The notes under the pieces: generated by a model
What the model saw: the letters and a program-made list of their open reading frames with translations, nothing else
Database searches by the model: none
What the model was told of the DNA's origin: nothing
In this document: positions 1 through 48,853 of the stretch, one piece after another
Layout of the letters: each line of letters starts with the position of its first letter
Position numbering within the stretch: the first letter of the stretch is position 1
From: a virus
Taxonomy: Duplodnaviria > Caudoviricetes
Length of the DNA: 48,853 nt
Strand: one strand, 5' to 3'
Virus record (IMG/VR): IMGVR_UViG_3300027265_000001
Span: 1-48,853 of that record
Translations under genes and position numbers: made by a program

Positions 1-127
1 AGCTACGTTGCAGAGTGCCAGAACAGACATTCAGCAAACTAACACTTTTTTGAACGAATCTAACTCTCACCTTGGAGCAATAGAGAGTGCGGCGAACGTA
101 GTTGCTAACAAGGATATTGCTTCGGAT
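1..127. repeat. Terminal direct repeat, copy 1 (assembly circularisation overlap)
   Basis: 1-127 is identical to 48727-48853; 127 nt equals a common assembler k-mer length; the repeat lies inside a gene. Confidence 0.95.
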
Positions 128-379
128 GCTACTGCTTCATCCATCTATAATCTTTTGCCAGAAATTGTTAAAGAAGAATACAAATACCAGATGTATGCCG
201 GTCCGATTACCGAAGATGGATTTCTGTATATCTGTAAGATGATTCGTGGCGGTAGCTATTTTATCAAACGAAAAGTGCTAGCGACTGGACTATGGGAATA
301 TTACGAAGATGGAAGTGATGTTATTGGAGGATGGGCCGCCAGAGCGACTCACACCTATCACCAGTGGGGGAGTAACTAA
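8..379 (+). CDS. 3' part of the junction-spanning hypothetical virion protein
   Basis: Open frame continuous with the ATG at 48602; stop overlaps the next start (TAATG). Confidence 0.8.
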   Translation: MQSARTDIQQTNTFLNESNSHLGAIESAANVVANKDIASDATASSIYNLLPEIVKEEYKYQMYAGPITEDGFLYICKMIRGGSYFIKRKVLATGLWEYYEDGSDVIGGWAARATHTYHQWGSN

Positions 380-567
380 TGGTTGATTTAACTAAGTATG
401 CTTGGGTTTCTGAACACAACGGTATCTCATACTATCGTCACATTGATAATCCTAAAGATGAGATTCAAGTAAAAGATGGAAAGAAAACCAAGATGTCCAA
501 AAAACTGAGGTTACATCTCAAAGATGTTCGGCTAAAAAATCCTAAGAAAAACAGGAGCGTTAAATAA
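379..567 (+). CDS. Small basic hypothetical protein
   Basis: TAATG coupling at both ends. Confidence 0.65.
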   Translation: MVDLTKYAWVSEHNGISYYRHIDNPKDEIQVKDGKKTKMSKKLRLHLKDVRLKNPKKNRSVK

Positions 568-3500
568 TGGCCATTACAGCACCAGCTAATATACGATATG
601 TCGGCGGGTTTGTGGCAGGAACTAACGGCACTACTATTATTCGTGCCAATGCAGACCTTGCCAATGTCCGCGAAAATGATTGGGTTTGGAACGAAACAAG
701 GAACAAATACCAAAATATTATGAAAAAGGTCGTTGGGGCTACTAATACAACGCTTACTTTTGTATATGACATTCCGGGACAAGCGACTACCGACACAATG
801 ACGTTTATCCCATCAATCACGATAGACAGTTTTAAGTTTTCAGCAACCGCTACTGCGGGTAGTGCGACCACGATAAGCACTTCGGGATTAACTGCAAGTG
901 CTTATGTCGGCTATATCCTTTATATCAAATCTGGCACAGGGGCAGGTGCTTCTGCTGTCATTACTGCCAACACTACCACACTTATTACGGTAGAGGCATT
1001 TTATAAACCAAATACTTCAGGAACGCTTATAACCACGGTGACACCAGACAATACTTCGGTGTTCGGTATTGCTTATAACTATGCTGATATTGTTGCGGCA
1101 GTTCCGTCATTCGCTACTTGGGCAAATACTGTATCTGTAAAAACATTAAGGGTAACGAAGGGCATACATTTATTGCCGGGTGCTGGTCTTGCAGATGTCA
1201 AAAAGAACCTATCATTTGAAACTCCATACACAGGAATGATGACGAGGCAGACATCGTTCTACCAATCTGGTAAAATAACTAATTCCAAGACAGGTTTTGA
1301 TGGTGGGTATATCCACATGGAACACCCTGAAACGGTTGACTACAACCAAACGATAGAACTCCGTTGGGAGGGTAAATGCCACTTCTATGGCACATTTGTT
1401 CTCGGCCACAAGAGTTATAGTGATACGACCAACTCTGGTTTAAGGTGGAATACTTGGTTGCCAGGGAATACAACTTATACAGATTACACAATAAACTATG
1501 ATGGTATAGTCGTCCTAAACTCTGAGTTTAGGCGTATTACCTGCACAACTTGGTCTGGTGATATTTGGTTTGACGGGCAAAACTCACAAGCAAGAATAAA
1601 CATTTACCGCATACCGCCAGTATTCGCAAACACAAAGTGGACAGAGGCGAACCTAATTATCGCTGGTGGTCAGGCAGTGGTTATGGATGGCGATATTTTC
1701 GGTATGAAGTCAGTTGGTGAGGCACTATCTCCTGCGTTTTCACGACCTCTTTCCCCATACCAAACCACTCTTGCTAACGATTGCGTTTATCTGTGGAGAG
1801 CAAACCTTGGAAACTACGCCCTCACAAATTGTGTTGACTGGACATATTTGTCGGGTGGTTCACAAGGTAGGTTTGTAGTAGGCGGAACATTGAGATTCTC
1901 CACCAAAACATCAGCAGGTGCTAACCTCGGGACAGTAGCAGTTGGTCTGATAAAAACATCTGACGGAGTTGGTAAAATTGTCATAGGTAAGGCAGGTGCT
2001 AATCACGAACCGACCCTGAAGAGGTTCATTACAACTGACGCTAACGGTGCTTACGTTGGGCCCTATGGGACTGGTGAGGGTATTATGTTTTATCACTCAC
2101 TTCTTACATACGGTGGTTCTGCTTATGTTACGACTGTAACTGATCACTCTGGTTATACTTTGATTTTGAATAAATACGGTTATAAACAGCAGGTTCTTTC
2201 TCGCTCATACAATTATACTGATGATAACTCCGAGATCGGTTACATGACCGCTGATCCTTATTCTGTTGCTTCCTATGCTACTGCTATTGCTTATACTGGT
2301 ATAACGGTGACTCCGGGCACTAAAAACATCACGGTTTCTGGCACACGCACGATTCAAGAACTCTATGATTTCGTGAAAGCACGACTTGAATATGAGGCGA
2401 AAACTAACGATGTTCACTTTGTAGACCCATTGACGACTGCTGACGGAGTAAATTTTACTCTAGCCTCCGATTGGTCAATCACGATAAGTGGTTCGCTAAT
2501 CCAAACAACCAAAAAACTAATCTCTACTACCTTCACGGTTTCAACTGGCGGCGTATTTGAGGACAATACTGGTGCGATTTGGAATACCGCAGGAACTCTA
2601 TACTATGGTTCACACTTTTACCTTACAACCAAGGTAGCGGGAACTCCAACGAATAATATCCGAGTCGCCTTCCTTGACGCTACCAATACGAATAGGACCT
2701 ATAATACATCAAGAACTGCGGTCAATAATATCAACTCCGCAGGGGGCGGACTGGCTGAGGGTTATGCGGTTTGGAAAATCGCCACAACTACCTATACAGG
2801 TCACAAACTCTTGATCAGAGAGTATGAGTATCAACTGACCGACCTACCGACTACGGTGAACGGAACGCCGATAACCTCTGATGTGGGTGCTGTCGCTGAC
2901 GCATTTATTTCGGCAGTAGAGGCAACCGCAGGTGCTTATACAGGGATTGCAGTCAACTACCCAGCTCCTGCTGTAACTGTAACTGCTTCCCACACGATTC
3001 AGAAATTATATGACTTTATCAAATATAGCCACATTCAACCTGCTAACTATGATAAGGCTAACCTACCGCTAACAACTGGTAACGGTTCGGTATTCCAATT
3101 CTTCACAAACTGGAATTTGGTGGTAGGGGCGAGCGGTAATGTAACTGAAATCGCCAAAACCATTACATATACAGGAACTGGCGCTCTGACTACTTCGAGC
3201 GGTGGTATATTTGAGGATTCAACTTTGGCACAATGGGAAGCAAGTGGAACTGTTTATAAGGGTTCTCACTTCTACTCTAACGTTAAAGCAATTACAGGCG
3301 GTGCCAACATACAATCTGCTATCGTTGCCTACATCAATTCAACTGGCGTAGATGTGACCTATAACACTTCACGAGTAAATGGTGGAATCGCAACTGACGC
3401 TTCTGGCAACGCCGAGGGGTATGTGGTCTTTGCTATCGGGGCGACTGTAAACAACTCAATAAACCAGTATATAGGTGAATACAACTATCAATGGTCAACT

Positions 3501-4931
3501 ATCCCTAAAACGGTTTCAGGTTCGCCTATTGGTTCAAGTGGTTCATACGAAACCGTCCGTTTGGTTACTGACACACAAGTTACACTTACAAAAGCAAATG
3601 CCCTCGCAGTCGCAGGGATAACCGTAACTGGAGCTTCTACAAATATTGATCTATCTGACGAACTCCTGACTGCGGCATACGATAATCTAAAAGCACGACA
3701 AGCAACTGCATCCACGATTGAGGCCGGGGTAAAAGGTTATATCAACTTTTACTCTTATGGTTTGTTAATCGTAAAGGATGGAACAACCTACACCCTAAAA
3801 ACTGGATGGGAATATGACGCTTGGAATACATCAGAAACAGGCACATTCAGAGGAGGCCGCCTTTCATTTTCAACTCCAGGCACTTACTCGTTAAGTTTCT
3901 TTGATAACCAGCTTGACTTTGAAACCGTAGGAACTTACGACTTCCGTAATGCTACGATTAACGGAACAGTAGAACTGACCAACACTTCTGGCGGTGCGGT
4001 TACTGTTCAGCTCCACCCAGACCACCTATACACGAATACGGGCCCGACTATCACTGTCGAAGCATCTGTCGCTATTGTGATTTCAATCAATCCACTAAGG
4101 GCGGGAACGAGATTCCAGTTATATGATGTGACTAATGCTACTGAGTTAATGAACGAAATCTCTGATGAGCAACCAGAAGAATATAATTATACCTACTCAA
4201 CTCCTACTGTCATCCGACTACGGGTAATGTATAATGATGGGCTATCTTGTGATGAGTGGATAGAGGTAACCGGGTTAACAAGTGCCATCGGGCTCGCGTT
4301 CAATGTTACTCCGACTGCTGATCTTGTATATCAGGCTAATGGGGTCAACGGTTCCCTAGTAACCGAGTGTTCGATAAGCGGCACAACTATTAAGATTTAC
4401 CTCGATGACCCGGATGGCTTGACCTCTTGGCAGAGAATATATGCATGGTATCGTTACTATCTAGGAACTGAGGCTGGTATCCGTGAACAAAACGGGTCTT
4501 ATATCACGATGCCAACACAAACTTTGATTCAGTTTGATACCAATGTTCTAAAAATAAATAATCAAGATACCAGCCCTCTGATTATCTCAGGAGCAAATAT
4601 TATCACTGATTCAGGAGATATAAATGATGCCTTTGACTATGCAGGAAGTAATGGGTCTATAAACAACAATCCAGACATCGTTGTTCCGTTCGTATATGCA
4701 AGCGAGACGGTGAATGTTTGGAATGAACCACCTACGGTCAATCAAATCGCAGACCAAGTTTGGGATGAAGCCATTTCTGGGCATCTTGGGGCTGGTTCTA
4801 CGGGTGAATCACTGGACGCTGCCGGGGGGGCTTCGACTACTCCTCCGACTGTCGAGGAAATCAGAATCGAGATGGATGCTAACTCTACCATGCTACAACA
4901 AATAGACGGGAATATCGGAGGACTTTACTAA
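567..4931 (+). CDS. Large tail fibre/spike or receptor-binding virion protein with internal repeats
   Basis: 1454 aa, Thr/Gly/Ser-rich and beta-prone; about 220-aa repeated modules; C-terminal 'IADQVWDEAISGHLGAGSTGESL' motif typical of phage fibre-like proteins. Confidence 0.7.
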   Translation: MAITAPANIRYVGGFVAGTNGTTIIRANADLANVRENDWVWNETRNKYQNIMKKVVGATNTTLTFVYDIPGQATTDTMTFIPSITIDSFKFSATATAGSATTISTSGLTASAYVGYILYIKSGTGAGASAVITANTTTLITVEAFYKPNTSGTLITTVTPDNTSVFGIAYNYADIVAAVPSFATWANTVSVKTLRVTKGIHLLPGAGLADVKKNLSFETPYTGMMTRQTSFYQSGKITNSKTGFDGGYIHMEHPETVDYNQTIELRWEGKCHFYGTFVLGHKSYSDTTNSGLRWNTWLPGNTTYTDYTINYDGIVVLNSEFRRITCTTWSGDIWFDGQNSQARINIYRIPPVFANTKWTEANLIIAGGQAVVMDGDIFGMKSVGEALSPAFSRPLSPYQTTLANDCVYLWRANLGNYALTNCVDWTYLSGGSQGRFVVGGTLRFSTKTSAGANLGTVAVGLIKTSDGVGKIVIGKAGANHEPTLKRFITTDANGAYVGPYGTGEGIMFYHSLLTYGGSAYVTTVTDHSGYTLILNKYGYKQQVLSRSYNYTDDNSEIGYMTADPYSVASYATAIAYTGITVTPGTKNITVSGTRTIQELYDFVKARLEYEAKTNDVHFVDPLTTADGVNFTLASDWSITISGSLIQTTKKLISTTFTVSTGGVFEDNTGAIWNTAGTLYYGSHFYLTTKVAGTPTNNIRVAFLDATNTNRTYNTSRTAVNNINSAGGGLAEGYAVWKIATTTYTGHKLLIREYEYQLTDLPTTVNGTPITSDVGAVADAFISAVEATAGAYTGIAVNYPAPAVTVTASHTIQKLYDFIKYSHIQPANYDKANLPLTTGNGSVFQFFTNWNLVVGASGNVTEIAKTITYTGTGALTTSSGGIFEDSTLAQWEASGTVYKGSHFYSNVKAITGGANIQSAIVAYINSTGVDVTYNTSRVNGGIATDASGNAEGYVVFAIGATVNNSINQYIGEYNYQWSTIPKTVSGSPIGSSGSYETVRLVTDTQVTLTKANALAVAGITVTGASTNIDLSDELLTAAYDNLKARQATASTIEAGVKGYINFYSYGLLIVKDGTTYTLKTGWEYDAWNTSETGTFRGGRLSFSTPGTYSLSFFDNQLDFETVGTYDFRNATINGTVELTNTSGGAVTVQLHPDHLYTNTGPTITVEASVAIVISINPLRAGTRFQLYDVTNATELMNEISDEQPEEYNYTYSTPTVIRLRVMYNDGLSCDEWIEVTGLTSAIGLAFNVTPTADLVYQANGVNGSLVTECSISGTTIKIYLDDPDGLTSWQRIYAWYRYYLGTEAGIREQNGSYITMPTQTLIQFDTNVLKINNQDTSPLIISGANIITDSGDINDAFDYAGSNGSINNNPDIVVPFVYASETVNVWNEPPTVNQIADQVWDEAISGHLGAGSTGESLDAAGGASTTPPTVEEIRIEMDANSTMLQQIDGNIGGLY

Positions 4932-4932
4932 G

Positions 4933-5709
4933 ATGAATTGGCTGGCAGTAAAAGATAATGCTACGGGTCAGCTACAGGCTCAAATAAACGACTCTGTAGC
5001 TACCGTGACTCTAAAGAATACCCACGGCGCTAAGTTCCCCGTAGGCAACTTTATTGTCACTATCGGGCAAGAACACCTACTTGTCACTGAAAGGACGGGA
5101 GACGTGCTCTCTGTGGTCCGAGGATACGATGGAACGATGGCTTCAGAGCACGCAGCGGACTCCATTGTTGAATTAAGGTTCATTGCTAAGATTATTGATG
5201 ATATTACTGATGAGATCGATGCTGTTGAGTCGGATGCTTCAGCCCACTATGATGACGATACTATCCACCACCTGATGTCCGCAATCGCGAATGCTGTTTA
5301 CCCGGTTGGATCCGTGTATATCAACAAAACTGATAACCGTAACCCATCGGCAATATTAGGAGTAGGAACGTGGGTAGCTCTAGAAGGCGTAGCCGTGGTT
5401 GGTTACAAGTCTGGGGATGCTGACTTTGGAACTCCCGGAGCCGTGGTTGGTGTCAAGGCCGTAACACTTACAGGCGCTCAATCTGGAGTGCCAGTCCATA
5501 GCCACCAAATTAGAACAAAGAATGACGACTTCAACTTTACATCAGGAACCCTAGGTGTTGGTCCTACATTTGCCGATGCGAAGGACGGTATCAGCAGTTA
5601 TAATAACTTCTCTGGGATTGTTCTAGATAACGTGGCGGCTAATGCCGCTGCTGCCCACACTAATATTCAACCATCGGTTGTTTCTTATGTATGGGAAAGG
5701 ACTGCGTAG
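4933..5709 (+). CDS. Tail fibre/baseplate-like structural protein (T4 gp10 C-terminal-like)
   Basis: YPVGSVYI...NPSAILGVGTW and C-terminal HTNIQPSVVSYVWERTA motifs; N-terminal 'LSVVRGYDGT' domain. Confidence 0.7.
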   Translation: MNWLAVKDNATGQLQAQINDSVATVTLKNTHGAKFPVGNFIVTIGQEHLLVTERTGDVLSVVRGYDGTMASEHAADSIVELRFIAKIIDDITDEIDAVESDASAHYDDDTIHHLMSAIANAVYPVGSVYINKTDNRNPSAILGVGTWVALEGVAVVGYKSGDADFGTPGAVVGVKAVTLTGAQSGVPVHSHQIRTKNDDFNFTSGTLGVGPTFADAKDGISSYNNFSGIVLDNVAANAAAAHTNIQPSVVSYVWERTA

Positions 5710-5939
5710 TGTTTGGCGCATTCGCACTAGATTCGATGCCCTTTGACGGGTTTATTCGTATTGTTATTCCAGTCCAGAGTGCTGACTTCCCAGAAAGTAG
5801 TGAGATTCTCTTTCCAGAAGGGATGGTAGGATCAAAAGAAGAGTTTGTAAAAAGTAATATTGAAGAAGAAAAAGCTAAGCACGATATAAAAACTAAAATG
5901 ATAACGGCTGATATTTATTCGAATAAAGCGAGGATGTAA
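5709..5939 (+). CDS. Small structural hypothetical protein (probable GTG start at 5709, MFGAFALDSMPF)
   Basis: GTG overlaps the upstream TAG; TAATG coupling downstream. Confidence 0.55.
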   Translation: MFGAFALDSMPFDGFIRIVIPVQSADFPESSEILFPEGMVGSKEEFVKSNIEEEKAKHDIKTKMITADIYSNKARM

Positions 5940-7033
5940 TGGCTGAAGTCACTCTCACTTGTCGCTCAGTTCCATACATTGCGGCCGGTAAATGGTCTCG
6001 TTCGGGTGGAACCCAGAATGGGGCCTCAGCTGCCGAAGCTCTCTCGGCTCTCCAAACTTATGAGCCGGGCTCTTCTACTGGTTATATCTACAGAAAAGGC
6101 TCTACAGCGGGAGCTAATCAGGATGAACAAACTCTAGATGTGCTGATGTCTGATCCGGGAGTAAACGGGACTGTCACTGGAATACGAATAAATGCCATTA
6201 TCTCTGTTGGTAATACCAGTATGTCGGGTCACTATTGGGCGAACCTTTACAATAACCGCACGGGCGGTTGGGGGACTAGGGTAGACACGGCTACTAATTC
6301 ATGGGATGACATTCCATGGTCTCCGGGTGGGGCTGGTAACATCTGGGGTCTAGCGCTGAATGACCTAGATATTCATAATATCAAGGTCTCTCTTGGAGCT
6401 CATACTAATCCGGGAAGTGGTGGCTATACCTATGATACGGCTTACCAGTATCTCACCGTGACCGTATACTACACTCCTAGCTACACGAAGACTGCTTCTT
6501 GTGATGCTGCTCTTTGGAAACTTCAGAGCAAACTACTATCGATGGACGCTAAGTTGTGGAAGCAACAAGTGATGACGTGCTCAGCTGACGCCCTATTATT
6601 CAAACGCAAAACATTACTAGCTTCACTTGACGCCAAACTGTTCAGAGGTGGTATCTTAAATCTATCCATGGATGCCCTACTTTGGAAGCAGCAAATTAAA
6701 ACTGTTTCTATGGACGCTTTTCTAGTCATTCCAAAAATACTGAATTGTTCATTCGATGCTCTCCTCTATAAGACTCAGGTGAAAACTGTCTCTATGGACG
6801 CTTTTGTGGTTTGGACTAAGACGAAACTCACTGGGATGGACGCCTTACTCTGGAAGGCAGAGAAAGAGCGAATGCGTAATACCGTTACTACCAGAATAGT
6901 CCCGAATGTTGATGTTATTACTGAGAGGATAACGGCATCTTCTGACAATAAGGCACCGGCTACTGGAATTGAGCATAAGATAGGCGATAAACCATCTATA
7001 GCAATTGTTAATGACCCTAGAAAAATGGTATAA
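5939..7033 (+). CDS. Virion protein with a beta-rich N-domain and nine 14-aa S[MLCAF]DA.L repeats
   Basis: GAGGA RBS; tandem repeat visible in the translation. Confidence 0.7.
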   Translation: MAEVTLTCRSVPYIAAGKWSRSGGTQNGASAAEALSALQTYEPGSSTGYIYRKGSTAGANQDEQTLDVLMSDPGVNGTVTGIRINAIISVGNTSMSGHYWANLYNNRTGGWGTRVDTATNSWDDIPWSPGGAGNIWGLALNDLDIHNIKVSLGAHTNPGSGGYTYDTAYQYLTVTVYYTPSYTKTASCDAALWKLQSKLLSMDAKLWKQQVMTCSADALLFKRKTLLASLDAKLFRGGILNLSMDALLWKQQIKTVSMDAFLVIPKILNCSFDALLYKTQVKTVSMDAFVVWTKTKLTGMDALLWKAEKERMRNTVTTRIVPNVDVITERITASSDNKAPATGIEHKIGDKPSIAIVNDPRKMV

Positions 7034-7040
7034 TATATAG
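7021..7040 (+). promoter_or_regulatory. Recurrent extended -10 promoter AAAAATGGTATAATATATAG
   Basis: TGnTATAAT; near-identical copies at 11643, 18909 and 40156. Confidence 0.75.
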
Positions 7041-7053
7041 TAAAGGAGACTCC

Positions 7054-8124
7054 ATGATCCTAACAGCACGACATCCCGAATTAGACAATGAAAGGTCCTA
7101 TCTAGCTAGCGGAGTGCTAGCTCTAACCACATCTACCCCTCTGAAGAGCGCGGTAGGCATTGAAATAGGCGATTATGTAGTAATGGGCTATCCCGGTCGT
7201 GAAAAGACCGAGATCGTGCTTATTACGGGTAAGGCTAGTAATACTATTCAACATGCGGCCCTACAATTTAGTCACAATATTGATACTCCAATTACTATCA
7301 TCAAATATAATAAAGTTCGTTTTTATGAGTGTGAGACTGAAAATGGTGACTACACCTTAATCGCCACACTTGATATAGATATTGATGACCTTGAGACCAG
7401 ATACGAATACAATGCCGGTATCCCTACTAATTACTACAGAGCTGACTACCTAAATGTAGAGTCTGGTATCTACTCTGAACTATCTGATCCTTTAATCGGT
7501 TCAGGTTACACCAGTGCTTCAGTAGCTAAAATGATTGAGGCTGTCAGGGTTCTTGTCGGTCAGGTTCCATCAGATGATGAGATTATCGCAATGCTTAATC
7601 TAGCCGAAGCAGCTGTTTACGATTATCGTGATAAGTGGTATTTTGCTAAAGAGCGCAAAGTCTACACACTAGAAGCTGAGACCGGTCGCTATCCTTTGCC
7701 AGCTGATTTTAAGATGAGCTCACGCGAAGTTTACCATATTAAAAATGCGACTACTCTCGTTCAACTCGACCGTAGGGACTACAATGCTTATATGACAGAT
7801 TTCTACTTGGCCACTCCATCAGACGACCTTGGAATCTGGACCATCGATGAGGCTACTGAGGAAGTAGTCTTCAACCCTACCCCAGTGTTGGGTGTTGGGA
7901 CCGTAGAGTTCGGTTATTGGGCTGGTCCATCGATTCTCAAGGAATACACTGACATTACGAAGGTTCCTTCTACAAGGTTCCACGTTTTCTTCGCAGCATC
8001 AAAGATTGAAGCATCTAAAAAGAACACTGACCAGTCTAAACTATATTGGAATGAGTCTCAGGACGCACTAAGGAGTCTAGGTAACAAGCGATATAGCGGC
8101 AACCAGTCATTCGGAGTAGCTTAA
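7054..8124 (+). CDS. Head-tail adaptor (tail tubular protein A-like C-half) with an extra N-terminal domain
   Basis: AAGGAG RBS; 'YTLEAETGRYPLPADF...VVFNPTP' adaptor-like motifs; precedes the nozzle-like gene. Confidence 0.6.
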   Translation: MILTARHPELDNERSYLASGVLALTTSTPLKSAVGIEIGDYVVMGYPGREKTEIVLITGKASNTIQHAALQFSHNIDTPITIIKYNKVRFYECETENGDYTLIATLDIDIDDLETRYEYNAGIPTNYYRADYLNVESGIYSELSDPLIGSGYTSASVAKMIEAVRVLVGQVPSDDEIIAMLNLAEAAVYDYRDKWYFAKERKVYTLEAETGRYPLPADFKMSSREVYHIKNATTLVQLDRRDYNAYMTDFYLATPSDDLGIWTIDEATEEVVFNPTPVLGVGTVEFGYWAGPSILKEYTDITKVPSTRFHVFFAASKIEASKKNTDQSKLYWNESQDALRSLGNKRYSGNQSFGVA

Positions 8125-8126
8125 AC

Positions 8127-9995
8127 ATGGAAAGAGAATATCTCGTAAATACTGAGGGGATCAATCGAGCCGCTTCTAAGCACTCTATGAAGGCAGGTGA
8201 GCTTAAACATTCCACAAACACAGACTTTAAGTCAGTTGGTGTCCTTAAAAAGAAAAAAGGTAAGACACTCTTTTGGGATACAGGGGTTGACGGCCCAGTT
8301 CAGCAAATCAAGCAGATTGGCAGTAACATCTATGCTATTGTTGATGGCGAACTTCATTTGAAGGATACGGGAAAAATATCAGGAGCTTCTGTAATCCTAG
8401 ATACTGAGCCTCAGGTCGTTGATGACTATTTGTTGGTGGTTGACTCGACTAGGGCCGTAAAGTCCATCACAGGGGCTAATTACAACGTAGGCGTGAATGC
8501 TAAGGGGGCTCCAGTATGTGACTTCCTGAAGCTATCGAAAAATATTATGTATGCCTTCGATAAGACCCTGAATCGTGTTTACAAGTCATCTCCACAACTC
8601 AGGATTGTTGCTAAGGTTATTGGAGACCATCTAGCAGGGGCAATTACTATCAATGTGACTTCTACTAAATATATTCGAGTAGGAGACGTTCTTGAAGTCT
8701 ATTCACCAAAAGCCTCTACAATGAAGTATCTACTGACAGTAACAGCGATAACTTCGCTCACAACCTTTACCGTGGCGGCACTGGCGATGAATGGCGCTGT
8801 CTCAATGACTACAGGTTCAGGATTGAGCGACCTTTTAGTTACCAGCACGGCCTATACTGGCACTACTCGTAAGAAATACGAAGTAAAGGTTATTGTCGGC
8901 GGGGCGACTTCACCGAATACCTTCCAGTGGAGAGTTGACGGGGGCGCATGGTCAGCTACTACGAATATGGCGACTACAGATGTCACTCTAGAACTTGGTG
9001 TAAAAATCAAATGGGGAGCACTTACGGGCCACACAGTCGGCAATATCTGGGAGTTTTATGAGACACCGGGCGCTCTGACTAACCAAGATGAGCTATTTTA
9101 CCAGAATTACCACACTACCGATCAGGTGATGTGGAATATTGATGATAACTATGGTGACTTCTTCCTTGTTACAAATCCAGTAGGAGCGGCTGACCAGATG
9201 GGAACCTTGCTGATTGTCTGTGAGACCGAGACTCATCGTTATTCATCTCCATCTCTAGACCGTATCTGTGGATATGGGACCAGATCTCCTAAAACCATTC
9301 AGACGATGGGTAAAACAGTCCTATTCGCGAATGAGAAGAGTGTTATCACAATCGAGGGTAATGGCGGCTATCCAGTATCAAATAAGGTTGAGCCATACCT
9401 CCTAGGAATGGACCAAGCCAACATCCTTAATATGTGCGCTGGATCTGAAGAAGAGAGCGGTATCTACCGTGTCTTCATCGGAGATACCAGTGAAAAGAGC
9501 CTGACTGACGCTGAAATAATTATCGATACTAATAACTACAAATGCGATACCGCTTCCGGCCGTGAGGCTACCTGCTACGGCGAGCTTGTCTTAAATGGCT
9601 CCCGAGATATGTATATCGGTGATTCTACTGGCAAAATCTATAAGATCAATACCGGAACTAGCGATGATGGGCTAGAGATAGCTTGGCACGTTGAGACTAA
9701 AGACGAAGAGATGGGTAAACCTAAGAACTGGAAGCTATGGCAATACGTTGCCTTCAATACGCTTCCGGGGACTATCATCGATGTTTCTTGCTTAGTAGAT
9801 TCAGGGGATCCAATTCCTCTAGGACAAATCAGTGGGCAGGTAACGGCTTTCGACCTTACTAGAGTCCCTCGAGGCGTCACTATTTCATTCATTCTAGACG
9901 AAGTTTCTGCTGACGATTTCCCGGGTTTTGAGGGATACACCATTGTTGCAGAGGATGACGGGGAGGTAAAACAAGATGCCCGATTCGGAGCTTAA
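8127..9995 (+). CDS. Tail nozzle/stabilisation protein (P22 gp10 or tubular protein B-like)
   Basis: 622 aa with beta-propeller-like segments; position after the adaptor. Confidence 0.6.
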   Translation: MEREYLVNTEGINRAASKHSMKAGELKHSTNTDFKSVGVLKKKKGKTLFWDTGVDGPVQQIKQIGSNIYAIVDGELHLKDTGKISGASVILDTEPQVVDDYLLVVDSTRAVKSITGANYNVGVNAKGAPVCDFLKLSKNIMYAFDKTLNRVYKSSPQLRIVAKVIGDHLAGAITINVTSTKYIRVGDVLEVYSPKASTMKYLLTVTAITSLTTFTVAALAMNGAVSMTTGSGLSDLLVTSTAYTGTTRKKYEVKVIVGGATSPNTFQWRVDGGAWSATTNMATTDVTLELGVKIKWGALTGHTVGNIWEFYETPGALTNQDELFYQNYHTTDQVMWNIDDNYGDFFLVTNPVGAADQMGTLLIVCETETHRYSSPSLDRICGYGTRSPKTIQTMGKTVLFANEKSVITIEGNGGYPVSNKVEPYLLGMDQANILNMCAGSEEESGIYRVFIGDTSEKSLTDAEIIIDTNNYKCDTASGREATCYGELVLNGSRDMYIGDSTGKIYKINTGTSDDGLEIAWHVETKDEEMGKPKNWKLWQYVAFNTLPGTIIDVSCLVDSGDPIPLGQISGQVTAFDLTRVPRGVTISFILDEVSADDFPGFEGYTIVAEDDGEVKQDARFGA

Positions 9996-10206
9996 AACAT
10001 ACGAGGACTACGGTTACGACAATAAGATGATGAAGGGTGACCAACGTGGTGACACTTCTTTCAGTGTTGACTCATCACTCAACAATGCTGGGTTCGATGC
10101 CAGTGTCATGTCAGGTGGGGAAATCAGGGGAGATCTTATAATCACCTCTGGGAGACTGATTATTAAAGACGATTTGGGAGAGACAATAATCGGGAACCTT
10201 GAATAA
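9976..10206 (+). CDS. Small tail-associated hypothetical protein
   Basis: GGAGG RBS; overlaps neighbouring genes. Confidence 0.65.
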   Translation: MPDSELKTYEDYGYDNKMMKGDQRGDTSFSVDSSLNNAGFDASVMSGGEIRGDLIITSGRLIIKDDLGETIIGNLE

Positions 10207-11195
10207 TGACTAAAGGGATTGTAGTTGAATCTGGCGGCGTAGATACTTTTGATACAAAAATACCGATTATTCAAATTGTCAGGGAATATCAGGTCTCTTC
10301 AACGGTCTGGAGGACAAGCGGTCTCGTCACCTGCACACAGGGCAGTAAAAACGTTGTCGGTAATGCCTATACGTCATTTTTAACTGAGCTCAAGCCGGGC
10401 GACTATGTAATGCACTCCAATAGGACAACTGTTTATCAGGTAGAGTCAATCACTGATAACTCTCACCTCACGCTCACCTCTAATTATGTCGATACTACTC
10501 TGGCAGACTACAATCTATGGCTCGGATACTCTCCTACGGCATTTCTAGGGTTTGATGCTGTTCACGCCTCTACCAAGAAAACAATCCCTCACGGGATGAG
10601 GTTCATGCCGATACCACTAGGCGGTCTTAATACCACTGGTGGTGGCGTAGCGGTAGCGGTTGACAACGTGAACATCTACTGCCTATGCGGCGTCCATGCT
10701 TTCGATGGAGCTATAAACGATGCTGGTGTCCAGTCATTTCGTATAATCGATAGGGCTCTGAATGTGAATTATGAAAGCGGAACTGTGCCTGACTTTGTGC
10801 CGTTTACTCCTAGCCAGATGAGTAACGGAATCGAGATCAAGGCAGACGAAGATACCCTATTCACCACGCGCGAAAAGAAAATGTCTATTGCCCGCATCAT
10901 TGCGAATGTCACACCAACTCTCAAGACTGATGGGCTTGGAGTCCAGTATAATGAGTTCGTTTTTAACCACAATATTGGGTTCCCAGTAATCTACGATTTA
11001 TTCGCCAATATAACCTATGACTGGGGCGGAGACACCTTCTTCATCAATAAGTGGTCTGTATTCAGATTTGCTGGTGGTGAGGACATGGTCACCCCGAATC
11101 TATACTCAGATACTTCAAAGGTGGTTTTTAAGGACTATTCGTATCCAAACGGCCCATCACTATGCTCACTGGTAATCTATGGAGCGGTAAAATGA
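10206..11195 (+). CDS. Tail-associated structural protein
   Basis: 'LVTCTQGSKNVVG..TSFLTELKPGD..YQVESITDNSHLTL' fibre-type beta domain. Confidence 0.6.
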   Translation: MTKGIVVESGGVDTFDTKIPIIQIVREYQVSSTVWRTSGLVTCTQGSKNVVGNAYTSFLTELKPGDYVMHSNRTTVYQVESITDNSHLTLTSNYVDTTLADYNLWLGYSPTAFLGFDAVHASTKKTIPHGMRFMPIPLGGLNTTGGGVAVAVDNVNIYCLCGVHAFDGAINDAGVQSFRIIDRALNVNYESGTVPDFVPFTPSQMSNGIEIKADEDTLFTTREKKMSIARIIANVTPTLKTDGLGVQYNEFVFNHNIGFPVIYDLFANITYDWGGDTFFINKWSVFRFAGGEDMVTPNLYSDTSKVVFKDYSYPNGPSLCSLVIYGAVK

Positions 11196-11626
11196 GCCAA
11201 GGAATAATTGTAAAAAACAATAAACTTGAGAAGGTATTTAGTTCTCTGAACAAATCTCTGACTATCTACAATTCAGGGAAGATCGATGTTGCCTACCCGG
11301 GGCATGCGGCAGGGACCGCAGGGGCTATGAATATTCTGATACCACACAAATTTGGTAAAGAGACCCTATACTGGCTTTATGCACAAGATCCAAATGGTAA
11401 AATCGTCAGGCTTCCAGATATGGGAGGGATGTGGTTCTGGACTAATCTGGTAGTGAATAGTTATTCTACGAAGGACGGCATTCAGTTCAGCATCGGTAGT
11501 ATCGGATACCCTCCATCTTCTATCGGCGCAGCACCAGCGATTAACTTCAAGTTGTATTTCGTAATAACTTCCCTTCCTAAATACATCGATCAGGACACCA
11601 AGAAGGCGGTAAGTAAGACATATTAA
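11192..11626 (+). CDS. Tail-associated hypothetical protein (start MSQGIIV)
   Basis: GGAG RBS, ATGA overlap; N-terminus resembles that of the upstream gene (MTKGIVV). Confidence 0.65.
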   Translation: MSQGIIVKNNKLEKVFSSLNKSLTIYNSGKIDVAYPGHAAGTAGAMNILIPHKFGKETLYWLYAQDPNGKIVRLPDMGGMWFWTNLVVNSYSTKDGIQFSIGSIGYPPSSIGAAPAINFKLYFVITSLPKYIDQDTKKAVSKTY

Positions 11627-11642
11627 ATGGATTGTCACAGTC

Positions 11643-11664
11643 AAAAATGGTATAATATATATAG
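11643..11664 (+). promoter_or_regulatory. Recurrent extended -10 promoter for the ejection-protein operon
   Basis: AAAAATGGTATAATATATATAG in an intergenic gap. Confidence 0.75.
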
Positions 11665-11695
11665 GTAATCGTGTTCGGCAGAAACAGGATTAAGA

Positions 11696-12616
11696 ATGAT
11701 TCAGATGCCTGATGGCAGAATACAAGTTCAGTCAGGAGACACACTTTGGTCTATTGCTCAGAAATATCTAGGCAATGGTAACAGGTGGCAGGAATTAGGC
11801 GGTTTTGGTGGTGACCCTCGTAGGATGCCAATCGGAACTGTCATTTCGCTACCCGGTTATAGAGCTCCACAGGCCGCCGCAGCTACTCCGGCAGCTCCGG
11901 CCGGACCTACTCCTGAACAGATTGCTGCTCAACAAGAAGAAGCTAAATACAACAAGACTATCGGTGATTATGCTAATATCCAGAAGGATTGGAAATACCT
12001 CCTAGACCCTACAGATACTCAGGGTAAGGACCTTATTGCCCAATACCTAGATTTGCTAGCGAATAACCCTCAGCTTGACCCCTACTACGCTCAGAGGATA
12101 GCTGACGGCACTCAGGACCCAAATAACACTGACAACGTCCTACAGGCCATGCTTGCTGATCCAGAGATGACTAAACGTTTCGGGACTAAGTGGCTCGAGG
12201 CCCTAGCAACTACCGCTGAAGGCGCTAACAAAGACGACTATAATTTCTCATCTGCGGCTCATGCGCGTGACTTTATCGGTCAGGCTGGCGAGCTTGCTAA
12301 TACTACTATGAATGGTCTCAGTGACGTTTCGCAGACTTTTGCTGACAACAATATCAAGGGTGGGATGCGTAACGCTGCTATCGACAAGGTGGAGAGCACG
12401 GGCGCTGCTGCTGCTGATTCACAAAATACGGCTGAGGCTGACTGGAGACGAAACTATAAGGCCGGTAATTCAGCCGCTATTCAGGGCTATGCTAAAACGT
12501 ATCGTAATGATATGGCGAAAAATGACTGGGCTCAACTGTTCGGGAAGTCAGGTATTAACAATGCCGGCCTCAAAGATAAGTTTATGAACTATGCTTCGTC
12601 TAACTGGACGACTTAG
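11696..12616 (+). CDS. LysM-domain protein, probable internal virion/ejection protein
   Basis: N-terminal LysM 'VQSGDTLWSIAQKYLGNGNRWQEL'; Ala/Pro linker; helical Ala/Asn/Gln-rich body. Confidence 0.8.
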   Translation: MIQMPDGRIQVQSGDTLWSIAQKYLGNGNRWQELGGFGGDPRRMPIGTVISLPGYRAPQAAAATPAAPAGPTPEQIAAQQEEAKYNKTIGDYANIQKDWKYLLDPTDTQGKDLIAQYLDLLANNPQLDPYYAQRIADGTQDPNNTDNVLQAMLADPEMTKRFGTKWLEALATTAEGANKDDYNFSSAAHARDFIGQAGELANTTMNGLSDVSQTFADNNIKGGMRNAAIDKVESTGAAAADSQNTAEADWRRNYKAGNSAAIQGYAKTYRNDMAKNDWAQLFGKSGINNAGLKDKFMNYASSNWTT

Positions 12617-12624
12617 GAGGATAT

Positions 12625-13344
12625 ATGGCACTTTCTGACAATTATATGAATGACTATCGAGGAGCGATGGATAACGTGAATAACGTTATCGGTTCTTGGA
12701 ATGAGGGGCAAACCTCTGAAGGCCTAAATGGGGCCGTAAACTATCATAAAGGTATCACTGACGCTCAGGCCGAGAATATTATCAAGCAGCGCGCTGTTCT
12801 AAATATGTATATGGATCCGAATAATGGCTACACCCGCGGAATGACACTTGCTCAGAAGATGGGTCTTCGTAACGGTGACCTTGCCAAAGAGGGACAAGAT
12901 GCTACTAACCTTTCAGATATGTATAAGACCAGAGTAGAAGACATCGCCGCGATGGTAGCCAAACTCAAAGAGCAATGGCAAACCAAGGTTGATGCTGCTA
13001 AAACTGGTATGGAAGGAACGAAGGGGCTGTTCGATATGGCTTTCGGAAAAGAGACGCTTGATGCCAACAATGCGAATTCCGCTGCCAATCGTGCTGCTAC
13101 ACTTGATGCCGCTCGTATCGGAGCTGCTGCAACCACGTCATCGGGCCTCGATAAGAGCCTTTACACGAATATCGATGCGCTGGCTCAGAACCTCCTTGAT
13201 GGATATACAAAGAATGGCGGAAGTAAATGGAACCACAATGTTAGAGAGCAAATAGTCGCGGCTCTAGGTCAAGGCGATCCAGCCCTTACGGCTAAGATCA
13301 ATGCCTACCTACCTAACGGTTTCGAGAATAGGTATATAGCATAA
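12625..13344 (+). CDS. Probable DNA ejection protein
   Basis: AGGAGG RBS; helical Ala/Asn/Gly-rich; position in the operon. Confidence 0.55.
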   Translation: MALSDNYMNDYRGAMDNVNNVIGSWNEGQTSEGLNGAVNYHKGITDAQAENIIKQRAVLNMYMDPNNGYTRGMTLAQKMGLRNGDLAKEGQDATNLSDMYKTRVEDIAAMVAKLKEQWQTKVDAAKTGMEGTKGLFDMAFGKETLDANNANSAANRAATLDAARIGAAATTSSGLDKSLYTNIDALAQNLLDGYTKNGGSKWNHNVREQIVAALGQGDPALTAKINAYLPNGFENRYIA

Positions 13345-14114
13345 TGACAACTGATGAGATTCTAGCCCTACTCACAGGTTCGGTAAGCTCTACTGGTCCA
13401 ATCGCGAATGCGAATAACCAGCCTATGTTAGATATGCTTAATGCGAACAAGGCCCAATTACAGCCTATCGTTGACCAGATTTCAGCTAAAGATGCCAATA
13501 TCAATAATACTGAGAAGAATTTCATGGACTACGCAGGAAACCCATCTCCGGCCGGAATGTCTATTTCAGACCGTATGCTAGGCCGTGAGAGCGCTACAAT
13601 GCCAGATCGACTAGATGCCCTCAAACTAGGATTAAACCTCGGAGAGCGCACCCTGACACCGAATAAGGCCCTAGATTACTACAACTCAGACCTCGCAGGT
13701 CAACTCGCTAGAGCTAAAGTCAATGTTTCAGGGAATATGGGGCTCGGAGATATGCAAGCATCCAAGGACGATCTCAAATCTAAGATGGATAATGCCGCTG
13801 CTGATAGAGCTGCTGATTCTGAGGCTCGCTCAATTAAGTCGGGCGCCGCATCCAAAGATGCCGCTGAGAAGAACGCACAAGAAGTTGTTAATTTCGCACT
13901 CGCTTCAATGGGCAAGGGTGACATCGATCCTCAAACTGCCTTCGGAATCATTAAATCCAATATTCCAGATGCCAGCGATGACAAGATCAATATGATGCTT
14001 GGAATGCCAGCGGGATTCAAGGGTGGGGTTCAGGACTACTACAACGGCCTATCAACTAACACTGACGAACAAAAAGCTAAAAACGCGATAGATAAAATCT
14101 TTAACTGGAGATAA
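13344..14114 (+). CDS. Probable DNA ejection protein
   Basis: Coupled start; helical Ala/Asn/Met-rich. Confidence 0.55.
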   Translation: MTTDEILALLTGSVSSTGPIANANNQPMLDMLNANKAQLQPIVDQISAKDANINNTEKNFMDYAGNPSPAGMSISDRMLGRESATMPDRLDALKLGLNLGERTLTPNKALDYYNSDLAGQLARAKVNVSGNMGLGDMQASKDDLKSKMDNAAADRAADSEARSIKSGAASKDAAEKNAQEVVNFALASMGKGDIDPQTAFGIIKSNIPDASDDKINMMLGMPAGFKGGVQDYYNGLSTNTDEQKAKNAIDKIFNWR

Positions 14115-14115
14115 A

Positions 14116-17100
14116 ATGGGGAAACTACTCTCTTGGCTTACGACTGACCTCACTGATGAAGAGAAGAAGAAATTCAGTGAAGCCTATATTGACCCTACCA
14201 CTCCAGAAGTAGGTGCTTTTAGTGGTCCCGGAACTACTCTGATTAACTCGGCCGAAGCTCCACTGATGCCAAAATATGTCCCACGAGATATGAATGCTTC
14301 AGAGGGCGCTACTTATGTGAACCCAATGAGCAACGGAGCGGAGGCTATAGAGCGTTTCGGAGCTACCGCGGGTGTCTCTGCCCTTGATGTCCCAGTAAAG
14401 ATCGCTACAGGCGTAGGAAGAGGTATCAACTGGGCGGCCGAGAAGCTGCTAGGAAAAGACGTCATTGATACTGCCAATGGCGGCAATCAGTTTTACGATA
14501 ATATCGACCAAGGTTGGCAAGATCTTACTAAGGCTCAACGTGATGTTGGTTCGGGCGCTGACGAAACGGCTGCTTTCGATAAGAAATACCAACAAACCCT
14601 CGATGTCTGGAATGCTATCCCAGAGGACAAGAAGGCTGCTGCTCTAGCTGAGAATCCAGTTCTAGCAGAGAATCTACGTTTATATCAAGAAGAGGCTGCC
14701 ACTAAAGTCGTCAGAGACCAAGTCGGTCAGATCGCTACTACGGCCGGTGCCATTGCCGGAACCGCTGCTGCTACTATTCCTATTGGTGGCGCTGCTGGTA
14801 TGGCCGCTGCCGCTGCTACTCCGGGGATTATCGCTCCTGCTGTGACTGGGCTTCTCGCAAACGTTGCTGCTGATACCGCCGCAGGACAAGCTGCTTGGAG
14901 AGAATCTGATGTTATCGAAAAGGGCACGAAGATCACGGGTAACAAGATTGTGGATGACCTCCTAGCCGATATGAGCACTCGCAAGGGCACACTGCTAGCT
15001 GACTCTCTACTCGGTCTCTTCTCTGAAGGACTAGGCAGTTTGAGCAAGGTTGACGATGCCGCCAAGGGATATGTTGGGGCCATCGGCTCTATCAATAATG
15101 CTAAGATGTTGGCTAAACAAGCTACAAAGACCGATAACAACATGACCAAGGCTATCAAGGTTATGAAGAATCTCGGCTACTCAGATGAAGAAATCTCTAC
15201 TATATATAATAGTATCGAGGCTGCGCGCCCTAAAAATGCTGCTAAGGGAATGGGGGCCGCAGTTGAGAATATTGACCAGTTCGCTAAAGAAACTGGCCAA
15301 AGAAGCGACCTCTTCAATGAAGCTCTAGGTATTAGCCCAGATCAGATGAGTGATCTTGGCAACAAGGCCCTTCCTGCTCCTTCTCACGCTACACGCGCAG
15401 CAATCGCTACTGACAATATGAAAGTTCCAGAGTTCTCTAATCGAAACCTTCAGGCTCCAGAGCTACCACAAACCGGCAATAAAGAGCTTCTCGCTACTAC
15501 AATCGGAAAAAGCAAGGCTAAAAAGGCTGAGATGGACGCTTGGATGTGGAAGAATGGTGAGGCTACTAGTGAGCTAAACGGAATCAATAGTAAGGCTCTC
15601 GATATAACTGACAAGGCTTCCCGCGCGAAGTTTCTTAATAATGCCTACGATGAGGTTCGTGCTAAATATGTTGATAAATACGTTCAGGAGACTAGCGGTC
15701 CTGCCGCTGACCTTTCAAAGCAAACTCAGCTCAAAGCGCTTGAAGCTGGTGGTGTAGACACTACCGATCTGGATAAGGCTAGCAATGCCGCTGTTCAGGA
15801 CGTCTATGAGACTCAGCTGAAAACAGGACGCCTAAAGAATGTTGATATGACTCAGGTTCAACCTACTGCCGCTGAAGTCACTAAGGCTGCTAGTAAACAA
15901 GAAGCTGCTGGCGCTAGGCAGTATATCGACTCTCTATTTGAAGAGGAATTCAATAGTGGAAATATCACCAATCTAGATGACTTAGCTTCATTCATCGGAG
16001 ACGACACCGTAGCCAAGGCAATCAAGGCTTCGGCCGAACTCGATCCTGATGGTCATGACGCCTTCTTGAAGCAACTGAAACAAAATGCTCAGGGAATCGT
16101 TAAATTCAATAATGATGGTGCCAAGATTGCTCTCGATGCTTGGAAGGAATCTCCATTCTATACTTTGATAAAAGATAGCCGCATCAAGAAGGTCCTTAAG
16201 CAACTAGACAATAATGAGTCTCCTACAATCTTCGGCCGAACTGGTAATCAATCTGCCATCGATGAAATCGCTCAGCAGTTCTCTGATGATTACGGAATGG
16301 GTGATGGAAGCGTAAATGACTTCCTACAGGCCCTCGAGGACTGGAATGCTTCCAAACCTATCAAGGGTGCTACTCAAACACAAAAGGCAGCCGGAGCTTT
16401 GGTCAGAAATACAAATATGATGGGTGCCGTGGCTGGTGTTGAGACTGACGAGAATGGCAACCTGAAGATCGACCCTACCAAATCGATGCTAGGTATAGTC
16501 GGAGCTACCGCTGGACCAAAGGTCCTAGGGGCTATTAGCGATTCAAGGATTACTAAAGGGGTGGACGAGCTCATCGATGCGGCCGGCGCCAGAACTACAA
16601 AGACCGTTCAGGAGCTGATGTCAGTTGACCCTCGCCTGAAGGCTATGATCGGTGAAGTAAAGCCAGTGGCCGCACCAAAGGTCGCGAAACTCAGTAAAGC
16701 CGAGGAAGCTTTTGATGCCGCCGCTACTAGTGTAAACCCAGAGAAGGGCGTCTCTAAGCTTGGCGCTGACATCGCGAAGAGGTTTGAGGACTTCGAGGGT
16801 GATACCGCGCTATACGACATCAAGCACGTTACTTCTCAAGAAGCGATGACAGAGCACTTCGTTAACACGAACTTCGAGGGAGCTGTCAGGGCTATGGATA
16901 ATCTAGACGAAATTCCTGAGGGAATGAGTGAAACCATGCTGTATAAGGCTATAAAAGATAAAGCTATTGAACTTGATGATGGGGCTTTGCTTAATCGTTT
17001 GGCCAACTCCAAGCTGACATCTCAGTCTTCAAAGCACGCTCAGGAGCTACGTTTCATGCAGGAAATAGACCCTACTGACCCAGTAGCAGCTCTCAGCCGT

Positions 17101-18891
17101 GTAAAGCAATACAGAGCTAAATCTACCAGTAAATACCTCAAGAATGTTGATGTTACCGATGAAGAAGCAGATCAAGTTCTGAAACTATCTAAGGTGGCAA
17201 TCGAGAACCGTAAGGTCATCGACACTCTAGACCCTGCTCTTCTAGACGTTCCACTAAGCAAAATCGATGAAGCTACTGATGCCACCCTCCTAGACTACGG
17301 CCGAGCTCAGGTTGCTATGAATGATTATATTAAATTGCTCCAAGACCCTACCAAGGATATGGGCATTATTGATACTGCTAAAAATACTGACTGGATGGAT
17401 GTGGCAAAGCACCCAGTGAGAACACTATTTGATGCTTCCGGTATCTCAAAGGCGCTTAACTCTTCGATGGATGATTCGGGTATCTTCAGACCGGGTATCA
17501 AGATGCTTGCCACTAATCCTAAGGAATGGGCTAAGAATGCTGGTCAATCATTCATCGACATCTTCCATGAGTTTGGTGACAAGAATGCGATGGATGAGCT
17601 CGATGCGTGGATTGTCTCACGTCCTAAATATATGGATGGGACTTACAAGAAAGCTAAACTGGCCGTTAACGTCACTGAAGAAGCATTCCCATCATCTCTA
17701 CCAGAAAAACTACCTAGCTACCTAGGGAAAGCTTTCAAGGCATCAGAAGCCGCCTTTACCGGCCTACAAAAAAGAAATAGAATTTACGCCTTTGAAAAAT
17801 GGCTACAACTTGCCAAAGATGACGGGGTTGAACTAACTGAGCAGAGGATGCGTAATATCGGCTCACTGGCCAATTCTCTCACAGGACGTGGAAATCTAGG
17901 CAAAGCTGAAGGCATCGCTGATACTCTAAATAAGACTTTTTACTCATTCCGCAACCTGAAGGGTAACTGGGATACTATCACTGCTCACGCTTTCGACAAG
18001 GGGATGCGTGTTGATACCAAGGGCATTGAGTCTCAAGATATGTGGGCTCGCAAGCTCGCGGCTAAGAACCTGATTAAAACCGCCGGGACTATTGGTGGCG
18101 CCCTAATGGTTGCTGATATGATTGCACCAGATAGTGTGGAATGGGACCCTCGCAGTTCAGATTTTGGGACTATCAAGGTGGGTAATACCAGATTTGACAT
18201 CACTGGTGGTATGAAATCAATCGTCACTCTAGTAGCTCGCGGAATGATCTCTCCGGACTCTGAGGGTAACTGGGGCATCGGACGAACTAAAAGCTCCACC
18301 ACGGGCCTCGTATCGCCTCTGAATACAGGTGAATACGGTGCTAAGACGGTGAAGGATGTCGCGGTAGACTTCTTCGGTAATAAGCTCTCCCCTATCGCTG
18401 GACAGGCTCGTGATTGGATACTAACAGGAACTGACTTTGAAGGTAACAAGCCTACGATTGCGAATAGTGCTTTGAGCCTAGTCACTCCGTTCCCAGCTTC
18501 ATCAGCTCAAAAGACTCTGAAGGATCCAAATGCTGCTCCGTTCGTCCTGACAATGTTAGCAGACGCCCTTGGAATCGCATCATCTACTTACGGTGGGGTC
18601 AGTGACATCGAACCTAAGACTGTATATAACCTTCTCGATAAAAGCGACAAGATTGATACTCCTGGCGATGGTAAGACCGTAAATGACTCAAAGACTGTTA
18701 TCCAACAAATGAAAAAGCGTGGCGCTAGCGATGAGTTTATTCGTAGTATGCTTGAACAATACTACGCTGACACTGCCGCCAAGGAGAAGGCCGGAGATGC
18801 TTCAAAGGGACAAAAGCCAAACCCACATTATAAAGTAGATAAAAAAGCCAAAGCTGAGCGCACCAGAATGCTCAACGAATTGTTAAATTAA
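14116..18891 (+). CDS. Large internal virion/ejection protein (large polyvalent-type)
   Basis: 1591 aa, Ala-rich with hydrophobic Gly/Ala segments; C-terminal 'WDPRSSDFGTIKVGNTRFDITGG' and 'LSPIAG..TGTDFEGN' blocks; last gene before lysis. Confidence 0.7.
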   Translation: MGKLLSWLTTDLTDEEKKKFSEAYIDPTTPEVGAFSGPGTTLINSAEAPLMPKYVPRDMNASEGATYVNPMSNGAEAIERFGATAGVSALDVPVKIATGVGRGINWAAEKLLGKDVIDTANGGNQFYDNIDQGWQDLTKAQRDVGSGADETAAFDKKYQQTLDVWNAIPEDKKAAALAENPVLAENLRLYQEEAATKVVRDQVGQIATTAGAIAGTAAATIPIGGAAGMAAAAATPGIIAPAVTGLLANVAADTAAGQAAWRESDVIEKGTKITGNKIVDDLLADMSTRKGTLLADSLLGLFSEGLGSLSKVDDAAKGYVGAIGSINNAKMLAKQATKTDNNMTKAIKVMKNLGYSDEEISTIYNSIEAARPKNAAKGMGAAVENIDQFAKETGQRSDLFNEALGISPDQMSDLGNKALPAPSHATRAAIATDNMKVPEFSNRNLQAPELPQTGNKELLATTIGKSKAKKAEMDAWMWKNGEATSELNGINSKALDITDKASRAKFLNNAYDEVRAKYVDKYVQETSGPAADLSKQTQLKALEAGGVDTTDLDKASNAAVQDVYETQLKTGRLKNVDMTQVQPTAAEVTKAASKQEAAGARQYIDSLFEEEFNSGNITNLDDLASFIGDDTVAKAIKASAELDPDGHDAFLKQLKQNAQGIVKFNNDGAKIALDAWKESPFYTLIKDSRIKKVLKQLDNNESPTIFGRTGNQSAIDEIAQQFSDDYGMGDGSVNDFLQALEDWNASKPIKGATQTQKAAGALVRNTNMMGAVAGVETDENGNLKIDPTKSMLGIVGATAGPKVLGAISDSRITKGVDELIDAAGARTTKTVQELMSVDPRLKAMIGEVKPVAAPKVAKLSKAEEAFDAAATSVNPEKGVSKLGADIAKRFEDFEGDTALYDIKHVTSQEAMTEHFVNTNFEGAVRAMDNLDEIPEGMSETMLYKAIKDKAIELDDGALLNRLANSKLTSQSSKHAQELRFMQEIDPTDPVAALSRVKQYRAKSTSKYLKNVDVTDEEADQVLKLSKVAIENRKVIDTLDPALLDVPLSKIDEATDATLLDYGRAQVAMNDYIKLLQDPTKDMGIIDTAKNTDWMDVAKHPVRTLFDASGISKALNSSMDDSGIFRPGIKMLATNPKEWAKNAGQSFIDIFHEFGDKNAMDELDAWIVSRPKYMDGTYKKAKLAVNVTEEAFPSSLPEKLPSYLGKAFKASEAAFTGLQKRNRIYAFEKWLQLAKDDGVELTEQRMRNIGSLANSLTGRGNLGKAEGIADTLNKTFYSFRNLKGNWDTITAHAFDKGMRVDTKGIESQDMWARKLAAKNLIKTAGTIGGALMVADMIAPDSVEWDPRSSDFGTIKVGNTRFDITGGMKSIVTLVARGMISPDSEGNWGIGRTKSSTTGLVSPLNTGEYGAKTVKDVAVDFFGNKLSPIAGQARDWILTGTDFEGNKPTIANSALSLVTPFPASSAQKTLKDPNAAPFVLTMLADALGIASSTYGGVSDIEPKTVYNLLDKSDKIDTPGDGKTVNDSKTVIQQMKKRGASDEFIRSMLEQYYADTAAKEKAGDASKGQKPNPHYKVDKKAKAERTRMLNELLN

Positions 18892-18908
18892 CTGGCTATA
18901 CAATGCCG

Positions 18909-18930
18909 AAAAATGGTATAATATATATAG
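18909..18930 (+). promoter_or_regulatory. Recurrent extended -10 promoter for the lysis cassette
   Basis: AAAAATGGTATAATATATATAG. Confidence 0.75.
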
Positions 18931-18963
18931 CGTAAATAAACTTATTCATAGGAGTGGTAGAGA

Positions 18964-19380
18964 ATGAATTTTAGTGGAATATTTCCTGATCCGGTCAATG
19001 ACTTACTAATCATAATCGTGGGGTGTATAGCAGTATACTTCGCATGGCGTTCTGGCAAGAATAAACAGATCACCGAAGCTGTCTCCAACTACGAAAAGCT
19101 AACGGCGTCTCAGGACAAAGTCATCGCTCAGTTGAAGGACGAGATTGCCAGTATCCGAGTGGATTTTGAGAAGAGATTGGACAAATCCGAGAAAGAAAAC
19201 CACGATCTTCGCGCTCAGGTAAATCAACTGATTGGCGAGAACAAGGGTCTTACTAAACTCGTTACCCTTCAGGATCCATTCAGAGACAAAATTGACATTA
19301 TTCTAGGACATCAACAACAGATTTTTGATGCCGTTTGCAAGGGCGGAGAAAAAACTATTGCTGCCATAGAGGAAAAGTAG
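18964..19380 (+). CDS. Holin-like membrane protein (one TM helix plus coiled coil)
   Basis: N-terminal hydrophobic helix; directly upstream of the endolysin. Confidence 0.6.
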   Translation: MNFSGIFPDPVNDLLIIIVGCIAVYFAWRSGKNKQITEAVSNYEKLTASQDKVIAQLKDEIASIRVDFEKRLDKSEKENHDLRAQVNQLIGENKGLTKLVTLQDPFRDKIDIILGHQQQIFDAVCKGGEKTIAAIEEK

Positions 19381-19406
19381 TATAGTTTAACCAACAAGGA
19401 GGGATT

Positions 19407-20210
19407 ATGGCCCAAAGAGAACCAGAAGGCGTAATATTCTACCTCGAAAATGGTAGAGAAAAAGAAGCGAGACTCGTTGATGATCGCATGTCGATCTCGG
19501 GAGACTCTTTCTACTGGTATCAGGTTGATGAAAACCTAGCTAGATGGAAATACTTTACGGTCCACCACTCCGCTGGAAATAATAATGAAACTGCTGAACA
19601 GATAGCCCAAGGCCACCTTGCACAAGGTTGGAGCGGAATTGGCTATCATTTTGTTATCACCAGAGATGGCGTCATCCACTATGTTGGAGATCTTGGCACA
19701 TGGCGTGCTAACGTTGGCGGCATGAACGATGTCTGTATCGGTGTTCTGCTAGTCGGTGATTTCAGATTCGGCAACCTTCCAAGCGATGCTCAATACAAAG
19801 CTGTAAACGCTCTCTACAGAGAGTTCGTAGCAGACGGACGATTCCCGGGCATCAAGGGTCCTAGCGCCCTTAAATTCCATCGTGAGTTCAATGCTACAGC
19901 TTGTCCGGGTGATGTGAACAAGGATCACTGTATCAATGGTCTTCCAGTTGTATCACAGCCAAGCACACCGGTGATACAACCTCCAGTAGTTGTAACACCT
20001 CCGATAGTTGTTGAAACACCAAAGACACCTATCGAAGTCATCCTTCCTCCAAAAGAGGCCGAGGTATATGTTCCACCAAAAGATGTTACTGTCCAAGAAG
20101 GTAACAAGCCAGTTGTGCTTACTCCGGGTGAGACTCTGGACTTTGTCGCCTTTGTGATGATCCTAAAGAACCTGTATAAAGCAATATTAAGAATACTAGG
20201 GAGGGGATAA
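19407..20210 (+). CDS. Endolysin, N-acetylmuramoyl-L-alanine amidase (Amidase_2/PGRP-like)
   Basis: VHHSAG, GWSGIGYHFVI, HREFNATACPG zinc-amidase motifs; Pro/Val-rich tail ending in an amphipathic helix. Confidence 0.9.
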   Translation: MAQREPEGVIFYLENGREKEARLVDDRMSISGDSFYWYQVDENLARWKYFTVHHSAGNNNETAEQIAQGHLAQGWSGIGYHFVITRDGVIHYVGDLGTWRANVGGMNDVCIGVLLVGDFRFGNLPSDAQYKAVNALYREFVADGRFPGIKGPSALKFHREFNATACPGDVNKDHCINGLPVVSQPSTPVIQPPVVVTPPIVVETPKTPIEVILPPKEAEVYVPPKDVTVQEGNKPVVLTPGETLDFVAFVMILKNLYKAILRILGRG

Positions 20211-20211
20211 T

Positions 20212-20496
20212 ATGAATCCTACACAGATGCTCGCGGTGATAGTTGCCGCAGGACCAGTCATTTCGGTTATTACCGAAGTGCTTAAACGTTTACCAGAGGT
20301 TCCGGTTAACTCGGACAACGCTACGGTCGTTGTTTTAGGACTGGCGACCATAGTTGTTTTATTGCCAGCTTATGTTGGCGGGGGGTTGACATTAGAAAAT
20401 GCACCTGTCCTCGCTCTAAGCATTACAGCTACCTTTGGTGTAGGCCTTGGAGCCTACGGGTTAGTTAAGACTTTAGTAGCGAAATTTCGCCGCTAA
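20212..20496 (+). CDS. Holin (three predicted TM helices)
   Basis: Hydrophobic 94-aa protein with a basic C-terminus, after the endolysin. Confidence 0.7.
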   Translation: MNPTQMLAVIVAAGPVISVITEVLKRLPEVPVNSDNATVVVLGLATIVVLLPAYVGGGLTLENAPVLALSITATFGVGLGAYGLVKTLVAKFRR

Positions 20497-20634
20497 GACT
20501 GATCCTCGATATTCAGTCGTGAATTGAGGGGAAATTCATGACCGAAAGGTCAAGAAATCAAAGAGAGCTCACTGCGGCCATACAGTGAGCTCTCGGCCAT
20601 ATATAGGAAAAACTAAGAGGGGAAAACGTAAAAA

Positions 20635-21006
20635 ATGAACAGTCTAGATGTCTCCGCGGCATGCTATATAGAGGGTCAGTTCCCGGGAATGAATAATATC
20701 GTTGCCGCTAGCAAGACTCACTACGCAGTTTACTCAAAAATGAAAAAGGAAAACACCGAAATCTTTCGGTTGGCAACGGCTAGGTTCCCGAAATTCACAA
20801 AGCCGGTTACAATTACTTTTACATGGTTCTACAAAAATATCAGGAGGGACCCTGACAACATGATGGCGGCCCAGAAGTTTGCCCTAGATGGCATGGTGGC
20901 CGCCGGAGTGATCCCGAATGACACTGGCAAGGAAATAGCCTGTCTTAATCATATATTTATCCATGGAGAGAAGAACGGTGTCCAGATCGAAATTGAAGAG
21001 TTTTGA
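20635..21006 (+). CDS. rusA: RusA-like Holliday junction resolvase
   Basis: RRDPDN..AAQKFALDGMVAAGVIPND motif. Confidence 0.85.
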   Translation: MNSLDVSAACYIEGQFPGMNNIVAASKTHYAVYSKMKKENTEIFRLATARFPKFTKPVTITFTWFYKNIRRDPDNMMAAQKFALDGMVAAGVIPNDTGKEIACLNHIFIHGEKNGVQIEIEEF

Positions 21007-21029
21007 CCCCCGTGCTATAATATATATAG
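20993..21029 (+). promoter_or_regulatory. Promoter TTGAAG-N17-TATAAT with the TATATATAG tail and no downstream + strand ORF
   Basis: TGCTATAATATATATAG matches the recurrent motif. Confidence 0.55.
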
Positions 21030-21079
21030 TATTTAGTTTTCGTATCAGGGGCGGGGCCCCTCTTTCTCACCTACCCTCC

Positions 21080-21106
21080 AACCTCTAGCGCAAGCTAGGG
21101 GTTTTT
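21080..21106 (+). terminator. Intrinsic terminator at the convergence of the two genome arms
   Basis: AACCTCTAGC-GCAA-GCTAGGGGTT followed by T residues. Confidence 0.8.
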
Positions 21107-21413
21107 AATTTAGGATGTCGTTGAGTGCTTTCGTTACTTTGGTGGATTTAGTTCTGGCCGGTTTATCTCTAGTGGGGCGGATCCTCACTGATTTGATTGG
21201 CGTTTTGTATTCTTCTTCCCACGAGAATAGGATGAGACCGAGATCGTGGGCTCGTTCGATGTTGGCGTGGACCCAGTCGTGATGCCTACGGCAAAGAGGG
21301 CACTTATTGGCTTCTCTGTCCGAGCCTCCTTCGCTCCTTTGCTTGATATGATGCCTATCTGTAAAAAGTGCGCCACAATGATCTACAACACACGGTCTAT
21401 ATTGACTTATCAT
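21105..21413 (-). CDS. HNH endonuclease
   Basis: C..C, DRHHIKQRSEGGSD..N.CPLCRRHH motif. Confidence 0.85.
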   Translation of the reverse strand: MISQYRPCVVDHCGALFTDRHHIKQRSEGGSDREANKCPLCRRHHDWVHANIERAHDLGLILFSWEEEYKTPIKSVRIRPTRDKPARTKSTKVTKALNDILN

Positions 21414-21543
21414 CGGTAGTATTCTTGAAGACTACTCGATCTGTATATTCAGCTTTTTTACCCTCGTTCCAGTTTGACACCGGTCTGATGTAGCCGACTA
21501 CACGCGAATAGACCTCACATTTAGTTCTTGATTCGTTAGACAT
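21397..21543 (-). CDS. Stand-alone NrdD-type glycyl-radical domain (48 aa)
   Basis: CEVYSRVVGYIRPVSNWNEGKKAEY.DR matches the class III RNR C-terminus; AAGGGGGAG RBS before the ATG at 21543. Confidence 0.85.
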   Translation of the reverse strand: MSNESRTKCEVYSRVVGYIRPVSNWNEGKKAEYTDRVVFKNTTDDKSI

Positions 21544-21565
21544 ATCTCCCCCTTCTTTTATTAAC

Positions 21566-21608
21566 TGTGGATAAACCCTTGACAAAAGTGACACAAGTGT
21601 GGTATACT
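21566..21608 (+). promoter_or_regulatory. DnaA box followed by a sigma70-type promoter (TTGACA-N18-TATACT, extended TG)
   Basis: TGTGGATAA 21566-21574; TTGACA 21579-21584; TGGTATACT 21600-21608. Confidence 0.75.
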
Positions 21609-21614
21609 GCTAAT

Positions 21615-21707
21615 CCCTGAACAGGTGTTCGGCATTTACCCACCGCATAGGGTCAGCGGCTATAGGCGTTCGAGTGAAAGTTCCCCTCTCACTGGAGCGT
21701 CTTTTTT
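21615..21707 (+). ncRNA. Candidate small RNA of about 90 nt
   Basis: Lies between a consensus promoter and an intrinsic terminator (AGGCGTTC.AGTGA...TCACT.GAGCGTCT-TTTTT, 21664-21707); carries GGTGTTCGGCA. Confidence 0.6.
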
Positions 21708-21766
21708 GTTGGTTGGGGGCCCGCGGGATTACCACGGACCCCCTCAACTCAGCTGGGATCGCCAGC

Positions 21767-21946
21767 CTAGCTGTCCGGAGTGTGGACACCTCGTGCGCGC
21801 TCGTTGCGAGACCTGATGGCCTGAGCGGACTCGGAGGCCTTTCGGGTGAACTGCCGCCCCGCCATCTCAGCCATATAGAACCGATAGGTGGAACAGGTCG
21901 CCCCGCACGTCTTGGACTTCTTGCAGTGATGGCAAGGATGTTCCAT
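21767..21946 (-). CDS. Small Cys-rich protein (59 aa, MEHPCHHCKKSKTCGATC...), below the ORF-track cutoff
   Basis: Strong AGGGAGGTG RBS; open to the TAG at 21767. Confidence 0.65.
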   Translation of the reverse strand: MEHPCHHCKKSKTCGATCSTYRFYMAEMAGRQFTRKASESAQAIRSRNERARGVHTPDS

Positions 21947-21948
21947 GA

Positions 21949-22227
21949 TTACACCTCCCTAGGAATTGGGACTCGGTGATTCCAGTCCACCTGAGTCTGA
22001 TGATAACAACACATGCTAGAGAACTCACACGGCCCGTGATGGCAAAGGCGGCGGAGACCGTCCTTGCAGCGAGCCATGAAATGCCCGTGATACTGGTGAT
22101 GACGAGAGTAGCTCATCTCCGTGACCTTGTTGAAGTTCCGATACAGCTTCTTCGGCCAGTAGAAATGGTGCTTGTCTTCACCCCCTCGCATCAGTTTCTG
22201 ATGCTTTTTGCTACCCTTCTTAGCCAA
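21949..22227 (-). CDS. His/Cys-rich hypothetical protein (possible HNH-like zinc fold), likely TTG start
   Basis: GGGGGTGAGAGGG before TTG; DKHH...HHQYHGH...C..CHH..C. Confidence 0.55.
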   Translation of the reverse strand: MAKKGSKKHQKLMRGGEDKHHFYWPKKLYRNFNKVTEMSYSRHHQYHGHFMARCKDGLRRLCHHGPCEFSSMCCYHQTQVDWNHRVPIPREV

Positions 22228-22332
22228 CCCTCTCACCCCCCGGTGATCGGTTTGAGATATTCCCCACATCTCAAACGGTGTATTGTGCTACCTATAATTA
22301 TACGCCGTTTTAGAGCTTATATAAAGTTAAAA

Positions 22333-22407
22333 TGGATCCCGAGGTAGGGGTCGAACCTACAATACAGAGCTTCAAAGGCTCCTGCCTTACCATTTGGCTA
22401 CTCGGGA
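22333..22407 (-). tRNA. tRNA-Gln(UUG)
   Basis: Cloverleaf TCCCGAG/CTCGGGA, loop CT-TTG-AA, TTCGA T-loop, encoded CCA. Confidence 0.9.
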
Positions 22408-22410
22408 ATA

Positions 22411-22496
22411 TGGTGTCAGAGGGGAGAGTCGAACTCCCAATCCGCTGAGGGCACTAGTTTCTAAAACTAGCGTGTATACCATTCCACCACTCTGAC
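22411..22496 (-). tRNA. tRNA-Leu(UAG)
   Basis: GTCAGAG/CTCTGAC, loop TT-TAG-AA, long variable arm, A73, CCA. Confidence 0.92.
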
Positions 22497-22498
22497 AT

Positions 22499-22576
22499 TG
22501 GTGGGCCCTGAAGGACTCGAACCTTCAATCCGGCGGCTTTTGAGACCGCTGCGTCTACCAGTTGCGCCAAGGGCCC
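22499..22576 (-). tRNA. tRNA-Leu(CAA) with a short variable region
   Basis: GGGCCCT/AGGGCCC, loop CT-CAA-AA, 6-nt variable region, A73, CCA. Confidence 0.85.
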
Positions 22577-22577
22577 G

Positions 22578-22653
22578 TGGTCGAGATGCTGGGATTCGAA
22601 CCCAGATGGCCTCCGTCACAGGGAGGAATCCTAGCCGTTAGATGACAGTCTCG
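22578..22653 (-). tRNA. Atypical tRNA with a GUG (His) anticodon
   Basis: Loop CT-GTG-AC, CTGGG-TTCGAAT-CCCAG T-arm, CCA; bulged acceptor stem. Confidence 0.75.
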
Positions 22654-22690
22654 AAAAAAGTCCCCCGCGGACATAGAACATCCCCGGGGG
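22654..22690 (-). terminator. Terminator-like hairpin after the lysozyme gene, abutting the tRNA cluster
   Basis: CCCCCG.GGA...TCC.CGGGGG-AC-TTTTTT on the - strand. Confidence 0.55.
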
Positions 22691-22781
22691 CAACAGAATT
22701 GAGCTCTGGTCTTACACTTACGATGCCAGATATTCATATACCCAAGCGAAGGCGATTCCCCAAGCTAGCAGCTGATACATT

Positions 22782-23378
22782 TTAGTGCCTCCCCAGTATG
22801 GCGTATGCGTATTCTATACGTCTCGCTTCGTTACAATCTCCGCATCTTTCGAATTGATTCTGGAAGATGCGCGTTGCAGCGGTTACGTCATCTGGAAGGT
22901 TAATGTTACTCATCTCACTTACCATGAATGATAACTGAGTGCTCAGGCTATATGGATTCTCCATCGACATGAGGTTAGATTTTCTACCTCCGGTCCATTG
23001 GGCCAGACCATCACCGGATGTTTGGAAGCCGTGCTCTTGTTGCAGGTTCCCCATAATCCCAGCAGTTTGATTCCTCGTAAATCTTACGATCAGGAAGTCC
23101 CAGACTGCTTGTTCATTGTCCGCTACGATGGCCTTAGGAACCACATAGACGGGGCTAGGAACTACTTTTACCGGTTCAGGCTTAGGTAGTGGGTTACCTA
23201 CCGGGAAAGGCGCCGTTGGATAGGTCGCTTCCGGCCGGTAGGTTATTTCCTTGTAAATTGGTGCTGGGTCTAATGTTGGTGTTTGTTTAGGTTGATTACT
23301 CGCGAAAACCGCTCGTGCTATGCCGATTGCCAGTATTGCTACCAGTGCTACGGTCAGCCAAAATAGTTTTTTACTCGT
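22782..23378 (-). CDS. Membrane-anchored or secreted phage-tail-lysozyme family muramidase; probable ACG start
   Basis: AGIMGNLQQE, GLAQWTGGR and FQNQFERC motifs; frame open upstream of 23144 through a Pro-rich linker and signal/TM segment to an ACG preceded by GAGGGG. Confidence 0.75.
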   Translation of the reverse strand, partial: TSKKLFWLTVALVAILAIGIARAVFASNQPKQTPTLDPAPIYKEITYRPEATYPTAPFPVGNPLPKPEPVKVVPSPVYVVPKAIVADNEQAVWDFLIVRFTRNQTAGIMGNLQQEHGFQTSGDGLAQWTGGRKSNLMSMENPYSLSTQLSFMVSEMSNINLPDDVTAATRIFQNQFERCGDCNEARRIEYAYAILGRH

Positions 23379-23463
23379 GTCTTCCCCTCTTTTTAGTGAT
23401 AGCCACCAGATGTCTTGTATGATCCGGCTGTTCTCCCTCGCAGTTAGTTAAGACTATATATAA

Positions 23464-23820
23464 TTATACAATCTTTGCTGCTTTTTTTCTAGGTTTTCGG
23501 GGCTCGACCAGTGGCATGAACTCGCCAATTTTGTATACTTGAGAGTATACTTCTCGCCCTCGGACTTCCGCTACTAATCGGCATTCCTCAACAATATCTG
23601 AATCCAGATCCTCATTCATCCAGATGGTTACGACTGTCCCGGTAACAAGCTTTTGAAGCCAGTAAGGAAGCTTTCGCAACCTTGGTCCAACATAACTATT
23701 ATAGAGAAGTTTTCCCATCTGTTTGGCGTGCGAGATCATACTCTCCGATGCAAATAGCTTGTCAGCAAATGCAGCTTCAGATTTGGCGATTGCTTTTTGT
23801 AGCCTAGTTTCCTCCTTCAT
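23464..23820 (-). CDS. Hypothetical protein
   Basis: GAGGG RBS; operon context. Confidence 0.7.
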   Translation of the reverse strand: MKEETRLQKAIAKSEAAFADKLFASESMISHAKQMGKLLYNSYVGPRLRKLPYWLQKLVTGTVVTIWMNEDLDSDIVEECRLVAEVRGREVYSQVYKIGEFMPLVEPRKPRKKAAKIV

Positions 23821-23828
23821 GCGTCCCT

Positions 23829-24107
23829 CTACAATTCTATGTTACGGACCATCTCTTCGATCCGGGCGTTATTGCGTAGGGCTTTGTCGTTCATCTCTTC
23901 TAATGATCGACCAACATCGGTCATCCTAGGATTGACTCCATTTTTGACATCAGGCTCTGGGGTTTGCTTTGATACTGGAGCTACCTTTCGCTCGAGAAGG
24001 CTAATAAGCTCACTTTGAGATGCCAGAGTGCTCTCTATCATCATGAATACTTCTTGTATTTCCGATACTCTTTCTACTGCATCACAACCTTCATCTATTC
24101 TAGCCAT
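23829..24107 (-). CDS. Coiled-coil hypothetical protein
   Basis: AGGAGG RBS, TAATG coupling. Confidence 0.7.
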   Translation of the reverse strand: MARIDEGCDAVERVSEIQEVFMMIESTLASQSELISLLERKVAPVSKQTPEPDVKNGVNPRMTDVGRSLEEMNDKALRNNARIEEMVRNIEL

Positions 24108-24352
24108 TATTTTGCCTCCTGATCGTAGATATTTACTCCACCGGCCTGAGCCTGAAGGAATTTACCTAGTCTCATTACAGCATCCTCAACGTGGCGATAA
24201 GCCAGTGTCAGATTAGCCATTTCTTCTCCGCGGTCCTCGATACCATCTACTTCACAATTATTGAGATAGCTTTTGATCTCGTTGATTTTTACTCCGAATG
24301 CCTTACCTTCAGCACGAAGCTCGCTGATTTGATCTTTAACTGATGGTCCCAT
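24107..24352 (-). CDS. Small helical-hairpin protein, possible Acb2/Tad1-like nucleotide sponge
   Basis: 'RGEEMANLTLAYRHVEDAVMRLGK' resembles the Acb2/Tad1 hairpin helix; AAGGAG RBS. Confidence 0.45.
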   Translation of the reverse strand: MGPSVKDQISELRAEGKAFGVKINEIKSYLNNCEVDGIEDRGEEMANLTLAYRHVEDAVMRLGKFLQAQAGGVNIYDQEAK

Positions 24353-25310
24353 TTTGGATCTCCTTTTTTATTTGTTTTAACACGTCTGGGCTGTCTTTCA
24401 GCCATTTTTTTGCCGCTTCTTTGCCTTGCGCCACGGCTTCATCCTGATACTTCACCCAAGCACCAGACATCTTCACGATGCCCTTTGCGATGGCTAGGTC
24501 AAGTATTTCCCCTTCTACCGAGATGCCCTCATTATACATGACGTCAAATTCTGCGGTTTTGAACGGCGGGGCGACTTTGTTTTTCACAATTTTGGCGTAG
24601 ACGCGGATGCCGTTAATCCCTTCGTCTATCTTACGGGCTCGTAGTTCAACCCGCACGGAAGCAGCAAATTTCAATGCCATGCCTCCCGGTGTAACTACAG
24701 GGGAACCGTAACCTCCAATATTCATTCGGGTTTGGTTAATGAAAATAACCACCGTATTGGTCTTGTTGATAATGGCCAGCATCTTTCTGGTAGCCTGACC
24801 CATGAGTCTTGCCAGAAGCCCCATGTGCGAATCCCCAATGGCCCCTTCAAGCTCGGCTCTTGGAGTAAGCGCTGCAACTGAGTCGATAACAATGACTCCA
24901 ACCTTACCTGATTTAAGCATGTCCTCACAGATTTGAAGTGCTTGTTCTCCGCTGTCAGGCTGGGATATGAGCATACTATCAGTGTCGAGTCCGCACTTTT
25001 GAGCGTATGAAGGATCAAAAGATTGTTCTGCATCAACAAGGAGCACACCTTCGCCGAGCTTTTGTGCTTCGGCCATCGCATGATAAGCAAGCGTTGTCTT
25101 TGCGGAACTCTGAGGTCCATATATTTCGACAATTCGTCCGCGAGGGAAACCGCCTCCGATAGCGTCATCGAGCGATACTGAGCCACTTGATAGGAAAGAA
25201 ACATCCATGGAATGCTTATCGCCAAATGACATGATTGAGCCTTTACCGAACTTTTTCTCGACACCTTGTATTGCATCTTGCAGTTCCTCCTGTAGGTTAC
25301 TTTTTGCCAT
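24336..25310 (-). CDS. recA: RecA recombinase (start MAKSNL)
   Basis: GGFPRGRIVEIYGPQSSAKTT, VIVIDSVAAL, FINQTR, TPGGMALKFAASVR, KNKVAPPFK. Confidence 0.97.
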   Translation of the reverse strand: MAKSNLQEELQDAIQGVEKKFGKGSIMSFGDKHSMDVSFLSSGSVSLDDAIGGGFPRGRIVEIYGPQSSAKTTLAYHAMAEAQKLGEGVLLVDAEQSFDPSYAQKCGLDTDSMLISQPDSGEQALQICEDMLKSGKVGVIVIDSVAALTPRAELEGAIGDSHMGLLARLMGQATRKMLAIINKTNTVVIFINQTRMNIGGYGSPVVTPGGMALKFAASVRVELRARKIDEGINGIRVYAKIVKNKVAPPFKTAEFDVMYNEGISVEGEILDLAIAKGIVKMSGAWVKYQDEAVAQGKEAAKKWLKDSPDVLKQIKKEIQNGTIS

Positions 25311-25686
25311 GTTTATCCCTCCACTTTCTATAAAAATTATAGACCTTGAACGGAACACTATCCTCCATTTGACCGATTCTGTGACTTAGCTCGTAGATTG
25401 TTTTATGGCAAGCCTCTTGCTCTCGGTTTATGATACCTTCTATCAGCGGCATTACCTTCTTGGCATCGCTGAAACAGATATAATAGTCTTCCCTGAAAAG
25501 TCCTCCAGCAGAGGCTAGTCGAATCCGCTGATAGATTTTCTCCTCATAGAGGGCTACGCTTTCGGGGAGTGGCTGCCCCTCAAAACCAACGAAAGGGTCT
25601 CCCTCAATGAGTATTCGCTTCCTGAACACATCTTGTCCTTTAGGGACTGCCACCTCTTCTTCGATGAAGTCTATGATTTTAGCCAT
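25297..25686 (-). CDS. Hypothetical protein
   Basis: GGAG RBS; overlaps the recA start. Confidence 0.65.
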   Translation of the reverse strand: MAKIIDFIEEEVAVPKGQDVFRKRILIEGDPFVGFEGQPLPESVALYEEKIYQRIRLASAGGLFREDYYICFSDAKKVMPLIEGIINREQEACHKTIYELSHRIGQMEDSVPFKVYNFYRKWRDKHGKK

Positions 25687-25689
25687 TTT

Positions 25690-25911
25690 CTAACTCCCAT
25701 CAGGGACTTCGGTAAAGTCGATATAATACGACCTACCGATTTCGAATGATACTGCCTCATTCTTCACCGTCATCGTTAGATTGCCAGCCGGAGTAGTCCC
25801 AAAGAACATTTCATTCTCGGGGCTTCCAGATGTCACTGGACTAAACTCGTAGGTTACAGCCCAAGTGGTTTCCTTTTTCGACACGCAGGTAAATTTTGCT
25901 CTTACCATCAT
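25690..25911 (-). CDS. Conserved small beta protein (VRAKF...SPENE.FF.TTPAG...YYIDFT)
   Basis: ATGA overlap with the phosphoesterase gene; pattern recalled from other phage hypothetical proteins. Confidence 0.7.
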   Translation of the reverse strand: MMVRAKFTCVSKKETTWAVTYEFSPVTSGSPENEMFFGTTPAGNLTMTVKNEAVSFEIGRSYYIDFTEVPDGS

Positions 25912-26408
25912 TTCTCTCTTTCTTGTATAAAATTCTTTAATAATACCGGTTGATAATCTGTGTATTCTAGGGCCAGAAGCTTATTGAATTTTCTAGTCAC
26001 TATGTTGGCGTGATGCCCATTAGCATCGTGCATGTGGCCATGGATGTTGATGTCGAACGATCCGTCCCATGCTATCGGGATGTGAGTAAACGCGATGCGC
26101 TTACCGAACATCTCGAACTGGAATCTGTCTACCACGGCATCCCAACCATTGTTGAGATACCAGTGTATTGTTTTGCGGTCATGGTTGCCCTTGACGAGAA
26201 TCGTTCTACAACCTAGCTCTTCTTTGAACCAGTTGCTATTTTCTGAATCTGCTCCGATGCAGATGTCCCCTAGATGGATGAGAAGATCCCCCGGTTTCAC
26301 GTTTCTTCTTAACGCATTCTTGATCTTACACTCAAAGTCCTCTGGTCGACCAAAGGCTACTAGAGCCTCGTGAGAAAAATGAGTATCCGTTGTCAGCCAT
26401 ATTTTCAT
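25908..26408 (-). CDS. Calcineurin-like metallophosphoesterase
   Basis: DTH, HLGD, GNHD, TH and HGHMH motifs. Confidence 0.92.
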   Translation of the reverse strand: MKIWLTTDTHFSHEALVAFGRPEDFECKIKNALRRNVKPGDLLIHLGDICIGADSENSNWFKEELGCRTILVKGNHDRKTIHWYLNNGWDAVVDRFQFEMFGKRIAFTHIPIAWDGSFDINIHGHMHDANGHHANIVTRKFNKLLALEYTDYQPVLLKNFIQEREK

Positions 26409-26410
26409 TG

Positions 26411-27568
26411 TTACCCCTTCACTACTGCGAGAGGAGTGAGCGTGTGGACGATCTCCACTAGGTCCTTCTGATTCTCCATTACTACCTCGATGTCTTTGTA
26501 TGCTCCCGGTGCTTCATCAAGCTGGTGGATGCCACGGACCCCGTGTAGCACTCCCATTGCGTCAAGCGCGGCTACTTCAGCTTCCAAGTCAAGGCGTCTC
26601 TCAGCATCTTTTCTGCCCATTTTTCGTCCTGCTCCATGAGAACAACTATTAAAAGACTCATGATTACCCAAGCCACGAACAATATAGCTTTTGCTTCCTT
26701 GGGAACCCGGGATAATCCCGATATTTCCTGCACCCGCATAAGTGGCTCCTTTCCTGTGAACCATAACGTCTTTGCCGTAGTGGTGCTCCATCTTGGCATA
26801 GTTATGGGCGATGTTAATAATCTCATCGAACTCAGCCCCAAGCTCTTTGCTCTTAAAGATGTCGATGACGGCATTCATCATGTGCTTACGGTTGGCTAGA
26901 GCGAATTCAACACAGTAGTTCATGTCCATGATATAGTCTTTGCCTTCGACTGAATCCAGTGGCAGGAAGGCTAGCTCATGTTTCTTTGGAATTTGTGAAA
27001 AATACTGTTCATTTAATTTCACAGCTATCTTGTTGTGATGGTCTGCGACTGTTTTCCCTAGGTTACGAGAACCTGAGTGAATCATAATCCAGATGTGGCC
27101 ATCTTCATCCTTCTGGATCTCGATGAAGTGGTTACCACCTCCGAGGGTCCCGAGAGACTTCCGGGCGTTGTTGTATTGCTCTGGTATCACTGACCCGAAA
27201 TCTAACTTAGGCATCAGGGCCTCGTCCTGCATTTCTTGGTGCTTGTTGAATCCCAGAGGAATCGCATTACGAATCTCTCCAACGATTTCTTTCAGCACAT
27301 CGATGTCTAGGTAGGTAAGTGAAGTCCGGACAGCACACATCCCGCATCCGATGTCTACACCGACTGCGTTCGGGATGACTACGCCCTTGGTAGCGATAAC
27401 GCCACCGATAGGCATGCCGTATCCTTGATGGCTATCTGGCATGATGGCAACGTGATGAAGGATGAAGGGAAGCTCAGCCAAGTTTTTAGCTTGGGCCATT
27501 GCCCCGTCCTCAATATCATCCAGCCATAGGTAGATTGGGAATCTTGTTTCTTCTGCTATTACTTTCAT
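26411..27568 (-). CDS. rtcB: RtcB RNA ligase
   Basis: MPDSH, VGVDIGCG, GTLGGGNHFIE, HSGSR, HNY, HRKGA, SHGAGR, DEAPGAYK. Confidence 0.97.
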   Translation of the reverse strand: MKVIAEETRFPIYLWLDDIEDGAMAQAKNLAELPFILHHVAIMPDSHQGYGMPIGGVIATKGVVIPNAVGVDIGCGMCAVRTSLTYLDIDVLKEIVGEIRNAIPLGFNKHQEMQDEALMPKLDFGSVIPEQYNNARKSLGTLGGGNHFIEIQKDEDGHIWIMIHSGSRNLGKTVADHHNKIAVKLNEQYFSQIPKKHELAFLPLDSVEGKDYIMDMNYCVEFALANRKHMMNAVIDIFKSKELGAEFDEIINIAHNYAKMEHHYGKDVMVHRKGATYAGAGNIGIIPGSQGSKSYIVRGLGNHESFNSCSHGAGRKMGRKDAERRLDLEAEVAALDAMGVLHGVRGIHQLDEAPGAYKDIEVVMENQKDLVEIVHTLTPLAVVKG

Positions 27569-27750
27569 ACTGTCTCCTTACGTTCATTCAACCCTTTGAA
27601 TAGAATTTCCTTACAAAGCCTACACTGCCAGACAGAGCCCTTTACCCTAGTCTTACATCTCGGATGTAAACATACGCTTCTTTTCTGCTCTTCTACTATA
27701 AAGGACCCTCCCGGCGTCCATGGCTTTGGTGGTAATCCTAATGTGCTCAT
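27565..27750 (-). CDS. Small zinc-finger-like protein (start MSTLGLPP)
   Basis: GAGGAGG RBS; CLHPRC...CRLC; ATGA overlap with rtcB. Confidence 0.6.
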   Translation of the reverse strand: MSTLGLPPKPWTPGGSFIVEEQKRSVCLHPRCKTRVKGSVWQCRLCKEILFKGLNERKETV

Positions 27751-28016
27751 TTTCCCTCCTCTTGGACCATTCCACGTTTTACCATGTCGGCCCACTCTTT
27801 CTTTGAATAAAATTCTTTTTGTAACTTTGGCTTAGCTCCGCATACAGAGCAAATCCCATCGTGGACTGTTTTACTTCCGCACATCTGCATCCTCCTGTGC
27901 GTAAAGTAGCTCTCCGAGGAGTATCCTACATCTCGTTCCTTCGTCTGAAAACATCTTATTTATGTAGTCAATCTTATCCGCGGCAATCATGTCTTTGATT
28001 ATATTGTGTATATCCA

Positions 28017-29729
28017 TCAGATTATCCTCTCCGTTATTTTTCCGCTTGGTAAATCATACTTCAAGTCAAAGTCACCGTAACCGGGACCGTTCCTGTCTTT
28101 GTGTATTCGGACTACCATCTCGCTCTGTTTGCGGGCGTAGTCCATCCGGTCCATCTCATCAATTTTGTCAGCCTCGTCTATCGGTGTCAGGTTCCTCCAA
28201 AGCATCAGCACTTGGTCAGCATCCTGTCCGAGAGAGCTTGAGTTCTTCAAATCATTGATGGTAGGGATTCGGTTCTCTTTGTCTTTTCTGGCCGTATGGG
28301 AGATCACCATGATTGGGACTCCCAGTTTGACCGCTAATTGTTTGATCTGCATTATCAGGATAGATATTTCACTAGTCTGATTCTGCGCGCTCCTCGCAAA
28401 GAAGTGGATGTGGTCTAGGAAGATTGCCTGAATACCGTAATATTTCTTAGCGGCAATCGATACCTCGCGGACCACTGACATCGTTGTCTCTTTATCTCCT
28501 GCGAAGTAGAAGTAGAGCGGTAGCTGCTCATATAGCTCAGTCATATCAGCGACATCTTGTCGTGTGAAGGAGCCGAATGGCTTGCCCTCTATGATCGAGC
28601 TCATGCGCTTCACGGTCTCCCGAGGTTGATTCTCCAGAGAGAACACCAGCACTGGGATATTCCGCTTAGCCATATCTGAGGCTATATTATTGGCAAAGGT
28701 AGATTTCCCTACCCTTGTCTCCGCTCCTACCACTAATACTTGCCCCGGACCCATGCCCGAGAACTGCTCATCTAGTTTTGGGTAACCGAGAGCGAGGCCC
28801 TTGCCGTTGTCATCATGATCTATCTGACCCATCAGCTCTGAAAAGGAGTAGACCATCTCTGGCTTTACCTTGTCAGCACTGCCGATGAGCTCAGCTAGCT
28901 CTTCACGAGTATGACCAGAGGTCATGAACTCGTTCATATCCTTTACTGGTAGCACCACGTTGACGCAACGCTCGAACCCGAGTCTCTCGATAATTTTCTT
29001 AGCACCTTTCTGGCCCGCCTCGTCTGAATCGTAAACTACTACGACCCTATCAGCAGCGTCCAGTTGCTCCATTTCTGTCTTCACTAGTCCTTGTGCCCCT
29101 GTGACCCCAGAAACGGCTACAAAGCCCATCTGTGTGGCTGCTATGGCATCAAACTCACCCTCCACTAGCATGATTGGCTTGCCCGCTGTCACTGCGTCAC
29201 CATTGAATAGGTAACTTGGGCAGTCCTTCTCACGCATGTAGAACTTGTCTGCGGGAGGCATGGTTCGGTATTTGATGTTGACGAGCTTCTCGTCTTTGAT
29301 AATCGGCAGGGCAATCTTCCCATCTCCAGTAACTCCGAGGTAGAACTTCTCTATTGTCTCAGGAGTAAACCCTCTCTCTAGTAGATAATCCATGGCCTTT
29401 TTATTTTTCGCCAGATTCTCATGGTAAGCTACCATGTGCTCTGGCTTTGGATAGACTACCGGCTTGGCTTTGGTGGTGGTAGTGGCCTTCTGAATATGGG
29501 ATAAGATATTTCCGCCGAATTGTTTTCTGAGGTGCCATAGGTTGCCGGTTGCTCCGCAGACCTTACAATCCCATAGTCCCTGCTCTTGCTTGATGTAGAA
29601 ATGCCATTTATCCTTGCCGCACATTGGGCATACTCGCACTACAAACTGGCCTCCAGATGTAGTCTTGTATTCCCAACCCTGACCTTGGATAAAAGCTTCG
29701 ACATCATACACATTAGGGTCTTCGAACAT
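28017..29729 (-). CDS. T7 gp4/Twinkle-type primase-helicase (start MFEDP)
   Basis: Zinc finger CPMC..CKVC; TOPRIM EGEFD and DSDEAG; DnaB-like GAETRVGKST, FLDHIH, SSSLGQDAD, KDRNG. Confidence 0.93.
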   Translation of the reverse strand: MFEDPNVYDVEAFIQGQGWEYKTTSGGQFVVRVCPMCGKDKWHFYIKQEQGLWDCKVCGATGNLWHLRKQFGGNILSHIQKATTTTKAKPVVYPKPEHMVAYHENLAKNKKAMDYLLERGFTPETIEKFYLGVTGDGKIALPIIKDEKLVNIKYRTMPPADKFYMREKDCPSYLFNGDAVTAGKPIMLVEGEFDAIAATQMGFVAVSGVTGAQGLVKTEMEQLDAADRVVVVYDSDEAGQKGAKKIIERLGFERCVNVVLPVKDMNEFMTSGHTREELAELIGSADKVKPEMVYSFSELMGQIDHDDNGKGLALGYPKLDEQFSGMGPGQVLVVGAETRVGKSTFANNIASDMAKRNIPVLVFSLENQPRETVKRMSSIIEGKPFGSFTRQDVADMTELYEQLPLYFYFAGDKETTMSVVREVSIAAKKYYGIQAIFLDHIHFFARSAQNQTSEISILIMQIKQLAVKLGVPIMVISHTARKDKENRIPTINDLKNSSSLGQDADQVLMLWRNLTPIDEADKIDEMDRMDYARKQSEMVVRIHKDRNGPGYGDFDLKYDLPSGKITERII

Positions 29730-29749
29730 CAGCTCCCCTCTTCCCCTTA

Positions 29750-29908
29750 TTATATTACTTCTACGATCTCTTCGACCTTTAGGATCGTAACGTTGTCGCA
29801 CTCGTGCTGCTCGTTTTCAACGAATCGGGCTATTGCCTCTTCCCGGTCTTTGCCGGTCACAGTCATGCTTTTTTCACCTCTGAAGGTGATTTGAAATAGC
29901 TTTCTCAT
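29750..29908 (-). CDS. Small hypothetical protein (52 aa, MRKLFQITFRG...)
   Basis: Fills the gap between neighbouring genes; below the track cutoff. Confidence 0.55.
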   Translation of the reverse strand: MRKLFQITFRGEKSMTVTGKDREEAIARFVENEQHECDNVTILKVEEIVEVI

Positions 29909-29910
29909 GG

Positions 29911-30207
29911 CTACTCACTTTCCTCTATCGCCTCTACGATAGACATCTGCCCCGGCAGAACATCTTTACGTTCTACAAGTATAGGACGAGAATCTGCATC
30001 AATCAAGTTTCCCCGAGCGATACGCAAATTGTCTAGGACAATCTGTGTCTGCATGAATCCGCGCCAGTTCTCGTAGTTGCGAAACCCTGAGTCGACCCAA
30101 GTGGTGAAACTCTTACCAGTGTCAACGTCCTTGAACATCAACTGGTAGACCGTTCCACCCGTTTTCTTACTGGGGTTCGCTTGGACTTTCAGTAGTATGG
30201 CTCTCAT
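29911..30207 (-). CDS. Hypothetical protein, possible OB-fold
   Basis: AAGGAGGAG RBS. Confidence 0.7.
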   Translation of the reverse strand: MRAILLKVQANPSKKTGGTVYQLMFKDVDTGKSFTTWVDSGFRNYENWRGFMQTQIVLDNLRIARGNLIDADSRPILVERKDVLPGQMSIVEAIEESE

Positions 30208-30229
30208 ACTCCTCCTTCCTTAATATTTT

Positions 30230-30304
30230 TGGCGGTCCCTAGCAGAATCAAACTGCTGCTTCCACAGTGACAGTGTGGTGTCATACTCACTAGACCAAGG
30301 GACC
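30230..30304 (-). tRNA. tRNA-Asp(GUC)
   Basis: GGTCCCT/AGGGACC, loop CT-GTC-AC, G73, CCA; T-loop TTTGATT. Confidence 0.85.
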
Positions 30305-30305
30305 T

Positions 30306-30389
30306 TGGTGACAGAGGTAGGAATCGAACCTACACAGCAATTGCGACTGGTTTACAGCCAGCGAGACTCACCACCTGTCTAACTCTGCC
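30306..30389 (-). tRNA. tRNA-Tyr(GUA)
   Basis: GGCAGAG/CTCTGTC, loop CT-GTA-AA, long variable arm, A73, CCA. Confidence 0.9.
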
Positions 30390-30630
30390 ATTTTCTTGTT
30401 GACAACCCATCATCCTATTGTGTTAACATTTCTTGCAGGGGTGGGGATGATCGAGCTAACTCAGTCTAAGCATATCATCTCCCTTACTTCACCAATTTCG
30501 GCTTGGTTAAGCTATTTGGGGGGGGGTAAGGGGGGGAATCCTGATACTACTAGTCAAGCATAAACAATTTAATCATTTTGTAATAAGGGAAGCTCTGGAA
30601 ACTTATCCACAGCCTCCCTTATTTATTCAA
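30390..30630. other. Candidate replication origin
   Basis: Non-coding gap among replication genes; + strand promoter (TTGACA 30399), G9-TAA-G7 tract, AT-rich stretch, DnaA box TTATCCACA 30603-30611 in a hairpin. Confidence 0.5.
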
Positions 30631-31473
30631 TTAGCTAGCGAATGGAATCTTACCAGATTTCACTTGCTCTTCCTGAGTCTCTACCTTTGGAGTCGTGGCT
30701 AGGAAGTCAGCTGGCATCTCTTTGTCGTCTACAATAGTTCCACCTAGAGCTTCAGCTACTTCTTCGGCTGTAACACCTGCGGCTAGGTCCTCAGCGGAAT
30801 CCTGCCCCGGAAGAAGGTTGTTGAAGTTCTGAGAATGTTGAACATATTCAGCGGCTAAGTCAGCTACTAGAGCTTCGTTGGCTTCTTTCAGATCGACACC
30901 AGTTTCGATAATCCAGTCACGCCATTTTACGGCGCCATTCTTCTGGACTTCACCCAGTTTGATCTTGTAAGAAAGTTCGAACAACGCTCGTCCAGTGTCA
31001 TAGTGACGCTGTAGAATCGTTCTAGCTTCTTTCAGAGCCTTACCACGGAAGCGGACGATGAATGGTTGTGTTCGTCCAGAGTCTAGGAATCCAGCGAATG
31101 CTAGAGTTAGACCGCACTTAGGTGGTGTGCCTTTACCAGTGCTAGGATCTTTTGGACCCCAGTCAGCGTTAGCACATTTGAAGCAGTCTCCGTAGACATC
31201 GCCTACAAGGGCATCTTCATTCAGTGATTTGTTGGTAGAACGGCAGTCAGGCTTTGAGCCTTCCCCGAATCCACCAGTGAACAATGCGCGCTCATACCAA
31301 GCGTTCGTGAAGATTACGTCCCACTCTTCCTTGCGTTCGCCGTTCTGAGTGTATTCGATCTCTCCGGTATCGTTGTCACGTTTGAGCTGCCCGATGGTAG
31401 CCTTAGGTGTGAAACCTTCTAGGCCCATTGGTGTGCCTTCTGGTGTGACATAGACTGATAATTCTTGAGTCAT
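30631..31473 (-). CDS. ssDNA-binding-like replication protein
   Basis: Beta-rich core with PDCRS..CFKC..W...PPKC zinc motif; acidic tail ending IPFAS. Confidence 0.6.
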   Translation of the reverse strand: MTQELSVYVTPEGTPMGLEGFTPKATIGQLKRDNDTGEIEYTQNGERKEEWDVIFTNAWYERALFTGGFGEGSKPDCRSTNKSLNEDALVGDVYGDCFKCANADWGPKDPSTGKGTPPKCGLTLAFAGFLDSGRTQPFIVRFRGKALKEARTILQRHYDTGRALFELSYKIKLGEVQKNGAVKWRDWIIETGVDLKEANEALVADLAAEYVQHSQNFNNLLPGQDSAEDLAAGVTAEEVAEALGGTIVDDKEMPADFLATTPKVETQEEQVKSGKIPFAS

Positions 31474-31487
31474 TTTGTCTCCTTAAT

Positions 31488-32735
31488 TTATTTTAACTTT
31501 GATTCAATTGTCAAAGGGCTACCCTCAGCAACCTGAGCATAAAACACTTGTCCGTCAATTTCGTTCATCTTCCCAGTGACCGATTCCTTGTGGTCAATGA
31601 AGAACATGTTCACCTGACCTTGGGTCAGTTTGTCGAGTAGTAGTGAAAATGCTAGGTCTATCTTCTTTTGTTCGCCAGTGGATAATCTCTTGTAGATTAC
31701 GCCGTTGACGTAGACTTCAAAGCACTCCTGCCATTCGAGTGTCGTCTTGATTTCCCGTAGTGTTTTTACCTCAATTCCGCTGTTCAGCTTCTGTAAATAT
31801 TTTACAATAGGTTGTAGCTTCATGTCAAGCTCTATTGCCGGTAATCCTTTTGGTGCGAACGCGTCTATAATGGCTTGAATATCCTTTAACTTATCAAGCT
31901 TCACAGACTGCTCAGCCTTCGCCTTCTCAGCTTTTTCAGCTATTTCCAGAGCAACTCCCTTCATCGCATTGAATTTGGCCTCAGCGATGTCCAGTTGGCT
32001 CTTCACAGATGCTGGCATTGGTAGCGGCCGCTTACACATCTCACAGTCAGCCGGCTTTGGCTCCGCGGCATACTGCTTGCGTAGCATGATGACCTGCTTG
32101 GCCTGAGCCTCGAGCTCTTCTCTGGTGTATGGTTTGGTAGCGACTACTGCTCCTAGCTGTGAGATCTCCATCTCCAAATTCCTCTTAATTCCCATGAAGC
32201 GGGCCCGTTCTTTGCCGTAGTCACTGAAAATGATGGTGTATTTTTCAGCAAGCTCCTTTGGATAATGCTTGAGGAATAGTGCCTCGTGGTCGACCTCAGG
32301 CGTGTTATTCAGAATCAGCTGTCTCTGGACTTTCTCTTCCAGTTTGAAGAAACTGCCAGAGTCAAAGATTGCTTGGAATAGGTTTACGTCCGGCAATACT
32401 GTTTCCAGATTTTTCTGGGTAGCATCGGACTGTAAATCGTCTTGGCTTCCGTCAATGAATAGGATACGAGTTTTGTTCACCGAGCGGATACGCTTGATAG
32501 TGAATGTCTCAAATTCGCACCATACTTCCATAATCTTCTCACCAGTCCTGATGAGGTCATCGAGCCCCTTGTTTGATCCGTTGGCGTCTAGGCCATAGAG
32601 ACAGAATAGAATTGCTTCTTTGACTGTCGTCTTCCCTGTGCCGTTCTCCCCTAGGAGGTAGTTGATTTTCCCAAAGTCCAGTTTAGAATCTTCGAACTTT
32701 CGGAAGTTTTTTAGCGTGATACTTTTTAATAGCAT
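31488..32735 (-). CDS. Rad50/SbcC-like ABC ATPase
   Basis: LKNFR, Walker A GENGTGKT, short coiled coil with central CEMC hook, signature LSTGE, Walker B FFID. Confidence 0.85.
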   Translation of the reverse strand: MLLKSITLKNFRKFEDSKLDFGKINYLLGENGTGKTTVKEAILFCLYGLDANGSNKGLDDLIRTGEKIMEVWCEFETFTIKRIRSVNKTRILFIDGSQDDLQSDATQKNLETVLPDVNLFQAIFDSGSFFKLEEKVQRQLILNNTPEVDHEALFLKHYPKELAEKYTIIFSDYGKERARFMGIKRNLEMEISQLGAVVATKPYTREELEAQAKQVIMLRKQYAAEPKPADCEMCKRPLPMPASVKSQLDIAEAKFNAMKGVALEIAEKAEKAKAEQSVKLDKLKDIQAIIDAFAPKGLPAIELDMKLQPIVKYLQKLNSGIEVKTLREIKTTLEWQECFEVYVNGVIYKRLSTGEQKKIDLAFSLLLDKLTQGQVNMFFIDHKESVTGKMNEIDGQVFYAQVAEGSPLTIESKLK

Positions 32736-32846
32736 ATTGCTCCTCTGTTATCATTGGCTTCCCGCAGAAAGCGCAACTTATTTTAATATTTCCTTGGCCA
32801 TCAGGCGTGCATTTGTAGCCTATGGCGTCACACTCACAATCTGGCT

Positions 32847-33227
32847 TCATTTGTCATACTTCTCCTTCAATTTGCGAAGCACGGGGAATCTCTCCTCGTA
32901 GCTTGGCAAGGTTTTCCTCAGACCGTATCTGACGATGTCGACCGCTCCCCAACCGTCTAAGTGTTTTTTGATCTTCACTAATCCCCATGCTGCGTTGGTC
33001 TCCCTAGTAATATACGCATATTGTAGCAAGGTTTTTTCGGGTATCTTTACCTTGCGGAAGGCTGTATCGTTTTCGTTAATGTATCTCACTCCGGCTTTCA
33101 CGGCTTCCTCAATCAAATCAGAAGCGGTCCGGTTTGTGTTAACGGTCATCAGGTATTGTAGTGCCCAGTAATCGTATAGCGAGAGCATGTAGTTTCGCCC
33201 TATCTTTGCTTTTTCTCTTGTAGCCAT
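32847..33227 (-). CDS. Possible tandem ribbon-helix-helix DNA-binding protein
   Basis: Two strand-helix-helix-like units (RTASDLIEEAV; AVDIVRYGL). Confidence 0.45.
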   Translation of the reverse strand: MATREKAKIGRNYMLSLYDYWALQYLMTVNTNRTASDLIEEAVKAGVRYINENDTAFRKVKIPEKTLLQYAYITRETNAAWGLVKIKKHLDGWGAVDIVRYGLRKTLPSYEERFPVLRKLKEKYDK

Positions 33228-33410
33228 CTAGTTTCTCCTCTTAAATACGCCATAGGTTACCTTGATTCTTCCGTCTCCGTTGTCATCGATCTGAACCCAG
33301 AGAGCCCCGCCTATGAATTTGTTACCGATATATAGGTCGATAGGGTAGCAGGTCCGTTTGCTCGGTTTCAGCTTCACTCCCTTGGTAGTGAAAAATTGTT
33401 CTACGTCCAT
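33228..33410 (-). CDS. Hypothetical early protein
   Basis: GAGGAGG RBS, coupled start. Confidence 0.6.
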   Translation of the reverse strand: MDVEQFFTTKGVKLKPSKRTCYPIDLYIGNKFIGGALWVQIDDNGDGRIKVTYGVFKRRN

Positions 33411-33664
33411 TATTCCTCCTCTGAGTAGATGTTCTTCGGGTCGATGTCATTCCACTCGCAAATGGGGACAAGGTCGATAACAAAGTAGGTATCCCGCATG
33501 TTCACCTCGACACTATCCTCATCGAATACACTTGTTTTCTCTCTCAGCAGGTCTTGGAACTCTTTCAGCTCGTAGTAGCTGAGAAATACTAGTAGTCGGT
33601 CTCCGTGCCAGTGAATTTCAGGGTCATTGTCCTTGATAAATTTGTATAGTTCTAATTCTGTCAT
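33410..33664 (-). CDS. Acidic hypothetical early protein
   Basis: GGGAGG RBS. Confidence 0.7.
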   Translation of the reverse strand: MTELELYKFIKDNDPEIHWHGDRLLVFLSYYELKEFQDLLREKTSVFDEDSVEVNMRDTYFVIDLVPICEWNDIDPKNIYSEEE

Positions 33665-33762
33665 GTTATCCTCCCAAAATCATGTTTAGACCAGTCCCTA
33701 GTGCCCACATGGTCACTAGGAATACGATAACCATTATAATGGTGGCTTTGAATATCTGCGCT

Positions 33763-33966
33763 CTACTCACTGACTTCCTCCTCTACGGTTTTAATTGTTA
33801 CATCGTTATCTATGAATTTGTAGTCCAGTTGCTCCGGTCCGATATTCCTGAGATGCTCCGCGAGCCCTTTGACCGCGTCATCTTTCGTGAGCCCAGAGTA
33901 GCGAGCAATGCCCGTCTCTTCATAGCGGAATTTGATCAAAAATGATTTGCCCATCTTTACGCTCAT
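33763..33966 (-). CDS. Hypothetical early protein
   Basis: AGGAG RBS. Confidence 0.6.
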   Translation of the reverse strand: MSVKMGKSFLIKFRYEETGIARYSGLTKDDAVKGLAEHLRNIGPEQLDYKFIDNDVTIKTVEEEVSE

Positions 33967-34125
33967 TCTTCGCTCCTAATCTCTTTCATAACATGGAGGA
34001 CTTCTTTCATGCTGTCAGCGTCATACTGCTCCCCGTCCTCATCGGTGAGCGTATATCGTGGGTTCACGCTAAGAACAAAGTTATACTTGTCTAGCGCGAT
34101 GTCGGTAAGCTTTTCAATATCCATT

Positions 34126-34374
34126 TTACTCATCTCCTTCTTCTTTTATTATTTGGAATCCGCTATCAATCCATTCTTCTTCGCCAATCCCCCACATCAT
34201 CGCGGTGAAGGTTAGAACGTCTTCACGTTTGCCTTCAATCTGCCAGTCGTGGTATGTCGGACGTAGCTCGCACCTTAATTTCTTGGCTAGTGCCTTCATC
34301 TCGTCCAGATTGTCAAAGCTGTCTTCATCGTTCAGGTCTCCCAGACCCGCAAGGATAATTGTGTTACTTTTCAT
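34126..34374 (-). CDS. Acidic hypothetical early protein (start near MKSNTIILAG)
   Basis: GGAG RBS inside the end of the upstream gene. Confidence 0.6.
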   Translation of the reverse strand: MKSNTIILAGLGDLNDEDSFDNLDEMKALAKKLRCELRPTYHDWQIEGKREDVLTFTAMMWGIGEEEWIDSGFQIIKEEGDE

Positions 34375-34780
34375 CATTACTCCAAAGCTCAAAGTTTTGA
34401 TATTCGTCATCGTCTCGAATAGTCTCATAATCTTCATATTCAAGACCAGTCCAGTATCTCTCATCGGTCTCGCCCGTCTCTTCGTCCACCTCTCCGCAGC
34501 TACCCTGACCATATTCATAGCTCATCAAGTTTAATCCCGCGGGAATACTCTCAAAGCGTAGCATATCCAGTGCTTCTTCGCGCGTTACCTTCTTGCCCCC
34601 GCCATTCGGTGTTAGTTCGACCTCGAACAAGGGCCCTTCACCTTCACAATCAAGACAGCGCACCTCTATGCCTGTCTGTCGGTTGGTTCCCCAGTCCCAA
34701 ACATCGTTAATTTCGATCCGATGCCCTACATGGGTATTTAGCTCATCGTAGCCCATGGAGTAAACTTGTGGCTCGCTCAT
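34364..34780 (-). CDS. Acidic hypothetical early protein with CxxC
   Basis: GGGGGAG RBS; H..H and CLDC. Confidence 0.7.
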   Translation of the reverse strand: MSEPQVYSMGYDELNTHVGHRIEINDVWDWGTNRQTGIEVRCLDCEGEGPLFEVELTPNGGGKKVTREEALDMLRFESIPAGLNLMSYEYGQGSCGEVDEETGETDERYWTGLEYEDYETIRDDDEYQNFELWSNDEK

Positions 34781-34917
34781 GACTTCTCCCCCTTTACTAC
34801 TTCAAATACTTGTGCTAAATCTAGGCTTTTGTCTAGCTTCTCAGCTAGCAGAATGTAAGCTTCCCCTTCACTGTTGGCGGTTACTTTTGCTTGAATAGTG
34901 TAGACAGTTTTCATGAT

Positions 34918-35214
34918 TTACCTCTTCTCTCTGAGATAAACAGCCACGTCTTCGCATGACTTCTCAATCTCAGCGTCATTATCTAGCCAAGTTGCGTTTT
35001 TGAGCAGTGTGAGCGTGCTGAAGGCTTTATCGTCCAGCTCACAATTTTGGTCTTCGTTGACTATGCCTTTCATGTCTTCTAGGTAGTTCGCCAGTAGCCT
35101 GACGTCTCGGAAAATGTGCTCTTTTGGTTTGTCTTCCTCTTCAAAGTGTTTTTGCTCATCGTGGTAGAGATAGTTGACCACCTCGGTGAGAGCTTTGTAT
35201 TGCTCTTGGTTCAT
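34918..35214 (-). CDS. Hypothetical early protein
   Basis: GGGAG RBS. Confidence 0.7.
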   Translation of the reverse strand: MNQEQYKALTEVVNYLYHDEQKHFEEEDKPKEHIFRDVRLLANYLEDMKGIVNEDQNCELDDKAFSTLTLLKNATWLDNDAEIEKSCEDVAVYLREKR

Positions 35215-35216
35215 GG

Positions 35217-35399
35217 TTATTCGCTCCCTTCAATTATGTTTTGAATCTGTCGAATAGCTTCACGCAGTCCCGAGGCGTAGCCCTCTTCCCAGTCAGCGTC
35301 ATCGAAGCGCTCTTCCTTGTTTGCCAATTCCCATAGCCTGTCCGCCTTCACGGCGCTCTTCTCGAGCCGTTTCAGTTCTTTGATGATGTTCTCTAACAT
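35217..35399 (-). CDS. Hypothetical early protein
   Basis: Helical; 'EEGYASGLREAI' pattern common in phage early genes. Confidence 0.6.
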   Translation of the reverse strand: MLENIIKELKRLEKSAVKADRLWELANKEERFDDADWEEGYASGLREAIRQIQNIIEGSE

Positions 35400-35511
35400 A
35401 TCCGTTCCAATCTCACGGCCATTGAGCCGTATTTAGTTTTTAATTCGTCCCAAGTCCCAAAGTCAAAGGCGGTCCAATATCGTCCCGCCTTGTGTAGTGT
35501 AATTCGCCACT

Positions 35512-35757
35512 TCATTTGAGGTCTTTGAGCTCAGAAGCATAAACACGTTTGAATCTCTTCACAGTCCCCATGCTTCCATTGCTCCCGCTGTCAATCTGTA
35601 AGTCTACGAAGTCCTCGCCACGCTCTTCATCGTAGCCAACCCATACACTCCCGCCGATATTCCAACCCCGAGCAGTCGCGTCCATTCCGCTTGATTTAGA
35701 GCCGAGACGTGAAGCCTCTCCCCTGTTACCTTTAACGTAGCCGATAAAATGTGCCAT
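35512..35757 (-). CDS. Conserved hypothetical early protein (MAHFIGYVKGNRGEASRLG)
   Basis: AAGGA RBS; second gene of the early operon. Confidence 0.7.
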   Translation of the reverse strand: MAHFIGYVKGNRGEASRLGSKSSGMDATARGWNIGGSVWVGYDEERGEDFVDLQIDSGSNGSMGTVKRFKRVYASELKDLK

Positions 35758-35759
35758 GA

Positions 35760-35900
35760 CTAGAATCCTTTCGCTGTTAAAACGAGGTTAATAAACCAGA
35801 TATAGGCTACAAAGACCACTAGACAGATTGCCCATGTCTTTACAGCCTCCCAGAGACGCCCACGCTGTCGTGGATGGAAGATAGAAGCTTCTTGCTTCAT
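35760..35900 (-). CDS. 46-aa single-TM protein, first early gene
   Basis: AAGGGGG RBS; MKQEASIF...WAICLVVFVAYIWFINLVL. Confidence 0.6.
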   Translation of the reverse strand: MKQEASIFHPRQRGRLWEAVKTWAICLVVFVAYIWFINLVLTAKGF

Positions 35901-36069
35901 GTATACCCCCTTTGTTTATTTATAAGCCCAGAGAGCCCTGTATAGCTCTCCGTGTCTGTAAACAAACCCGCGCCGTTCCATACTATATTACGCAATAAAG
36001 GCGTTTCCTCTATCGGCTCACTCTAATGGTATTCGTGGAGCCCTTCGCGCTCGTAGCTACTCGTGCGGT

Positions 36070-36086
36070 TATTCAGTTATCAAGGT
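36070..36086 (-). promoter_or_regulatory. boxA-like antitermination element ACCTTGATAACTGAATA
   Basis: Resembles the rrn-leader boxA ((T/C)TTGAAAACTGAA type); about 90 nt after the early promoter. Confidence 0.55.
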
Positions 36087-36180
36087 AGTTTGCTCTCTTC
36101 TGCTGTCTGCTCGGGGCACTTGCTCTATCTAGTAGAGCGGTGGCGTCTTGCCGTGTCCGTTGTGCTTTTAGCTTAATGAC

Positions 36181-36209
36181 ATAATACATCAAAACATCAA
36201 CTAAGTCAA
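36181..36209 (-). promoter_or_regulatory. Major early promoter TTGACT-N17-TATTAT
   Basis: Near-consensus sigma70 elements heading the - strand arm. Confidence 0.75.
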
Positions 36210-36652
36210 TAAGAACATGAAACGGGCTTTTGTTTTTAGAAGGCTTTGAGCAGTATATAGGCTAGAATGTATATATAGTATAGAAGAGAGAGCAGAGCCA
36301 GATTGTTTGTCTGTCTGATGAGTGATGACAATAACGAGATGCGCCCATAGTAGACAATCAAGGGGCATATAGTCGTGTCTGATAATGTATATTGTGCGAC
36401 ACTGTATAGCGTTATGCCTACACATAGCCAAAAGAATACTATAAGAATGATATAATAGTAGTAGAATGTAGAAGAATGACGCATTTGCGACCCTAGACGC
36501 CCCCACCCCACCCGAGGGGAGACAACGAGCCCACCCCCCTGCTGGGTAGTATACCTTGTCTATATAATTTCCTCAGCGAATTTGACTTTCTTATATATAT
36601 AGCATATAGTATATGTATATAGAGTATATAATATAGAAGAAAGGGGTAGTCT

Positions 36653-37024
36653 ATGAAGATACCAGTAGGATCTAAAATTAAGTTCATGGGTGAGAAGCAG
36701 CGCTACACTGTTCAGGCGAGTAATGTGGCGTTCCTTATCTGCACGAAGCCATTCAACCCGAGGAAGACAGTTCTATATTGCATTGTGGACCTCATAGAGG
36801 GCGTCAGGGGGCCGGAAGACCTTATCTTTGGTATGGGGGCCGAGACGAAGGAAGAATGCGAGGAAATGCTTGTTAGGGTTACTGAGGGTGAATCAGAAGT
36901 CTCCCACCGTCACCGAGCTCCTCTGCATGTTGAGGCTGTTTATGTCGAAGGTCATGGCCCCGTTCGGTTCCCAAGTATCATGCCATACTCAAAGGAATCG
37001 GATGCTCCCATTATGGCAGAATAA
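36653..37024 (+). CDS. Hypothetical protein
   Basis: AAGGGG RBS; upstream TATAAT. Confidence 0.7.
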   Translation: MKIPVGSKIKFMGEKQRYTVQASNVAFLICTKPFNPRKTVLYCIVDLIEGVRGPEDLIFGMGAETKEECEEMLVRVTEGESEVSHRHRAPLHVEAVYVEGHGPVRFPSIMPYSKESDAPIMAE

Positions 37025-37033
37025 GTTTTCTGA

Positions 37034-37070
37034 TTGACATCTATATACTATATAATATATACTATATATA
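37034..37070 (+). promoter_or_regulatory. Promoter for the ncRNA/tRNA-Pro/terminase transcript
   Basis: TTGACA 37034; TATAAT 37051 and TATACT 37058. Confidence 0.65.
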
Positions 37071-37356
37071 GAACACTGAGCCAATTTAACGATTTGCTGT
37101 ATAACCAGTGCTCTGCTATGTGGGTCTGAGAGTTTGGCTACCCCCTTTCTCTCGGGCACACTACCATGAAGCGAGACCCCCGCAGGGGGATCAACGATGG
37201 GGAGGGTCCATCCCGCTTCACCTTAAAAATTTAGATTCTGGGCTTCAGGCGGGGTGATAGGACAATCCTCATGAGATTGTCTGAAATTGGTAAATCAGCC
37301 GTTCGCGGTTGTGGGGAAGTCATGAGCCTAGGGCACCCCACCTAAAGCCCAGAATC
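37071..37356 (+). ncRNA. Block of structured non-coding RNA elements
   Basis: Four consecutive closed domains, including TGAAGCG/CGCTTCA and GATTCTGGGCTT/AAGCCCAGAATC stems; no ORF. Confidence 0.6.
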
Positions 37357-37360
37357 ATAT

Positions 37361-37437
37361 CAGAGTGTAGCGCAGTTGGCTAGCGCGCGCGGTTTGGATC
37401 CGCGAGGTCGCAGGTTCGAGTCCTGCCACTTTGACCA
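37361..37437 (+). tRNA. tRNA-Pro(UGG)
   Basis: CAGAGTG/CACTTTG, loop TT-TGG-AT, C1-G72, A73, CCA. Confidence 0.92.
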
Positions 37438-37471
37438 AAATTATAACTAAACAACAGAAAGAAGGGTTCGG

Positions 37472-37777
37472 ATGCCGACAGTAGGAGTATATTTAAGTAA
37501 TTCAACTTATATGAAGTTGATGGGAAAACACGGGAATAAGATCGGGAAGCACATCTCTGGGCTTGCTGATAAAGACGCCGCGGGCAAAATGGACTCGCTC
37601 AAAGAGGATGCCAGAATTATGGATTCTCTAGTTGAGCCAGTTCCGATGCCAGATATTAAGCACTCGAAACTTACCCCGCCCAAGAAACCGAATAAGGTTA
37701 TAAATAAAAAGACCGGTGAGATCACCATCGTAGAGTCAGAGGATGCCGCGATGGAAGAATTGATGGGAGGTCTATAA
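37472..37777 (+). CDS. Hypothetical protein with an RHH-like N-terminus
   Basis: MPTVGVYLSNSTYMKL strand-helix pattern. Confidence 0.6.
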   Translation: MPTVGVYLSNSTYMKLMGKHGNKIGKHISGLADKDAAGKMDSLKEDARIMDSLVEPVPMPDIKHSKLTPPKKPNKVINKKTGEITIVESEDAAMEELMGGL

Positions 37778-37947
37778 TGAGACAAGGAACTGTTACCCTG
37801 ACGCCCGATGAGGCGATGCAGGGTATTTATATGGCCGCTCTCAAGAAGGCAGGACTGAAAGGGGCTTTCGCCTGTTCGATGGAGGATGGCGAAGACGACT
37901 CGGTTATAGTAACTTACGAGGAGGAAGAGGATGTTGAATCAGCTTAA
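37777..37947 (+). CDS. 56-aa acidic hypothetical protein
   Basis: GGAGG RBS, TAATG coupling; below the track cutoff. Confidence 0.6.
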   Translation: MRQGTVTLTPDEAMQGIYMAALKKAGLKGAFACSMEDGEDDSVIVTYEEEEDVESA

Positions 37948-38041
37948 AGGTTTCATATTCAGTTTGGTATTCGGAGCTGCATTATTCTGGGCAGGTATCG
38001 GATTGCTCGTCCTAGCCTTGTGGATAAAGATAGCGCTATGA
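37931..38041 (+). CDS. 36-aa membrane peptide
   Basis: GAGGAGG-type RBS; hydrophobic; ATGA overlap with the next gene. Confidence 0.5.
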   Translation: MLNQLKGFIFSLVFGAALFWAGIGLLVLALWIKIAL

Positions 38042-38403
38042 AGAAGCCGGATTTAGACTATACCCTAGTGGAGCGGGTCTATAATGTCTCGCGGCAGAGC
38101 ATCTACAACTGGACTAAAAAGGGCACGGAACTAGACGAGCTTGCTAAGCGCGGCATCGCTATCTCGCCCACATACCTCGAGGAGATGTTCCAGTTTGTGA
38201 ATCCAAAGCGTTTTGACGATCTATCGAAGATGCCCCCGGGCAAGCTTGTCCCCGCCGAAATACTCTGGCTTCAGATGGCCTACAGTTACCCCGGTGGCCC
38301 AGTGATAGATCCACGGCCAAGAAAGAATGCTTTGAAGGGAGTGTATTACGATGAAAAAGATAGGAGATGGTATCCGAGACCATTCGTCAAACTCCCGGGT
38401 TAA
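38038..38403 (+). CDS. HTH-containing protein
   Basis: 'VERVYNVSRQSIYNW' helix-turn-helix. Confidence 0.6.
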   Translation: MKKPDLDYTLVERVYNVSRQSIYNWTKKGTELDELAKRGIAISPTYLEEMFQFVNPKRFDDLSKMPPGKLVPAEILWLQMAYSYPGGPVIDPRPRKNALKGVYYDEKDRRWYPRPFVKLPG

Positions 38404-38950
38404 TCAGAAGCTTATCGCAGAAGTAGGAAGAATCAACGGGAAACTAGACGATCTTAGAAAAAGGGGAATGATTGTTCAGGGATTAAGGAAAATATCATAT
38501 CAACAGCTAGAGTTTATGCGGCACTACCTAGCATGTGGAGATCCAGAGAAAGCCGCATTCGCAGCGAACGTAAATATAAAGCATAAAAGATCCGCAAGGA
38601 AATGGGGAATGAAACAGTTGGAAAATCCATTCGTTCAGACTACAATTAAGAAGGCCCTAGAGGGGGAATCAAGACTATCGCCAGATAAAATCGCGGCGAA
38701 GATTGGTGATGCTTTTGAAGAAGCTGTTACGGTAAATGACATCGTTAAGGTGGCTGAGTATGTTACAAAAGCCAGAGGGGAAATGAATGACGGGAACAAG
38801 ATTGGGGTTAATGTCGGCATCGGAGTTATCGGAGGTCAATCGACTGAAGAACTTGAGAAGCAGTTTGCTATCCTCACTGCTAGCGGAGAAGAGCAACCCA
38901 TCGGACGAGGAGGGGATGAAACTAGCCTCCTTGATGAAATTACTATCTGA
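38351..38950 (+). CDS. terS: Terminase small subunit
   Basis: 'QQLEFMRHYL..GDPEKAAFAA...GMKQLENPFVQTTI' motif; precedes the large terminase. Confidence 0.75.
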   Translation: MKKIGDGIRDHSSNSRVNQKLIAEVGRINGKLDDLRKRGMIVQGLRKISYQQLEFMRHYLACGDPEKAAFAANVNIKHKRSARKWGMKQLENPFVQTTIKKALEGESRLSPDKIAAKIGDAFEEAVTVNDIVKVAEYVTKARGEMNDGNKIGVNVGIGVIGGQSTEELEKQFAILTASGEEQPIGRGGDETSLLDEITI

Positions 38951-40358
38951 GACCGAAGCTAAACTCGGACTCTTAAATTTTGACTTCTTCAATGAATTTA
39001 TATTAGGTTGTGGGAATATCGATGATGTTCACCACGATCTTTGCGAACGTGCTCAATATGGTCCACATAGACAGATGGACCTCATCCCCCGTGGTCATCT
39101 GAAGACCCAGATTAAGACTATCGGGTATTCTTGTTGGCGTATTATAAAAGATCCGAACATTCGTATCTGTTTGATGTCCGCTAAAAACGATCTGGCTGAA
39201 TCATTCTTGACTGCTATTAAGTCTCACTTCGAATCCAACCAGAAACTCAGGATGTATTACGGGGACTTTGTAGGCAAGAAATGGAATGAGGGCGAGATAG
39301 TGGTCAGCAAGCGCGACAAGACCTCACTGAAGGAGCCTACAGTGATCTGCGCGGGTGTTGGAACGTCTCTTACGTCTCAGCATTACGACCTTATCATCCC
39401 AGACGATATTGTGAATGAAACTAACGTTACCACCAAAGAGCAAATCGACAAGGTTAAAGAATATTGGGGGCTTTGTCAGTCTCTGGGTGATGGTGACCAG
39501 ACCGATTGGCGTATTACCGGGACCCGTTACCACGATTCTGACCTTTATGGAGATTTGATTGAGAAGAATGATGCGGCACCAAAGCCATATTCAATTTATA
39601 TTCGGGCGGTTATCGAAAATGGTAAGCCAATTTGGCCGTTCAAGTTCAACTTAGAGCATATCGCTGACCTTCGTTCAAACCAGAGCGCCTATACTTTCTC
39701 ATGCCAGTATTATAATGACCCAATCAATGCTGAAGATGCCGATTTCAAGAAGGAATGGGTTCAATACTACGATGATGACGACCTGAAGGACGACCGCGGG
39801 AACGAAATCAAGAAGGTAAATCACTTCATTACGCTTGATCCGGCTATCGGGCAGGGCGAGCGCAACGATGATACCGTTTTCTGCCAGTGCGCGGTTGATG
39901 AAGATAACAACTGGTATGTTTCCTTTCCATCGGTGGGCAAATTTACGCCAGCTTCCACCGTGGATAAGATATTCGAGCACGATGAGGAGTATAAACCGAA
40001 GACTACCGGCATCGAGGGCGTCTCATTCCAGAAGGTTCTACAGTATATGGTCCACACCAAGGAACGTGAGCTTAATAACTTTATTCCTATTACCGAACTG
40101 AAGCCAAACGCGAGATCAAAGGTAAATCGCATAAGGGGATTACAACCTCGCTTTGAAAATGGTATAATATATATACGCAGAGATGATAAGAATACAGAAA
40201 AGTTCGTTGACCAGTTGCTTCGCTTCCCGACAGGTAAGCATGACGACATGATTGACGCGCTTGCCTATATGCTGGACATCGCATATCCACCACGCAAGAA
40301 AGACAAAGACAAACGCAAACCGAAACGCAAGCCCATGGATAATATAACGAATTATTAG
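38916..40358 (+). CDS. terL: Terminase large subunit (start may be as early as 38787)
   Basis: PRGHLKT Walker A, LIIPDD Walker B, GTRYH..DLYG, LDPA nuclease, FPTGKHDDMIDALAY. Confidence 0.95.
   Translation: MKLASLMKLLSETEAKLGLLNFDFFNEFILGCGNIDDVHHDLCERAQYGPHRQMDLIPRGHLKTQIKTIGYSCWRIIKDPNIRICLMSAKNDLAESFLTAIKSHFESNQKLRMYYGDFVGKKWNEGEIVVSKRDKTSLKEPTVICAGVGTSLTSQHYDLIIPDDIVNETNVTTKEQIDKVKEYWGLCQSLGDGDQTDWRITGTRYHDSDLYGDLIEKNDAAPKPYSIYIRAVIENGKPIWPFKFNLEHIADLRSNQSAYTFSCQYYNDPINAEDADFKKEWVQYYDDDDLKDDRGNEIKKVNHFITLDPAIGQGERNDDTVFCQCAVDEDNNWYVSFPSVGKFTPASTVDKIFEHDEEYKPKTTGIEGVSFQKVLQYMVHTKERELNNFIPITELKPNARSKVNRIRGLQPRFENGIIYIRRDDKNTEKFVDQLLRFPTGKHDDMIDALAYMLDIAYPPRKKDKDKRKPKRKPMDNITNY
40156..40175 (+). 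promoter_or_regulatory. Recurrent promoter inside terL, probably driving the portal
   Basis: TTACAA-N17-TATAAT with AAAATGGTATAATATATATA. Confidence 0.6.
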
Positions 40359-40369
40359 AGGGGAAAAGA

Positions 40370-42547
40370 ATGGCCGTAGAAACAATTGAACCGACCGAGG
40401 CAGTAGACAAGGTCGCACCGGATTCGACTGAAGGGGAAACAGTCGAAAAAACACTGGTCCAGTCATGGTATCCTTCCTTTTTAGATAAAGAAACAGACGG
40501 CACTGATGGTGAAAAAGCTCAAGCATGGGTTCTCGCTAGACGCAAGTCTATGGCCGCAGCCCGTGAACAATACGAGGCTATTTGGCGTGCCAATGAAGAT
40601 GCCTACCTAGTCAAGCAGGGAACTACCGTAGTTGGTGAAGAGTGGCGATCTACTATGACCGTCCCACTTACACACGGAATGATTGAAACTGTAGTAGCCG
40701 AGTATGCTGACAGTCAGCCAAAGTCATTCATCGATGCTGGTCAGGAAGCCTACACCGAGGGTGCTAAGATAATCAAAGACATCGAGAAGTATACCCTGAT
40801 GAAGGGTGACGCCGAGCTCGAAGATAACATCGCCTATCGCTCGATGGGTATGTATGGAACCGTAGTCGCATGGGAATACTACCGTGAAGACCCAGTTATC
40901 ATTAAAGAACTCAAGGCTGTGGATAAAAACGGGGTAAAAACTTGGGACATCTATGAGACTACCGAGTTCAACGATCCATACCGTAAGGTGCTTTCACCTT
41001 GGGACTTCTACCCACATGAAGCCGCTACTACTATGAATAACATGATCGACTGTATCCGCCGTGAGACCTTCGAACTTCATGTATTTAAGAACATCTACAA
41101 GAAATATAAAGCCTCAGAGACCGTTACTGCTGGTGGTGAGACCGATCAAAAAGAGCCAAATCCACGTCCTACCGGTGATTCTGGTAAGGCAATGGTGGAA
41201 GTGCTTCACTATTACAACAAACCAGAGGATACCTATTGGATTGTCGCTAACGGCGTGCTTTTGAATGAGTTCGAGGCTGCTTTACCAGATGACCACAAGA
41301 TGCTTCCTTTTGCCGAGGGTTGCTATCTGAAGAGACTTAACCATTTCTGGGGTCTATCACTGGCTGAAATCATCGCTGGGACTCAATCAGAGCTTAATAC
41401 TCTACGCAGATTGCGTATGGACAGGGCTAAGCTCAACATTGCTAAGGTCTTCTTGATCTCAGAGCGTGCCGATATTGATGATGATGAACTCCTAGTTCGT
41501 CCGGGACTTCGCATCAACGTTCAAGACCCTAACAATTCAGTAAAAACACTCGACTTTTCAGACACAGGGATGTCAGCATACAAGGAAGAAGACGCTCTTC
41601 TAGAGGATGCTAGGCTTGGAACCGGTGTTTCTAACCCTTCAATGGCCTCAACTACGGGCGCAACTGCCACTGAAAGCGCTATTGTGAAGGAATCTACCCT
41701 AAAAAGAGTCCGTGCGGGTATGAATATCTACCGAATTACATTCACAAACCGCCTTGGAAGGCTCCGTTTAGCCAATATTCTGGCCTATTATCGTGATCCA
41801 GTGCGTGTAAACGAGGTTACTGGCAAGGATGGTAAGCTAAAAACCTACGCTATTTACCGCCAAATACAGGTTGAGGACCCTAAAACTGGTGCTCTAAGCT
41901 CAATTACGGTCTCTCCAGATGAAATCCGCGGCGAATATCACTACAGAACTCAGTCTATGAGCTCAATTCCACTATCAAAAGCGCTTGAAGAGCAACGTTC
42001 AGAGATGCTATTTGACAGATTCATTCAATTACCAGTGGTAGATCCTACTAAAGCCGTTAAATGGCTGATGAAAAAGCACAATGAAGAGGCTTCTGACGTG
42101 CTTATGGACAACATCGACACCGCTGGTCCAGAGTTAGCCGAGGAAGAAAACGCTAGAATGATGCAAGGTGGTCAACTACCGGGCACTATCGGAGCTACTC
42201 CAGAGCATACCGCGAAGCACATGCTGTTTATTGAGGCTAATGCTTGGACTATCTCACCTAATATTGATGCGATATTTACTGCACACGTCAACGCAGAGCT
42301 TAATCCTACAATGCCGAAGGGTGTTGGGACCCTAGCCGCTCCAGTTGGAGCTGACGGGGCTCCTATGAGCACCGGAGTTGCGCCTGAAGCTGGTCAAATG
42401 ACTGGCGCAGAAGGTGGCGCTCCAGTTACTCCGGGTGGAATGCCAACAGCGGCCGGTATCCCGGGCCAACCACAAGGCGGAAATCCAATGTTACCAGATA
42501 TGAGTTTTGATCAACAACAAGGTGGCGTGAATGCGTCTATAGCATAA
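40370..42547 (+). CDS. Portal protein (P22/SU10-like)
   Basis: Follows terL; 'LSPWDFYP', 'FWGLSLAEII..Q.ELN', 'TATES' motifs; Pro/Gly/Gln tail. Confidence 0.88.
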   Translation: MAVETIEPTEAVDKVAPDSTEGETVEKTLVQSWYPSFLDKETDGTDGEKAQAWVLARRKSMAAAREQYEAIWRANEDAYLVKQGTTVVGEEWRSTMTVPLTHGMIETVVAEYADSQPKSFIDAGQEAYTEGAKIIKDIEKYTLMKGDAELEDNIAYRSMGMYGTVVAWEYYREDPVIIKELKAVDKNGVKTWDIYETTEFNDPYRKVLSPWDFYPHEAATTMNNMIDCIRRETFELHVFKNIYKKYKASETVTAGGETDQKEPNPRPTGDSGKAMVEVLHYYNKPEDTYWIVANGVLLNEFEAALPDDHKMLPFAEGCYLKRLNHFWGLSLAEIIAGTQSELNTLRRLRMDRAKLNIAKVFLISERADIDDDELLVRPGLRINVQDPNNSVKTLDFSDTGMSAYKEEDALLEDARLGTGVSNPSMASTTGATATESAIVKESTLKRVRAGMNIYRITFTNRLGRLRLANILAYYRDPVRVNEVTGKDGKLKTYAIYRQIQVEDPKTGALSSITVSPDEIRGEYHYRTQSMSSIPLSKALEEQRSEMLFDRFIQLPVVDPTKAVKWLMKKHNEEASDVLMDNIDTAGPELAEEENARMMQGGQLPGTIGATPEHTAKHMLFIEANAWTISPNIDAIFTAHVNAELNPTMPKGVGTLAAPVGADGAPMSTGVAPEAGQMTGAEGGAPVTPGGMPTAAGIPGQPQGGNPMLPDMSFDQQQGGVNASIA

Positions 42548-42563
42548 AAGAAAGGGGTTCGGC

Positions 42564-42851
42564 ATGTCGACCGTTTTAGGAAAGGTAACCTACGCAGACC
42601 GAGAGGCGCTCTCGAATATCTATCACAGTAAGGATTGGGAAGTGTTCGTCCGTATATTCGGAGAAAACGAGCGTCATGCAATCCACGTCCAGATGGAAAA
42701 TGACAATAACATGGGTGATGTCATGTTCGATCAGGGGCAAATCCACATGATAAAGAAAATTATTAAAGGTATAACTGAAGCAGGAAGAAGCTTCGATAGA
42801 GAGGAAGATCCAAATGGCAACAAAGAAAACACCACAGTCTATAACGGTTAG
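42564..42851 (+). CDS. Small post-portal protein (Bbp19-like position)
   Basis: AAGGGG RBS; 'FDQGQIHMIKKII' helix. Confidence 0.6.
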   Translation: MSTVLGKVTYADREALSNIYHSKDWEVFVRIFGENERHAIHVQMENDNNMGDVMFDQGQIHMIKKIIKGITEAGRSFDREEDPNGNKENTTVYNG

Positions 42852-43074
42852 TCCAGAGTTAAACCAAGCTTTCAGAGCGAAGGTTGACCAGCTCGTTGAG
42901 TGGGGCCTTGATAATGGTATCAAAATTGATGCCTACATCGATGTCACAATCAACGGCATAATCCCAATGATCTCGTATGAGCCACTGAATGATGTCCAAA
43001 AGGCCCAATACGCAGAGCATAAGAAACTACTTATGGAGTCTCTGAAGGTAGAAAAAGATACTATTGCATCCTAA
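42814..43074 (+). CDS. Hypothetical protein
   Basis: GAGGA RBS. Confidence 0.6.
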   Translation: MATKKTPQSITVSPELNQAFRAKVDQLVEWGLDNGIKIDAYIDVTINGIIPMISYEPLNDVQKAQYAEHKKLLMESLKVEKDTIAS

Positions 43075-43092
43075 AAAATGATATAAATTGCT

Positions 43093-43500
43093 ATGCTAAG
43101 AAAATGCCAAACATGTGGGACTCGGTTATTTGGAAGGAAACGAAAGTATTGCGACAAAAGATGCTATCCTTCCATGACTTATGCTGCACGAAAGAAGTAT
43201 ACAGGCCCGTATAGTCGCACCGAGACTGGACGATACAAATCATACCAGCAAGGAGCTAAACTAAGGGGTGTAGAGTTCAGTTTAACAGAAACACAGTTTA
43301 AGAGTCTTTGGCAGCTACCCTGCTCATATTGTGGAGATCCGATCGATACCATAGGAATAGATCGTGTGGATAATTCTATTGGATATATCGTTAGTAACAT
43401 CACCCCTTGTTGTGGAGTTTGTAATAGGATGAAGCAACAAAAGACTGTTGCAGAGTTCAAAAATCATGTTAAAAAGATGGTGGACTACATGAAATTGTAG
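43093..43500 (+). CDS. HNH endonuclease (homing-type)
   Basis: CQTC..YCDKRC N-terminal zinc; CSYCG..GIDRVDNSIGY...NITPCCGVCNRMK. Confidence 0.88.
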   Translation: MLRKCQTCGTRLFGRKRKYCDKRCYPSMTYAARKKYTGPYSRTETGRYKSYQQGAKLRGVEFSLTETQFKSLWQLPCSYCGDPIDTIGIDRVDNSIGYIVSNITPCCGVCNRMKQQKTVAEFKNHVKKMVDYMKL

Positions 43501-43556
43501 TATAATATATAGTATAGACAACGCACATTCCACAATTTGCACCTAGACAACACAGA

Positions 43557-43651
43557 GTGTTCGGCAACTATCTGTAAGCTATTTTAGCTTCTGAAGGACT
43601 GCCGAACACCCTTCAGAGCTATAACGGCTTCCAGATAGGAGCCGTTTTTTT
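43557..43651 (+). promoter_or_regulatory. Attenuator-like leader with alternative terminator and antiterminator folds
   Basis: Downstream of TATAAT 43501; long hairpin 43568-43638 overlaps terminator 43623-43651; GTGTTCGGCA/TGCCGAACAC complementarity. Confidence 0.7.
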
Positions 43652-43660
43652 ATGTTTATA

Positions 43661-43729
43661 AACCGCCTAAGCCTTCACAAGAAGGAGGGCAGGAATAATC
43701 TAACCGCCTAAGCTCGCACAGAGAGGGCA
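43661..43729 (+). repeat. Tandem hairpin motif AACCGCCTAAGC...GAGGGCA, two copies
   Basis: Copies at 43661-43691 and 43702-43729. Confidence 0.8.
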
Positions 43730-43745
43730 AAGAAAGGACAGTAAG

Positions 43746-44789
43746 ATGTCAATGAAACCAGACTTAGTCGCACCCGAGGAGAACGTAACCGAAATCAATC
43801 TGGATGGGCCAGATGCCGAGGACGTAAAAACCGGAGACGCTGATGAAGATCAGTTCAACGGGGAAAACATCCTAGATGATGAAAAAGACCAAAAAATCAT
43901 GGAGGCTTTCGGACTGAAACCAGAGGATGTGAAAGAAGAGGTTGATCCTGATGAGAAGAAGGATCCGGAATCGGACGAGGACAAACCTGAGGTAACTGAA
44001 ACTCCAGAGGAGAAGGAAGCCAAGGAGAAAGAATCGAAAGAGGACGTGAAAGAACCCGTTACTATAGATTGGGAATCTGAAGAAAATCCTTATAAAAGGG
44101 ATTACAACGCTTCAGCCCGAGAAGTAAACGAAGTTCTGTTACCCGCTAAAGTAGAGCGTGACGCCCTTCTAGCCGAGAAAGCATCTCGAGGAGACTGGGA
44201 AAAGGAACGTGACGAAATCCGTGGGATACTCAGGAGCAATCCTGAACTGACAAAGATGTTTCTCGAGCAATCGGAAGTATATGTGCCAGCTCCTACAGAA
44301 AAGCCAGCAAAGGTTAGCAACGAGATCGACCCATCCGTCATAGACGCTGCGGTTGAGAGAAAGCTTGGACCAGCAGGTCTAAAAGCTATCGAAGATGCTA
44401 AAGCTGCCGCCGAGAAGGAAACGATGGACGCCATCGGAGCCTTTGAGACAGCTCACCCGGGCCTTACCCGCGAAGAAAAGGGTATCATCGCAACACAGAC
44501 AGCGATTTTGCAGTCTACTCTGAAACTGCCATTGAATGAAGCTCTCGAGCGCTCATTCAAAGCTACTTACCCAGAGAAGGCAAACGAAGCTGAGCGCAGG
44601 GAAATGGAAGAAGCCGCTCGGGTCCGTGCTGCAAAGCGTGATGGAGCCGTGATTACAACTACAGGGGCATCTCATTCTCAGGGTTCGAAACCTGCTGCAC
44701 CTCAGTTAACTGCTAAGGAGATTAAGATCGCCAAGGCATTCAAGTTGACTCCAGAGGAAATCGTAGCTGGTCGTGATACCGAAGAATAA
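43746..44789 (+). CDS. Capsid scaffolding protein
   Basis: Highly acidic N-terminus, helical body, C-terminal 'LTAKEIKIAKAFKLTPEEI' helix-turn-helix; upstream of the capsid genes. Confidence 0.8.
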   Translation: MSMKPDLVAPEENVTEINLDGPDAEDVKTGDADEDQFNGENILDDEKDQKIMEAFGLKPEDVKEEVDPDEKKDPESDEDKPEVTETPEEKEAKEKESKEDVKEPVTIDWESEENPYKRDYNASAREVNEVLLPAKVERDALLAEKASRGDWEKERDEIRGILRSNPELTKMFLEQSEVYVPAPTEKPAKVSNEIDPSVIDAAVERKLGPAGLKAIEDAKAAAEKETMDAIGAFETAHPGLTREEKGIIATQTAILQSTLKLPLNEALERSFKATYPEKANEAERREMEEAARVRAAKRDGAVITTTGASHSQGSKPAAPQLTAKEIKIAKAFKLTPEEIVAGRDTEE

Positions 44790-44811
44790 ACAATAATTGG
44801 AGACTACTAAT

Positions 44812-45207
44812 ATGAAATCTTATGGATCTCTTAGTGGAAACTTTGAAGGCGCTCTTCAAGAGTTTACAGCCGCTGAAACCATTACTGCTGGTGACCTAGT
44901 CACTCTACAGTCTGGTGAGCTTGCTTGCGCCGCTGCTACAGAGGAAATCTGTGGTGTTGCGACAAACTCTGCTGTGACCGGTGGAAAAGTTCTGGTCAAT
45001 ATTGACCCACTACAAAAATTTGTAATGGTTGCTAGCAACCTTACAGCCGCTATGGTTGGCGAACACATGGACATCGCTGGAACAACTGGCGGGCAATCAG
45101 CTGCCGGTGCAGACCACAAAACTGCTACCGCTCAACTGACACTTATCAAATTTAACTCTGCTACAGAAGGTGTTTTCATTATCAATGAAAACCAACTTCA
45201 GCTTTAA
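44812..45207 (+). CDS. Capsid cement/decoration protein
   Basis: GGAG RBS; 'AAETITAGDLV...ICGVA' motif. Confidence 0.7.
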   Translation: MKSYGSLSGNFEGALQEFTAAETITAGDLVTLQSGELACAAATEEICGVATNSAVTGGKVLVNIDPLQKFVMVASNLTAAMVGEHMDIAGTTGGQSAAGADHKTATAQLTLIKFNSATEGVFIINENQLQL

Positions 45208-45224
45208 GAAAGGGAACATATTAA

Positions 45225-46130
45225 ATGGGAGCTAATAGAAATCAATTTAGTCCACTCCTTTTCAAGGGCCTTCGTAAAGTTTACGATGATGTCTATAAAG
45301 AGTGGCCAGAGCAATTTTCTCAAATCTTCAACGTTCTATCGTCTGAGATGTCTGAGGAAACTGACTACAGCGTAACTGGATTCAAGCTACTGGACAAGGT
45401 CAACGAAAATGAGCCAGTAAACTACCAAGATGCGCTGCCCGGTTACAGTGTAACCTACAAGCATGATACCTTTAAGGGTGGTTTCACCGTTACTAAGGAA
45501 ATGCTTGATGACGATAAATACAACGTCATGAACAAAAAGGCCGCTGGCCTTGCCAAGGCTGTTCGTAGAACAGTTGAGATCGAAGCTGCTAAGGTCATTA
45601 ACAACGCGTTCAATACAACGGTTGTTACAGGTGGTGATGGCGTAGCCCTTATCTCCGCAGCCCATCCTTCAAAAGATGGTGGCGCTAATCAATCTAACCT
45701 TGGAACTGGTAAGCTCACAGAGCCTAACCTTATCGCTGGTATCCTACAAATGCGTAGCCTACTGGACGACCAAGGTCAAAAGATCATGGTTAAGCCAAAC
45801 AAGATCGTTGTTCATCCTTTCAACGAGGCAAAAGCTCGTATCCTGCTTGAGTCTACTCAACGCACGGCTACAGCCAACAACGACATCAACCCAGTAAAGG
45901 GTGCCCTAGATATTATCGTTTACGACTATCTTTCAGCTGCTAATCAGGAATTTTGGTTCCTTATCGATAGCACAATGAACGAGCTAAACTTCTTCTGGAG
46001 AGAAAAACCTTCTTTCAACGAAGAGAACAGCTTCGACACGGATGCTCGTAAATACAAGACACGTTGCCGTTTCTCATGTGGATTCAGCGACTGGCATGGT
46101 ATCTACGGTTCAAACGGGACAACTGCCTAA
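45225..46130 (+). CDS. Major capsid protein (Mu gpT-like HK97 fold)
   Basis: 301 aa; 'GGFTVTKEMLDDDKY', 'GGDGVALISAAHP', 'RFSCGFSDWHGIYGS'. Confidence 0.9.
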   Translation: MGANRNQFSPLLFKGLRKVYDDVYKEWPEQFSQIFNVLSSEMSEETDYSVTGFKLLDKVNENEPVNYQDALPGYSVTYKHDTFKGGFTVTKEMLDDDKYNVMNKKAAGLAKAVRRTVEIEAAKVINNAFNTTVVTGGDGVALISAAHPSKDGGANQSNLGTGKLTEPNLIAGILQMRSLLDDQGQKIMVKPNKIVVHPFNEAKARILLESTQRTATANNDINPVKGALDIIVYDYLSAANQEFWFLIDSTMNELNFFWREKPSFNEENSFDTDARKYKTRCRFSCGFSDWHGIYGSNGTTA

Positions 46131-46145
46131 ACAGTTGAATAGCAT

Positions 46146-46172
46146 GGGGCTGGCTATAACAGCCCCTTCTTA
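46146..46172 (+). terminator. Terminator after the major capsid gene
   Basis: GGGGCTG-loop-CAGCCCC then TTCTT. Confidence 0.65.
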
Positions 46173-46191
46173 TTAAAAGATTGGAGTCATA

Positions 46192-46464
46192 ATGGCAAAA
46201 ACTAATTTTGACGAAGTCGAAGCCGATGTGGTTACAGCCGATACGATGGTAGTTGGGGGTCACGAAGTTGATCCTGAAGCCATCTCCGGGCTAGCTATCC
46301 AAGCTAACGTCCCAGTTATCGCAACTGCTGACGCTACAGCTCAGGGTGCCGCATACGACCAGACTAAGGCCCAATCTATCGTTACACTCGCGAATGCTAA
46401 CAAGGCAAAGATCAATGATCTTATCGCCGCGCTAGTTGCCGCTGGTGTCATAGAAGCAGCCTAA
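46192..46464 (+). CDS. Head fibre/decoration-like protein
   Basis: C-terminal 'KAKINDLIAALVAAGVI' motif. Confidence 0.65.
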   Translation: MAKTNFDEVEADVVTADTMVVGGHEVDPEAISGLAIQANVPVIATADATAQGAAYDQTKAQSIVTLANANKAKINDLIAALVAAGVIEAA

Positions 46465-46520
46465 TACCCCGGGGGTGGTAAACAAACCCCCAATCTTATT
46501 AAGTAAAAGGAGGCATTATT

Positions 46521-46892
46521 ATGTCATGTTATCCAAACACAAACCTTAGGACTCAAGAACGTCCTACATGTGGTCCTACAGACCCAAACCTATACAATGT
46601 GCAGCCAGAGGTAGTCGAAGAGCCTAAAGCTGAAGTGGTTTACCCAGAGGGCATCGAAGCAATCGATGGTGCCTTTAATTGTGTAGTTTGCCAAAAAGCA
46701 ATCAAGGCTAAAATCGGTATTCAATCTCACGTTAAGAGTAAGGCTCACAAAGCAGCTATGGAAGCTAACGTAGCATCTACTAGCGCAATCGAAGCAGCTC
46801 TAAACGCTCCTATTGTCCCAGAGACCGGTGAAGGCGAATCTACTCCAGAGGTAAACGTAGATGAGACCCCAGAAACTATAGAAGGGGAATAG
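46521..46892 (+). CDS. C2H2 zinc-finger protein with acidic flanks
   Basis: CVVCQK...SHVKSKAH; AAGGAGG RBS. Confidence 0.7.
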   Translation: MSCYPNTNLRTQERPTCGPTDPNLYNVQPEVVEEPKAEVVYPEGIEAIDGAFNCVVCQKAIKAKIGIQSHVKSKAHKAAMEANVASTSAIEAALNAPIVPETGEGESTPEVNVDETPETIEGE

Positions 46893-46894
46893 TC

Positions 46895-47233
46895 ATGAGC
46901 AAAATCTTTAAGAAAAATGGCACAGACGCAGTTGTTACTGCTGGTCTAGCTTCTCGCGACTACGCAGCAGCTACTCTATCAATCGCTACTGCTACGGTAG
47001 ACCATGATGTCGCTGACGTAGATAACCTATTCGATAATATCAAGACAGGCTTCTACGTTGAGATCAGAACAAATCAACCAATTAGTATCAAACTAAACTC
47101 TACCGCAAACGCATCGATAGATATTCTTTCAGCCGATAGCCCATACATTATCGACTGGTCCCAAGTTGAGAATATCTTCATTTCGAATGCTTCAGGTAAC
47201 CTAGCTACGGTTAAAATCGTTATTGCTGGATAG
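46895..47233 (+). CDS. Small beta-rich virion protein
   Basis: AAGGGG RBS; structural operon. Confidence 0.65.
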   Translation: MSKIFKKNGTDAVVTAGLASRDYAAATLSIATATVDHDVADVDNLFDNIKTGFYVEIRTNQPISIKLNSTANASIDILSADSPYIIDWSQVENIFISNASGNLATVKIVIAG

Positions 47234-47241
47234 GAGGAAAG

Positions 47242-48099
47242 ATGGCACCAAATAGAACACGGGAAGAGATACAAGAAAGTATCGAAGATCTCGCGTATCG
47301 TGAGAGCCAGCTGAAACCTATTGTCGCGGAACTAGAAGCAACGAAGGAAGAGCTTGAGACATCAGTCGCAGGTTTTACCGAATCTTCTAAAAACGAGATT
47401 AAGGGTATCAAATCTGACCTTCAGGGGTATACTCGAGAAGTTAAGTCTAAAATCAAAGAAATCGCAGCACTAGAAAAGAAAATCAAAGCTGGGCAAAAAA
47501 CCATCAGTGATATTCAAGCTGATATTGAAATGATGACCGTTGAATCTGATAAGCAAAGGGCAATCCTTGCTGACCTAGATGCCAGTGTTGAAGATATTCA
47601 TAAGAACATGGCTGAACTCCGAAAAGAGAAGGCAGCAATTCTAGAAGAGATAGATGTGAAGCAAGTTGTTAATGGTGAGGCTATGGCTGAACTAGAGGCT
47701 ACCTGCACTAAACGTCAGGAAGCTCAAAAGACACTTGATTCAATTATGGTGAAGCTAGCAGACGCTGAGAAGGCTATTGAGATTGCTAAGGCATTCAAAG
47801 AAGCTCACGAATCAGAGCTCGCTCCTAGGGAAGAAAAACTTGCTCAGGGCCTACGAGACCTAGCGGAGGCTAAAAAGGCCGTAGAGGACGATCTGAAACG
47901 AATTAAGGCAGCAAATGATGGCCTCGCAGATAGAGAAGTGGCTGTGATGCTAGAAGAAACTAAATTATCTGAAAAAGCTAAGTCAGTTGATGATCGCGAA
48001 CGCGCGGTGATTGCTCGAGAAAATGACCTCGAAATTGCTAAGGCTAAAATCAAGGAAGAGATCAAGCGTAAGAAACTTGAAGAGATTGGAGTCGTCTAA
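47242..48099 (+). CDS. Long coiled-coil protein
   Basis: AGGAGG RBS; Glu/Lys/Ala heptads throughout. Confidence 0.75.
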   Translation: MAPNRTREEIQESIEDLAYRESQLKPIVAELEATKEELETSVAGFTESSKNEIKGIKSDLQGYTREVKSKIKEIAALEKKIKAGQKTISDIQADIEMMTVESDKQRAILADLDASVEDIHKNMAELRKEKAAILEEIDVKQVVNGEAMAELEATCTKRQEAQKTLDSIMVKLADAEKAIEIAKAFKEAHESELAPREEKLAQGLRDLAEAKKAVEDDLKRIKAANDGLADREVAVMLEETKLSEKAKSVDDRERAVIARENDLEIAKAKIKEEIKRKKLEEIGVV

Positions 48100-48593
48100 T
48101 GGCAGCTTCAATGCAGACGAGAGTATACTACGGGGCTGCATCAAGTGCTGATTCTGCTAACCATATCAGATTTAAGAATGCAGATGATAATACTGATGAC
48201 CTGAATAATCCGGTTCAGATTCCTGATGCTGGTAGTAACTATTCATGGAAAAAGACGGTTGCTCTTTATGCAGGAACGGCTCCGGCTACATCTATTACAA
48301 ACGTAAGGGTGTATATGGATGGTGCCAATAACTACGGGACCGGTGTTACCCTAGTTGGTAAACTGGTTGCTAGTTATACACAGGCTACCGATGCTACTCC
48401 AATTTCAGGTGGGTTCGACATGTTTTCAAAGACTGCCGCTTCACCTCAGGTTCTAACAGGCTCAATCGGAGCTACGACTGGAAAGGGGACTCTACAGTTC
48501 CTTGAACTACAACTGGTCGTAGCGGCCGGGGCCAATCCGGGAGATCTACACGCCGTAGCCGAGAATTTGGCTTGGCTTTATGATGAAGCGTAA
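48099..48593 (+). CDS. Hypothetical virion protein
   Basis: TAATG coupling; 'SNYSWKK...WLYDEA' beta-sandwich-like. Confidence 0.7.
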   Translation: MAASMQTRVYYGAASSADSANHIRFKNADDNTDDLNNPVQIPDAGSNYSWKKTVALYAGTAPATSITNVRVYMDGANNYGTGVTLVGKLVASYTQATDATPISGGFDMFSKTAASPQVLTGSIGATTGKGTLQFLELQLVVAAGANPGDLHAVAENLAWLYDEA

Positions 48594-48601
48594 GGAGAGT
48601 A

Positions 48602-48853
48602 ATGTCAGTCGGTAATGCAAAAGTAGGAATTCATGATCCAGAGACAAATGAAGACGTCATCATTGAAGATGGCGCCCTTCATGTTCGTGTCGCTAATCCA
48701 ACAGATGTCACGGGTCTAGCTACGGAAGCTACGTTGCAGAGTGCCAGAACAGACATTCAGCAAACTAACACTTTTTTGAACGAATCTAACTCTCACCTTG
48801 GAGCAATAGAGAGTGCGGCGAACGTAGTTGCTAACAAGGATATTGCTTCGGAT
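48602..48853 (+). CDS. 5' part of a junction-spanning hypothetical virion protein (about 167 aa in total, continues to 379)
   Basis: AAGGAG RBS then ATG at 48602 (MSVGNAKVGIHDPET...); in frame with ORF 8..379 across the overlap. Confidence 0.8.
   Translation, partial: MSVGNAKVGIHDPETNEDVIIEDGALHVRVANPTDVTGLATEATLQSARTDIQQTNTFLNESNSHLGAIESAANVVANKDIASD
48727..48853. repeat. Terminal direct repeat, copy 2
   Basis: Exact copy of 1-127. Confidence 0.95.

Follow-up and report, generated by a model that had tools for sequence, protein, structure and literature searches.

A predicted small RNA of a tailed phage with complementarity to the capsid-operon leader loop: a candidate sponge for virion-gene control

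We analyzed the complete 48,853-nucleotide virus record IMGVR_UViG_3300027265_000001 (Duplodnaviria; Caudoviricetes), referred to below as the window, which is a whole circular phage with a 127-base repeat at its ends. Family searches with PHROGs and Pfam identified genes for the terminase, portal, major capsid protein, endolysin, primase-helicase, RecA, and RtcB, and seven tRNA genes are present. The virion genes occupy the + strand from approximately 36.6 kb round to 21.0 kb, the replication genes lie on the - strand, and a repeated TATAATATATATAG motif of the extended -10 type is found at the starts of the + strand operons. Phage late genes are normally activated by proteins, namely antiterminators, sigma factors, and activators. 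Among the 70 ORFs scanned with PHROGs and Pfam, none was assigned to the sigma factor, RNA polymerase, or antiterminator families. The RecA protein shares 54-60% identity with cellular proteins from several groups and indicates no single host.

Two further regions of the genome are described here for completeness. RtcB (26411-27568, - strand) and the seven tRNAs, together with a weak, below-cut-off Acb2/Tad1-like match (24107-24352, - strand), suggest counter-defence genes. On the + strand, approximately 300 non-coding bases between a promoter motif and tRNA-Pro (37060-37360) fold strongly (-116 kcal/mol), contain a 23-base inverted repeat, and have no Rfam match at the gathering score.

The predicted small RNA (21615-21707, + strand, ~93 nt with an inferred start) comprises a 5' hairpin with a seed, a core, and a terminator. 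Its sigma-70-type promoter (21579-21608, TTGACA-18-TATACT with the TG of an extended -10) matches the consensus at 11 of 12 positions and was the best of 14 promoter-like sites in the 19000-24500 region. The intrinsic terminator-like element (21664-21707) consists of a hairpin at 21664-21702 and a U run to 21707, with a fold z score of -2.6 for 21650-21707; the hairpin has bulges and was missed by a simple terminator scan. These signals bear out the initial annotation, which had described a near-consensus promoter and a terminator bounding a + strand unit of about 90 nt. A + strand ORF of 63 codons at 21625 reads through the terminator. Just beyond it lies a second GC-rich hairpin (21712-21745), and G001, a related phage, also has one, of different sequence. 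Another promoter motif at the end of the RusA gene is followed 60 bases on by a terminator (21016-21110, + strand); the arrangement has no counterpart in G001 and, judged by its sequence, could encode a second RNA of ~85 nt.

Three copies of the unit were available for comparison: the window, G001, and L599, which is a 3.3-kb contig with an RtcB neighbour. G001 carries the unit at the matching place with the promoter, seed, core, and terminator; L599 has the promoter, core, and terminator and no seed, its longest complement being 5-6 bases. The promoter in both is of the TTGACA-17-TAnnnT form, and the fold z scores of the three copies are -2.1, -4.7, and -5.9. The core (21638-21660) is identical in 22 of 23 columns across the three copies; in folding models it could form a small pseudoknot, with no covariation available as a test. 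The terminator loop (~21681-21687) is C-rich and anti-Shine-Dalgarno-like, with CCCCT kept in all three copies. The seed (21624-21634), which overlaps a weak 5' hairpin (21617-21632), is present in the window and G001 and absent from L599.

The conservation of the core in all three copies vs that of the seed in two raises an explanation in which the invariant core and C-rich loop carry out the main job of the RNA, through protein binding or the blocking of G-rich ribosome-binding sites, and the seed is a minor, clade-specific addition. In the window, the C-rich loop pairs over 9 bases with the Shine-Dalgarno regions of the terminase and RusA genes and over 11 bases with the Shine-Dalgarno region of the primase-helicase gene, and L599 carries a second C-rich loop. 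However, these matches fail to carry over to G001, and the seed was kept although the 5' ends have otherwise diverged between the window and G001. In addition, none of 401 small genomes sampled around G004 carried the core on either strand with up to 3 mismatches. We regard this explanation as improbable, while the core and the C-rich loop probably have a second, unexplained job.

Rfam contains no family for the small RNA or the capsid leader; only tRNAs reached the gathering score, and the best E values in the two regions (1.8 and 0.58) belonged to unrelated families. Among annotated phages, nothing better than E 0.5 was obtained for either region. Scanning metagenomes with the core returned two matches, L599 and the window itself, and scanning viral contigs returned three, G001 and two chance matches; among the matches listed for looser pattern scans of viral contigs, only chance ones were seen beyond the known relatives. 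An expression check of three runs gave only short matches, mostly to tRNA, and speaks neither for nor against transcription. On the - strand of the core (21649-21611) and at the equivalent places in L142 and L599, a micro-ORF of 7-12 codons starting with Met-Arg-Trp-Val is present in all three copies, with no nearby Shine-Dalgarno site when read by eye. Small Cys/His-rich ORFs adjoin the unit in all three contigs (21767-22269, - strand, in the window); searches of PHROGs, Pfam, and the atlas assigned them to no family, and atlas searches with ORFs 21949 and 42564 likewise named none.

A perfect DnaA-box consensus, TTATCCACA, occupies 21566-21574 (- strand), with 4 nt between it and the downstream -35 element, as had been annotated. 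Exact boxes number five in the window compared with 0.43 expected, and only 50 of the 38,381 distinct 9-mers reach five copies. Both the position of the box and the enrichment of the 9-mer would fit the proposal that DnaA occupancy of 21566-21574 sets the level of the RNA and ties late expression to replication, which is compatible with the other explanations considered here. In contrast, the box is found at the small-RNA promoter in one of three copies and is absent there in G001 and L599, the promoter has a single box, two of the five boxes are inside ORFs, and the phage encodes its own primase-helicase. The unit coincides with the maximum of the cumulative skew, at the junction of the two arms, a position that mostly reflects gene direction. 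The suggested link to replication therefore finds no support in the other copies of the promoter, and we consider it very improbable; from the sequence comparison, the box is probably incidental or lineage-specific.

The leader of the scaffold/capsid operon (+ strand) has an extended -10 type promoter motif at 43501-43514 and an intrinsic terminator at 43623-43653, 93 nt upstream of the scaffold-like ORF 43746; both are kept in G001 and G002. Folding adds to these a cis site (43557-43566) and a long hairpin (43568-43638; z score of -7.1 for 43562-43646). The apical loop of this hairpin (43598-43610, 12 nt and the first stem base; 11-nt loops in G001 and G002) displays a word complementary to the seed. 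Pairing of the cis site with the word would permit the terminator, and the long hairpin would act as the antiterminator by taking the 5' arm and loop of the terminator. Apart from the window, three records contain the leader and represent two distinct sequences (G001 and G002/G003), so that counts of three leaders below refer to the window, G001, and G002. G002 and G003 are fragments without the small-RNA region and the L599 contig does not extend to its capsid leader, leaving the window and G001 (n = 2) as the only genomes with both parts. An endonuclease VII/HNH-like ORF (43093-43500, + strand) directly precedes the leader promoter in the window only, and the relatives align on both of its flanks, as they would around a mobile insertion. 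The interval from the leader terminator to the scaffold start codon (43656-43745, + strand) contains a short repeated stretch with two copies starting ACCGCCTAAG; the relatives also have hairpin-like sequence at this place.

All three distinct leaders can fold in two ways, either as the cis helix plus the terminator or as the long antiterminator hairpin, with the word unpaired in a loop of 11-12 nt and an energy gap between the folds within ~6 kcal/mol. The two leader helices tested pair in 57 of 57 cells with one double change in each: the cis helix, through which the guide is complementary to its own upstream leader site, keeps nine pairs in all three sequences and has one double change, and the other is in the outer stem of the antiterminator hairpin. 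This covariation (two double changes, equalled in 46 of 500 shuffles) gives weak support by itself with three sequences. The cis helix holds with a probability of at least 0.96 until the 5' arm of the terminator emerges. In contrast, at full length the free leaders of the window and G002 favour the loop form, and that of G001 favours the terminator form (0.91). Since the cis helix holds early even where the completed leader prefers the loop form, termination likely rests on a kinetic trap. With the word blocked, the three leaders move toward the antiterminator by 2.1, 6.3, and 8.3 kcal/mol, and G001 turns from 0.91 terminator to 1.0 antiterminator. Among distant capsid relatives, no leader profile match was better than E 0.62, and none of 96 distant capsid loci passed a structure descriptor on the capsid strand, whereas the same descriptor finds the three known leaders.

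The seed GGTGTTCGGCA at 21624-21634 is, as the initial annotation stated, an exact complement of 43600-43610, and it is not unique in the window. Shuffled RNAs gave a complement to the leader as long as the observed one in 1 of 1000 cases for the window (11 bases) and 9 of 1000 for the second phage. The loop differs between the window and G001 at two positions; the seed matches both changes and the cis site one of the two, and one of the matched changes adjoins an indel and could be chance. Cognate duplexes have energies of -21.5 and -21.6 kcal/mol compared with -16.9 and -16.2 kcal/mol for the crossed ones, a gap of ~5 kcal/mol, so that cognate specificity for the leader guide is seen in two of two genomes with both parts, with the seed absent in L599. 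The cis pairs are at -18.7 and -19.8 kcal/mol, and the trans duplex is 2-3 kcal/mol stronger before opening costs.

When regions from -200 to +40 of homologous genes were ranked, with pairs overlapping the antisense of the core dropped, the capsid leader came first among 35 gene pairs, with one and the same segment of the RNA involved in the window and G001; the second-placed pair owes its rank in part to cis overlap. Scans of each whole genome placed the loop only 5th in the window, where the best 60 of 843 helices were rescored, and 10th in G001, where the best 80 of 1695 were rescored. Burial of the seed in structure, which had been named as damaging to its proposed role, is partial: the seed is partly paired in the 5' hairpin, and opening it costs 5.3 kcal/mol in the window and 12.8 kcal/mol in G001 (9.4 if the core self-pairs). 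The net seed-loop energies after opening are -10.6 kcal/mol (window) and -5.9 kcal/mol (G001), and in the window a site in the leader of the LysM gene binds equally. We consider it fairly probable that the seed of the small RNA pairs with the capsid-leader loop, and, on sequence grounds, the unit is real and conserved, belongs to no catalogued RNA family, and has a credible co-varying partner. Mimicry of a 5S rRNA loop by the loop word was set aside, as three of four 5S genes share only a 5-7 base stretch, which is too short.

The complementarity can also be read from the opposite strand. A convergent promoter-like site (22297-22325, - strand), matched in G001 by a TATAATATATATAG site at the corresponding place, would give a transcript that crosses the small-RNA locus and carries its full antisense. 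In an arrangement like that of OOP, this transcript could be the trigger that covers the cis site, with the + strand RNA as its antisense inhibitor or as a damper of the convergent operon. The promoter-like site is upstream, duplexes of the - strand word (21634-21624) and the cis site reach -19.0 and -21.3 kcal/mol with opening costs of 5.7 and 4.3 kcal/mol for the word, and in L599 (one of three copies) the 3' end of the RNA overlaps the end of a convergent ORF. In the window and G001, however, the RNA overlaps no confident gene, the matched tenth-position change fits the loop rather than the cis site, and the sequence-invariant core is left unaccounted for. We give this possibility little credence, slightly less than a main role for the core.

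The seed 10-mer occurs exactly at 11671, 21625, and 43557, and its complement at 43600; ORF 42564 has a copy at its start codon that differs by one base. The pattern GKGTTCGGC, which was picked after the data were seen, has five matches in the window compared with 0.42 expected (0 of 100 shuffles), and all five are outside called ORFs or at a start codon. In three of three phages, the LysM gene (11696 in the window) has the motif in its leader, inside a hairpin over the Shine-Dalgarno site; this copy (11671-11680, + strand) is likely a target of the capsid-leader loop. In the window this site binds the loop at -21.2 kcal/mol, as well as the seed does, and in G002 it mismatches its own loop (-12.8 kcal/mol); with the loop bound, the ribosome site was easier to open in two of three phages, an inconsistent effect. 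The motif between the Shine-Dalgarno site and the start codon of ORF 42564 (42555-42563, + strand) is likewise a likely target, and GGTTCGG precedes the homologous start in G001 and G002. A possible third target is GGTTCGG immediately before the start codon of ORF 37472 (37465-37471, + strand). Overall, GGTTCGG stands just before the start codons of two genes in the window, three in G001, and one in G002; in each phage, the gene that follows the portal is among them. The placement of the motif in the LysM leader and at start codons suggests, from sequence, that the leader loop is a guide with several targets. A conserved stretch with TTCGG is also found just before ORF 8127 in all three phages (8102-8126, + strand); it overlaps the end of the upstream ORF and may be coding.

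Some of these sites mismatch the loop at an outer position (42555 in the window and the LysM site in G002), while the core of 6-7 bases is invariant at all sites. This invariance could instead reflect a phage or host protein that binds GGTTCGG RNA, covers the cis site, and controls translation at the start regions; the small RNA would then be a protein decoy and the loop complement a by-product. The small Cys/His-rich ORFs flanking the unit would fit such a protein, but none belongs to an RNA-binding family in PHROGs, Pfam, or the atlas. Moreover, all three leaders present the complement unpaired in an apical loop, which a protein would not need, and beyond the invariant core, too, the seed follows the loop. 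Protein binding is thus an unlikely explanation, marginally less so than a main role for the core.

The initial annotation had proposed that the small RNA is a trans trigger that outcompetes the cis site and opens capsid transcription, with a decoy as its alternative. A trigger of this kind, a natural analogue of the engineered STARs, would bind the word on the nascent leader and break or pre-empt the cis helix, so that the leader folds into the antiterminator and transcription enters the capsid operon. The covariation of seed and loop between the window and G001 would be expected here as well, the equilibrium folds of all three leaders move toward the antiterminator once the word is blocked, and the trans duplex, opening costs aside, is the stronger by 2-3 kcal/mol. 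However, the cis helix is intramolecular and immediate, and the RNA gains a toehold of one base pair and must open its own hairpin. Unless something else held it back, the strong host-type promoter would presumably have the switch open from the beginning, and the copies of the motif in start regions are unaccounted for. In the folding predictions, the cis site, at a distance of 35 bases, captures the word as soon as it appears. Of the earlier proposal, the conserved pairing with its two matched changes and the effect of word blocking hold, and the competition with an early-formed cis helix is where it falters; as the cis helix forms first (at least 0.96) and offers a one-base toehold, the decoy alternative fits better. 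A trigger remains the less likely sign of the effect and, on balance, we doubt it.

Because the small RNA has only this one-base toehold, we prefer the reading that it is a target mimic, or sponge, of the capsid-leader loop that holds back virion-gene expression, to which we assign a probability of approximately 0.4. The leader would fold first into the cis helix with the terminator, or else into the antiterminator that exposes the word in its loop, and released or read-through leaders would go back to the loop form. Until the word has been transcribed, opening the cis site costs only ~3.5 kcal/mol; being nearly free over the 35-base interval, the cis site is a natural place for a trans factor, and the factor that matches it is the loop of an earlier leader. 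Refolded loops may thus pair in trans with the cis sites of new leaders during this interval, giving self-amplifying read-through, and may also pair with the LysM leader and the start-region sites. The small RNA, made from the best-matching host-type promoter of the region, would set a threshold that lasts until loop RNA is in excess over it or is cleared of it by the convergent transcript, which would remove the small RNA. The kinetic argument for the sponge draws on general knowledge of RNA, and the direction of the effect on the capsid operon leans toward a brake over a trigger. In its most general form, the circuit would be an RNA-only late-gene timer, in which the antiterminator loop turns on, in trans, the operon it belongs to and also adjusts other virion genes, and a separately promoted RNA with a co-evolving seed flips or gates the loop. 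We hold this more general proposal tentatively, as less probable than the sponge itself; if true, the circuit would be the natural equivalent of RNAs engineered to activate transcription at an intrinsic terminator.

Host sRNAs that block Rho-dependent termination are known. For phages, the literature covered, to which most subscription papers do not belong, yielded no natural RNA that opens an intrinsic terminator in trans, and this partial coverage likewise yielded no natural phage example of a mimic combined with a self-activating attenuator. Among the systems covered, the closest relatives in logic are the CI RNA of P4 with seqA and seqC and the c4 RNA of P1/P7, where a leader-derived RNA acts as a guide to its own upstream leader site and others and controls premature termination, as proposed here (PMC4825925, PMC12197685). 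In P4, however, pairing leads to termination and immunity (PMC4825925), whereas here pairing in trans is predicted to give read-through of virion genes, with a separately promoted mimic in addition. A family search of both regions with Rfam gave no match to CI or c4 in sequence and structure. The prophage sponges AgvB (anti-GcvB) and SprY (anti-RNAIII) are described as phage small RNAs that mimic or bind the guide of a regulatory RNA, which is also proposed here (PMC12197685). The signals expected of a sponge, namely a promoter and terminator around a non-coding unit, are present at the sequence level in three of three copies of our predicted transcript. AgvB and SprY target host RNAs, whereas the predicted partner here is the attenuator loop of the phage itself and the pairing co-varies within the phage clade (PMC12197685).

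The STARs are described as trans RNAs that stop an intrinsic terminator from forming, and the small RNA would do likewise if it were a trigger (10.1101/022772, PMC5648800). In the present case, binding disfavours the terminator in equilibrium folding of all three leaders. The STARs are, however, engineered and bind the terminator at its 5' stem, using long linear toeholds, whereas the seed binds a loop word with a one-base toehold (10.1101/022772, PMC5648800); the word bound lies 13 nt upstream of the terminator and not in its stem. The 2015 preprint states that before STARs no natural transcription-activating sRNA was known (10.1101/022772). In antisense attenuation of pT181 and pIP501, co-transcriptional RNA pairing chooses between two exclusive leader folds, as here, although there the antisense RNA is cis-encoded, fully complementary, and causes termination (PMC8383071); our partner is 22 kb away, pairs over 10-11 bases, and has a predicted opposite sign. 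The OOP RNA of lambda is also short, has its own promoter, and is convergent to a phage transcript, but it overlaps the cII mRNA and drives RNase III decay (PMC12197685), whereas the RNA here is intergenic in two of three copies and has a distant, co-varying partner. Terminated leaders become regulatory RNAs in the cases of StxS (PMC7547250) and rnTrpL (PMC6614838), as we infer for the 43513-43653 leader; the parts of these two sources covered describe no self-activation or dedicated mimic, in contrast to the circuit proposed here. By analogy, this circuit may be viewed as a variant of antisense-controlled attenuation whose logic resembles that of P4 CI, plasmid attenuation, sponges, and STARs.

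Both partners of this RNA-RNA switch can be named, each in less than 150 bases, which makes the circuit directly testable. Should the pairing open the intrinsic terminator, a mechanism described as synthetic would have a natural version; should the small RNA be a sponge, the phage would be directing an RNA against an attenuator of its own. Based on these results, we suggest that the small RNA likely times virus-particle production, as a decoy or, less likely, as a trigger.

Follow-up and report, generated by a model that had tools for sequence, protein, structure and literature searches.

A conserved RNA leader with two alternative folds, a likely transcription attenuator ahead of the head genes in an uncultured tailed phage

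Introduction

Natural RNAs that act in trans as antiterminators include the tRNAs sensed by T-boxes and the small RNAs that block Rho. In the accessible text of PMC8632103, the timing of phage late genes is usually credited to proteins, Q and N among them, or to the cis-acting put RNA. The known trans-acting leader RNAs of phages, such as CI of P4 and C4 of P1, repress, and they do so for immunity.

Several described systems come close to the locus considered here, and they are summarized as the accessible parts of the sources present them. The CI RNA of the satellite phage P4 derives from a leader and controls termination by pairing in trans with matching stretches, seqA and seqC, of that leader as it is transcribed; it terminates transcription of the replication genes, in immunity (PMC4825925). 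The C4 RNA of P1 and P7 presents a short seed in a loop to ribosome-binding sites, and a few bases change its specificity. It comprises three stem-loops with seed loops a' and b', is processed by RNase P and likewise serves immunity (PMC5320573). In IsrK of the Gifsy-1 prophage a short terminated form acts in trans on the read-through form, and refolding activates translation of a downstream ORF (PMC4825925). The engineered STARs are synthetic RNAs that bind the 5' stem of an intrinsic terminator and prevent its formation in trans, so that transcription is turned on; before them, according to this 2015 preprint, no natural or synthetic small RNA that activates transcription was known (bioRxiv 10.1101/022772). 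Cluster K mycobacteriophages carry start-associated sequences (SAS), which are phage-specific, 13 bp in length, and placed before start codons with partial overlap of the ribosome-binding site (PMC3203893).

Here we analyze a leader lying 5' of the scaffold-like and capsid genes in a 48.9-kb record of an uncultured tailed phage. The whole stretch of DNA analyzed, 48,853 nucleotides, is termed the window. As in the CI and IsrK type, the leader contains a complementary target of its own, with 43557-43566 pairing to 43600-43609; a second, seqC-like target 3' of the RNA was not found on the + strand of the window, where no GTTCGG occurs 3' of 43559. Whereas CI terminates, pairing of the 5' segment is predicted here to prevent termination ahead of the head operon, and this activating sign would differ from that of the known phage leader RNAs. 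The leader also differs from CI in forming a single long hairpin, in the presence of a separate candidate small RNA bearing the target tag, and in having no Rfam match. It shares with C4 a seed complementary to ribosome-binding regions, here at six starts of four different genes, but it has a single hairpin with a single loop, would itself serve as an antiterminator too, and the genes that its tags precede are unrelated. In contrast to IsrK the predicted effect is on termination, and there is no sequence or Rfam similarity between the two. Unlike the STARs the leader is natural, and its predicted target is the anti-antiterminator strand rather than the terminator stem. The SAS differ in sequence from the tags described below, and here the same genome encodes an RNA loop complementary to the tag.

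The kinship with CI- and C4-type RNAs raised in a first-pass annotation of this DNA did not extend to a family match. Only tRNAs reached the gathering score of Rfam in the window, and for 43480-43760 the best match (E 0.49) was to an unrelated family, with no match to a riboswitch or T-box aptamer. Judged from its sequence, the leader is CI/C4-like in its predicted action and a member of no known family. A review of phage small RNAs names, in its accessible text, no circuit of the kind proposed below (PMC12197685), and we found no description of a comparable late-gene RNA circuit in the literature searched, which consisted mostly of main texts free of subscription.

Results

Genome context and promoter

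The genes of the window run in the order terminase (38787), portal (40370), a 95-aa and an 86-aa gene, an HNH gene, a gap of 245 nt, a scaffold-like gene and the major capsid gene. The scaffold-like gene (43746-44789, +) is the first that the leader would gate; its assignment is inferred from position and acidic composition, and it has no PHROG match. A 136-aa gene and then the major capsid gene (45225-46130) come 3' of it. Elsewhere, tRNA matches lie at 22336-22652, 30233-30388 and 37361, and a gene for RtcB ligase adjoins that for a phosphoesterase at 25908-27568 (-).

The TATAAT at 43501-43506 (+) is the -10 box of a member of a late-promoter family, TGnTATAATATATATA, and an extended -10 occupies the same position in the related genomes. 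It is positioned as the first-pass annotation described, but it has no recognisable -35 box and the promoter scan does not list 43501. Both relatives read TGnTATAAT at this promoter and have no HNH gene. The TG extension is missing in the window only, and this loss can be explained by the HNH/endonuclease VII-like gene (43093-43500, +; PHROG 1035, E 2e-18), which is inserted in the promoter region and has no tblastn match in the loci of both relatives (L004-L006). Transcription would start near 43513.

The HNH gene is flanked by a degenerate promoter copy (43075-43097) and by the TATAAT at 43501, and the window has additional sequence, lacking in the relatives, that is marked by a direct repeat of 11 nt (43515, 43544). 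Further members of the TGnTATAATATATATA family lie at 7026, 11648, 18914, 21013 and 40160 in the window, the last of these within the terminase gene and kept in all three genomes. Two tandem hairpins with similar repeated internal loops (43661-43727, +) precede the ribosome-binding site of the scaffold-like gene; the pair is similar in G001 and looser in G002, the two relatives introduced below. Scaffold autoregulation is known from phage P22, and by analogy the hairpin pair is possibly a protein site for such regulation.

The leader is predicted to have two mutually exclusive folds

In fold A, the 5' segment GTGTTCGGCA (43557-43566, +) pairs with TGCCGAACAC (43600-43609), both segments lying exactly where they had been annotated. 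The 5' segment is the anti-antiterminator strand and the cis partner of the loop, and its 7-nt core is invariant in all three genomes. Between them an inner hairpin (43576-43590, +) occupies the AAGC strand, which in fold B is the partner of the terminator arm; the inner helix, AAGY/GCTT, is present in all three genomes. Fold A leaves free the predicted intrinsic terminator (43623-43651, +), which is retained in both relatives with changed pairs and a T run. Its position and T run agree with the earlier description, but the stem comprises nine pairs closed by a 6-nt loop (alternatively with one bulge) rather than ten.

Fold B, the antiterminator, is a long hairpin (43568-43638, +) with a basal stem of 43568-43579 paired to 43627-43638 and an apical stem of 43585-43597 paired to 43610-43621. 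The anchoring segments CTATCTG (43568-43574) and CAGATAG (43632-43638) and the apical arms 43590-43597 and 43610-43617 enclosing a 12-nt loop are all found as previously proposed. The loop (43598-43609, +) carries the seed GCCGAAC and is followed by a C/U-rich stem strand that a duplex scan finds complementary to ribosome-binding sites.

Of all folds, B has the lowest computed energy (z -6.3; reached by none of 200 shuffles). There is a second state as anticipated, in that the best fold sharing no pair with B is A plus the terminator. Over 43554-43651 the energies are -41.2 kcal/mol for B and -36.8 kcal/mol for A plus terminator, a gap of 4.4 kcal/mol, and neither energy is reached by any of 500 dinucleotide shuffles (z -6.5 and -8.1). 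When 3902 98-nt segments of the genome were compared, the lowest two second-state energies both belonged to the leader locus, on its two strands. The two folds are very probably a selected RNA element. In all three genomes mutually exclusive folds, one of them with an intrinsic terminator, lie 5' of the operon, and the leader is likely, on this modelling, to be a conserved two-fold RNA acting as a transcription attenuator of the head genes.

The loop costs 0.3 kcal/mol to open in fold B of the window, and 0.3-3.1 kcal/mol across the genomes. A helix of ~30 pairs separates the cis segment from the loop, too far for the two to pair, so the loop should be open in B. A pseudoknot formed in cis on the complete hairpin B was dropped on geometrical grounds, because the helix is too long for a linker of 2-3 nt; a pseudoknot with the apical stem alone is possible as a refolding intermediate. 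A leader-peptide attenuator was also rejected, the 6-codon GTG frame at 43557 having no start codon in the relatives.

Folding order during transcription

Equilibrium folding of growing prefixes gives fold A as dominant (P >= 0.93) to about 43627. B overtakes A at about 43635-43639, and the terminator closes at 43646, the relatives behaving alike (three of three genomes). Because B wins at equilibrium before the terminator is complete, termination would depend on kinetic trapping of A. When its 5' end was extended, the G001 leader returned to A plus terminator at full length. When either the 5' segment or the loop was blocked, A was lost and the apical stem of B formed at once in all three genomes.

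Conservation in related genomes

Two related genomes were found among the matches listed, G001 (locus L004) and G002 (loci L005, L006, L071, L296 and L306, counted once), each with a capsid protein about 84% identical to that of the window. Both keep the two folds. Their states are 3.2 and 3.8 kcal/mol apart (0 of 500 shuffles), so the gap is 3-4.5 kcal/mol over the three genomes. In the alignment of fold B, 97% of cells are paired. In the basal stem both bases of one pair differ, and three of the pairs in the stems have become G-U, which fits an RNA of the + strand. Terminator and apical pairs vary yet stay paired in the relatives. The window loop has one extra A, and there is a matching T in its 5' segment. 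The covariation score did not exceed that of shuffles (291 of 500 reach it), as three sequences are too few for significance; the 7-pair core is invariant.

Wider searches extended this set little. An exact capsid-peptide scan of viral contigs gave three loci, two of them the same virus. Profile scans covered 12 and 27 of the 64 parts of the viral set and 10 of the 64 parts of the metagenome set, and the matches listed were the window itself, L208, G002 again (L306) and relatives of at most 54% identity. L208 is a 79% fragment that ends short of the leader. At the protein level there are capsid relatives of 90% and of 54-60% (P0001 and P0004-P0010). A RusA profile search matched G001 alone. 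Two scans of prokaryote genomes found no relatives of the phage, and the nearest isolate capsid is 46% identical.

The leader element was not found in distant relatives by descriptor, covariance model or inspection of upstream regions by eye. Covariance model R1 gave no new member in 94 of 160 loci (those with little upstream DNA being left out) and 78 further loci. A seed-independent descriptor applied to 163 loci (2.47 Mb) gave nine matches, two of them real (the window and L006); it missed L004 and is therefore insensitive. DNA pattern searches returned three loci without blastn similarity to the leader region; 120 loci from 30 of 64 parts, of which the best-folding 45 were inspected and only the known viruses were real; three loci, one of them real; and 11 loci, five from the known viruses and six unrelated. 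Long irregular hairpins with a T run occur before the scaffold gene in L319, L320, L323 and L324, about 1.4-2.0 kb 5' of the capsid gene, and lack the seed architecture.

Complements of the loop at other sites

The complement of the fold-B loop, with the core GTTCGG, recurs at regulatory sites, comprising the candidate small RNA described below, a late leader and the starts of four different genes. The 10-mer GTGTTCGGCA has two extra exact copies in the window where 0.064 are expected (P 0.002, for a word picked post hoc), and both fall in leaders. At orthologous sites G001 has one further 10-mer (P 0.036) and two further 9-mers (P 0.015); no extra 9-mer was found in the G002 record, which is 58% complete.

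One exact complement (11671-11680, +) belongs to the leader 5' of a LysM gene (11696). It follows the late promoter at 11648 and forms part of a hairpin overlapping the ribosome-binding site. All three genomes have the site. In the window and G001 it tracks the loop; G002 has the letter of the window there, which its own loop mismatches. Activation of LysM translation was considered and dropped for lack of support from folding, in which blocking of the seed leaves the ribosome-binding site not clearly free.

At gene starts the core lies between the ribosome-binding site and the ATG. The 95-aa gene that follows the portal has a ribosome-binding site plus GTTCGGC at 42549-42563 (+) in all three genomes, and ORF 37472 of the window has a ribosome-binding site plus GTTCGG at 37460-37471 (+), its G002 orthologue being without the tag. 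With two other genes of G001 this makes six tagged starts, while 58 other orderings of its six letters each give 0-2. Of 60 GTTCGG occurrences, seven fall at most 32 nt from an ORF start, a zone that makes up 2.2% of positions (p 3e-4); by this association the hexamer ranks 61st of 3993, and the seven occurrences represent three loci and are not independent.

A 17-nt probe comprising the loop and the adjoining stem strand gave the start of the 95-aa gene as the first non-self match in both the window and G002, and regulatory sites are four of the top six in the window. In G001 tagged sites rank 6th, 7th, 9th and 12th among non-self matches, behind G-rich matches, and the start of its 93-aa gene falls outside the top 15.

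A second conserved non-coding element was observed at 37034-37240 (+) of the window, 17880-18090 (-) of L288 and 95-370 (+) of L290. In all three genomes it follows a TTGACA-type promoter, and it contains a C-rich stretch, a paired ATGAAG/CTTCAC frame, the invariant GGGGAGGGTCC and an A run. The first gene 3' of it is tagged with GTTCGG in the window and G001, and the element has no Rfam match at gathering score.

A candidate small RNA

The third exact location of the 10-mer is within a unit that runs from promoter to terminator. A sigma-70-type promoter (TTGACA, 18 nt, TATACT with a TG extension; 21579-21608, +) is followed by a candidate standalone small RNA of ~95 nt (21612-21707, +) comprising a 5' hairpin, the seed GTGTTCGGCA (21625-21634), a 22-nt core (21638-21659) and a terminator hairpin (21664-21707) with a C-rich loop and a T run. 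The unit contains no convincing gene and 21612-21707 has no Rfam match; its sequence makes it likely to be a standalone small RNA. The unit is present in two genomes, the window and G001, where the hairpins are changed and the promoter reads TTGACA, 17 nt, TAGGCT with a TG extension. The region was not found in the 58% complete G002 record, nor was the small RNA found in five distant records.

The small RNA and the leader are 22 kb apart in the window. Each seed is perfectly complementary to the loop of its own genome, over 11 bp in the window and 10 bp in G001 (-20.7 and -21.6 kcal/mol), and is mismatched to the loop of the other genome (-15.8 and -15.4 kcal/mol). The seed is partly hidden within the small RNA, its opening costing 5.3 kcal/mol in the window and 12.5 kcal/mol in G001.

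The 22-nt core is identical in G001 at 21 of 22 positions, with invariant pairs and no covariation; modelling suggests that it may form a small pseudoknot, pairing ACCC with GGGT and CCGC with GCGG. The C-rich terminator loop is found in both genomes. Its best matches in the window include purine-rich stretches before ATGs at 29749 (-), 20193 (+) and 20609 (+), a pattern that is weaker in G001. Divergent from the small RNA lies a stand-alone C-terminal fragment of NrdD (21397-21594, -).

Discussion

A proposed RNA circuit

The first-pass annotation envisaged an RNA-triggered attenuator gating the head genes. The two-state attenuator is supported by folding and by its conservation in two relatives, while the trigger draws its support from sequence, namely exact complements of the loop in the candidate small RNA and other leaders, which track the loop between genomes. 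Where that annotation described a single cis switch, the data favour a small network, with the leader RNA probably as its acting species. That the loop pairs in trans we consider somewhat more probable than the contrary. An open loop matching tags at gene starts and in a candidate small RNA makes it likely, from the sequences, that the phage times its head genes by RNA-to-RNA pairing.

We prefer a model in which leader RNA in the B form would be a trans-acting hub, antiterminating nascent leaders and covering tagged starts, with the small RNA as a sponge; we rate it at slightly under an even chance. All the other sites share the polarity of the 5' segment and the leader loop alone is complementary to them, which in an RNA-only model makes the leader the hub. 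Timing too favours the hub: for ~40 nt of transcription the nascent 5' segment is open to an RNA in trans while the loop has yet to emerge, and an RNA directed at the loop would have to outcompete a strand tethered in cis. In the computed order of events the 5' segment pairs first with the loop sequence, giving fold A and leaving the terminator free. If A persists, transcription would stop near 43650. The released RNA of ~140 nt, or the leader of a read-through transcript, would then settle into hairpin B with the seed exposed, a refolding for which the stability is computed and the kinetics are inferred. B-form RNA may bind nascent 5' segments before their own loop emerges, directing them into fold B and read-through, in positive feedback. 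Its loop and C/U-rich stem strand could also cover tagged ribosome-binding sites and damp those genes, and the small RNA at 21612, bearing the same tag, may titrate the loop and set a threshold. Against the model stands a sample of three independent genomes, only two of them with the small RNA. Counting against it as well are the covariation score, the equilibrium win of B ahead of terminator completion, the partly hidden seed, the LysM results, the lower ranks of the tagged sites in G001, and in G002 the missing extra 9-mer and the untagged orthologue of ORF 37472. The complete form of this scheme, a protein-free autocatalytic timer in which the terminated leader refolds, exposes its loop, antiterminates new copies of itself and silences tagged earlier genes while a sponge RNA of the phage keeps it below threshold, is rather doubtful.

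Alternative explanations

The small RNA at 21612 might instead be the direct trigger, binding the nascent loop, blocking fold A and so turning the head genes on. Its seed tracks best: in both genomes that have it, at least 10 bases in a perfect run pair with the loop of that genome, where the cis segment of G001 pairs nine; blocking the loop does give B, and by reasoning a loop of 11-12 nt could stay paired in trans within B, beyond the reach of the cis segment. Yet the small RNA would have to displace a tethered cis strand without a toehold and pay the 5.3-12.5 kcal/mol for opening its seed. RNAcofold, for which loop-loop contacts are beyond the method, kept the terminator in the pair from the window and gave no seed-loop duplex in that from G001. 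The tags of the same polarity at start codons would also go unexplained, and we regard a direct trigger as improbable. Those tags are readily accommodated if GGUUCGG is the site of an RNA-binding protein of phage or host, such that binding at the 5' segment antiterminates, binding at the starts represses, the small RNA is a decoy and the loop is a mere cis partner. A single ligand then accounts for every site of that polarity, and the core GTTCGG is indeed invariant at all sites in all genomes. The Cluster K start-associated sequences provide a precedent, one whose reader may be RNA or protein (PMC3203893). A protein site, however, makes superfluous the small-RNA bases flanking the core that track the loop of their own genome at two positions, and no RNA-binding family was detected in the 95-aa, 86-aa or other scanned unknown proteins, a blank of little weight. 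We consider a protein reader unlikely, if less so than a direct trigger.

The leader could also work in cis only. Its terminator, leaky or tuned by kinetics, would then fix the ratio of portal-operon to head-gene transcripts, with B a processing or stability signal and the other tags unrelated or aiding translation start. B wins unaided at equilibrium, and terminator-like hairpins were seen by eye before the scaffold gene in L127, L218, L309, L315, L319, L320, L323 and L324; these eight loci are distant relatives without the architecture of the leader. Such a device accounts neither for the exact complements of the loop in the LysM leader and in the conserved unit of promoter and terminator nor for their matching changes, and its probability is as low as that of the direct trigger. 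Very improbable is a metabolite riboswitch or tRNA-sensing switch, despite a layout of aptamer over terminator, the resemblance of the loop to a complement of the tRNA T-arm, and a genome that encodes tRNAs (seven Rfam matches) and an RtcB ligase. No Rfam match of the leader reaches the gathering score or a meaningful E-value, and the conserved unpaired bases are the seed alone. The tRNAs read GGUUCGA, not GGUUCGG, and the extra A of the window loop leaves five pairs with them.

Implications

If the hub model is correct, the leader would be a natural trans-acting RNA activator of read-through at an intrinsic terminator, in the role of Q- and N-type proteins, and a natural counterpart of the engineered transcription-activating RNAs. 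The loop is a candidate reader for start-associated tags that have so far gone unexplained. The whole circuit would consist of two RNAs of about 100-140 nt and sigma-70-type promoters, so that the identity of the host is not needed in vitro. Activation of an operon by its own leader RNA, with another RNA of the phage titrating that leader, would represent a new logic for the passage from early to late gene expression.
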